The position numbers were made by a program, and so were the translations under genes. From assembly GCA_964428815.1 (NCBI GenBank), contig CAYSAC010000005.1:1-39478 (forward strand): a stretch of DNA of 39,478 bases, given 5' to 3'. Positions 1 to 39,478 of the stretch are shown here, piece after piece (the stretch's first letter is position 1; each line of letters opens with the position of its first letter). Below the pieces are notes generated by a model. The model had not been told where the DNA came from and ran no database searches. It saw only the letters and a list, made by a program, of their open reading frames with translations. The stretch is from an uncultured Acidimicrobiaceae bacterium. Lineage in GTDB: Bacteria; Actinomycetota; Acidimicrobiia; Acidimicrobiales; CAYSAC01.

Positions 1-41
1 GACCCGCACCGACCCGACGTTCGGGCGCTACGACTACCAGA
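1..41. repeat. Terminal 41-bp exact overlap (left copy), circular assembly signature
   Basis: GACCCGCACC...CTACCAGA at 1-41 is identical to 39438-39478. Confidence 0.97.
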
Positions 42-730
42 TCGACGGCGGCAGCGTCGTCCAGGTCCCGCAGAACCTGACCGCCGCCATCCACACCGTC
101 ACGGTCTCCGGGCTCGCGCCGGGCACCCACGCCGTGGTGCTCACAGCGGCGGCCGGCCAGTGCCGGATCCACGGGGTACGGGGCCGCAACGCCACCGGGC
201 TGGCCGTCGACAACTTCTCGATCGGAGGCCGCTCGATCGTGTCGCAGAGCCTCGGCCTCGACGTCGCCGCCGAGGGCCTCGCCGGGCAAACCACCCTGTC
301 GACCACCTTCGACGTCATGCCCCCGCTCGACCTGCTGGTCGTGGCCCTCGGCGTCAACGACGCCGTCCAGGCCGCCAGCCCCAACTACGACACGATGTGG
401 TCGGTCCTCAACAACCTGCAGCGCGAGATCAGGGCCGCCGGTGTCGACTCGATCACACCGCCCGAGGTCGTGGTCGTCATCGAGCACATCGCCGGGTTCG
501 CTGACACGAGCGTGCCGTACAAGTACGGCCGCATCGCCAGCATCCTGCACGAGTGGGCCGCCTCGATGGGTGCCGCTGTGGTCGACATGTGGGCAGCGGG
601 CCGCCACTCCGGCGAGTACGCCGCCGGGCTCAACTGGTTCGGGTTCGGTGTCACCGACGTCCACCTCGGCACGGCCGGCAGCGTCGCCTACTCCGACCTG
701 GTGCGGTCCCTCATCGACCCGGAGAACTGA
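2..730 (+). CDS. C-terminal part of SGNH/GDSL-hydrolase tail-associated protein (continues from 38635 across the circular join)
   Basis: Same frame through the overlap (TRTDPTFGRYDYQ); SGNH block III ALGVND and block V DVH. Confidence 0.8.
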   Translation, partial: TRTDPTFGRYDYQIDGGSVVQVPQNLTAAIHTVTVSGLAPGTHAVVLTAAAGQCRIHGVRGRNATGLAVDNFSIGGRSIVSQSLGLDVAAEGLAGQTTLSTTFDVMPPLDLLVVALGVNDAVQAASPNYDTMWSVLNNLQREIRAAGVDSITPPEVVVVIEHIAGFADTSVPYKYGRIASILHEWAASMGAAVVDMWAAGRHSGEYAAGLNWFGFGVTDVHLGTAGSVAYSDLVRSLIDPEN

Positions 731-741
731 GGAGGATTCTC

Positions 742-948
742 GTGAAGCGCGGTTTCGTTCTGCTGTGTGGCGTTCTGGGGCGCAGACGTGGCGTACAGCT
801 AGCTCCGACCGATCTGCCTGAAGCTCTCTCCCGCTCGGACCCGCAGGACAATCTCGGCGTCGTCGAGGTCGGTTCGATAGCGAGGGCTGTTGATGCCTCG
901 GTTGTTCAGGGTGCCAGCGGCGTGGCGCTCCAGGGAGTGCTCCGATAG
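742..948 (+). pseudogene. Remnant ancestral endolysin start (MKRGFVL) running into the antisense strand of the inserted HNH gene
   Basis: GGAGG at 731-735, GTG 742; first 7 codons resemble MRKGFVL at 1327. Confidence 0.5.
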
Positions 949-1293
949 ATGATCGGCCCCGGCTCGCAGCTCCAGGTTGGAGAGCCTGTTGTCGGACCGA
1001 TTGTGGTTCCGGTGATGGATGTGGTGTCCGGGCGGGATCGGGCCGTGGGCCTGTTCCCACACGTGGCGATGTTGGTAGGCGACGCCGCTCCGCCCGGGCC
1101 CGACCCGCATCCTGATGTAGCCGTTCGCATCGGGCCATGTGTGCCCGATGGTGGGTTCCCTGCCTCCGGCCTGAACCCGGTGCTCAACGCAGGCCCGCGT
1201 CGTTCCGTCGTCTGACCCGCGGGCGAGGGTGACTGTTCGCCAGGCGTTGCATCTAGGGCAGTACAGCCGGCCGGTCCTGTCCTTACGAGGCAT
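799..1293 (-). CDS. HNH homing-type endonuclease with N-terminal Cys motif and C-terminal HTH-like segment, antisense to late operon
   Basis: YQHRHVWEQAHGPIPPGHHIHHRNHNRSDNRLSNL; CPRC; ESFRQIGR. Confidence 0.9.
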   Translation of the reverse strand: MPRKDRTGRLYCPRCNAWRTVTLARGSDDGTTRACVEHRVQAGGREPTIGHTWPDANGYIRMRVGPGRSGVAYQHRHVWEQAHGPIPPGHHIHHRNHNRSDNRLSNLELRAGADHLSEHSLERHAAGTLNNRGINSPRYRTDLDDAEIVLRVRAGESFRQIGRS

Positions 1294-1306
1294 GGTCCGA
1301 ATACTA
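1294..1306 (-). promoter_or_regulatory. Putative -10 element for leaderless HNH transcript
   Basis: Minus strand TAGTAT, 7 nt, then ATG. Confidence 0.5.
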
Positions 1307-1326
1307 CTCGAACGAGGTGTGCCCTC

Positions 1327-2175
1327 ATGCGCAAGGGTTTCGTGCTACACCACAACGGCCCGCCGGCGAGCTGCGTCGGTAAGTCGCACACGCGGTGCAT
1401 CGCCTTCTGGAACGCGGTCAAGGCGTACCACCAGCAGAAGTGGCCTAAGTCCAACGACATCGCGTACAGCTTCGGTGTGTGCCCGCATGGCGTGCAGTTC
1501 ACCGGCCGGGGTTGGGACCGCAACCAGTTCGCCAACGGCTCCGACGACGTCGGCGTGAACGACGGCAAGGACTCGGAGTGGTACACGGTCCTCGTGTTCC
1601 TCGGCGGCGACGAGGCACCGACCGACGCCATGGTCGACGGCGTGATCTCCCTGATCGACGAGGGCCGCACCTCGAAGCGCTGCGCAGCCCGTGTGCTGCC
1701 CCACAACGCGTTCAAGCGCAAGCCGTGCCCCGGCCCGCAGTTCACCGCCTACGCCCGCGCCTGGGACAACCAGCCGCTACGCAACGGCCACGTCCAGGAG
1801 GACGACATGACCCCCGAACAGATGACTGACCTCAAGGGCTACATGGCCCGCCTCGTCGGTTGGGTCACGACCGGCAAGGAGAACACGGTCGTGAGCGGCA
1901 GCGATCCGGCGTGGGCGTTCGTGCGCGACGCCGGCACCATCACCCTGCCCGAGGTCCTCGCCGCCGTGGCGGCGGGAGCTGCCGACATCGACGAGGGCGC
2001 CATCGCTTCCGCTGTGGCTGCTGCGGTGATCGAGGCGTTGCCCGACGAGGTCACCGACCAGGTGACCGCTGCGGAGGTCGAGGCTGCGGTCGTGGCCGGG
2101 CTCGGCTCCGTCAAGTTCGTTCCCCGACGTCGACGTCGACTGATGCGCTACTTCATCGACGACGGCATGGAGTGA
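1327..2175 (+). CDS. Endolysin, N-acetylmuramoyl-L-alanine amidase (Amidase_2-like) plus C-terminal helical domain; true stop probably 2143 (extra C in 2122-2125)
   Basis: LHH, IAYSFGV, GRG, PH...CPG zinc-amidase motifs; removing one C gives FVPDVDVD* with a TGATG overlap. Confidence 0.88.
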   Translation: MRKGFVLHHNGPPASCVGKSHTRCIAFWNAVKAYHQQKWPKSNDIAYSFGVCPHGVQFTGRGWDRNQFANGSDDVGVNDGKDSEWYTVLVFLGGDEAPTDAMVDGVISLIDEGRTSKRCAARVLPHNAFKRKPCPGPQFTAYARAWDNQPLRNGHVQEDDMTPEQMTDLKGYMARLVGWVTTGKENTVVSGSDPAWAFVRDAGTITLPEVLAAVAAGAADIDEGAIASAVAAAVIEALPDEVTDQVTAAEVEAAVVAGLGSVKFVPRRRRRLMRYFIDDGME

Positions 2176-2196
2176 CGTGAGGAGCGCTGGTGACCG

Positions 2197-2430
2197 GTGG
2201 ACTGGGACAGGCTGAGCGCGCGGTGGCCGCTCCTGCGCGACATCGCGATCGTGGCGACCGCCCTCGTGCTGATCGTCTTCGAGGCGGTGTTCCGCGAGGC
2301 GCCGGAGCGCCCGACGCTGCTGCTGCTGTACACCGGCATGCTCGGCGCCCCGGTGTTCCTGAGAGCGGACTCGCGGCGGTCGAACGGGCAGCCGAACTCG
2401 CCGAAGGAGCCCCAGGAGGCCGGGCGATGA
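2197..2430 (+). CDS. Two-TM membrane protein, lysis cassette (holin-like)
   Basis: Hydrophobic segments IAIVATALVLIVF and LLLLYTGMLGAPVFL; follows endolysin. Confidence 0.7.
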   Translation: MDWDRLSARWPLLRDIAIVATALVLIVFEAVFREAPERPTLLLLYTGMLGAPVFLRADSRRSNGQPNSPKEPQEAGR

Positions 2431-2513
2431 CCCTCATCCGCCGCTACCAGTGGACGCTCAGCTACCTCGCCGCGTTGGCGTGGCTGGCCTGGGCCGTGGA
2501 GCAGATCCGGTGA
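2427..2513 (+). CDS. 28-aa single-TM peptide
   Basis: GGAGG SD; ATGA and GTGA overlaps with both neighbours; MTLIRRYQWTLSYLAALAWLAWAVEQIR. Confidence 0.55.
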   Translation: MTLIRRYQWTLSYLAALAWLAWAVEQIR

Positions 2514-2922
2514 ACCGTCCGGCTGCTGCCCGCTTCACCGCCTACGTCGCCGTGGTCGTTGTCGGGACGCTCGGCATGTGGCGGGTCGAGACGACAGCCG
2601 ACAACGCGCAGCAAGCGCTCGACGAGCTGGAGGCAGACCGGCACACGGCCCGCGTCGCCGCGTGCGAGAAGGACGACAGGACCAACGCCATCGTCCGCCA
2701 GATCGGCAAGGACGTAGGCATCACCTCGGGGGTCACTGGGGGCGAGGCCCTGATCCAGGCCGCCGGCGAGGACAGCGACAACGCCGAGACGATCGCCGCC
2801 TACCGGGCTGGGCTGACGAAGCTCCTCGACCCCTCGCCGGGATCGTCAACACCTTGCCCGGCTACCGCTGGGACCCCGAGGCCGGCCGCTGCGTCGAAGT
2901 CCCACTCGACACGGGCGGGTGA
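2510..2922 (+). CDS. N-terminal TM plus helical/coiled-coil lysis-region protein; apparent -1 homopolymer frameshift near 2830-2833
   Basis: TM YVAVVVVGTLGMW; adding one C gives ...LLDPLAGIVNTLPGYRWDPEAGRCVEVPLDTGG*. Confidence 0.6.
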
Positions 2923-3068
2923 CGTTCTATCCACTCATAGGTGCGCGCGGTCCCAGATCGTCGCGCCCAACCCGCCTTAACTGTCACACCCCGCTGAGAC
3001 AATCAGTGGGCCGGGCGCTGTGCAACCAGCCCCGGCCCGTGATCCGAACCTGCGTTGGAGGTCCGAAT

Positions 3069-3625
3069 ATGCCTGAACGTACCTGCTCGATCCCCGGCTG
3101 CAAGAAGCCTCACAAGGCTCTCGGGTGGTGCAACGTCCACTACCTGCGCTGGCACCAGCATGGCGACCCACTGATCGTCACCAACCCGCACGGCGCCCTG
3201 GAAGAGCGCTTCTGGCCGAAGGTGGACCGATCGGCAGGCGACGCCGGCTGCTGGCCGTGGACCGCTCAGCGGGACCGTGCCGGCTATGGCGTCATCGCCG
3301 CCGGCGGCGAGCGGGGGACTCCGCTTAGGGCTCATAGGGTCGCCTACGAGATGCTCGTCGGCCCCATCCCGGATGGGCTTGTCATGGATCACCTGTGCCG
3401 CAACACGTCGTGCGTCAACCCCCCCAGCATCTCGAGCCGGTCACGCAGGCTGAGAACGTGCGGCGCGGTCTCAAGGGCGCCCTCAAGACCCATTGCCCCC
3501 AGGGTCACCCCTACGACGAAGTCAATACCTACATCACGCCTACTGGTCGGCGCGATTGCCGGACTTGCCGGCGTGCCGCTCACAGGCGCTACATGAGAAG
3601 GAGCCGACATGCTGAGCAGCTATAG
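3069..3625 (+). CDS. HNH endonuclease with Cys/His zinc-binding ends; frameshift in C7 run 3419-3425
   Basis: ERFWPKVD, CWPW, AHRVAYE, DHLCRNTSCVNP then HLEPVTQAENVRR and THCPQGHPY in another frame; GGAGG SD. Confidence 0.85.
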
Positions 3626-3962
3626 CAAGTCAGTGACTGCAGTGGTTGGCGCCGTTGTCGTGGCCATCGCTGCAGCGTGGTCCGACGACGTCATCACCAA
3701 CGCTGAGAAGGTGCAGATAGCCGTCGCTGGCTTCACCGCGTTCTCGGTGTTCGTGACGAGCAACGTCGGACTGCCCTTGTGGGAGTACTCGAAGTCGATC
3801 ACGGCCGGAGCCTTAGCCGGCCTCGGCCTCCTCGGCGCCTACTACGCCAACGGCAACATCATGGATGGGGGCCTGTGGCTCAACGTCGCCATCGCCACCG
3901 CCGTGGCAGCCGGTGTGTTCGCCGTCCCGAATGGTCCGGAGCGGGTCATCGACGTGCGGTAG
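3609..3962 (+). CDS. Holin (four hydrophobic segments, internally duplicated)
   Basis: YSKSVTA and YSKSITA repeated halves; ends AVPN, typical of actinophage holins. Confidence 0.75.
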   Translation: MLSSYSKSVTAVVGAVVVAIAAAWSDDVITNAEKVQIAVAGFTAFSVFVTSNVGLPLWEYSKSITAGALAGLGLLGAYYANGNIMDGGLWLNVAIATAVAAGVFAVPNGPERVIDVR

Positions 3963-4000
3963 CCTTGGCCCCTCGGTCGACGCCCTCGACCTGCCCCATG

Positions 4001-4030
4001 CAGCCCCTCGGCCTTCGGGTCGGGGGGCTG
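4001..4030 (+). terminator. Hairpin terminator after lysis cassette
   Basis: CAGCCCCTCGGCC-TTCG-GGTCGGGGGGCTG with cUUCGg loop; weak U-tail. Confidence 0.65.
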
Positions 4031-4088
4031 TTGCGCGTCCGGGGTACACCCGTGCGCTACTCCACCTTGGTCGTGTGGAATCTATGTA

Positions 4089-4101
4089 TACAGTTGGACG
4101 G
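4089..4101 (+). promoter_or_regulatory. Putative -10 element for leaderless integrase mRNA
   Basis: TACAGT, 7 nt, ATG 4102; no SD. Confidence 0.5.
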
Positions 4102-5571
4102 ATGGCCATGGCTGCACCGATCACCGCCCGCTGGGTCGCGATCTACCTCCGGATCTCCCGCGACCGCTCCGGTCGGGCCGAGAACGTCGACACCCAGCTG
4201 GGCCACGCCGTCACGTACGTCGAGCGTCAGTGGCCCGGCGTCGCCTACGAGGTGTACCGCGACAACGACCTCACGGCCGCCGACCCCGGTACCCACCGCC
4301 CCGACTACGAGCGTCTCCTCACCGACGTCCGGGCCGGCCGGGTCGCCCAGGTCGTCTCAGCCGACCAGGACCGCCTGACCCGCCAGCCCGCCGAGTGGGA
4401 AGCGCTCATGCCAGTGCTGCTCACCGCCGGGGTCACCGAGACCCACGGCTACCGCGACGGCATCACCTCAGTCGAGCCGGGCAAACGGGCGCCGGGGCGG
4501 TTCAAGTCGGCGATGGCCGCCGAGTACGTCGAGGGCTTGAAGGTGAAGTTGCACGAGAAGTTCGACAAGCTCGCCGATGACGGCCGACCCCATGGCGGCC
4601 GCACCTTCGGCTACAAGCGCACCGTCGACGCCGATGGCGCCAAGACGCTCGAGGTGATCCCGGAGCGGGCCGTAGTGATGCGGTGGGCGGCCGACGAGAT
4701 CCTGTCCGGGCACACGATCGCCTCGGTGGCGGGGGGGATGGAGGCCCGCGGGTTCGGGCATTGGGGGCACTCCAGCGTCGTGGCGATGCTGCGAAGTCCG
4801 ACGAACGCCGGGTTCCGTTCCTACCGGGGGGACCCCGAGTATCGGCGGGGTACGTGGGATCCGATCTTCGACGAGGTCACCTGGCGGCGCCTGTGCGCCA
4901 CGCTCGACAAGCCGCGAGAGGTGCTCCGCCCCGACGGCACCGTGAAGGTGCTGGGCGGCCGCCGGCGGCCCGCACGGCGCTACCTGCTGGGCGGAGGGTT
5001 CGTGTGCTGCGCCCGGTGCGGGGTGCCGTTGGTGGGCCGCCACATCGCCGGCCGGAAACCGATCTACGTCTGCACGAAAGAGCGTGGCGGCTGCGGCCGG
5101 CTCGGCGCTACCGCCGGTGAACCGCTCCCCGACGGGGCGGCAGGTGTCGAGGCCACCGTCGCCGCCGAGCTGCTGGCCCGGTTGCAGTCCCCCGAGTTCC
5201 TCGCCCAGCTAGCTGTGGACGACAGCAACCAGCGCCGCAGCGCCCTCACCGAACAGATCGAGGGGATCGGCTTGCGCCGACGGAAGCTCGCCGGCCGCTG
5301 GGCCCGCGGCGACGTGGCCGACGAAGACTGGGACGGGGCACGTGAAGAGTTCGACGCTGAACTGTCCCGGCTCAACACGGAGCTGGCCGGCCTGGAGCCC
5401 TATGCAGCAGGCATCGACCCGGCCGCGGTCGTGGATGGCTGGGTCCACATGGACCTGGCCGAACGACGCCAGGTTGTGGACCGGTGCATCGAGCGGGTCG
5501 AGGTCCGTCCGGCCACACCTGGGGTCAAGTTCTTCGACCCGGCCAGGGTCCGCATCGTGTGGCGGGCCTAG
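4102..5571 (+). CDS. int: Large serine recombinase (integrase)
   Basis: IYLRISRD catalytic Ser motif, RPDYERLL, DRLTR, FGY recombinase domain, CARC...YVC...C zinc ribbon, coiled coil. Confidence 0.95.
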   Translation: MAMAAPITARWVAIYLRISRDRSGRAENVDTQLGHAVTYVERQWPGVAYEVYRDNDLTAADPGTHRPDYERLLTDVRAGRVAQVVSADQDRLTRQPAEWEALMPVLLTAGVTETHGYRDGITSVEPGKRAPGRFKSAMAAEYVEGLKVKLHEKFDKLADDGRPHGGRTFGYKRTVDADGAKTLEVIPERAVVMRWAADEILSGHTIASVAGGMEARGFGHWGHSSVVAMLRSPTNAGFRSYRGDPEYRRGTWDPIFDEVTWRRLCATLDKPREVLRPDGTVKVLGGRRRPARRYLLGGGFVCCARCGVPLVGRHIAGRKPIYVCTKERGGCGRLGATAGEPLPDGAAGVEATVAAELLARLQSPEFLAQLAVDDSNQRRSALTEQIEGIGLRRRKLAGRWARGDVADEDWDGAREEFDAELSRLNTELAGLEPYAAGIDPAAVVDGWVHMDLAERRQVVDRCIERVEVRPATPGVKFFDPARVRIVWRA

Positions 5572-5738
5572 CGGCTACGCCGCTTGCGTTCCGCCTCGGC
5601 CCGCTCCGCCTCCTGGGTGTCGGCCGCGTCGTTCAGCGCCCGGCGGATCCACTCCTTCAACGTCTGCCCTTTGTGGGAGGCGGCGACCTTCCACCGCCTA
5701 TGTTCGTCGTCGGGGTAGTCGTAGGTGACCTGCGGCAC
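5568..5738 (-). CDS. 56-aa ribbon-helix-helix-like DNA-binding protein (below ORF-track cutoff)
   Basis: Manual translation MPQVTYDYPDDEHRRWKVAASHKGQTLKEWIRRALNDAAD...: beta strand, helix, G-x-T/S, helix. Confidence 0.75.
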   Translation of the reverse strand: MPQVTYDYPDDEHRRWKVAASHKGQTLKEWIRRALNDAADTQEAERAEAERKRRSR

Positions 5739-5777
5739 GGCCGTGGTTTACCTAGCGATCGCCTCGCGAGCGAGGAT

Positions 5778-5820
5778 CACCAGGTGAACCATGGACACCA
5801 TGGGGACCAGGCAGTACGGT
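5778..5820 (+). promoter_or_regulatory. SigA-type promoter overlapped by four 9-bp repeats (candidate RHH operator)
   Basis: TGGACA(5792)-N17-TACGGT(5815); CACCAGGTG AACCATGGA CACCATGGG GACCAGGCA. Confidence 0.65.
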
Positions 5821-5896
5821 CGCCGTGACGTGAAGTGCCCCGAGCGCCGCGTGAACGACCCCGGGGCGTGGCCCACGAACTCGGAGGTACGTGGAC

Positions 5897-6085
5897 ATGC
5901 AAGATTCTACGGAAGCGCCGACAGCCGGTGAGGTCGGTGAGCTGTGCGCCCAGCTGCGTGACCTGTCGGGCCGGTACGCCCGGTTCGAGGACGTCCCGTC
6001 GGCCGAGGTCGACGCCTACATGGCCCGCAACATGGCCCGCAAACGCGATGTGCTGGGGCGCATCGACCCGGAGACGTTGCTGTGA
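5897..6085 (+). CDS. Hypothetical protein
   Basis: GGAGG SD at 5883; GTGA overlap with next gene. Confidence 0.7.
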   Translation: MQDSTEAPTAGEVGELCAQLRDLSGRYARFEDVPSAEVDAYMARNMARKRDVLGRIDPETLL

Positions 6086-6489
6086 GCTACGAGCCGAAGC
6101 GGTACCGGCACCTGCCCACAGTCGTGGAGGCCATCCGCTACGACGGCTCGGCCCTGTGCGCCGGCGCCATCGTTGCGTGGGGTAGGGACCGCACCGGCAA
6201 CCTGCCCTTCACCATCGACGGCGACGACCTCGTGGCCCACACCCCACAGGGCCCCCGCTACGTGCCCGAAGGCTGGCTCGCAGTACTCGGCGTCATCGGC
6301 GAGCCGTACTCGGTGCAGCCGATGGTCGAGGCCGTCGCCTACGTCGAGGTGACCGCCGACTACCGGGCGCCGCTCACGGCCGATCGGGTGGCCGACCTCG
6401 TCGCCGAGGCCCGCGGCACCATCAGCGTCGACCGGTTGCGCGACATCGTTGCGCAACTCGGCGACCACAGCGAAGCTCTCATGGCATGA
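6082..6489 (+). CDS. Small beta-rich phage protein (RYRxLPxxVEA family), divergent paralog of 6650-6922 with C-terminal extension
   Basis: EPKRYRHLPTVVEAIRYDG...GWL...GEPYSV. Confidence 0.7.
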   Translation: MSYEPKRYRHLPTVVEAIRYDGSALCAGAIVAWGRDRTGNLPFTIDGDDLVAHTPQGPRYVPEGWLAVLGVIGEPYSVQPMVEAVAYVEVTADYRAPLTADRVADLVAEARGTISVDRLRDIVAQLGDHSEALMA

Positions 6490-6653
6490 GCGAGCCGCAG
6501 GTCTACACGCAGTACCCGTTCCCCCTCGCGTCCGGCGGCATGGCCTACATCCACCTTCCGTGCGACGTCACGCAAGATGACGTCGCACGGCTCGCCCAGT
6601 TCCTCAGCAGTCTCGTTGTCGAGGAACTGCCCGCTGAAGCTGTCGCTCCATGA
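6486..6653 (+). CDS. 55-aa hypothetical protein
   Basis: ATGA overlaps on both sides; MSEPQVYTQYPFPLASGGMAYIHLPCDVTQDDVARLAQFLSSLV... Confidence 0.7.
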   Translation: MSEPQVYTQYPFPLASGGMAYIHLPCDVTQDDVARLAQFLSSLVVEELPAEAVAP

Positions 6654-6922
6654 ACGAGCCCCGCCGCTACCGCAAGCTTCCCGTCGAGGTCCTCGCTCTC
6701 CGCTGGACCGGCGACAACTGGGACGCCGTCACCGACTTCGCTGGCAAGCACGTCGTGTTTCACGGCGGCGACATCGACGTGTGGATCGAGAAGTCGAGGA
6801 CCTGGCGCCAAGCCATGCCGGTCGGGGACTGGATCATCGCCGAGCTCGACGGCGACAGCGTCTACCCCTGCGCCGCCGCGGCGTTCGAGGCGACACACGA
6901 GCCGGTCGAGGAGGAGACGTGA
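6650..6922 (+). CDS. Small beta-rich phage protein (RKxPV.V.A...GDWII...YPC...F..T.E family)
   Basis: RYRKLPVEVLALRWTGDN...VGDWII...VYPCAAAAFEATHE. Confidence 0.8.
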   Translation: MNEPRRYRKLPVEVLALRWTGDNWDAVTDFAGKHVVFHGGDIDVWIEKSRTWRQAMPVGDWIIAELDGDSVYPCAAAAFEATHEPVEEET

Positions 6923-7026
6923 TGCTGCCGCTTGCCTGGCTGCTGTTGGTTGGTGCGCTCGTGACGTTGTTGCTGCTGGTGTGGCCGGTCGTTGTCGATG
7001 TACGTCGCGGGAACCGTCGGCGCTAA
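6922..7026 (+). CDS. 34-aa single-TM peptide with basic tail
   Basis: GAGGAGG SD, TGATG overlap; MLPLAWLLLVGALVTLLLLVWPVVVDVRRGNRRR. Confidence 0.6.
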   Translation: MLPLAWLLLVGALVTLLLLVWPVVVDVRRGNRRR

Positions 7027-7035
7027 CTGATGATC

Positions 7036-7075
7036 GTGGCCCCTCACTCGGATTGCCCCCGGGGCGAGGGGCCAC
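7036..7075. terminator. 10-bp stem hairpin ending the accessory operon
   Basis: GTGGCCCCTC / GAGGGGCCAC inverted repeat. Confidence 0.5.
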
Positions 7076-7205
7076 CACCCCGGGTGCACAGAATCACTGT
7101 GGTTATCTCTACGAACAGCGGCTGTACTGAATCTGTCGGGTGTGGCGGTCACCCGGCAACTGGCGGAACCAACATGCGGATGGGACAACGTTAGGCGGAG
7201 ACCAA

Positions 7206-7409
7206 ATGGCCCATTGGTGGACAGCGAAGCACATCCTCGGCGTGCTAATCCTCGTGCGCTACTGGCCCTCCCGGCGCTACATCGCCCGGCTGAGGGCCGA
7301 CCTCGAGCAGCGGCGCCGGCATGACCGCGAGGTAGACGCCTTCCTCGGTGTCACGACCGGCGCCGCCAAGCGGATCGCTCAGTCGGCTGAACGCTTGCGC
7401 TCAAGGTAG
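7206..7409 (+). CDS. 67-aa protein with hydrophobic N-terminus, convergent with and overlapping the repressor 3' end
   Basis: GGAG SD, ATG 7206; HILGVLILVRYW then charged helix. Confidence 0.55.
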   Translation: MAHWWTAKHILGVLILVRYWPSRRYIARLRADLEQRRRHDREVDAFLGVTTGAAKRIAQSAERLRSR

Positions 7410-7738
7410 ATGTTGTAGGCCATCAGCAGGGCCTGGCGGTCGAACTCGTCGACCAGGTCCGGGTCCAGCTCGATGGTCTCAGTGGTCGTCCGCTCCCGCG
7501 GCACATAGATGTCCTCAAGCAGGCGCCCCCGGGCAAGGCCCAGGGCGTCCTCGATGGCCACGACTTGGTCGAGGGTGAGCCGAGTCCGAGCGACTTCGTA
7601 GTCGCTGATGGTCGACTGGTCCCCGACCCCGATAGCACCTGCCAGCCATGCCTGAGTACGGCTGCCGCGCTCTGCCCTGATGCGGGCCCCCACGCGGCGA
7701 GCTAACTCTTCGGCCTCGCCAGACCGACGTTTCGCCAT
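7379..7738 (-). CDS. XRE-family HTH immunity repressor (cI-like)
   Basis: RIRAERGSRTQAWLAGAIG...QSTISDYE...LTLDQVVAIEDAL; divergent from cro-like gene. Confidence 0.88.
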   Translation of the reverse strand: MAKRRSGEAEELARRVGARIRAERGSRTQAWLAGAIGVGDQSTISDYEVARTRLTLDQVVAIEDALGLARGRLLEDIYVPRERTTTETIELDPDLVDEFDRQALLMAYNIYLERKRSAD

Positions 7739-7786
7739 AGGGCCATGGACTCTACCCGTACCGGCGTGGCCGGTGTAAGTGCTGAC

Positions 7787-7851
7787 GTATGGAAAATCTC
7801 CATCTACTCAGGGGGTTGACCGGTATGGAGTGAGTCGGTATGGTCATGGAC
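7787..7851 (+). promoter_or_regulatory. Early lytic promoter with candidate operators
   Basis: TTGACC(7816)-N17-TATGGT(7839), 7 nt, GTG 7852; GTATGG at 7787, 7823 and 7838; ATGGA-N5-TCCAT at 7789-7803. Confidence 0.7.
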
Positions 7852-8091
7852 GTGACCAGTGCCCCCGAAGAGATCGCAGAGGTCGACGCCTCTCCGATGC
7901 GCATCAAGCGCAAGAAGCTCAAGCTGACCCAGGAGCAGCTGGCCGACCGGGTGCACCGTGACCAGTCGACCATCAGCGATGTCGAGCTGGGCCGTGCCCG
8001 CCCGTCGCTCGACCTGGCCGCCGCAATCGCTCGCGAACTCGAGTCGACGGTCGACGAGCTATTCGTCTCCAACGAGGTGGCGGCGCCGTGA
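7852..8091 (+). CDS. Cro-like HTH protein
   Basis: LTQEQLADRVHRDQSTISDVELGRARPSLDLAAAIAREL. Confidence 0.88.
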   Translation: MTSAPEEIAEVDASPMRIKRKKLKLTQEQLADRVHRDQSTISDVELGRARPSLDLAAAIARELESTVDELFVSNEVAAP

Positions 8092-8363
8092 GTGCCCTCG
8101 CCCACCTGCTCGACAACGCCGCCACGGCCTGCCGTGGGGCCGACCCGTCCGACTGGTCGCCTGCTGACTGCGACGCCGTCCTGCGGGGCCTCAACACCGT
8201 CAGCTACGAGGTGGTCGGCCTGGCCGCCCGCATCCGGTCCGCCCGCACCTCGATGGTGAACGACACCCCCGTCGAGCACCCGGTCAAGCCGTACAACCCG
8301 CCGCCACCCACGAAGCCGGCTGACCCTCCGCCTCCCCCGCCTCCTCCGGAGCCGAGGCGATGA
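8088..8363 (+). CDS. Hypothetical protein with poly-Pro tail
   Basis: GTGA/ATGA coupling. Confidence 0.65.
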   Translation: MSALAHLLDNAATACRGADPSDWSPADCDAVLRGLNTVSYEVVGLAARIRSARTSMVNDTPVEHPVKPYNPPPPTKPADPPPPPPPPEPRR

Positions 8364-8500
8364 GTGTCCCCGACGTGTTCAGTGATCCGCAGGCCATGGC
8401 CGAGGTCGCCCAACTGTTCCGCCGGGCACTCGCCCGCTGCGGCCCGGACTGCGACCACTCCCAGCCCGAGGCCAAGGCCCGCTCGAAGGCGGCGTCGTGA
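8360..8500 (+). CDS. 46-aa protein, possible recombination directionality factor
   Basis: Coupled overlaps; MSVPDVFSDPQAMAEVAQLFRRALARC...; function is a guess. Confidence 0.55.
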   Translation: MSVPDVFSDPQAMAEVAQLFRRALARCGPDCDHSQPEAKARSKAAS

Positions 8501-8661
8501 GCCGTTTCGTTGGCCGCCGCTTCGCCCTCATCGAGATCGACGACATGACCGGTGACGACATCGACGGGCACATCATCTACGCCTTCGAGGTTCAGCAGTC
8601 GCCAGTCGGCCAGGCCGTGTCTCGATGGCTGGAACGCCGTCGCTCCAAGGCGGCCTCATGA
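8497..8661 (+). CDS. 54-aa hypothetical protein
   Basis: GTGA overlap; MSRFVGRRFALIEIDD...RSKAAS. Confidence 0.6.
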   Translation: MSRFVGRRFALIEIDDMTGDDIDGHIIYAFEVQQSPVGQAVSRWLERRRSKAAS

Positions 8662-8663
8662 TC

Positions 8664-9063
8664 CCCCGACCTTCCTCCCCCCGCGGGTCGGGGTCGGCCA
8701 GCACCCGCACAATCCGCCGTGCGGGTGCTGGCCATCTTCTCCCGGGTGCCCCCTGCCCGCGGCTGCCGCTGACGCCGGTCGTCGGGTACGGGGCACCCAC
8801 CGATCGCCGACGACTGCGGTCGTCGGTGTCCCGGCCCCCTTCGTCTCCCCCACGGAGAAGGGCCGGTCGGTGTCGGGCCTGTCGTGCACGCATCGGGGAT
8901 CAGCGTGCACACAGGCCGGCACCTCGTTGGCCGTCGTGCGCAGCGAATGGGCTGGTGGGTCCACGCCCGCCCGCCGTCTCGTTCGCTGCGCAGGGCGACT
9001 CACGCCTGAAGCCCTGAACAGAAACGACCGGGCCCCATCGCGGTGTGAGCGCAGGCCGGTCGT
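8664..9063 (+). ncRNA. Candidate structured RNA: at least seven consecutive stem-loops
   Basis: Inverted repeats 8664/8693, 8696/8733 (15 bp perfect), 8744/8798, 8805/8828, 8831/8866, 8876/8917, 8937/8992, 9024/9063; no convincing CDS. Confidence 0.55.
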
Positions 9064-9088
9064 CCCGAACAAACAGGAGCGTAACCCA

Positions 9089-9382
9089 ATGCAGCACACC
9101 ATCGAGGTGAGCATCGAGACCCCGCCGGCGGCCCTTGAGGAACTGAGGCGGCTGCTCTGGATGCGTGACGCGTGTCTGGAAGCAGCGAAGGCGCGCAGCG
9201 AAGAGGCCATCGACCTCGACCAGCTCAAGGCGGCATTCGTGAGTGCCGACCAGGCCGACACCTACTGGACCCGAGCGTTGTTCTTCGCCCACGGTCTCGC
9301 TGCGGCTTTCGGGTCCGGAGAAACGGCCTACCTGGACCTCCTCGCAGAGGCCCGGGGCGCGGCCGAGGTGCAGGCGCCGTGA
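9089..9382 (+). CDS. Hypothetical helical protein
   Basis: AGGAG SD, ATG 9089. Confidence 0.75.
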   Translation: MQHTIEVSIETPPAALEELRRLLWMRDACLEAAKARSEEAIDLDQLKAAFVSADQADTYWTRALFFAHGLAAAFGSGETAYLDLLAEARGAAEVQAP

Positions 9383-9657
9383 CCGACCTCGCCAGCATCG
9401 ACACACCCCAGTCGCTTGCCGTCTGGCTCGCCTCTGACCCCACTGCGGAGCAGCGCCACCAGGCGTTCGACGCCCTGGTCAATGGCCGGGGCTACACCGC
9501 CGGCACCGCCACCTGGGCCCAGGCCGTCAGGCTGAAGGACTCGATCGTGGTGGCTGTGATGATGGACCGGCTCGACGAGGGGATCCGCCATGAGGTGCCC
9601 GTGGTCGACGCCCTGCGTGCCGCCACCGGCGCACGGTTCGTGGGCGGTGCGTCGTGA
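9379..9657 (+). CDS. Hypothetical protein
   Basis: GTGA coupling; typical codon usage. Confidence 0.7.
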   Translation: MTDLASIDTPQSLAVWLASDPTAEQRHQAFDALVNGRGYTAGTATWAQAVRLKDSIVVAVMMDRLDEGIRHEVPVVDALRAATGARFVGGAS

Positions 9658-9800
9658 GCGGCCACTCGCTCGTTGAGACCAGGCTCCTGCGCCGCAGCGA
9701 GCCTGACGCGGGCCGGTGGATCTTCTCCTACGACCGCGGCGCGGCGGGCGAGGTGTTCCGGCTCCACATGGCCCAGCCGCCCGAGGAGGTCACGTCATGA
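9654..9800 (+). CDS. 48-aa hypothetical protein
   Basis: GTGA/ATGA coupling. Confidence 0.6.
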   Translation: MSGHSLVETRLLRRSEPDAGRWIFSYDRGAAGEVFRLHMAQPPEEVTS

Positions 9801-10173
9801 CCCCAAACCCCTGCGACGCCTGCCTCGTCGACAGCCCCGAGCGCTGCATCGGCGTCTCCTGCTACCGCTGCGAACACCTACGCCCTGCCGGAACTGGAAG
9901 TACACGTTCGACCTGCTGTCCTGGAAAGCACCTGAGTTCAGGTTCCACATACCCGACGGTTTCAAGCCGTTGAGCGTGCATCGTCAGGGTGAGTACGGCG
10001 CCATGTGGGTCGAGGTCGACTCGGAGCGGCCGGCCACGGTGACGAGCCGCTTCCTGGTGGTCGGTACCGGTCATGAGGTTCCGGATTCCGGGGCCTATGT
10101 CGGCACCTGGGTCGACGAGTCCGACCTGGTCTGGCACCTCTATGCCCTCCCGGGGTTGGAGGCCACCACATGA
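9797..10173 (+). CDS. Cys-rich N-terminus plus common phage domain (WKY...GTG...YVGT...LVWHLY); apparent -1 frameshift near 9883
   Basis: GAGGAGG SD; two partial frames join by adding one C. Confidence 0.65.
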
Positions 10174-10619
10174 AGCCCCTCACCAAGGCCCTCGTCTGGC
10201 TCGCCCTCGCGGTCGTCACCTGGGCCACGGCCGCCGGCTACGTCTGGCTGTGGATCAAGGTGCCGGTGGCCGCGGGCTACGTCACCGCCTACGCCCTCGG
10301 CGGTGCCAGCTGCTGGCTGGCTGACCGCCCGCGGCGTGCGGAGACCGCAGCCATGGCGGTACAGCTGGACGATCAGCGCGAGGCCGCCATCGTCGTTGAG
10401 GCCGGTGCCGGTGCGCTGCCGCCCGAGCGGTCCGAGCCAACCGTCTACCACGATGGCCCGGAGCCTGAGTCCTGGCTGAACAGCGGCGAGCGGGCCATCA
10501 CCGAGCCCTGCGCCTGGTGTCCTGCACCGGCCAACGTGCGACTCGCCGACGCCTTCGTCCTGTGCTTCAGCTGCGACCACGAGCTGCGGCCGTGGGTCTA
10601 CGAGGGGGCGGGATCGTGA
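10170..10619 (+). CDS. Two-TM membrane protein with C-terminal CxxC...CxxC
   Basis: Hydrophobic N-terminus; CAWC and CFSC. Confidence 0.7.
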   Translation: MKPLTKALVWLALAVVTWATAAGYVWLWIKVPVAAGYVTAYALGGASCWLADRPRRAETAAMAVQLDDQREAAIVVEAGAGALPPERSEPTVYHDGPEPESWLNSGERAITEPCAWCPAPANVRLADAFVLCFSCDHELRPWVYEGAGS

Positions 10620-10871
10620 GCGTTGCAACCACCTGGCTCGGCGACGCTTTGCCGACCAAGCCCTTCACGCTGACCAAGCACCGCAAGGCCGAAGTCGTCG
10701 TGCGCGAGCACAAGGAGGGGGTGGCTGATCACTGGCCGCCGACTCGGCGATCGGCTCCCCACCTTCATGGCAGCGGTTAAGCGGTGCATCCGCCCGCATC
10801 ATGAGGCCGTTACCCGCGACTGCCTCGGGCACTCGGCGAACGTCAAAGTGCTCAAGGCGACCTACCGATGA
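10616..10871 (+). CDS. Hypothetical protein; apparent +1 G in run near 10716-10721
   Basis: Removing one G gives an ORF ending in an ATGA overlap at 10868. Confidence 0.55.
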
Positions 10872-11045
10872 ACGGCGTCTGCAACCACGGCGTCCGCTTC
10901 GTGTCGGTCGAAGGCTCGGCCACCACTCGGCGGCCTGACTACAGCGACGCATGCGGTAAGCCGGCGACTGGGAGGTCGGCCAACGGATTCTGGCCACGGT
11001 GTGATGAGCACCGGGCCACCGACCCCCACACCGGAGACCCCATGA
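10868..11045 (+). CDS. Small Cys/His protein (appears fused to next gene, probably by an extra C)
   Basis: ATGA coupling; GGAG SD before ATG 11042. Confidence 0.45.
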
Positions 11046-11361
11046 CCACCCACTGGTACCGCTCCACCAACCACGGCCGCACCTGGCAGCCCATCACCGT
11101 GGGCGCTGCCACCAGATGTGCCCGCCGCGGCCAGTCCACGCCCTCCTCGCCGGCCCCGAACCCCAGACCACCACCGTCAACGACCCGTTCGCCGGCAAGA
11201 CACTCGCCCCCGACGCCTGCCCACACTGCGGCCATCGCTCCACGTCCCACGCTGACCACGGCCGCGGCCCCTGCACCGTCCGGGTCGGCCCGGCGGGCGG
11301 CGCCCACACCTGCGACTGCACCGGCCCACCCACCCTCCCTGACCCGTCGGCTCGGCCATGA
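11042..11361 (+). CDS. Cys/His-rich protein; apparent frameshift near 11130
   Basis: MTTHWYRS... joins PVHALLAG...CPHCGH...H...C...CDC. Confidence 0.5.
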
Positions 11362-11549
11362 CCCGCCGAGCCCGTCGGCGCCGCAACGCCGCCCTGAACA
11401 ACCTCGCCGCCGTCCAAGCCGCCCAGCTCATCCGCATCAACCACGCCACCGCAGCCACCGACCCATTCCACGACTGCGGCTTCCCCACCTGCACCTGCAC
11501 CAGCACCTGCAACGTCTACCGCTCCACCACCGAGGACCCCCATGCCTAA
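11358..11549 (+). CDS. Small Cys-rich hypothetical protein
   Basis: ATGA coupling; CGFPTCTC. Confidence 0.55.
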   Translation: MTRRARRRRNAALNNLAAVQAAQLIRINHATAATDPFHDCGFPTCTCTSTCNVYRSTTEDPHA

Positions 11550-12048
11550 CCCCAAGCACGCCCCCGCCACAGACCCCGGAGCCGACCTCGAAGCCGGGCC
11601 GCCCATCGAGCGGTTGGAGGCCATCGAGATCCGGCCCGGCGACCTCATCGCCATCCACCCCCGCACCGGCGCCAACACCACCCCCGCCGACGCGTTCAGG
11701 ATCGCCGAACGCATCCAGGAGACGTTCCACGACAACCCCGTCGTCGTCCTCACCGGCGACGCCCACATCGACATCTACCGGGCCGCCGCAGTCGACCCCG
11801 CCCAGATCGCAGGCGACTACCTCCGCCTCAACGGCTGGACCTTCCACGGGCCCGCACCCAGCGGCAACCTCGCTTGGCCAGAGAACGAACACGGCCCCGT
11901 CTACGGCGCATGCATGGCCACCTACACGCTTGGTGACGGCGCCGTCGGCCACCACTGCTGCCGGCCGCCCGGCCACACCGACCCTGACCACCGCTGCCCC
12001 TGCGGCGACGGCTGGCCCGCCCACAACGACCAGGAGACCCCCGCATGA
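11542..12048 (+). CDS. Hypothetical protein with Cys/His C-terminus
   Basis: GAGG SD; C...CC.PPGH...H.C.C. Confidence 0.7.
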   Translation: MPNPKHAPATDPGADLEAGPPIERLEAIEIRPGDLIAIHPRTGANTTPADAFRIAERIQETFHDNPVVVLTGDAHIDIYRAAAVDPAQIAGDYLRLNGWTFHGPAPSGNLAWPENEHGPVYGACMATYTLGDGAVGHHCCRPPGHTDPDHRCPCGDGWPAHNDQETPA

Positions 12049-12611
12049 CCGACCCCGAGATCCAGTCCCCAGGCGACGCTCTCACCCACGTCATCACCTG
12101 CGCCCAGATCGACCCAGGCCACCCCGAGATCACCAGCGACGAGTCCGGCGCCCTCCTGGACAGCCACCTCGCCTCCCTCGGCTGGCACCTCATCCACACC
12201 AACCCCAACGAGAACGTCCGCGTCTTCCCCGACGACGTGTTCATCACCGTCCACCGGCCCGGCTACCAGACCGTCGTCGCCCCCGACCACGACGACCCCG
12301 AACTCGCCGCCATCAGCGCGATCCTCACCGTGCTCGGGGCCCAGCGATACCTCGTCACTGCCGGCACATCGTTCACGATCACGAAGGCTGCCCATGACGA
12401 CGAGCGCGGGGCGAAGCTCGAAGTTCTGCGGCGTCTCGGTCACGCGAGTGGATCCGGTTTCTATCGCGGACAGCTGGGGCGGAAGCTCGAGTGGGCGAAG
12501 GCTCGGCCGGCGACTGACGCTGACTTCGCTCGGTTCGCCGAGATGGCCGACCAGGAGCGCAATCGGCGGCAGCTGATCGAGGCCGTGAAGTCGGTCGAGG
12601 TCACCTCATGA
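12045..12611 (+). CDS. Hypothetical protein
   Basis: AGGAG SD, ATGA coupling. Confidence 0.7.
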   Translation: MTDPEIQSPGDALTHVITCAQIDPGHPEITSDESGALLDSHLASLGWHLIHTNPNENVRVFPDDVFITVHRPGYQTVVAPDHDDPELAAISAILTVLGAQRYLVTAGTSFTITKAAHDDERGAKLEVLRRLGHASGSGFYRGQLGRKLEWAKARPATDADFARFAEMADQERNRRQLIEAVKSVEVTS

Positions 12612-12946
12612 TCTCCCGTCTCGTCACCTGGGCAGCGATCGCTATCACGTTCGGTTGCGGCTGGCAGAGCTACTGCTTCGCTGCTGACGGCGACCCCGAG
12701 TTCGGTGCCATCTGGATCTCATTGAGCCTCCTGGCCGCCGGTGTCGGCTGTGTGGCCAACGCCCTCACCCGGGCCGACCTCGGCACCGACAGCATCCGCC
12801 GGCTGCAACGGCAGTTGACCCAGAAGGACAAGGACCTGGCGTGGTGGAAAGCCAAGGCCCTGGAACAGGTCGACGAGATCGCCTGGTCGCGGGTCGAAGT
12901 CCGGGATGCGCACCGCCAGCTTGAGCTGCTGGAGCGGTCGGCATGA
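12608..12946 (+). CDS. Two-TM protein with coiled coil
   Basis: Hydrophobic N-terminus; IRRLQRQLTQKDKDL. Confidence 0.7.
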   Translation: MISRLVTWAAIAITFGCGWQSYCFAADGDPEFGAIWISLSLLAAGVGCVANALTRADLGTDSIRRLQRQLTQKDKDLAWWKAKALEQVDEIAWSRVEVRDAHRQLELLERSA

Positions 12947-13215
12947 GCGGCCGACAGGAAGCGATCGCGGCGGTGAAGGCCGTCATCCGTCACATTGAGC
13001 CGCAGCCGGTGAGCGTCGAATCCCTCCTGGACGCCATCCCTCCCTCGGTGCTGGCCCGCCTCGCCATCGAGCGTGGCGGGATGACAGGGGCCGAGTCGCA
13101 CCACGACTCGATCTGCTCGTGGCGCATCTGGACCGAGCACGAGGACCTGTTCGACACCGAGCCCGAGTGCGACTGCCAGCCCGTCTACCGCCTCACCGAT
13201 GGGGCCCAGCCGTGA
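12943..13215 (+). CDS. Hypothetical protein (LAxERGGM...PVY paralog 1)
   Basis: ATGA coupling; motif shared with 14537. Confidence 0.7.
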   Translation: MSGRQEAIAAVKAVIRHIEPQPVSVESLLDAIPPSVLARLAIERGGMTGAESHHDSICSWRIWTEHEDLFDTEPECDCQPVYRLTDGAQP

Positions 13216-13739
13216 CCCCCACCACCTACGAGTTGTGGAACGGCGACATTGCCCGGTCGTTGATCCCGTGGGCTGTCGCCGCGGGGGCGTTGATCGTGGC
13301 GTTGCTGTCCGGGGAGCGCACCAACACATGGAAGCACCGGTACAAGGCGAAGACTGCCGAGATCGCCGAGCTGACCGCTGCCCTGGCTGATGCCCGCTTC
13401 CAGCGGTCTGCCCGTCAGCAGCCGGTGCCGCTCCCCGTGTGGGTCGACCCCGCCGAGGTGCCGCCGCGGCGCCGGCATTGGCACATCCGGCTGATGTGGC
13501 CCGGCCTCACCCCCCTCCAGGTCCCGTACAGCTACGGCGACCCGCTCGACCCGGTCCGGCTGCAGGTCGACCCGTGCCTTACGCCGTCCATGACCGAACG
13601 GGCCCTGCACGCCTGGCTTGCCGAGGACCAGGTGCAGTCGTGGCCGCCGCTCGACACCGAAGGACTCATGGTCGCCCGGCTCATCACCGAGGTCGAAGCA
13701 CTCGACACCCGAGAAATGGAGGCACTCGCAGATGCCTGA
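13212..13739 (+). CDS. Single-TM hypothetical protein
   Basis: GTGA coupling; LIPWAVAAGALIVALL. Confidence 0.65.
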   Translation: MTPTTYELWNGDIARSLIPWAVAAGALIVALLSGERTNTWKHRYKAKTAEIAELTAALADARFQRSARQQPVPLPVWVDPAEVPPRRRHWHIRLMWPGLTPLQVPYSYGDPLDPVRLQVDPCLTPSMTERALHAWLAEDQVQSWPPLDTEGLMVARLITEVEALDTREMEALADA

Positions 13740-14019
13740 GCTGCTCACCGCGAACGAGGTCCGCAAGGTCCGGTACGTGGCCAAGGCGATCGCTGAGCGG
13801 CACGACCTCGACGACGAGTCGGGGGAGCTGATCCACGACCTGCTGGTGGCGCTCGACACCATCGACGCTCTGCGCGACTCGGCCCCGCAGCCCAGGGTGC
13901 TGTGGCGCGGCCGCGTGGGCCAGATCGCAGCGTCGTTGCTGGGCAAGAAGCCCAGCGCCCGCGGTTGGGACCCCGACATGCAGGTGGTCGTCATGGCGGA
14001 CACGGAGGTAGACGGGTGA
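13732..14019 (+). CDS. Hypothetical protein
   Basis: GGAGG SD, ATG 13732. Confidence 0.65.
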   Translation: MPELLTANEVRKVRYVAKAIAERHDLDDESGELIHDLLVALDTIDALRDSAPQPRVLWRGRVGQIAASLLGKKPSARGWDPDMQVVVMADTEVDG

Positions 14020-14324
14020 GGGGCCTGAACTTCGTCCACATTGAGCAGACCGTCGGCTCGATGGCGACCGTGAAGGTCGACCTCGTGTCGGTCTATCCGG
14101 CGACCGCTGACCAGCTCGCCCTGATGGGCAAGCTCTCGGCCGTCATTGAGACACACGTCCAGGACGTCCTCTCCGCTCCGCCGGTCCACGGGGACACGGA
14201 GACCCCGGCGTCGTGCGCGGTGTGCGGTGTCGTGCCGGCTCCTGGTGGCGCCTGCGCTCGTTGCAACGCCGCCATCTGGGCACCCGACGGGGACACGGAG
14301 ACCCCGGAGGTGACCGGTGGCTGA
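14016..14324 (+). CDS. Hypothetical protein with CxxC...CxxC flanked by a 21-bp direct repeat
   Basis: GGAGG SD; GDTETP twice (14188-14208, 14287-14307). Confidence 0.65.
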   Translation: MRGLNFVHIEQTVGSMATVKVDLVSVYPATADQLALMGKLSAVIETHVQDVLSAPPVHGDTETPASCAVCGVVPAPGGACARCNAAIWAPDGDTETPEVTGG

Positions 14325-14544
14325 GCGTCGCACTTGGCGGGTCGGCTTCTACGTCGAGGTCGAGGTCGACACCGCGTACGGGCAGGAGGCGGCGATGGTC
14401 GCTGAGGCCGCGTGCCGGTGGCCGGGCTCGTGGCGCCCGGCGCACGACCCCGTCACGACCGAAGGGCACATCAACGGCAAGCCGGTCGTGGCCCACATCA
14501 TTCGATCCGAGGCGCTGATGGTGAAGGAGTCCTCCGATGGGTGA
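14317..14544 (+). CDS. Hypothetical protein
   Basis: GGAGG SD, GTG start. Confidence 0.65.
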   Translation: MAERRTWRVGFYVEVEVDTAYGQEAAMVAEAACRWPGSWRPAHDPVTTEGHINGKPVVAHIIRSEALMVKESSDG

Positions 14545-14825
14545 CGCCCTCCAGGACGCGATCGGGATCGTGGCCGATGTCCTCGCTGGGATCGACGACT
14601 CGCAGCCCCTACGAGACCCAGGCCGCCGTCGTGATGGACGGCCTCTCCGGACGCCTGCACGCCGAGCTCGCGGTCGAGCGGGGCGGCATGGAGCAGGTCG
14701 GGTGGTGGCAGCGCTCGCGGGAGCACGACGAGACCATCCACCGGCTCCCGCGCACCGCCAACGACGCAAAGCGCCGCGGCGAACGGCCCGTCTACACCCT
14801 CAACGAGGAGAACGACCGTGCGTGA
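14537..14825 (+). CDS. Hypothetical protein (LAxERGGM...PVY paralog 2); apparent +1 C near 14606
   Basis: AAGGAG SD; frames join as DDSQP-YETQAAVV. Confidence 0.65.
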
Positions 14826-15036
14826 GCCCGAGTGCGACCACGACCGGCAGGGGATCGTCACCTCCGGTAGCCCAGACGGCCCGCACGCCGCGACGAACGT
14901 CTGCGCCCGCCCCGAGTGCGTGCAGGACGCCATCTACTGGGCGTACGGCATCACCCGGCTACCGGCGACCTACCGACCGGACCCCGGCCAGCCCTACCCG
15001 CAGCCCTCCCTGTTCCCCGAGGCGGTGACCCGGTGA
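14818..15036 (+). CDS. Small Cys/His protein
   Basis: GAGGAG SD; CDH...VC...EC. Confidence 0.65.
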   Translation: MREPECDHDRQGIVTSGSPDGPHAATNVCARPECVQDAIYWAYGITRLPATYRPDPGQPYPQPSLFPEAVTR

Positions 15037-15061
15037 GCCGCGACGTCGCCCACCTGCTGGC

Positions 15062-15466
15062 GTGACCGGCACCAAGCAGTGCAGCCGCTGCGGCCAGACC
15101 AAGGACGTCGCAGAGTTCCACCGCCGGGCGTCCACCGGCCGCCTCGAGGCCGCCTGCCGGGCGTGCGAGCGCGAACGGGTCCTCGCCTACCGGGCCGCCC
15201 AGCGAGCCGCCGTGGGCGACGAGACCTACAGGACCGACGCCGCCGAGGCGCAGCAGGCCCGGCGCCAAGCCAACGGTTACGGCTACGAGCGAGCCCGTGA
15301 GCGAGCTCGGGCCGCCTTGCGCGAGCAGTACCGCGACGAGTTCGAGGAGATCCGACGCGGGCTCACGGGCCCCGGGACCCACGACGGGGCCGAGACGCTG
15401 CTGGCCGCCGCCCACAGGGCCGAGTTCGACGAACTGCTCGCCAAGGAGCGCAAGGCCCATGCGTAG
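15062..15466 (+). CDS. Zinc-ribbon (CxxC...CxxC) plus basic helical protein
   Basis: KQCSRCGQTKDVAEF...CRAC; start may be 15033 if one C is missing. Confidence 0.7.
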   Translation: MTGTKQCSRCGQTKDVAEFHRRASTGRLEAACRACERERVLAYRAAQRAAVGDETYRTDAAEAQQARRQANGYGYERARERARAALREQYRDEFEEIRRGLTGPGTHDGAETLLAAAHRAEFDELLAKERKAHA

Positions 15467-15785
15467 GACCATCGAGGCCCCCGATTGGCTCGACATCCAC
15501 GAGCTGGCCGCCGTCAACATCGACGACCGGGCGTGGCTGCGGGAGGCGGCGTGCGCCGATCAGCCGTCGGCCATCTTCATGCCGCCCATCCAGCCCGGCA
15601 TCACGCCCGACTTCTACGACGCCGCCCTGGTCTGCATCACCTGTCCGGCACGCGTCAGCTGCCTGGCGACGTGGCTGGCCCATACGGCCTTCAGCGTGGA
15701 CGCCCAGACGAACTGCTACGTGGGCGGCACCACGCCGGCCCAGCGGGTGGTCATTCGCCGGCAGCTGAAGGCGGTGCCGCGGTGA
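15459..15785 (+). CDS. whiB: WhiB-family protein, divergent
   Basis: WLREAAC...IF...VCITCPARVSCL...YVGGTTPAQR. Confidence 0.8.
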   Translation: MRRTIEAPDWLDIHELAAVNIDDRAWLREAACADQPSAIFMPPIQPGITPDFYDAALVCITCPARVSCLATWLAHTAFSVDAQTNCYVGGTTPAQRVVIRRQLKAVPR

Positions 15786-16075
15786 CCTCTGTCCGATCCC
15801 AGCGTCTCGCCGAGGCGGACGACGACTGGAAGGCCTACGCCAACTGCCTCGGCGTCGACCCCGATCTGTTCTTCCCGCAGCGCGGTGATCCGACCAAGGA
15901 CGCCAAGGCCGTCTGCCGCGGCTGTGCAGTCCGTGAGGACTGCCTGAAGCACGCCCTCACTCACGGCGAGAAGTTCGGCGTCTGGGGCGGCCTGAGCGAA
16001 CGAGAACGACAACGCATCCGCAAGGCCCGCGCACAGCGGGTGCGGATCATCACGACTACGGAGGTAGCGAGTTGA
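15782..16075 (+). CDS. whiB: WhiB-family transcription factor, canonical
   Basis: ANCLGVDPDLFFP...AKAVCRGCAVREDCL...FGVWGGLSERER. Confidence 0.95.
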   Translation: MTSVRSQRLAEADDDWKAYANCLGVDPDLFFPQRGDPTKDAKAVCRGCAVREDCLKHALTHGEKFGVWGGLSERERQRIRKARAQRVRIITTTEVAS

Positions 16076-16317
16076 AGCGACGCACGATCACCGTCGAGCT
16101 GGAGGTCGAGGGGCGGCGGGCCGATCCCGATTACCTCCTGAGCTGGCTGCGTAGTCAGGGTGGCATCGTCACTGCAGAACTGGCGTCGGAGCGATCCCGG
16201 ACGACCCGTCGCGGCAACGTTATGCAGCGGTGTCTCCACTGCCACTTCAACTTCGCCGACCTGGCCGGCCACGTGCTCCGCATGCACCCGGCGATGGTCG
16301 AGACGGAGAGGGCTTGA
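16072..16317 (+). CDS. Protein with C-terminal C2H2-like finger
   Basis: GGAGG SD; CLHC...HVLRMH. Confidence 0.65.
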   Translation: MKRRTITVELEVEGRRADPDYLLSWLRSQGGIVTAELASERSRTTRRGNVMQRCLHCHFNFADLAGHVLRMHPAMVETERA

Positions 16318-17810
16318 TGCTCCGAGGCCCCGAGCCCGAGCCGTTCCGCACCCAGTCTTATGGGGCGAGATGGTACCTGGACCCCCTCCCGGACTGCCAA
16401 ATCGCCCCGGCCACCAAGGACAAATGGCCGTCGGTCACCACCATAAAGAAGGCGTGGAGCAAGCCATTCAGAAAGAAGCTCCCGACCGGTGAGACGGTGC
16501 CGCTCGACGCCCTATGGGCCGCCGAGTTCATCGCCGACAACCTGACCGCGGTCACCGCTCTGGGCGAGGACCGCGGTGCCATCGTCACCTTGTGCGCCAC
16601 CGCGCCGGCCCGTCGCCTCAACGCGGCGGCCGACCGCGGCACCGGCGTGCACACGCTCCTCGAGAACATCGCCGCCGGAGTGGGGCTCGACAGCATGCTC
16701 CTGGACCCGGCGGTCGAACCTTTCGCCCCGGCGTGCCACGAGTTCATCGCTGACTGGGCGCCGGTGTGGGTAGCGGCGGAGATCCTGTGCTTCAACCGTG
16801 ACGTCGGCTTCGCCGGTACCGCTGACTCGATCATCACGATCCAGCTCGACGGCAAGCCCTTCACCGCCATCGTGGACTGGAAGAGCCGCGGCAACGCGCA
16901 CGGCTGCTACGAGGACGAGGTCGCGCAGCTCGGCGGCTACAGCCTGGCCGAGTACATCGTGGTGCGCTCGCCGATCGACGGCCGGCCGATGCGCATGGAG
17001 ATGCCGGCGCTCGACGGCGGTCTCATCGTCTCGATCACCGCCGACAGCTACCAGCTGTACCCGGTGGACCTCGGTGAGGCGCAGATCGCTTTCGTCGGCA
17101 TGCACCAATCGTGGCTGGCTCACCGCGGTGGCCAGAAGGCTGCGCGTAAGGCCCGTCAGCACCCGCTTCTCGTGCCGCCGTCAAACGCTGAGATCGGCGA
17201 GCTGTTGGAAGCGAGCCTGGCCGCTGGCGGCATCGTCGACGAGTCAGCGCCCAACGACGCCATCGCGATCCCGACGTCGTCGGGCGACAACGTTTCGCTG
17301 GTCGTCGCCAGCGTGATCACGACTGGGAACCCCTCGGACCGACAGATGCCCTCTGGCTCGACCGAGCAGGCCCTACGTAGGGATGACGGGGAACAACCGG
17401 CCGAGGGATCCACGGCACATACACCGCTGGAGGGCACACCCTCGGCCGGCCCCGCTCCCGCCCCTGGACCAGCCGTCATCAAGGGCAACGTCGAGAGGTT
17501 CAACGCGCTCGCCGCCGGTGCTGATGAAGCATTAGCGGAGCTCCATACCGCCCGTCTCGACTGGCTGAGCGACCGGATCCAGGTCATCAAGGACCACAGC
17601 CCCGAGGCGCTGGCGATGCTGGCCCGCGAATGGTCCACCCACGACCACATCCCGACGATGAAGGCCGGCGGGCCCAGCGACGCTGAGGAGATCGATGTCG
17701 TCGCCCGCTCCTGTGCCCTCGTGGAGAAGGAGCACGGCATCGCGTTCCCGCCCGAGGAGCCGGGCGTGGAGCTCGTCACCCGGGCGCTGCGGAAGGCGGG
17801 GATGACGTGA
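16317..17810 (+). CDS. Cas4/RecB-like PD-(D/E)XK exonuclease with long C-terminal extension
   Basis: PSVTT, AADRGTGVH, E...FAGTAD...IVDWKS, QLGGY. Confidence 0.85.
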   Translation: MLRGPEPEPFRTQSYGARWYLDPLPDCQIAPATKDKWPSVTTIKKAWSKPFRKKLPTGETVPLDALWAAEFIADNLTAVTALGEDRGAIVTLCATAPARRLNAAADRGTGVHTLLENIAAGVGLDSMLLDPAVEPFAPACHEFIADWAPVWVAAEILCFNRDVGFAGTADSIITIQLDGKPFTAIVDWKSRGNAHGCYEDEVAQLGGYSLAEYIVVRSPIDGRPMRMEMPALDGGLIVSITADSYQLYPVDLGEAQIAFVGMHQSWLAHRGGQKAARKARQHPLLVPPSNAEIGELLEASLAAGGIVDESAPNDAIAIPTSSGDNVSLVVASVITTGNPSDRQMPSGSTEQALRRDDGEQPAEGSTAHTPLEGTPSAGPAPAPGPAVIKGNVERFNALAAGADEALAELHTARLDWLSDRIQVIKDHSPEALAMLAREWSTHDHIPTMKAGGPSDAEEIDVVARSCALVEKEHGIAFPPEEPGVELVTRALRKAGMT

Positions 17811-17977
17811 CTTGCCATCGCTGCCATCGCCTTGAGTGCACCCCCGAAGGAGTCATCTATGAGCCTGGCTGGGGCCTAGATGGAGAGATAGGCGTGGCTG
17901 AGATTCAGTGTCCGTGCGCCTCGTGTCATCCACCCATAACCCCGAACCCAACCCACAACAAGGACAAAAGCACATGA
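17807..17977 (+). CDS. 56-aa Cys-rich protein
   Basis: GTGA and ATGA overlaps; CHRC...CPCASCH. Confidence 0.5.
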   Translation: MTCHRCHRLECTPEGVIYEPGWGLDGEIGVAEIQCPCASCHPPITPNPTHNKDKST

Positions 17978-18375
17978 CCGAATTCACCAAAGTCGAGGTT
18001 CCCCGAGGCCAGTTCATTGGCTGGGGGCCGAAGCCTGGCCAGGTCGTCACCGTCAAGGTGACCTCGTTCGACCCGACCGGCGGCAGTGACGCCAACGACA
18101 AGCCCTGCCCGCAGATGGTCGGCACCCTCATCGGTGAGGCCGACAGCTACCGCGATCAGGGCGCGACCAAGACGCACCTGCCCGACGGCGAGCTGGTGAC
18201 CGTCACCGCCGGTATCGCCAACCTCAAGGCCGGCCTGGCCGCCGCGGACCCCAAGCCGGGCGACACCGTGCGCATGGACTTCAACGACACCTACAAGACG
18301 GCCAAGGGCACCGGCAAGGTCATCGAGGTGTCCATCGCCCGCGCCTCGCAGTCCGTCACGGTCGACGACATCTGA
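17974..18375 (+). CDS. Putative ssDNA-binding protein (OB-fold-like)
   Basis: Beta-rich, PKPGDTV, acidic end VDDI; follows exonuclease. Confidence 0.55.
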   Translation: MTEFTKVEVPRGQFIGWGPKPGQVVTVKVTSFDPTGGSDANDKPCPQMVGTLIGEADSYRDQGATKTHLPDGELVTVTAGIANLKAGLAAADPKPGDTVRMDFNDTYKTAKGTGKVIEVSIARASQSVTVDDI

Positions 18376-18381
18376 GCCATG

Positions 18382-18415
18382 GGGCCCGGGGGTGTCATCG
18401 ACCGCTCCCGGGCCC
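18382..18415 (+). terminator. GC-rich hairpin
   Basis: GGGCCCGGG / CCCGGGCCC. Confidence 0.45.
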
Positions 18416-18437
18416 ACCGCAGTTGATGAGGAGGGTG

Positions 18438-19163
18438 ATGGGGTCGGATCTGCGACCGTTCTTCGGCTTCTACGGAGGCAAGTGGCGCGACGCGCTCAAG
18501 CACTACCCGTCACCCGCGTTCGACGCGATCGTCGAGCCCTTCGCCGGGTCAGCGGGCTACGCGTTGCGGTACGCCGACCGCGACGTTGTGCTGAGCGAGC
18601 TCGATCCGATCGTGGCGTCGGTCTGGCGCTACCTAATCAGGGTGAGCTCGGAGGAGATCCGAGCGATCCCTGACCTTGGCCTCGATCAGATCGTCGACGA
18701 TCTCGACGTCTGCCAAGAGGCCCGATGGCTGGTGGGCTTCTGGCTCAATCGAGGGACGTCGAGGCCGCGCACCAGCCCGTCACGGTGGATGCGTGACGGC
18801 ATCCGACCGGGGTCGTTCTGGGGTGAACGAGTGCGGGAGACGATTGCCTCGCAGGTTGATCGCATTCGCCATTGGCAGGTCTTCAACTGCAGCTACGAGC
18901 TGTGCCCTGTTGACGCTCCGGCGACCTGGTTCATCGACCCGCCCTACCAAGGCGCCGGGCGGCACTACCGATTCGGGTCGTCGGGCATCGACTACCTCGA
19001 GCTGGGGGAGTGGTGCCGGTCGCGACGAGGTCAGGTGATCGTCTGCGAGAACGCCGGCGCCGGCTGGTTGCCGTTCCGGCAACTCGCCGACGTGAAGACG
19101 ACCCGGGCGTCCTCCAGGTCGGCAGAGGTCAGCTGGGTCAACGATCGGGAGGCGGCAGCGTGA
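18438..19163 (+). CDS. DNA adenine methyltransferase (Dam/D12-like)
   Basis: YGGK, VEPFAGSAG SAM-binding motif, FIDPPY catalytic motif. Confidence 0.88.
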   Translation: MGSDLRPFFGFYGGKWRDALKHYPSPAFDAIVEPFAGSAGYALRYADRDVVLSELDPIVASVWRYLIRVSSEEIRAIPDLGLDQIVDDLDVCQEARWLVGFWLNRGTSRPRTSPSRWMRDGIRPGSFWGERVRETIASQVDRIRHWQVFNCSYELCPVDAPATWFIDPPYQGAGRHYRFGSSGIDYLELGEWCRSRRGQVIVCENAGAGWLPFRQLADVKTTRASSRSAEVSWVNDREAAA

Positions 19164-19179
19164 GCGACAGGAGAGAACG

Positions 19180-19863
19180 ATGACGATCAAGGCGATCGAA
19201 ACTCGCTACGCCGGCTGCAGGTTTCGGTCGCGCCTCGAGGCCCGTTGGGCTGTCTTCTTCGACACGCTCGGCGTGCGCTGGGAGTACGAGCCGGAGGGGC
19301 TGTTGTTCGATGACGGCACCCGCTACTTACCTGACTTCCGCTTGCCAGATCTCCGGATCTGGTTCGAGGTGAAGGGTGATCCTTGGCCGATCGACCCGAA
19401 GTGGCGCCGCCTTCATGACGAGTTGGCAGTTCCTGACTTCACCTGGCACAACCAACGCGCCACGGCTCAACGGGCGTACAGCCGCATCCTCGAGGCGTGT
19501 CGGATGGCGATATCGGAGACGGCTGACGATGAGGTAGCGGAGAGGCGAGCGGAGACCCTGCAGAGGGAGATCGCTCGTCGCGATCTACCCGAGCGCGCCT
19601 TCCTGGCCGGTCCCCTTCCGCGTCTGGATGGACGCATCGATCGCCTCACCTTCGGATGCATGATCGGCCCTGGCGACCCTCATTCCGGCTGGGCATGGAG
19701 CATGTGCATCGTCTGTGGCGAGGTGGATGCAGCTCATGTCGCCGGGCCGGTGCCAAGAATGTGCGGTCACGAAGCGGACGACCCATTGCTGGATACGACC
19801 GAGCTCAGGATCGCTTACGACAGGGCTCGCTCCGCCCGCTTCGAGCATGGGGAGTCTGGGTGA
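19180..19863 (+). CDS. PD-(D/E)XK nuclease-family phage protein
   Basis: FRSRLEARWAVFFD...WEYEPEG...YLPDF...FEVKG. Confidence 0.8.
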   Translation: MTIKAIETRYAGCRFRSRLEARWAVFFDTLGVRWEYEPEGLLFDDGTRYLPDFRLPDLRIWFEVKGDPWPIDPKWRRLHDELAVPDFTWHNQRATAQRAYSRILEACRMAISETADDEVAERRAETLQREIARRDLPERAFLAGPLPRLDGRIDRLTFGCMIGPGDPHSGWAWSMCIVCGEVDAAHVAGPVPRMCGHEADDPLLDTTELRIAYDRARSARFEHGESG

Positions 19864-22175
19864 GCGACGACATCGCCCCCCTACTGGGCCCCATCGGGAG
19901 CCTCGTCGAACACGCCTACGGCTATGCGCAGTTCGGTCTGGAGATGTTCCCCGCGAACCCGCGGGACAAGAGGCCACTAGTTAGCCAGCTCAATGCGACC
20001 ACGGATCTCGACACCCTCGAGGCCTGGTGGTCGCAGTGGCCTTCGGCCCTGCTCGGGCACCGCGTTGCCGAGGGCGAAGTCATACTCGATATCGACCCCC
20101 GCCACGGCGGCCTAGACACCTGGAAGGCGTTGCGCGAGGAGGTGGGGAGCTCGTTCCCCGTCACCCGCGCCCACTACAGCGGTCGAGAGGATGGCGGTGG
20201 ACACTCCTGGTGGATCCGCCCCGATGAGCATCTGACGATCACCAAGCTCGACGCCTGGGCCAAGGAGCGCGGCGCCGGCCATCCGATCGCCGTCGAGGGC
20301 GCCAAGGAGCGCTGGTCATGCGGCATCGACCTCCTGCACCGCAGGCACCGCTACACCCTGATGCCGCCCTCGTTGCACCCTGACACCGGCCAGCCCTACC
20401 GCTGGGCGCCCGGCCGCGGGCTGGCACTGCCGCCGGCGCCCATGCCTCAGCTGCTGGTGGACCTGTTGGTGCGCGACGGCGAGGTCATCCCGCCCCGGCC
20501 ACCTGGGCCGGTGGACCCGAACTCGCCGGCGGATTGGTACAGCGAGACCCACCGCTGGCGCCACCTGTTGCCAGCCCACGGCTGGCTGCTCGTTGGCGGT
20601 GACGGTGACTCGGACGGTTCCCGGTGGCGCCACCCGACCTCGGAGAATCGGGCGCACTCGGCGACGATCCGGCACGGCTGCCTGTTCGTCTACAGCCCCA
20701 ACACGCCCTTCGAGGTCACCTCCGACGGCGAGCCGCACGGCTACACGCTGTTCAAGGCCTGGGCCACGTTCGAGCACCGCGGCGACATGTCGGCGGCCGC
20801 CAGTGCGGCTCGGAGGTTGATGCCGGCGGTCACGGTCGTGGACCGCTTGGACCCTAAGCCCTCAACGAACGGCCACTCAAAGGGCGCCAGGCGGCTCGTG
20901 CTCACGCCGGCAGCAGGGATCAAGCCTCGCCGGGTCAGGTGGTGCTGGGAGGGCCGGTTGGCCGTCGGAACCTTGGGCCTGCTGGCCGGACCCGAGGGGC
21001 TGGGCAAGTCCACCCTCGGCTACACGGTCGCCGCCGATCTCACCCGAGGGAAGCTCCCGGGCGAGTTCTACGAGCAGCCCAAGGCCGTCCTGGTGTGCGC
21101 CACGGAGGATTCCTGGGCCCACACGATCGTGCCTCGACTCATGGCTGCCGGCGCCGATCTGGAGCGGGTGTACCGGGCGGAGGTGGCGCTCGCCGACGAC
21201 ATCGTGGTCGGCCTCAGTCTGCCGCTCGACCTGACTGAGCTCGAGGCGGCGGCGCTCGGGGTCGAGGCCGCTCTGCTCATTCTCGACCCCCTCATGTCAA
21301 GGCTCGATGGCGTCCTTGACACCCATCGCGACGGCGACGTCCGCCGCGCCCTCGAGCCCCTCGTGTCGGTGGCCGACAACACCAACATGTCGATCCTCGG
21401 GCTCATCCACCACAACAAGTCCGGTGGCGTCGACCCGCTCAACCTCGTGATGGCCTCCAAGGCCTTCACGGCCGTCGCCCGATCGGTGCACACGGTCATC
21501 AAGGACCCCGACGACGAGACCGGCCTGCGGCGGTTCTTCGGCACCCCCAAGAACAACCTCGGCCGCTCCGACCTACCCACGATGTCGTTCGCCATCGAAG
21601 GCTGGGATTACGACACCGACGACGGACCGGGGACGACCGGGAAGCTCGTCTGGGGCGCGGAGTTTAAGGACACGATCGCCGACATCCTGCTGCGTTCGGC
21701 TCGCGACCCCGAAGAGAAGGGCCGTCTCCAGGAGGCGGTCCTGTGGCTCGAGGACTACCTGAACGACCGTCAGATGCCGCCGCGAGCCGGGGACGCGATC
21801 GCTGCCGGCAAGGCTGCAGGGCACTCCGAGAAGACGATTGAACGGGCCCGGAAGAAGCTCGGGGTCGAGACCTCCAAGACCGGATATCAAGGTGCGTGGG
21901 TGTGGACTCGGGCCGATTCGCCAAAGCCGCCCCAAGGCCCCCACGTCCCTGAGGCTGGCGCCTTGGCGCCTTTGGTTTCACCAGAGCCTAAAGAAGCCAA
22001 ATCAATCAAAGAAGACATAGGTGTGTCTCCCCATGCGCGCGAGGCGCCTTTGGAGGAGGGGTCGGAGCCAGAAACCCTCATCCCGGTCGACCAGATCGAA
22101 GCCTCGGACGCCTTCCGCCGCGGCGCCGAGAAGGCAGCGGCCGCTCGCCAGACGGTCAGCCCGGAGGATCTGTGA
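19860..22175 (+). CDS. Bifunctional primase/polymerase fused to RecA-like (AAA_25) helicase
   Basis: LDIDPRHGG, GGH, PPSLHP prim-pol motifs; GPEGLGKST Walker A, LILDP Walker B, IHHNK, KNNL. Confidence 0.9.
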   Translation: MSDDIAPLLGPIGSLVEHAYGYAQFGLEMFPANPRDKRPLVSQLNATTDLDTLEAWWSQWPSALLGHRVAEGEVILDIDPRHGGLDTWKALREEVGSSFPVTRAHYSGREDGGGHSWWIRPDEHLTITKLDAWAKERGAGHPIAVEGAKERWSCGIDLLHRRHRYTLMPPSLHPDTGQPYRWAPGRGLALPPAPMPQLLVDLLVRDGEVIPPRPPGPVDPNSPADWYSETHRWRHLLPAHGWLLVGGDGDSDGSRWRHPTSENRAHSATIRHGCLFVYSPNTPFEVTSDGEPHGYTLFKAWATFEHRGDMSAAASAARRLMPAVTVVDRLDPKPSTNGHSKGARRLVLTPAAGIKPRRVRWCWEGRLAVGTLGLLAGPEGLGKSTLGYTVAADLTRGKLPGEFYEQPKAVLVCATEDSWAHTIVPRLMAAGADLERVYRAEVALADDIVVGLSLPLDLTELEAAALGVEAALLILDPLMSRLDGVLDTHRDGDVRRALEPLVSVADNTNMSILGLIHHNKSGGVDPLNLVMASKAFTAVARSVHTVIKDPDDETGLRRFFGTPKNNLGRSDLPTMSFAIEGWDYDTDDGPGTTGKLVWGAEFKDTIADILLRSARDPEEKGRLQEAVLWLEDYLNDRQMPPRAGDAIAAGKAAGHSEKTIERARKKLGVETSKTGYQGAWVWTRADSPKPPQGPHVPEAGALAPLVSPEPKEAKSIKEDIGVSPHAREAPLEEGSEPETLIPVDQIEASDAFRRGAEKAAAARQTVSPEDL
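21919..22053. promoter_or_regulatory. Candidate replication origin within the helicase 3' end
   Basis: CCAAAG/CCAAGG facing CCTTGG/CTTTGG; GGCGCCTT three times; A-rich tract 21990-22018. Confidence 0.4.
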
Positions 22176-22552
22176 GCGCCACCTCCTGGCACGCCCCCGC
22201 CGAGACGACCTACCTCGAGCGCCTCCCGGCGCTCACCAAGGCCGGCGACAACTGCACGAAGACCCACAGCCACGTCTTCGCCCCTTGCGATGTCTGCTGG
22301 GAAGCGACTTGGGTGGCCGAGTCGGAGCTGAAGGTCACCTGGACCTGTTCGACGTGCAAGCGGTCCTCGAAGCGCAACCCATCGCCCGAGACGCCGGTCT
22401 GTGTCGGCCGGACGGTCGGTGGCCAGAAGGTCGACCACCCCCCGACAGCGATGACCATCTCGACCAGTGGCCGTGCGTGTCGCATGACCTATCGCTGCCC
22501 CGGGCGCCATCGGCGCGAGGGGCTCATCCCCCGAACGAAGGAGACGACGTGA
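22172..22552 (+). CDS. Cys-rich hypothetical protein
   Basis: GGAGG SD, GTGA coupling. Confidence 0.65.
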   Translation: MSATSWHAPAETTYLERLPALTKAGDNCTKTHSHVFAPCDVCWEATWVAESELKVTWTCSTCKRSSKRNPSPETPVCVGRTVGGQKVDHPPTAMTISTSGRACRMTYRCPGRHRREGLIPRTKETT

Positions 22553-23637
22553 GCGAAGCTCTACCGGAGGTCGGCGGCGAAGGCCTCAGCCTCGAGTTGC
22601 TCGATCTGATGGAGCACGAGAAGTCCATCGAGCAAGGCATCACGTCCATGCTCGACATGGGCTACGCCTTCGAGAAGATCCGTGATGGCCGCAAGTACCG
22701 GGCGAAGGGCTACACCACGTTCGAGGCTTATTGCCAAGAGCGCTGGGGGCTGAGCCGGCAACACGTGAACCAGGTCATCTCGGCATGCCAAATAACCAGG
22801 GAACTGGAAACAGTTGTTTCCATCGTGCCCTCACACGAGAGCCAGGTTCGCCCCCTCAAGGCTCTTCCCGACCCCGAGCAGCGTGCCGAGGCATGGAGCG
22901 AGGCCGTCGAGGAAGCCGGCGGGGATCAGCCCACGGCGAAGCAGGTCGAGAAGGCCGTCGCCAAGCGTCAGCCGCCGAAGAAGGATCACCCGGCGCCGTT
23001 CTCGGACCCGATCCTTGATCAGGTCGCCGAGCATCTGAAGGAGACCGGTCAGACCGGCACGGTGCTCGACCCCTTCGCGGGTACAGGCCGGGTTCACGAG
23101 CTGCGCGAGAAGGCCGGCGTCAAGACCCTCGGCATCGAGATCGAGCCCGAGTGGGCGGCCAAGCATCCCGACACCATCGAAGGCAACGCCCTCGAGCTCA
23201 CCAACACCATCGAACCCGGGACCATCGATGCCATCGCTACCTCGCCCACTTACGGCAATCGCATGGCCGACCACCACGACGCCAAGGACGACAGCGTCCG
23301 CCTGACCTACAAGCACACGCTCGGTCGTGACCTCAATGAGGACAACAGCGGGCAGTTGCAGTGGGGCGACGAGTACAAGCGCTTCCATCAAACAGCTTGG
23401 GCTGAAGCTGTTGAGACGTTGAAGCCCGGCGGAACGCTGACGCTCAACATCAAGAACCACATCCGGGAAGACCTGGAAGTTCGAGTGGCGGAGTGGCACC
23501 TCGACACGCTCTACGGCCTTGGCATGCACCTGGTTGCCCAGAACGTCGTATTGACAAAAGGCCTCATGGCCGGAGCGAACGCCGGAAGCCGAACACCGGC
23601 CGAGTACGTCATGACCTTCCGGAAGGATGAGCCATGA
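22549..23637 (+). CDS. DNA methyltransferase (N4/N6 type) with N-terminal helical domain
   Basis: HPAPF, VLDPFAGTG, TSPTY (SPPY-like), LKPGG; N-terminal GYTTFEAYCQERWG. Confidence 0.85.
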   Translation: MSEALPEVGGEGLSLELLDLMEHEKSIEQGITSMLDMGYAFEKIRDGRKYRAKGYTTFEAYCQERWGLSRQHVNQVISACQITRELETVVSIVPSHESQVRPLKALPDPEQRAEAWSEAVEEAGGDQPTAKQVEKAVAKRQPPKKDHPAPFSDPILDQVAEHLKETGQTGTVLDPFAGTGRVHELREKAGVKTLGIEIEPEWAAKHPDTIEGNALELTNTIEPGTIDAIATSPTYGNRMADHHDAKDDSVRLTYKHTLGRDLNEDNSGQLQWGDEYKRFHQTAWAEAVETLKPGGTLTLNIKNHIREDLEVRVAEWHLDTLYGLGMHLVAQNVVLTKGLMAGANAGSRTPAEYVMTFRKDEP

Positions 23638-24164
23638 CCGATTCCTCCAACCTTGTGACGACCCGCGTCTGCGCTCTGGACCTGTCGGTCACCGCAACCG
23701 GTATGTGCGACCGCCAAGGCAACCTCCACACCTTCAGCCCGAAGGCCAGGGGCGATGCACGCCTGCATGAGATCGCCGTGTGGCTCACGGACTGCGTGCT
23801 GAGCCTCGACCCCCACTTCGTCGCCATCGAGGACGTCGTGGTGCGCTCCAGCGCCTCCAGCGTGCTGGGGATGCTCCACGGCGCCGTGAGATGCCTCCTG
23901 CTGGCCGAGGAGGTGCCCTACGTCGTGCTGGCGCCGGCGAGCATCAAGACCTACGCCACGGGTCGGGGCAACGCCACGAAGCCGGACATGCGCATGGAGA
24001 TGTTCAAGCGCACCGGCCGCGACGTCGCGGATGACAACCAGGTGGACGCCTGGTGGCTCTGGGCCCTCGCCAGCGACCTCGACGGCGAAGCGGTCATCGA
24101 GCTGCCCCAGACCCACCGCCGAGCGCTCGCCAAGCTCACCCACCCGCTGAAGGAGACCACATGA
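23634..24164 (+). CDS. ruvC: RuvC-like Holliday junction resolvase
   Basis: ALDLSVTATG, VAIED, KTYATGRGNATK, DNQVDA. Confidence 0.9.
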   Translation: MTDSSNLVTTRVCALDLSVTATGMCDRQGNLHTFSPKARGDARLHEIAVWLTDCVLSLDPHFVAIEDVVVRSSASSVLGMLHGAVRCLLLAEEVPYVVLAPASIKTYATGRGNATKPDMRMEMFKRTGRDVADDNQVDAWWLWALASDLDGEAVIELPQTHRRALAKLTHPLKETT

Positions 24165-24334
24165 CCCTCACCGATGCCCTCACCGTGTTGCGTGACGCCC
24201 TACCGGAGAAGCCGGCCCTCGACGACCCCCACCAGGCCGCTGTGCGGGTGGTGGCCGCAGCCGTCCCCAAGTTCCGGGGCGGGATCATTCGTCGCCCAAT
24301 GGGCGACGAGGCGGGGTTTCCGGGGCAATCATGA
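24161..24334 (+). CDS. Small hypothetical protein
   Basis: AAGGAG SD, ATGA overlap. Confidence 0.55.
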   Translation: MTLTDALTVLRDALPEKPALDDPHQAAVRVVAAAVPKFRGGIIRRPMGDEAGFPGQS

Positions 24335-24391
24335 AACCTACGAAACCGGCGGACCACGGAGCCCCAGCGCTCCGAAGTGAAGGAGTAACCC

Positions 24392-24793
24392 ATGATCACG
24401 CCCACGCGCCTGAGCATCGGCGCAGGAGTCGTCATCACCCTCTCGACACTGGTAGGCGTGGCGGCCCTCATGCTGCCTTCTGACGCTGCACCGACGGGCA
24501 TCAACAGCGGCGAACCCGAGGCGGTCACCACCACGCCGCCCTCAACCTCGACCACCTCCTCCACGACGACGGTGGACCCGCAACCATCCGAGCATCCGTC
24601 TACGCCGTCGCCGGCCGATAGAACGCCAGCCTCCACCTCGGTTCCTCAGCCGGCTCCCGCCGTGACCGCACCAGCGACCACAGCCCCACCCACAACCAGG
24701 CCCCCAGCCCCAACGACCACGACCTCGTCGGCCCCGACGACCACTGTGTTCGTGTGTGGCAGCCCACCTAATCCGCCCTGCCCGCCCAGCTGA
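24392..24793 (+). CDS. Membrane-anchored Pro/Thr-rich protein
   Basis: AAGGAG SD; N-terminal TM; PT-rich stalk; terminal Cys pair. Confidence 0.7.
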   Translation: MITPTRLSIGAGVVITLSTLVGVAALMLPSDAAPTGINSGEPEAVTTTPPSTSTTSSTTTVDPQPSEHPSTPSPADRTPASTSVPQPAPAVTAPATTAPPTTRPPAPTTTTSSAPTTTVFVCGSPPNPPCPPS

Positions 24794-24807
24794 GCCGAAG
24801 GAGCACC

Positions 24808-25155
24808 ATGACCCACACCCGCATCATCGGCATCCTGGCTGTCGCCCTCGCCGTCTCAGCCTGCGGTGGCAGCGACAGCAGCGACCCCGACAACGACGCT
24901 CCCGCCTGTACCGACGTGTTCACCACTGGGCGACCCACCACCGAAGTGGTCGCCCAGTACGACAACAAGCCGTGCATCGACGAGAACGGCGACCGACTCT
25001 CCATCGCCCACATGTTCTGGGACTGCGGCGACGGCACTGCCGTCCACGAGGCCGGCGACTACGGGTGGGGTCGAGACGGCGACGTCTGGCAGGGACCCGA
25101 AGTGCCCAGGCCCCCGAGCACGTCAGCCGACGGCGCCCAGGCGGGCTGCCCGTAA
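24808..25155 (+). CDS. Lipoprotein
   Basis: AAGGAG SD; signal peptide with LAVSAC lipobox. Confidence 0.75.
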   Translation: MTHTRIIGILAVALAVSACGGSDSSDPDNDAPACTDVFTTGRPTTEVVAQYDNKPCIDENGDRLSIAHMFWDCGDGTAVHEAGDYGWGRDGDVWQGPEVPRPPSTSADGAQAGCP

Positions 25156-25160
25156 CCCCG

Positions 25161-26951
25161 ATGTCCAAGTCGTGGGCCGGGGGCAGCACCCGTAGTTGGC
25201 GCCGCACACGTGCCGCTGTCCTCGCCCGCGACGGCTACAAGTGCAAGCTCCGCATCCCAGGCGTATGCATCGGCGCCGCACCACTCCACGCCACCGGCGA
25301 CACACCAGCCGGCCACTGCCACCACGTCAACGGCAAAGCCAACGGCGACGGCGCCCTCGCCACCGCTTGCGCACCGTGCAACATGCACGTCGGCGACCCC
25401 ACGCGTTTTCCCCACCGGGGGACCCCACGGACACCCGCTGTATCTGTCCAAAATCTCTCCCCGTCATCGACCGGTGATCTGGTGGTCCGGGCCGAACTGG
25501 CCTGGGATCCGGAGCGGTTGGCGGCCTGGGAGTGGCTGGTGCCGTTCCTGGAGGTCCCGGAGGACGCTGCGCCGCCGTTGGCGATGTCGCTGCCGCCGGA
25601 GGACGCTGTGGGGTCGTACGGGGCGGAGGCGGTCGCCTGGATCGAGGAGACGCAGCGGATCCGGCTGCGGTGGTGGCAGGCGTTGGCGGTCACCCGTCAG
25701 CTCGAGTACCGGGCGGGTGGGTCGCTGTGTGCCCGGGTGGTGGTGGAGTCGGCGCCGCGCCGGGCCGGGAAGTCGGTGCGGGTGCGTGGGTTGACGCTGT
25801 GGCGGATGGCTCACGCCGACCTGTTCGGTGAGGTCCAGCTCGCCGTCCACACTGGCTCCAACGTGGCGATCTGCCGTGAGATCCAGCGGGGTGCGTGGCG
25901 GTGGGCCGAGGATGTCGCCGGGTGGACCGTGTCGCGCAGCAACGGGAAGGAGGCGGTGGAGACGCCGACGGGGGACCGGTGGCTGGTCCGGGCTACGTCA
26001 GCGGTGTACGGCTACGACGTGACGTTGGGGATCGTGGACGAGGCGTGGGACGTCTCCCCGGACACGGTCAGCGAGGGCCTGGAGCCGGCGACCCTGGAGC
26101 GCTCGTCTCCGCAGCTGCACCTGACCTCCACGGCGCACCGGCGGGCCACCAGCCTCATGCGGGCCCGGTTGCAGACGGCGATGGGGGCGGAGGACCCGGA
26201 CACGTTGCTGTTGCTGTGGGCGGCGCCAGCCGGGGCCGACCCGGGCGATCCGGAGGTGTGGCGGGCCGCGTCGCCGCACTGGTCGGAAGACCGGTGCCGG
26301 ATGATCGCGGACAAGTACGCGAAGGCGCTGGCCGGCGAGGCTGACCCGCAGGCCGATGACCCGGACCCGATGGCCGGGTTCACTGCTCAGTACCTCAACC
26401 GCTGGCAGCTGCGCCCGGTGGTGGTCAACCGAGGGGACCCGGCCGTGTCGCCGGTGGCGTGGGCGGCGCTGGTGGTCGACCGTCCCGAGGGTCCGCCGGC
26501 GGCGGCTGCGGTCGAGTCGTGGTTCGCCGATGGTGTGGCGCTGGCGCTGGCGTGGCGGTCAGGCGGTCACGTGGTGGTGACGGTGCAGGATCTGGCGGAC
26601 CTGTCGCAGGTCCGTGGCGCGTTGAAGGAGGCCGGGTTCCGTGGGCGGGCGAAGGTCGGTGCGAGCCTGTTGGAGGACCCGTCGATGGTCGGTGTGCGTG
26701 CGACGAAGGGGCAGGGGCGTACGGGTGCGGCCGTGGCCGAGCTGCGCCGGCTGCTCGACGAGGGCGTGTTCCGGCATGACGGGAGCGAGCTGCTGACCGA
26801 GCAGGTGCTCGCGGCGCGTACGACGCCGGGTGCGGATGGGCCGCGGATGGTGTCGACGGGTGCGGCCGACGCGATCAAGGCGGCGGTGTGGTCGGCGACG
26901 GAGTGTCGGCGTCCGTCGGTGGGGAAACCGAGGCTCGTCGTAGCGCCCTGA
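25161..26951 (+). CDS. terL: Packaging HNH endonuclease fused in frame to terminase large subunit
   Basis: WRRTRAAVLARDGYKC...HCHH...ACAPCN; LRWWQ, APRRAGKS Walker A, IVDEAW Walker B, STA, WRAASPHW, FTAQYLNRW. Confidence 0.85.
   Translation: MSKSWAGGSTRSWRRTRAAVLARDGYKCKLRIPGVCIGAAPLHATGDTPAGHCHHVNGKANGDGALATACAPCNMHVGDPTRFPHRGTPRTPAVSVQNLSPSSTGDLVVRAELAWDPERLAAWEWLVPFLEVPEDAAPPLAMSLPPEDAVGSYGAEAVAWIEETQRIRLRWWQALAVTRQLEYRAGGSLCARVVVESAPRRAGKSVRVRGLTLWRMAHADLFGEVQLAVHTGSNVAICREIQRGAWRWAEDVAGWTVSRSNGKEAVETPTGDRWLVRATSAVYGYDVTLGIVDEAWDVSPDTVSEGLEPATLERSSPQLHLTSTAHRRATSLMRARLQTAMGAEDPDTLLLLWAAPAGADPGDPEVWRAASPHWSEDRCRMIADKYAKALAGEADPQADDPDPMAGFTAQYLNRWQLRPVVVNRGDPAVSPVAWAALVVDRPEGPPAAAAVESWFADGVALALAWRSGGHVVVTVQDLADLSQVRGALKEAGFRGRAKVGASLLEDPSMVGVRATKGQGRTGAAVAELRRLLDEGVFRHDGSELLTEQVLAARTTPGADGPRMVSTGAADAIKAAVWSATECRRPSVGKPRLVVAP
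25404..25465. other. Candidate cos region
   Basis: Lies between HNH and TerL domains; TTTT...GGACACCCG...TCTCTCCCCG; strand composition flips from C/A-rich to G/T-rich here. Confidence 0.45.
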
Positions 26952-26979
26952 CGAGCGGACATCCGACCTTCGGAACCGG

Positions 26980-26992
26980 TACCATCCGGTTT
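26980..26992 (+). promoter_or_regulatory. Putative -10 element for leaderless head-operon mRNA
   Basis: TACCAT, 7 nt, GTG 26993. Confidence 0.5.
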
Positions 26993-29900
26993 GTGCGTTG
27001 GCCGTGGTCCCGTAAGCAGCGGGTGAACTTCGACAGTGCGCCGCGGCCGCTCGACCTGATGTTCGCCGAGATGTTGCGCTCGTCGGGCACGAGCGTCAGC
27101 CGTGGCGAGGCGCTGTCCGTCCCCGCGGTCCGGCGGGGACGGAACGAGATCTGCTCGGTGGCGACGATGCCGCTAGAGCAGTTGGCGCCCGACAACACGG
27201 TCACCCCGTCAGCGCTGCTCCGCCAGATCGACCCCGACGTACCCAACGTCGTGATGTTGTCCCAGACGATCGAGGACCTGCTGTTCGAGGCGATCTCGTG
27301 GTGGCTGGTCACGTCGACGGACCTGGCCGGGTTCCCGGCCGCTGCCCGCCACTTGGACGTGTCGAATGTGAGCCTCACCCCACCGAAGGGCCAGAACCCG
27401 TCGCCGTTGCCGTCAGGGGAGGACCCGCGGGGTGCGGTGGTGTGGGTGGACGGCCAGCCGGTGGGGGCGTCGCGGATCATCCGGTTCGATTCGCCGAACC
27501 CGGCGGTGCTGCGGCACGCGGGCCGGGAGATCCGCCGGGCGATCCTGCTCGACAAGGTCGCCGGCATGTACGCCGACGACCCGAGGCCGTTGGACTACTT
27601 CTCGCCCGCCGACGGCGCCGACGAGGCCGACGACGACGACGTCGAGCAGATCTTGGCGAAGTGGAAGGCGCAACGGAAGCGTGGGTCGACCGCGTACGTG
27701 CCGCTGGCGTTGAAGTACAACACGGTCGACACGCCGTCGCCGCAGCAGTTGCAGTTGGCCGAGCTGTCGAGGCAGGCGTCGCTCGACATCGCCAACTCGT
27801 TGGGGATCGACCCCGAAGACCTCGGGATCTCGACCACGAGCCGCACGTACAGCAATGACGTCGACCGGCGCCGCAACAAGCTGAACGAGGTGCTGGGTCC
27901 GTACATGCGCGGCATCACCGACCGCTTGTCGATGGGTGACGTGACCCGCCCGGGTTTCACGGTCCGGTTCAACACGACCGAGTACCTGATGCCCAACCCC
28001 GGCGAGCGGTGGCAGATCTACAGCAGCCCCCGTGGCCAGACCGTGATCACCGACGCCGAGATCCGCCAGGCCGAGGGCATGGCACCGGCAGCCGAGGTCG
28101 ACGCCCCAGTCGCCCCGGCGCCCGCCGTCGAGGAGGAGCCTGTGACCCCGCTCGCGGCTGGCCGTCTGGCCGCCCATACGTTCGACGGGCCGAGCCTGAC
28201 GTTCGCCGACCTGCCTCTCACCTCGTTCTCGGTCGACAGCGCGAACCGCATCATCGAGGGCGTGGCCCTGCCCTACGGCAAGGTCGGCACCAAGGGCGGC
28301 ATGCGCTTCCGGTTCCAGAAGGGCGCCCTCCAGTTCGCCGACACCGGCCGCGTGAAGCTTGTGTTCCCCAACCACCCGGGCGACCCCGGCTCGACCTCGA
28401 GCGGCATCGGCAAGGCCATCCTGCTCAAGGACACGGCCGCCGGGTTCGTGGCCCGGTTCAAGGTTGCCCGGGGTGACGCCGGGGACCGGGCGCTGTCCCT
28501 GGCCGAGGACGGCGTCTACGACGGGTTGAGCGTCGGCGTGGACTTCGACATGGCGACCGACACCGGCCTCGACCCCCGTGACCGCTCCGTGATGCTCGTG
28601 CATCGAGCGGACCTCCGTCACGTCGCCCTGACCGACGCTCCCGTTTTCGATGATGCCCGCGTAACCAAGGTGGCCGCGAGCCGCAACCAAGGAGGCCACG
28701 TGGCCGAGACCGAAGCCCCCGAGCAGCCCACCGAGCCGCCGCCTGTGGTTCCCGCACCCGCCCCCACCCCGGCGCCCGACCCCGAGCCGGAGCCGACGGG
28801 CCTGAACCTCAGCCAGGACCAACTCGCTGCTGTCCTGGCTGTGCCGGGCGCCTTCCAGGCGATCACCCACCAGCCCGCTCCGACGGAGCCTGCCGCCGCC
28901 GCGACCCTGAACCTGTCGATGGACCAGATCGGCCAGCTCATGAGCCTTGCTCGGGCCAACTCGGACGCCGTCGGCACCCCCGTCACGGCCCCCGTGGTCG
29001 AGGGGCCGACGGTGGTCGATCCGACCCGGTCCCTGAACCTGGCCGTCACCGAGGCCGTCCCCTATCGGTTCGACCGGGGCGGCAACTTCGTGCCCGGCCA
29101 GGAACACGACTTCTCGACGGACCTCCACGCGATGGCGGGGTTCTCTGACGTGCTCGGCGACTCCGACCCTGGCAAGCGGGTCATGGCCCTGCTGCGGGCC
29201 ACGTTCGCCGACGTGGACGTCGCCGACACCACGTCGCTGAACCCGGCGATCCAGCGGCCCGACATGTACGTCGACCAGCGGGACTTCCGGTACCCGATCT
29301 GGGAGTCGATCTCCAAGGGCCCGCCCCCCAACGGGGTGCAGCCGTTCATCTTCCCGAAGTTCTCCAGCGCCACGGGCCTCGTCGGCGCCCACACCGAGGG
29401 CGTCGAGCCGACTGGCGGGACGTTCGTGGCCACCAACCAGACGGTCACCCCGACCGCCGTCTCGGGCAAGGCGTCGATCACCCGCGAGGTGTGGGACCAG
29501 GGCGGCAACCCGGCTGTGTCCACGCTCATCTTCAACCAGATGGTGCGGGGCTACCGGGAGGCACTGGAGAGCGGGTCGGGCACGTTCCTCAACACCCTGA
29601 CCGCCGCCGCCGACATCAACCTCGGTGTCGCCGTGTTCGACGAGGTCCTGGCCGCGGCGTGGGACATCGCCATCGCCGACCTCCAGTTCGTGCGGGGCTA
29701 CGACTTCGAGATGTTCGCCGTGGAGCAGCGCCTCTACCGGGCGTTCGTGGACGCCACCGCGACCGACGGCCGCAAGATCTACCCGCAGCTCAACCCGACC
29801 AACGCGACGGGCACCTCGTCCCGCCGGTTCTCCCGCCTCGACCTGGCCGGTGTGGTCGGTGTCCCCGCCTGGGGCCTGACGGCCACGCCGGGCGCCGCGA

Positions 29901-30103
29901 ACAACAGCTGGCTGTTCGACCCGATGGTCGTGCATGGCTGGGCGACCGAGCCGCAGCGCCTCGAGTTCCCCGGTTCGGGCGGCGTCGCCGCCGGCCCCGA
30001 CTACAAGCCCGTCGCGTACGTCGACCTCGCCATCTGGGGTTACCAGGCGTTCGCCAACTCCGACATCGGCGGCGTGCGCCAAGTGATTTTCGACGATGCC
30101 TGA
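26993..30103 (+). CDS. Portal - prohead protease - scaffold - major capsid polyprotein (~1036 aa)
   Basis: Portal: ALSVPAVRRGRNEIC, IANSLGID, TYSN, EIRQAEG. Protease: IEGVALPYG, NH, DGLSVG, PVFDDARV. HK97-fold MCP: EGVEP, SITREVWDQGGNP, YQAF. No stop codons between domains. Confidence 0.88.
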   Translation: MRWPWSRKQRVNFDSAPRPLDLMFAEMLRSSGTSVSRGEALSVPAVRRGRNEICSVATMPLEQLAPDNTVTPSALLRQIDPDVPNVVMLSQTIEDLLFEAISWWLVTSTDLAGFPAAARHLDVSNVSLTPPKGQNPSPLPSGEDPRGAVVWVDGQPVGASRIIRFDSPNPAVLRHAGREIRRAILLDKVAGMYADDPRPLDYFSPADGADEADDDDVEQILAKWKAQRKRGSTAYVPLALKYNTVDTPSPQQLQLAELSRQASLDIANSLGIDPEDLGISTTSRTYSNDVDRRRNKLNEVLGPYMRGITDRLSMGDVTRPGFTVRFNTTEYLMPNPGERWQIYSSPRGQTVITDAEIRQAEGMAPAAEVDAPVAPAPAVEEEPVTPLAAGRLAAHTFDGPSLTFADLPLTSFSVDSANRIIEGVALPYGKVGTKGGMRFRFQKGALQFADTGRVKLVFPNHPGDPGSTSSGIGKAILLKDTAAGFVARFKVARGDAGDRALSLAEDGVYDGLSVGVDFDMATDTGLDPRDRSVMLVHRADLRHVALTDAPVFDDARVTKVAASRNQGGHVAETEAPEQPTEPPPVVPAPAPTPAPDPEPEPTGLNLSQDQLAAVLAVPGAFQAITHQPAPTEPAAAATLNLSMDQIGQLMSLARANSDAVGTPVTAPVVEGPTVVDPTRSLNLAVTEAVPYRFDRGGNFVPGQEHDFSTDLHAMAGFSDVLGDSDPGKRVMALLRATFADVDVADTTSLNPAIQRPDMYVDQRDFRYPIWESISKGPPPNGVQPFIFPKFSSATGLVGAHTEGVEPTGGTFVATNQTVTPTAVSGKASITREVWDQGGNPAVSTLIFNQMVRGYREALESGSGTFLNTLTAAADINLGVAVFDEVLAAAWDIAIADLQFVRGYDFEMFAVEQRLYRAFVDATATDGRKIYPQLNPTNATGTSSRRFSRLDLAGVVGVPAWGLTATPGAANNSWLFDPMVVHGWATEPQRLEFPGSGGVAAGPDYKPVAYVDLAIWGYQAFANSDIGGVRQVIFDDA
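28130..28144 (+). promoter_or_regulatory. Internal in-frame start site before protease domain
   Basis: GAGGAGGAG then GTG at 28142, in frame. Confidence 0.5.
28689..28702 (+). promoter_or_regulatory. Internal in-frame start site before scaffold-capsid domain
   Basis: AAGGAGG then GTG at 28700, in frame. Confidence 0.65.
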
Positions 30104-30500
30104 TCTCACCCAAGCCTGCTGGCTGTGGGCTGGTGCCAAGTCGGTCGATGGCTACGGCCAGAAGCACGCCAACGGCGCAACGGTCTCCGTTCACACCGAG
30201 TCGTACAAGGCGCACGTGGGTCCCATCCCCGATGGGCTGGAGATCGACCACCTGTGCCGCGTGCGTGCTTGCTACAACCCGGCGCACCTGGAGACCGTCA
30301 CGCACGCCGAGAACATGCGGCGGGCCAACCTCGTCCGCACCTACGAGCGTGGCGACGTCTGCGTGCACGGCCATCAGAAGGACGGTGTTCGTAGCGACGC
30401 CGGCAGCCGTGGCGGATCTCGCCGGTACTGCAAGACGTGCGAGCGCACCCGTGCCCGCCGCCGGCGAGCCACCGCCGCCTACGCCCTGAACGGAGCCTGA
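30096..30500 (+). CDS. HNH homing-type endonuclease directly after the capsid ORF
   Basis: CWLW...DGYG...VGPIPDGLEIDHLCRVRACYNPAHLETVTHAENMRR, CVHGH, CKTC. Confidence 0.9.
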   Translation: MPDLTQACWLWAGAKSVDGYGQKHANGATVSVHTESYKAHVGPIPDGLEIDHLCRVRACYNPAHLETVTHAENMRRANLVRTYERGDVCVHGHQKDGVRSDAGSRGGSRRYCKTCERTRARRRRATAAYALNGA

Positions 30501-30503
30501 TCC

Positions 30504-30863
30504 ATGGCCATCCAAGCCCTCTACGCGAGCGCCGCCCGTACAGCGACGCCCACAGCGGTCACGATCAACACGCGGCGGGCCAAGGGCCTGCTCATCGTCT
30601 TCGACGTCACCGCCGTGACGTCGACGCCGTCGACGGTGCCCACCATCGAAGGGTTCGACTCCCTGTCGAACGCCTACTTCCCGATCCTCACCGGCGCCGC
30701 TGTGGCGACCGCGGTGCGGACCGTGTACCGGGTCGGGATCGGTCTCACCGCGGTCGCGAACCTCACGATCGCCGACTACCTGGCCGACCAGGTGCGGGTG
30801 ACCATGACCCACGGCAACGCCAACTCGATGACCTACTCGGTCTCCGCCCACCTCCTGGACTGA
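30504..30863 (+). CDS. Putative virion (head-associated) beta-rich protein
   Basis: Position in head module; Ala/Thr/Val-rich. Confidence 0.65.
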   Translation: MAIQALYASAARTATPTAVTINTRRAKGLLIVFDVTAVTSTPSTVPTIEGFDSLSNAYFPILTGAAVATAVRTVYRVGIGLTAVANLTIADYLADQVRVTMTHGNANSMTYSVSAHLLD

Positions 30864-30872
30864 GGACACCAC

Positions 30873-31250
30873 ATGCCTGATACCGAGATCATGATCGCCC
30901 GGTCCGACGCGACCGTCACCGTCGACGGCGCCGAGGTGGTCGTCCGCAAGGGTGAGAGCACCGCTTTCGCCGACAGCCGGATCGTGCGCGACAACCCCGA
31001 CCTGTGGACCCTGTTCGAGGCCCACCACGAGGACGACGCGGACCCCGACGAGACCGTCGAGGCCGGCGACAGCGAGGGGCACACCGTGTCGACGGGCGAC
31101 GTCACCTCGCTGACCACCGACCCCGTCGCCCACACCGAGCCCTCCCCGGCCGACGTCCGCGCCTGGGCCCGCACCGAGGGCATCAACGTCCCCGCCCGCG
31201 GCCCCATCCCCGACGCCGTCGTGGCGCGCTACAAGGCCGCCCAGGAGTAG
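30873..31250 (+). CDS. Head-module protein with C-terminal Lsr2-like DNA-binding domain
   Basis: ADVRAWARTEGINVPARGPIPDAVVARYKAA. Confidence 0.8.
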   Translation: MPDTEIMIARSDATVTVDGAEVVVRKGESTAFADSRIVRDNPDLWTLFEAHHEDDADPDETVEAGDSEGHTVSTGDVTSLTTDPVAHTEPSPADVRAWARTEGINVPARGPIPDAVVARYKAAQE

Positions 31251-31252
31251 CA

Positions 31253-31849
31253 GTGGGGTGGGCCCCGGACTATGCGACGTCGACCGAGCTCGGCGGGTAC
31301 CTCCGCATCGACGACCTCGACGACGACGTAGAGGCGGCCCTTGCCGTGGCCGCGGCCAGCCGGGCGATCGACGACCACACCAACCGCCAGTTCGGTCTGC
31401 TCGACGCGCCTGAGGCCCGGTTGTACACCGCCCGCTACGACTACGATCGCCGGACCTGGGTCGTGGATGTCGACGACTTCCAGACCGACACCGGGCTGGT
31501 GGTCACGGTCGACGGCGACCCGGTGGCGACGTTCGACCTCGAACCCATCAACGCGGCGGGCAAGGGGCGCCCGTGGACACGGATCGGGTTCACGGCCGGA
31601 TCCGAGGTGACGCCGACGGGGTGCCGGCATGAGGTCTCGGCCACGGCCCGGTGGGGCTGGACCGAGTTCCCGCTGCCGGTGGCGCAGGCCACACTGCTGC
31701 AGGGCGCCCGGTTCTTTCAGCGCCGCGGTGCCCCGTTCGGGGTCGCCGGATCCCCCGAGATGGGATCCGAGCTGCGGCTGCTGTCGAAGGTCGACCCCGA
31801 TGTCGCGGTGATGCTCCGCGGCTGGGGTCGGCCGAGGGCGTCCGGCTGA
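31253..31849 (+). CDS. Head-to-tail adaptor
   Basis: YATSTEL...AASRAID...RQF, ARWGW..P.PV.QATL, DPDV. Confidence 0.85.
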   Translation: MGWAPDYATSTELGGYLRIDDLDDDVEAALAVAAASRAIDDHTNRQFGLLDAPEARLYTARYDYDRRTWVVDVDDFQTDTGLVVTVDGDPVATFDLEPINAAGKGRPWTRIGFTAGSEVTPTGCRHEVSATARWGWTEFPLPVAQATLLQGARFFQRRGAPFGVAGSPEMGSELRLLSKVDPDVAVMLRGWGRPRASG

Positions 31850-32253
31850 TGGACCTGGCCGACGTCATGGATCAGGTCGGCGACCAGCTCGACACGATCG
31901 ACGGGCTCCGGGTGTCCCGGTTCCCGCCCGACCAGGTGATCCCGCCGGCCGCGGTGGTGACCTACCCCGAGGACCTCACCTTCGACGCCACCTACCAGCG
32001 GGGCGCCGACACGATGCTGCTGCCCGTGATCGTGGTGGTCGGCAAGGTGTCGGACCGTGCGTCACGCGACCAGCTGGCCAAGTACTGCGCAGGCTCGGGC
32101 CCGGAGTCGGTCAAGGCCGTGGTCGAGGCCGGGACGTACACGGCGTTCGACAGCGCCCGGGTGCAGTCCGCCGAGTTCGACATCCTCAAGATCGCCGGTG
32201 TCGAGTACGTCGGCGCCACCTTCACGCTCGACATCACAGGGAACGGAGCCTGA
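31849..32253 (+). CDS. Tail terminator/completion protein
   Basis: Position; L.TIDGLRV...PD...PPAAVV. Confidence 0.7.
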   Translation: MDLADVMDQVGDQLDTIDGLRVSRFPPDQVIPPAAVVTYPEDLTFDATYQRGADTMLLPVIVVVGKVSDRASRDQLAKYCAGSGPESVKAVVEAGTYTAFDSARVQSAEFDILKIAGVEYVGATFTLDITGNGA

Positions 32254-32255
32254 CC

Positions 32256-32591
32256 ATGGCCGCACTCGCGGCAATCACCCCGGCGAACACCGGCACCCTC
32301 TCGACGGGGTCTGCGGTCGCCGCCTCGGACACGATCTCGCTCGCGGTCATGGGTCAAGCGGGCTGCCATCTGGAGATCATCAACGGGAACGCCTCCCCGG
32401 ACTCGATGACGATCTCCGACGCTGGGTCGTCGCCGGCCGGGAACGTGGTCGGCACCATCGCCGGGTCGGTCACCAACGCCACATCGAAGGTGTTCTTCAT
32501 CCCTCGGACCGCCGCCGCTGTCGCCACCGGGCTCGTGACCGTGACGCACTCGTTCATCACCACCGTGACCTACAAGCTGTACCCGGTCTGA
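32256..32591 (+). CDS. Putative small virion protein
   Basis: GGAG SD; beta-rich; precedes major tail gene. Confidence 0.65.
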   Translation: MAALAAITPANTGTLSTGSAVAASDTISLAVMGQAGCHLEIINGNASPDSMTISDAGSSPAGNVVGTIAGSVTNATSKVFFIPRTAAAVATGLVTVTHSFITTVTYKLYPV

Positions 32592-32610
32592 GCACGAGGA
32601 GCGTCCGGAC

Positions 32611-33012
32611 ATGCCCTTCATCCACGGCAAGGGGTCGGCCCTCTCTCTGGGCGGCAGCGACCTGAGCGCCTACAGCAACAGCACCGAGTGGGGCCGCAAG
32701 GCCGACAGCCACGACGTCACCACCTACGGGAAGAACTCGCACGTCAAGCAGGGCGGGCTGCTTGACGGCTCCGTGTCGGTCGAGGGCATGTACGACTCCA
32801 GCCTGACCGTCGGCCCCCGCGCGGTGATCAACCCGAAGATCGGGACCGTCGTGGCGTTCGTGTGGCGCCCCGAGGGCGCCGGCGCCGGCAAGCCCCAGGA
32901 CACCGTGCAGGTCCTCGTCGCTGGCTACACCGAGACGAGCCCGGTGGCCGACTACGTCAAATGGAAGATCGAACTGGAGATGTCCGACGACGTCGCCACG
33001 GTCACGCAATAG
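32611..33012 (+). CDS. Major tail (tube) protein
   Basis: HGK, DVTTYG, GGLLDGSVSVEG.YD, PEG...GKP; position. Confidence 0.8.
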   Translation: MPFIHGKGSALSLGGSDLSAYSNSTEWGRKADSHDVTTYGKNSHVKQGGLLDGSVSVEGMYDSSLTVGPRAVINPKIGTVVAFVWRPEGAGAGKPQDTVQVLVAGYTETSPVADYVKWKIELEMSDDVATVTQ

Positions 33013-33030
33013 CCCCTGAGGGAGGACGTC

Positions 33031-33432
33031 ATGGACACCGACGGGTACGTCGACAAGGAGGACGTGAGTGCCGACGTTGTCGGCGAGGACGACGTCAAGG
33101 TCGAGGGGCTCGGCAAGTTCCGGGTCCGCGGCCTATCCCGGACCGAGGCGATGCGTGTGCGTGGTACCGCCGACCTACTCACGATGGAGCGCCGCCTTCT
33201 GGCCGCCGGGCTGGTGATCCCCGAGATGACCGAGGCCGAGGTCAAGATCTGGCAGGACCGTGGCGCCGCCGGCCGCTTCGAGCCCCTCACCCTCAGGATC
33301 ACGCAGCTGTCGGGCATGGACGACGAGGCGGCCAAGGAGGCGTACCGGCAGTTCGAGGAGAACGCCGACGCCGAGTTTCGAGTTCTACCTGGCGACGAAG
33401 CTGGGGATGACGGTGGCCCAGCTGAGAGCTGA
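33031..33432 (+). CDS. Tail assembly chaperone (G-like)
   Basis: GGAGG SD; VRGLSR.E, I..LSGM; position. Confidence 0.8.
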   Translation: MDTDGYVDKEDVSADVVGEDDVKVEGLGKFRVRGLSRTEAMRVRGTADLLTMERRLLAAGLVIPEMTEAEVKIWQDRGAAGRFEPLTLRITQLSGMDDEAAKEAYRQFEENADAEFRVLPGDEAGDDGGPAES

Positions 33433-33526
33433 GCTCACCCAGGACGAGTACATGCGGTGGGGCGTCTACTACGGGCGGCTCGCTCAGCGCGAGCAGTTGG
33501 CCGCGCCTGGGGGCCCCGGTGGCTAG
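33377..33526 (+). CDS. Tail assembly chaperone frameshift extension (T-like)
   Basis: +1 frame FEFYLATKLGMTVAQL...E...W..YY; no own start; TTT_CGA at 33376-33381. Confidence 0.7.
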   Translation, partial: FEFYLATKLGMTVAQLRAELTQDEYMRWGVYYGRLAQREQLAAPGGPGG

Positions 33527-33935
33527 CGAGGGCGCCATCCGGATCAGCGGGCTGCGCGAGTTCCGTGCCGGCTTGAAGGCGATGGGCAAGGATCTGCCCA
33601 AGGCGCTGCGGATCGCGTTCAACGACGCCGCCGACATCGTCGTGGCCGATGCCCGGCCCCGGGTGCCCAGCCGTACCGGTAGGGCCAAGGGGACGGTGAA
33701 GGCCCGCTCGACGCAGACCGCAGCCCGGGTCGTCGGCGGCGGCAACAAGGCCCCGTACTACCCGTGGCTGGACTTCGGCGGGAAGATCCCGCGGGGCCCG
33801 TCGAGGCCGTTCCTGAAGGAGGGCCGCTACATCTACAACGCCTACTTCAAGGCGAAGCGCTCCGGCCGGTTCCAGGACGCCCTCCAGAAGGGCCTGGTGG
33901 GCGTGGCCGACTCGGCGGGGATCGAGGTCACCTGA
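33519..33935 (+). CDS. HK97 gp10-like neck/minor tail protein
   Basis: I.GLREF, RVPSRTGR, APYYPWLDFGG. Confidence 0.75.
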   Translation: MASEGAIRISGLREFRAGLKAMGKDLPKALRIAFNDAADIVVADARPRVPSRTGRAKGTVKARSTQTAARVVGGGNKAPYYPWLDFGGKIPRGPSRPFLKEGRYIYNAYFKAKRSGRFQDALQKGLVGVADSAGIEVT

Positions 33936-33936
33936 C

Positions 33937-35025
33937 ATGGCCGGCAAGAACCAGGTACTGCTGACGTTCGCCGGCGATGACTCTGACCTGCAGAGCAAGT
34001 TCACCAAGGTCGGGGCCGGGTCCGAGAAGATGGGCAACAAGGTCGAGCAAAGCGCAGGGAAACTCGACCGCATCGGCGAGGCCGCTGACTCAGGCGACAC
34101 GAAGATGATGGGCCTCGCCGACGGCATCACTGGCGTGTCGGACCTCATGAAGGGGGACCTGTCGGCGGCCGAGTACGCGATGGCGCTGTCAGACCTCGGG
34201 TCGTCGGTGTTCAATTTCGTGATCCCGTCGTTGAAGTTGATGTCCACGTCGCTGCTCGCCAACGGGGCCAGCGCACTCACGTCGGCGGGCCAGCACGTCG
34301 TTGCGGCAGGCACGACGGTGGCCGGGTGGGTAGCGATGGGGTTTCAGGCCACGCTCAACGCGGCGAAGATGGCGGCCGCCTGGCTGATCTCCCTGGGACC
34401 GCTGGCGCTGGTGGTGCTGGCCATCGGCGCCGTGATCGGGATCCTGGCCATGATGGGCATCGGGTTCGACGACGTGAAAGCCGTGGCCGCGGCAACCTGG
34501 GGGTTCAGTACGTCCGCCGCGGGCAAGGCGAAGGACTGGCTGGCCAAGAACTGGCCGCTGGTCCTCGCGATCCTGACCGGCCCGTTCGGGCTGGCGACGC
34601 TGGCCATCGTGCGGAACTGGGGGACGATCACCGAGTTCTTCCGGGGTCTGCCGGGCAAGATCGGTGGGTTCTTCGCAGGGCTGGGGGACATCATCAAGAG
34701 CCCCTTCACCTCGGCGTTCGGGGCCATCAAGCGCCTGTGGAACTCGACCATCGGTGGCTTCGGGTTCTCGGGCTTCGACCCGCCAGGCCCCGGCAGCATC
34801 CCCGGCTTCCGCATCCCCAAGATGCACCAGGGCGGCATGTTCATCGGGCCCGGCGGCCCCGGCTCGGAGGGCCTCGCCCTCCTACAGCACGGCGAGAACG
34901 TGTCCAAGGCCGGCGCCGGGGGCGGGCTCACGATCAACATCATCGTGCAGGGGTCGCTCGTCGCGGAGAACGACATCAAGCAGGTCGTCCGGGATCAGCT
35001 GACCCGGGGCGGGTGGGCCGCCTGA
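33937..35025 (+). CDS. Tape measure protein (short, 362 aa)
   Basis: N-terminal LTFAGD; Ala/Gly-rich with W/F periodicity; C-terminal IPKMHQGG...ALLQHGE. Confidence 0.85.
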   Translation: MAGKNQVLLTFAGDDSDLQSKFTKVGAGSEKMGNKVEQSAGKLDRIGEAADSGDTKMMGLADGITGVSDLMKGDLSAAEYAMALSDLGSSVFNFVIPSLKLMSTSLLANGASALTSAGQHVVAAGTTVAGWVAMGFQATLNAAKMAAAWLISLGPLALVVLAIGAVIGILAMMGIGFDDVKAVAAATWGFSTSAAGKAKDWLAKNWPLVLAILTGPFGLATLAIVRNWGTITEFFRGLPGKIGGFFAGLGDIIKSPFTSAFGAIKRLWNSTIGGFGFSGFDPPGPGSIPGFRIPKMHQGGMFIGPGGPGSEGLALLQHGENVSKAGAGGGLTINIIVQGSLVAENDIKQVVRDQLTRGGWAA

Positions 35026-35213
35026 TGGCCGGGCGCATGACCGACCTCGAGCGGGCCGTGGCCTGCACGGCCGCGGTGACCGCGGCTCTCGTTGCGATGC
35101 GGGCCGGGAACAAGGCGGCCGCCAACGGGCTGCTGGCTCACGCCGCGCACGCCGGGGTGCAGCCGTCCGAGCTCATGGCCGAGGTCGCCGCCCAGACCGG
35201 CGGGACGCTGTGA
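35025..35213 (+). CDS. 62-aa Ala-rich hypothetical protein
   Basis: TGATG and GTGA coupling. Confidence 0.55.
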   Translation: MAGRMTDLERAVACTAAVTAALVAMRAGNKAAANGLLAHAAHAGVQPSELMAEVAAQTGGTL

Positions 35214-36118
35214 CCGGGGTCATCATCCTCAACCAGGGTGAGCAGCACCTGTTGCAGAACGGGTTGACCGGGGTCATCTACACGCTGCGCCTGTACAAGC
35301 TCGACGTGACCGCCGGGCTCACCCCCGACGAGGTCGACCAGCTGACCGAGGCCGACTTCGCCGAAGCGAACTTCACCGGCTACTCCGCCGCGACGCTCGC
35401 TACCGCGGGGTGGACGATCACCCAAGGCGACCCGACCGAAGCGGTCCAGCCTGAGAAGCAGTTCACGTCGTCGGCGAACCAGGCATCCCAGGACATCTGG
35501 GGCTACTACGTCACCCGCAACTCCGACGGCATGGCGATCTGGTTCGAGCCGGGCGACGGACCGGTGCCGATCGCCGCGTTGGGGGACCGCATCGACGTCG
35601 TGGCCGCCATCACCCTCGACGACACGAGAGGACACCAGTTGGAAACCGGCGACATCATCGCGACCGGGCGGTCCACGGTGGGCGTCGGCTGGCTGCTGTG
35701 CAACGGGGCCGCCGTGTCGCGCACCACCTACGCCGACCTGTTCGCCGCGATCAGCACCACCTACGGGATCGGCGACGGGTCGACCACGTTCAACGTGCCC
35801 GACTACCGGCAACGGTTCGTGATGGGCAAGGCCGCCTCCGGTACCGGCGCGGTCCTCGGGTCGGTCGGCGGGAACATCGACCACGTCCACGACCTCGACA
35901 CCGCCACCTCCCACGCCAAGGGTTCGATCGTGTCGGGGACCACCGACAACATCTGGATCCAGCGCAAGACGGTGACCAACTGGAACGCCACGATCGAGGG
36001 CAACCTCGCTGGCGCGGGCGGGGACACTGACCTGTTGGGCAGCGGCACCGCGCTGGGCGGCAGCTCGGCCGCCGCCAACCCGCCGTTCGGTACCGCGAAC
36101 TGGAAGATCAAGACCTGA
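35210..36118 (+). CDS. Minor tail/fibre protein with tail-collar domain
   Basis: GWLLCNGAAVSRTTYADLFAAISTTYG.GDGSTTFNVPD. Confidence 0.88.
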   Translation: MTGVIILNQGEQHLLQNGLTGVIYTLRLYKLDVTAGLTPDEVDQLTEADFAEANFTGYSAATLATAGWTITQGDPTEAVQPEKQFTSSANQASQDIWGYYVTRNSDGMAIWFEPGDGPVPIAALGDRIDVVAAITLDDTRGHQLETGDIIATGRSTVGVGWLLCNGAAVSRTTYADLFAAISTTYGIGDGSTTFNVPDYRQRFVMGKAASGTGAVLGSVGGNIDHVHDLDTATSHAKGSIVSGTTDNIWIQRKTVTNWNATIEGNLAGAGGDTDLLGSGTALGGSSAAANPPFGTANWKIKT

Positions 36119-36122
36119 TCCC

Positions 36123-38621
36123 ATGGCCGTGACCGACGTCGTAGCGACCGGCGGCGCCGTGTTCGGCGGGACCGGGCTGGTCACGTTCACGCCTGGGGGC
36201 GGCAAGGTCGACTCGGGGCTGCGGCTGCTGTGGGACTTCGACAACGACGGCGACTTCTCCGAGACGGTCGAGGAGATCACCGAGCTGCTGTACGAGTTCG
36301 AGGCCAAGACGGGCCGGGACTTCCCCTCCAACGTCATCGGCCTCGCCGGCGCCGGCACCTTCCGGTCGCGGCTCCGCAACGACGGCGACGAGTTCGCGTT
36401 CTTCAACACCGCCAGCCCGCTCAACACCGGGCTCAACTCGCTGCGCACCGGCCGCAAGCTCCGCCTCGAAACCGACGACGTCGCGGAGCTCGACCCCGCG
36501 CTGCTGCTACGCGACCGGTTCACGACCGACGGGCTGCTGGCCGGCACCGAAACCGGCCAGGCGTGGGCCACCGTGTCGTCCGGGCCCGGCGCTGGCACAT
36601 GGATCGTCGCCGCCGGCCGGGCCTCCCCGGTCGCGGCGGACAGCACCAACGAGCAGTACGCCACCGCGGACGTCGGCGCGGATGACCACTACGTGCAGGC
36701 AAGCATCGGCCCGCTGGGCGAGCTCACCATGGCCGGGGTCGTCGCCCGCTACACCGACCCCGGCGACTACGTCATGGCCAGGGTCACCGAGACCGACGGC
36801 GTCGAGCTCGTCGAGGTCGTGGCCGGCACCCCGACCGTGCTCGCCACCTACACGATCAACCCGTGGGACCGCATCGTGGTCGGGCTGCGCGTGCTCGGCG
36901 CAGAGGCCACCGTGTACGTGTCCGGGGCCGAGGTCCTCACCGACACCCTCGCGGCCTCGTCAGGCGGCGACAGCGCCGGTCTCGTGGCGATCTGGGAGTC
37001 CGGCGAAGCGCTGGCCCCCTCGTTCACGGACGCCTGGGTGTTCGAGAACGTGTCGGGGCCGATCACCGGGGTGCTGTGGACCGGTGACGTGTCGTCGCTC
37101 AAGACCACGGCCCCGCCCGGCGGACCGAAGGTCGCGACCCTCGACGGCGAAGGCTGGCTTGCCCGCGCCGCGCTGCCCGACGTCGCCGCCCCCCGCCTCC
37201 CCACTGAAGGCGCACCCACCGGGTTGCTCGTCGGCGACGTCCTCGCCAAGGCCGCGCTGCTGCACCCCCCGGGCCCGGTCGCCCTGGGCACCGTCACGAC
37301 CGGCCCCGTCGGGATCCCCGACGGCAAGGCCCTGACCCTGGCCCGCCTGTTCGAACAAGCCGAGATCGGACTGCTCCACGAAACCCCCGAAGGCCCCGTC
37401 GGCTACCTCGACCGCACCCTCACGGGCAACACCCCGGTCGTCACGTTCTGCGACGACCCCGGGCCCGGGTTGGGTTTCGAGCTGCTCGAGCCATTCGATC
37501 AGCGACGGGCGATCGTCAACCAGGTGACCGCCGGGGTCGCCCCCTCCGTCCCGGACGGCATCGTCCGGGACGCCGACTCTGCCGGCGCCGACGTCGACAT
37601 CGTGTTGCCCGCCGACCTGGAGGGCCAGGACCTCGTGATCGTGGTCGTGGCCAACTCGAAGGGGGTCGACGGCGACGGGGTCGACTGGTTCGTGCCCCGG
37701 TTCTGGACCGAGCACCGCAACCTCAAGACCGCCATCGGGATGCGGATCTACTCCCGGATCGCGGACGGGGCCCGTGGTGTCGTCAGCCCCGACGCCGGCA
37801 CGACGGTCAAGTTCTTCGACGACGCCGGCACCATCGCCGGGCTGTGGGTCGCCGACCTGTGGCGGATCCGGGACTGGTACGGGTCGACCTCGGGCGTGTT
37901 CGTCGGGCAACCCACCTCGGGCTACGACGCCGGCGGCATCGCGCATGGCTGGGCACGTGAACCCACCTGGTTCCTGCTCGTCGCCACCGGCATGGTGTCG
38001 ATCGCCGGCGGCGCCCTCGACGTCCCGTTCGTCGCCCCGCACGGCTACCGCCAGCGCAGCGGTGTCCTGATCAGCTCCGGTGCCTACCAGTACGACGCAG
38101 CGTTCGCTGCGGCCACCAAGATCGACAGCACCGAGGCCGAGGACCCCGGCCTGTTCCGGGCGCTCACCGGGCTCATCATCCCGGAGTCCGTAGTGATCGC
38201 CGTCCGCGGCTACGACGGCGAGCTCACCAAAGCCACCGGCGCCCAACCCGGCCAGCCCGCCGGCCGGTTCACCACCTTCGACGACCATGCGTCGCAGCTC
38301 GAGCAGCGGGCCGTGCGCTCCCACCCCCAGGGTGTCTGCAACCTGTTCGCTGATGAGGGCGACGCCGCCGCCTACGCCGAGGCCATCCTCGCCCGGGCCG
38401 CGGATGACCGGCCCATCTTCGCCCTCACCTTCGAGGCCACCCTGTCGGCCGCCCACCGGGCCCAGGCCGTCGCCCGCCGGGTCGGGCACGTGATCCACCT
38501 GATCGCCGACGGGCCCTCCGGTCACGGGGTGGCCGGCGACTTCACCATCGAGTCGATCACCCACCGGGCCACCAACGCCGGGAAGGTGTGGAAGGTCACG
38601 TGGGAGCTGTCACGAGCGTGA
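36123..38621 (+). CDS. Large minor tail/baseplate protein with inserted beta-sandwich domains
   Basis: 832 aa; WDFDNDGDF, L.N.G..F.P.N, terminal IESITH...W.VTWEL. Confidence 0.75.
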   Translation: MAVTDVVATGGAVFGGTGLVTFTPGGGKVDSGLRLLWDFDNDGDFSETVEEITELLYEFEAKTGRDFPSNVIGLAGAGTFRSRLRNDGDEFAFFNTASPLNTGLNSLRTGRKLRLETDDVAELDPALLLRDRFTTDGLLAGTETGQAWATVSSGPGAGTWIVAAGRASPVAADSTNEQYATADVGADDHYVQASIGPLGELTMAGVVARYTDPGDYVMARVTETDGVELVEVVAGTPTVLATYTINPWDRIVVGLRVLGAEATVYVSGAEVLTDTLAASSGGDSAGLVAIWESGEALAPSFTDAWVFENVSGPITGVLWTGDVSSLKTTAPPGGPKVATLDGEGWLARAALPDVAAPRLPTEGAPTGLLVGDVLAKAALLHPPGPVALGTVTTGPVGIPDGKALTLARLFEQAEIGLLHETPEGPVGYLDRTLTGNTPVVTFCDDPGPGLGFELLEPFDQRRAIVNQVTAGVAPSVPDGIVRDADSAGADVDIVLPADLEGQDLVIVVVANSKGVDGDGVDWFVPRFWTEHRNLKTAIGMRIYSRIADGARGVVSPDAGTTVKFFDDAGTIAGLWVADLWRIRDWYGSTSGVFVGQPTSGYDAGGIAHGWAREPTWFLLVATGMVSIAGGALDVPFVAPHGYRQRSGVLISSGAYQYDAAFAAATKIDSTEAEDPGLFRALTGLIIPESVVIAVRGYDGELTKATGAQPGQPAGRFTTFDDHASQLEQRAVRSHPQGVCNLFADEGDAAAYAEAILARAADDRPIFALTFEATLSAAHRAQAVARRVGHVIHLIADGPSGHGVAGDFTIESITHRATNAGKVWKVTWELSRA

Positions 38622-38634
38622 CGAAAGGACCGTG

Positions 38635-39478
38635 ATGCCCACGATCGATCTCCGCCCCGACGGGCTGAACGCCTTCCTCTACCCGGCCAACCCGGGGCCC
38701 GTCACCCTCGTGTGGCCCGCCGACGAGCTCACCGGCCGCACCTTCACGTCGACGCTCAACGCCCTGCCGGTCACCGTCGACATCGCCGGCGACACCATGA
38801 CCGTCACCGCCAGCCCCGCACAGACTGCCGCGCTCGCTCCGGGTCAGGCCGTCAACTGGCTGCTCACCGAGACGACCGGTGCCGACGACGTCGTCGTGTT
38901 GGCGGGCCGGTGGGTCGCCGACGACGGGCCCGCCGCCCAGGTGTCGCAGTCGTTCACCGTGACGGTCGCCGGCACCACGGTCTCGGTGGACATCTCGGGG
39001 GCCGCGGCGCTCGGAACCCATCTGGTCGACCACGACGCCCACGGCGACGCGTTCGTCACCCGGCCCCGCGGGTGGGGTGACCGCTGGGCAGCGGCACTGC
39101 AGGAGGCCGGCACGAGGCTGGTGCGGTTCGGGGTGGTGGGCGACAGCGTCTCCTGCGGGATCTTCACCGGCGACCACGATCTCGGGTGGGTGGGCCGGTC
39201 GCGCACCGCGCTGCAGGCCCGTCACGGCGACGGCGGCAGCGGGTGGTTGGACTGGTTCAACACCTCTACCGGTTTCTTCGGTGGGCCCGGCGGCCCGGAT
39301 AACGGCGACACCACAGCGACCGGGGCGTGGACCGACATCCTCGGCGGCGGCGTCAACGGCCAAGCCCGCCGCCCCACCGTGTCGGGCAACGGCGCCACGA
39401 TGACGTTCCACCCGCGGGGCACGACGATCGACATCGTGACCCGCACCGACCCGACGTTCGGGCGCTACGACTACCAGA
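38635..39478 (+). CDS. N-terminal part of SGNH-hydrolase tail-associated protein (~510 aa in total, ends at 730)
   Basis: AAAGGA SD; open to window end; VVGDSVSCG SGNH block I; absent from ORF track because the stop lies across the join. Confidence 0.82.
   Translation, partial: MPTIDLRPDGLNAFLYPANPGPVTLVWPADELTGRTFTSTLNALPVTVDIAGDTMTVTASPAQTAALAPGQAVNWLLTETTGADDVVVLAGRWVADDGPAAQVSQSFTVTVAGTTVSVDISGAAALGTHLVDHDAHGDAFVTRPRGWGDRWAAALQEAGTRLVRFGVVGDSVSCGIFTGDHDLGWVGRSRTALQARHGDGGSGWLDWFNTSTGFFGGPGGPDNGDTTATGAWTDILGGGVNGQARRPTVSGNGATMTFHPRGTTIDIVTRTDPTFGRYDYQ
39438..39478. repeat. Terminal 41-bp exact overlap (right copy)
   Basis: Identical to 1-41. Confidence 0.97.

Follow-up and report, generated by a model that had tools for sequence, protein, structure and literature searches.

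In phage HK97, three genes encode the portal (gp3), the protease (gp4) and a capsid protein with a fused delta domain (gp5), and the T = 7 head is built from 12 portal and 415 capsid subunits. Phage lambda carries the nested, in-frame and 3' co-terminal genes C and Nu3, the long product of which is a protease and the abundant short product the scaffold. Retroviruses produce many shell proteins (Gag) and few longer, protease-bearing chains (Gag-Pro-Pol) from one message, and these co-assemble via the shell domain that they have in common and cleave themselves. For herpesviruses, one report describes a long UL26 product containing the protease and a commoner short UL26.5 product containing the scaffold from an internal start, with full-length protease-scaffold transcripts about 10-fold below scaffold transcripts (PMC11565193). 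Protease-scaffold-capsid fusion genes with an S78 protease, a scaffold and an HK97 capsid in one frame have been published, and the reports also liken actinobacteriophage fusions to lambda (PMC5513430) and describe portal-MuF and MuF-VIP2 toxin fusions in which the C-terminal passenger of the portal is destined for the head interior (PMC7302621; both papers for the fusion genes). We found no published report of a portal fused to a protease-capsid gene or of a nested internal start in such a gene, including in the available parts of these two papers. In GenBank, the gene of cluster AN, EE, CW, DM, AX, FE and RRH1 small-genome actinobacteriophages is labeled 'major capsid and protease fusion protein'.

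Here we analyze a gene in which the portal is part of the same frame. It is found in a stretch of 39,478 nucleotides, referred to as the window, which is the complete 39.4-kb genome of a temperate actinobacterial siphovirus, a soil phage. The gene is probably a polyprotein gene with two co-terminal products, a rare full-length chain and an abundant scaffold-capsid protein.

Results

Domain organization of the long frame

The ORF listing of the window contains a stop-free ORF of 1071 aa at 26888..30103. All features are on the + strand unless stated otherwise. GTG 26993 is the start that agrees with homologues and with the database gene call P0001 (1036 aa), giving a polyprotein ORF at 26993..30103 (1036 codons plus stop) with a weak or absent SD sequence. 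Residues are numbered from this GTG, which corresponds to the 1071-aa numbering minus 35. The ORF follows the terminase large subunit gene (25600..26951, start not fixed; phrog_9, E 2.7e-26, residues 312-728 of frame 24666-26948), whose stop at 26949-26951 lies 41 nt 5' of the polyprotein start, and its end overlaps an HNH endonuclease gene (30096..30500; phrog_826, E 4e-37) by 8 nt.

The portal domain (27080..28123, residues ~30-377) is modeled by AF2 with pLDDT values of mostly 80-95. It matches Pfam Phage_portal PF04860 at aa 110-397 (1071-aa numbering) with E 9.6e-17 and 61.6 bits against a cut-off of 39.1, and PHROG portal families at aa 228-415 (1071-aa numbering). A PDB profile search with the portal family profile returned 3kdr, 'HK97 family phage portal protein' (E 9.6e-17). 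The prohead serine protease domain (28220..28660, residues 410-556, pLDDT ~90-95) matches PHROG head maturation protease phrog_80 at aa 443-601 (1071-aa numbering, E 8e-7) and scores 18.7 bits against a cut-off of 21 with Pfam Peptidase_S78 PF04586 (E 0.002, profile positions 9-157 of 165). His461 (28373-28375) and Ser513 (28529-28531, in DGLSVGVDF) are the predicted catalytic residues, a dyad whose identity we presume from HK97 gp4. Ser513 is invariant in 69/69 aligned sequences and a His occupies alignment column 460 or 461 in 69/69.

A helical segment with two 'LNLS.DQ' repeats follows at 28799..28972 (residues ~603-660), with helices at 608-616, 620-625 and 643-659 in the full-length AF2 model and at 39-56 and 74-91 in the model of the nested product described below. 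By its likeness to the HK97 delta domain it is a putative scaffold segment. The capsid core (29060..30100, residues ~690-1036) was delimited with AF2 models and Foldseek, and the C-terminal ~350 residues are predicted to have the HK97 fold. The nested-product model (pLDDT 80.2) matches the HK97 capsid 2ft1_G with E 2.5e-9 and a TM of 0.75 by target, and its top Foldseek matches are HK97, Bxb1, GTA and other phage capsids (probability 1.00, E down to 1.4e-9). PHROG major head phrog_2263 matches aa 448-965 (1071-aa numbering, E 1e-29), and no Pfam capsid family matches the capsid part of the window at E<=0.1. The full-length AF2 model consists of three confident modules separated by two linkers with pLDDT <50, and both candidate internal starts fall exactly in these linkers. 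The ORF listing and the domain matches thereby bear out the sequence-only reading, which had seen portal, protease and capsid in one stop-free frame.

At a G+C content of 69%, open length by itself is weak evidence for a gene, and an antisense ORF of 908 aa is present at 27413..30139. The long frame is considered real because domain matches in the single frame span its full length and because the fusion is conserved in homologues. In a metagenome-assembled contig whose high G+C content favors long frames such as the antisense ORF, one might suspect a dead gene or an artefact of sequencing or assembly. This reading is close to refuted by the over 1000 fused homologues of varied origin, isolate genomes among them, by the intact catalytic residues and by a second assembler, which returned from the likely source run, and so not from independent data, one identical 8.3-kb contig (8294 nt, spanning 26900-30150 with 0 differences, depth 82.5).

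Distribution of fused and split forms

A total of 1107 proteins match the long-ORF protein at E<=1e-3. The best 120 of these are 911-1098 aa long, all with precomputed PF04860 and most also with PF04586 matches. The fusion architecture is common to more than 1000 protein clusters and is real and widespread. For DNA-level comparison, we took the best 80 of 429 and the best 80 of 302 candidates, scored against the fused query. After removal of duplicates, 107 distinct full-length loci keep portal, protease and capsid in one stop-free frame, which answers positively whether other such chains exist; only loci with frames of 900 aa or more were included and the sample over-represents fused forms. 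Fused homologues are also found in isolate genomes of Micromonospora, Asanoa, Actinoplanes, Kribbella and Saccharothrix. In public annotation, fused genes are named only 'phage portal protein' or 'prohead protease'.

Among the best 150 capsid-part representatives at 50% identity, 60 are of triple-fusion length, 54 of protease-capsid length and 14 of capsid-only length, and 22 are fragments or other forms. Fused and shorter forms are intermixed on a capsid tree with imperfect form labels, and fusion or fission may therefore be recent and frequent. In two related loci (L185, L187), the 957-aa portal frame ends in a match to an ADP-ribosyltransferase family, and the protease-capsid gene is separate. 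In two fully split relatives (L216, L217), the protease frame ends at an in-frame stop, and the capsid ATG comes next (gggTGAgcaATG; gggTAGATG).

Conservation of a nested start at the protease-scaffold junction

Linker 2 (28661..28798, residues 557-602) is predicted to be disordered (pLDDT <50) and contains the SD sequence AAGGAGG at 28689-28695 (duplex -11.2 kcal/mol) 5' of GTG 28700-28702. This GTG opens a nested co-terminal ORF at 28700..30103, whose 467 codons cover the delta-like scaffold segment and the HK97-fold major capsid protein. We scanned every column of the 107 fused homologues for ATG/GTG plus SD, using an arbitrary threshold of dG<=-7 and an assumed 16S 3' tail. The scan peaks at the 28700 junction with 88% of the homologues, compared to 36% for the runner-up and 0.9% for the median column. 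A search anchored on the C-terminal motif of the protease locates the site 5-13 codons downstream and finds an in-frame ATG (88) or GTG (19) in 107/107 homologues, with an SD of dG<=-7 in 100/107 versus ~9 expected. Where the start encodes Val, the codon is GTG in 19/19 cases compared to 49% among all Val codons (p about 1e-6), and the purine-rich core is kept while the residues preceding the start vary. The median SD strength is -8.9 kcal/mol at the nested start and -3.5 kcal/mol at the start of the long ORF. The same type of site is present in 7/7 metagenomic protease-capsid frames, 6 of them distinct, and in 5/5 cultured phages examined (Sandman, Rahul, Penoan, Azizam and Jeanie). This very strong conservation gives good grounds to infer a scaffold-capsid product and graded initiation, both of which the sequence-only reading had proposed.

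The site could instead be a decaying relic in a gene whose sole product is the full-length chain, self-cleaved to portal, protease and capsid at 1:1:1. The split relatives show that the 28700 site is the ancestral capsid start, which could outlast the loss of the stop codon for some time, and the intermixing of forms on the capsid tree, subject to its imperfect labels, fits recent fusion or fission. Decay would be expected in such a case, yet the start (107/107) and its SD (100/107) persist in lineages with as little as ~35% identity even as the residues encoded there change, and no other position in the frame has a start signature nearly as strong. With portal and capsid made 1:1, about 97% of the portal would also go unused in building a T = 7 head, and we judge the relic explanation improbable. 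A frameshift or pausing signal, at which most ribosomes stop after the protease and release a portal-protease protein with the ATG/GTG being incidental, has precedent in the internal SD sequences that stimulate frameshifting in prfB and dnaX. What is conserved, however, is an SD together with ATG/GTG at start-like spacing and with GTG at every Val codon, the site is a true gene start behind a stop codon in the split relatives, and no slippery motif was noticed by eye in the 107 junction sequences. Such a signal is very improbable.

The candidate start in linker 1

Linker 1 (28124..28219, residues 378-409) is rich in Ala, Pro and Glu and also predicted to be disordered (pLDDT <50). It contains the SD sequence GAGGAGGAG at 28130-28138 (duplex -11.6 kcal/mol), 3 nt 5' of the in-frame GTG 28142-28144, so that an SD and GTG can be read directly at both junctions of the window, as first noted from the letters alone. 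In addition to the two products above, the phage of the window might make a protease-scaffold-capsid chain from this GTG. Relatives with a separate portal gene start their protease-capsid gene at about the same place. A GTG with a strong SD is kept in 6/8 parsed near relatives, window included; in near relatives L166, L038, L039, L042 and L050 this GTG has an SD of dG<=-9 and lies 26-32 codons 5' of the protease anchor despite differing flanks. Other near relatives (L117, L163, L116, L119, L192) lack the site. Across the family, the unbiased column scan finds ATG/GTG plus SD near 28142 in only 13% of the 107 fused homologues, and the combination occurs anywhere in the ~50-codon linker in 42/107 versus ~24 expected, at scattered positions. 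Within the homologous 10-codon interval, 38/79 parsed sequences have no ATG/GTG and only 17/79 reach an SD of -7 or lower. Where a Val is homologous to the 28142 site, GTC (7) and GTG (6) are equally frequent to within one sequence, and the Glu, Gly and Ala codons of the linker mimic an SD.

By these comparisons, the SD and GTG at 28142 are a trait of a subclade near the window and no family feature, and a nested start at this place as a family feature was not borne out. Of the three co-terminal products originally envisaged, the full-length and scaffold-capsid products are well supported while the protease-capsid product is possible for the phage of the window only, and we regard its production there as rather unlikely.

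Start of the long frame

The -10-like hexamer TACCAT (TANNNT; 26980..26985) lies 7 nt 5' of GTG 26993 and is flanked by the inverted repeat AACCGG (26974-26979) and CCGGTT (26986-26991). A TANNNT hexamer is found 6-8 nt 5' of an N-terminal ATG/GTG in 64/101 homologues, compared to 3/5658 internal ATG/GTG codons used as a control, and 37/101 homologues have none at the expected distance. Viewed from the hexamer, an in-frame ATG/GTG follows at exactly 6 or 7 nt for 71/102 upstream hexamers, and an out-of-frame one at these distances for 0. SD strength in the N-terminal start region has the median given above, and 12% of homologues (n=94) reach -7 kcal/mol or lower. A sigma-70 two-hexamer scan of 24000-31500 found no promoter. 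The spacing of the box suggests that the long frame is read from a leaderless mRNA, a feature that is new here. Leaderless initiation can be efficient in actinobacteria, and rarity of the long product consequently does not follow from its weak SD alone.

Discussion

The module order of the gene is portal, disordered linker, S78 protease, disordered linker, scaffold segment and HK97-fold capsid. In the two-product reading that we favor, the first product would be the 1036-aa chain initiated at GTG 26993 on a leaderless mRNA with TACCAT 7 nt upstream, and the second the 467-aa scaffold-capsid protein initiated at GTG 28700 from a strong SD located in the final codons behind the protease. The hundreds of shell subunits would come from the short product. 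Portal and protease would come from the long chain, with each protease tied to a portal subunit on one side and a capsid subunit on the other. Assembly would be followed by cleavage at the linkers and loss of the scaffold segment, both through the protease (His461/Ser513). The additional start for the shell protein within one gene may account for a message that yields few portals but many shell subunits, and the putative nucleation of the shell by portal-tethered capsid subunits is topologically reasonable. That heads are assembled in this way throughout the family, with the portal tied via the protease to scaffold-capsid as an obligatory nucleus and the ratio set by two initiation events, is a more tentative proposal toward which we remain somewhat skeptical.

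If the proposal is true, a dodecameric portal would bring along 12 copies each of the protease and the shell subunit and would be the nucleus from which every shell has to grow, resulting in one portal per head and a fixed protease dose. A single mRNA, with a leaderless start at its 5' end for the polyprotein and an SD-led start for the nested capsid protein, would set the ratio of the products, and in many cultured actinobacteriophages the genes annotated as a 'capsid and protease fusion' would likewise encode two proteins. The conserved nested start argues that annotations of fused genes, as well as those of protease-capsid fusions as single-product genes, are incomplete. How tailed phages and herpesviruses obtain a single portal vertex and their protease dose are old questions that have been partly answered in few model viruses. 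The portal-protease-scaffold-shell chain occurs naturally in more than 1000 variants, split and half-split relatives are at hand for comparison, and strains of Micromonospora, Asanoa, Kribbella and Actinoplanes that can be cultured carry prophage copies. Portal-nucleated assembly, the consequences of tethering and the control of stoichiometry by start sites thereby become directly testable.

The closest described systems are the protease-capsid fusions of actinobacteriophages, which are homologous to the gene of the window (tblastn 26-35% identity over the portal and protease parts) and share its protease-scaffold-capsid order and conserved nested ATG with SD (in 5/5 phages). Their portal has a gene of its own, with a stop that overlaps the start of the fusion gene, whereas in the window the portal is in frame with no stop between. 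None of 203 matching phage records covers at least 80% of the window query in one place. Portal-MuF fusions carry a MuF/toxin-like domain as passenger, while the window's portal has the protease and then the capsid protein as its passenger. HK97 has the same portal family, the same S78 protease family and the same capsid fold with an N-terminal helical assembly segment, but distributes over three genes what is one frame in the window, and the two split relatives have an HK97-like layout. With retroviral Gag and Gag-Pro-Pol the likeness is by analogy only, with no homology; the retroviral ratio is set by frameshifting or readthrough on the 3' side, whereas in the window two initiation sites would set the ratio and the long form would be an N-terminal extension. 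The arrangement is alike in logic to lambda C/Nu3 and herpesvirus UL26/UL26.5, in which the protease is built into the procapsid via a shared C-terminal part, and as judged from sequence the gene contains an internal initiation site, in frame and with a ribosome-binding signal of its own, as expected of a nested gene. The herpesvirus short form has its own transcript, whereas the short form of the window would be initiated from an internal SD on the same mRNA. In the window, the long product begins with the portal and the shared part extends through the capsid protein, since the scaffold, as in HK97, forms a delta-like segment at the N-terminus of that protein.

The long reading frame joins portal, protease and capsid in a complete phage genome

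The window is the entire contig C5 of a metagenome-assembled genome that is 73% complete. Its two ends share an exact 41-bp repeat (1-41 = 39438-39478), which identifies the window as a complete phage genome of 39,437 bp, either circular or terminally redundant. All convincing genes are located on the + strand and encode an endolysin (1216-2175), a large serine integrase (3817-5571), an exonuclease, a primase/polymerase, a RuvC-like resolvase and the terminase large subunit, which directly precedes the long ORF. The ORF is followed by an HNH endonuclease gene (30096-30500), with which it shares its final 8 nt, by a gene (30873-31250) between the head and connector genes whose small product ends in an Lsr2-like DNA-binding region, and by the genes for head-tail adaptor, tail terminator, major tail protein and tape measure. 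The phage is a temperate siphovirus. Sequencing runs containing its sequence are permafrost-metagenome runs from one sample only. An apparent HNH motif in the terminase frame (24666-26951) could not be confirmed, as Pfam gives no match at E ≤ 0.1 and PHROGs give terminase only (residues 312-728). Just upstream of the terminase frame, or overlapping it, lies a 115-aa ORF (24808-25155) with a lipoprotein-like N-terminal signal ('...ILAVALAVSAC') and a GC3 of 0.87, above that of the overlapping frame in the same stretch.

A single stop-free frame extends over 26888..30103 (+). The start matching both the homologues and the database gene call (P0001) is GTG 26993, resulting in 1036 codons. In the 1071-aa numbering that begins at 26888, Pfam Phage_portal covers residues 110-397 (E 9.6e-17), while PHROGs assign portal families to 228-415, head maturation protease to 443-601 and 'major head protein' (phrog_2263) to 448-965. 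At 69% G+C, and with a 908-aa ORF on the antisense strand over the same ground, the length of the frame is weak evidence; the case rests on domains, homologues and conservation. A second assembler produced an 8294-nt contig, from the probable source run and so not independent data, that spans 26900-30150 with 0 differences at a depth of 82.5, which argues against a local mis-assembly.

Modelled with AlphaFold2 from 69 aligned sequences (pLDDT 76.4, pTM 0.43), the full chain contains a confident portal module (residues ca. 30-377, counted from GTG 26993), a confident protease module (410-556), helices at 608-659 and a capsid module (ca. 690-1036). Two linkers, residues 378-409 and 557-602, have pLDDT values below 50, and one candidate internal start falls into each of these predicted disordered segments (residues 384 and 570). 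The 467-aa C-terminal product, modelled from 72 sequences (pLDDT 80.2), matches the capsid proteins of HK97, Bxb1, GTA and others with a probability of 1.00, and the family profile matches the solved HK97-family portal 3kdr. The protease segment scores 18.7 bits against Peptidase_S78, compared to a cut-off of 21, over the whole profile. Its presumed catalytic serine (DGLSVGVDF) and histidine are found in 69 of 69 aligned homologues, and we take them to be a catalytic dyad, as in HK97 gp4. Domain matches, folds and the fused homologues described below thus bear out the sequence-only reading that portal, protease and capsid share one frame. In six of the 69 aligned homologues (P0004, P0005, P0008, P0009, P0011 and P0014 in alignment A1), and also in locus L166, the portal/protease linker carries a helical insert of ca. 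40 residues of the form '...ELQLVEQIQKIYLGV...AREILNRSGAGL', which the window lacks.

Triple fusions are common among actinobacterial phages and prophages

Homologues with all three parts in one chain, sought at the suggestion of the sequence-only reading, were found widely as both proteins and DNA loci. A protein database search identified 1107 homologues at E ≤ 1e-3. The best 120 of these are 911-1098 aa long, mostly share 50-73% identity with the query across 95-100% of its length and are annotated as just 'phage portal protein' or 'prohead protease'; all 120 contain PF04860 and most also PF04586. Named sources within this set are Micromonospora, Saccharothrix, Asanoa, Acidimicrobiales MAGs and Jiangellaceae MAGs. 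A search at class level around the MAG of the window (401 genomes) returned one partial portal match and nothing else, and a Micromonospora-centred search of 301 genomes gave matches at E ≤ 1e-50 in 14 of them. The family is mainly found in actinobacterial groups other than that of the window. Two copies of the fused gene are present in one Micromonospora genome (G401, contigs C14 and C16; 53% and 48% identity to the window), and one Kribbella genome (G403, C1 and C5) has two matches with equal scores.

DNA loci were collected from isolate genomes (Micromonospora, Asanoa, Actinoplanes, Kribbella), IMG/VR and metagenomes, with seven coming from a single-protein search of genome contigs and the bulk from alignment-based scans of viral and metagenome contigs. 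The three parts share one stop-free frame in nearly all loci, and 107 full-length loci were left after removal of duplicates. Some loci seemed partial due to BLAST reporting one segment, among them L064 and L170, the latter being an ordinary triple fusion. In the variant L163 the C-terminus of the protease is deleted and the capsid gene is out of frame; as a single contig, it was given no weight.

The IMG/VR and metagenome scans used the best 80 matches to a fused query and thus over-sample fused forms. A less biased view came from using just the capsid part as the query, against 1.84 billion representatives at 50% identity. Judged by length, the best 150 matches comprise 60 triple fusions, 54 protease-capsid proteins, 14 capsid-only proteins and 22 fragments or others. 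Two capsid-only proteins used as seeds led to 42 loci: 29 triple fusions, five (two of them identical) in which a protease-capsid gene follows a portal gene of its own, two fully split loci and six cut by the contig end. The triple fusion is consequently both real and common. In a tree of capsid sequences the triple fusions do not form one clade (43 changes compared to a shuffled mean of 43.7), with the qualification that a poor length threshold placed protease-capsid proteins of 500-590 aa under the label 'single'; no order of events was drawn from it. Deposited phage records gave 203 matches, none of which covers 80% of the query. These related phages have genomes of 15-17 kb and come from Arthrobacter, Microbacterium, Gordonia and Curtobacterium; their portal has a gene to itself and their protease and capsid are annotated as a 'major capsid and protease fusion protein', whereas the window encodes all three in one frame.

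The capsid gene retains its own predicted start inside the fused frame

The sequence-only reading had placed a ribosome binding site and an in-frame GTG at each junction, and both pairs are present exactly as noted: GAGGAGGAG at 28130-28138 before GTG 28142, and AAGGAGG at 28689-28695 before GTG 28700. To score conservation, every in-frame codon of the 107 loci was recorded as ATG/GTG or not, together with the predicted pairing of the upstream 17 nt with the 16S 3' tail, and projected onto the protein alignment. With an assumed anti-SD sequence and a chosen threshold of ΔG ≤ -7 kcal/mol, on both of which the energies depend, a start codon with SD within four columns peaks at reference residue 568 in 88% of the 107 loci. 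The runner-up column reaches 36%, and the columns have a 99th percentile of 30% and a median of 0.9%. An in-frame ATG (88) or GTG (19) is located 5-13 codons after the C-terminal motif of the protease in all 107 loci, at +7 in 49 of them, and 100 have an SD of ΔG ≤ -7 (median -8.9), compared to a background expectation of ca. 9. Wherever the nested start is a valine it is encoded by GTG (19/19), though GTG makes up only 49% of valine codons in these genes. The residues encoded by the SD region diverge (RNQGGH, RDGGTE, QEDQ, KEGET, ADERNQT) while a GGAG, GAGG or AAGG core persists.

The same signature follows the protease motif in seven of seven metagenomic protease-capsid frames, six of them distinct, and in all five cultured phages: Sandman (L198, codon 160), Penoan (L200, 160), Rahul (L199, 307), Azizam (L243, 166) and Jeanie (L244, 276). 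Each has an in-frame ATG and SD-like sequence just past the protease domain, and in the Azizam gene the nested start is the sole in-frame candidate at ΔG ≤ -6.5. The 'major capsid and protease fusion protein' genes of these five actinobacteriophages, annotated with one product, thus probably encode two. In the two fully split loci, L216 and L217 (capsid ca. 60% identical), the protease gene is in the same frame and ends in '...ARITARG*' or '...ARITLGG*', and the capsid ATG comes right after its stop codon (gggTGAgcaATG; gggTAGATG). The fused genes therefore have the same layout minus one stop codon. Taken together, the comparative sequence data indicate that 28700 is the start belonging to the capsid gene itself. 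In 53 of the 107 fused homologues, including L001, L005, L038, L046 and L052, the first ca. 25 residues after the nested start contain a Cys-x2-Cys-Gly-x2-His-x4-6-Cys motif (for example 'MxxCxxCGQxHAxGVxC') that looks like a small zinc knuckle; it is absent from the window.

The site at 28142 is confined to a subclade

The sequence-only reading had proposed three co-terminal products. Of these, the full-length and scaffold-capsid products are well supported by sequence comparison, but a third, started at 28142, is not part of the family design: the column scan gives 13% of 107 at this site. An ATG/GTG with ΔG ≤ -7 occurs anywhere in the ca. 50-codon linker in 42 of 107 loci (ca. 24 expected), scattered 18-63 codons before the protease anchor. 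In the 79 sequences that could be parsed by this anchor (28 could not), a 10-codon window at the homologous place contains a start codon in 41 and a start codon with SD in 17. The often-conserved valine is encoded by GTC (7) as commonly as by GTG (6). A comparison of near relatives, parsing 8 of 12 loci, together with the set of 79, locates the site in a subclade close to the window: L166, L038, L039, L042 and L050 keep a GTG behind GAGGAGG or GGAGG, and L117, L163, L116, L119 and L192 do not. The five relatives that keep the site favor a third product in the phage of the window itself, which, set against the low column score and scattered linker positions, we consider possible but rather doubtful. 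As the protease-capsid gene of separate-portal relatives begins at about the homologous place, the site may be a leftover from, or a step towards, a separate-portal arrangement.

The polyprotein start resembles that of a leaderless mRNA

In contrast to the nested start (-8.9 kcal/mol, 93% reaching -7), the N-terminal start has a weak SD, with a median of -3.5 kcal/mol and 12% reaching -7 for the best candidate per homologue (n = 94). Instead, a TANNNT hexamer is located 6-8 nt before the N-terminal ATG/GTG in 64 of 101 evaluable homologues, compared to 3 of 5658 control internal ATG/GTG codons. When no start was preselected, 71 of 102 TANNNT hexamers in the 140-nt upstream region had an in-frame ATG/GTG either precisely 6 nt (31) or precisely 7 nt (40) downstream; no hexamer had one at 3-5 or 9-10 nt, or an out-of-frame ATG/GTG at 6-7 nt. 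In the window, TACCAT (26980-26985) precedes GTG 26993 by 7 nt, within the 41-nt gap after the terminase stop. A -10 box at such a distance from the start codon is characteristic of mycobacterial and streptomycete leaderless mRNAs, and the long ORF seems to be read from such an mRNA. A two-hexamer sigma-70 scan, whose model is blind to the -10-only promoters of actinobacteria, yielded no promoter; the one terminator-like site that it gave, on the minus strand, was unconvincing. A perfect inverted repeat (AACCGG / CCGGTT, 26974-26991) surrounds TACCAT and may serve as an operator or fold at the 5' end of the RNA; hairpin-like repeats are also found just upstream of the hexamer in several homologues (L059, L097, L110).

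A model for head assembly and comparison with known systems

In the model we propose, a single promoter would give rise to an mRNA beginning at the polyprotein start codon. Ribosomes that enter at its 5' end would produce the full chain and ribosomes binding the embedded SD the scaffold-capsid protein, with comparative sequence evidence as the basis for both initiation events. The two products would co-assemble because they share their capsid and scaffold parts. A portal of twelve subunits would carry twelve copies each of protease and shell protein, and a tether of this kind may nucleate the shell. In the assembled head, the protease would then sever the two disordered linkers and excise the scaffold segment, similar to HK97 gp4, which removes the delta domain.

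The C-terminal side of a portal faces the head interior, an orientation that would suit a passenger needed inside the head. The C-terminus of the L185 portal carries an ADP-ribosyltransferase-family domain. In this lineage (L185:926-3796, L187 and G477:C9), the portal occupies a 957-959-aa frame with a C-terminal match to Pfam ADPrib_exo_Tox (E 1.3e-13), and protease and capsid are encoded by a separate gene that has a nested start as well; here the portal C-terminus therefore bears a different passenger domain. Portal-MuF fusions are reported in PMC7302621.

Our search of the open-access literature returned no description of a portal fused to protease and capsid or of an internal start in protease-capsid fusions, and no paper with the term 'portal-protease'. 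The protease-scaffold-capsid fusion itself is described in PMC7302621 as a hallmark of small actinobacteriophages and likened in PMC5513430 to the HK97 and lambda fusions. In herpesviruses, protease and scaffold are expressed in nested form with the long form about 10-fold lower, according to PMC11565193. Compared to the published protease-scaffold-capsid fusion, and within the open-access literature searched, the system described here is new in joining the portal to this module and in its nested internal start.
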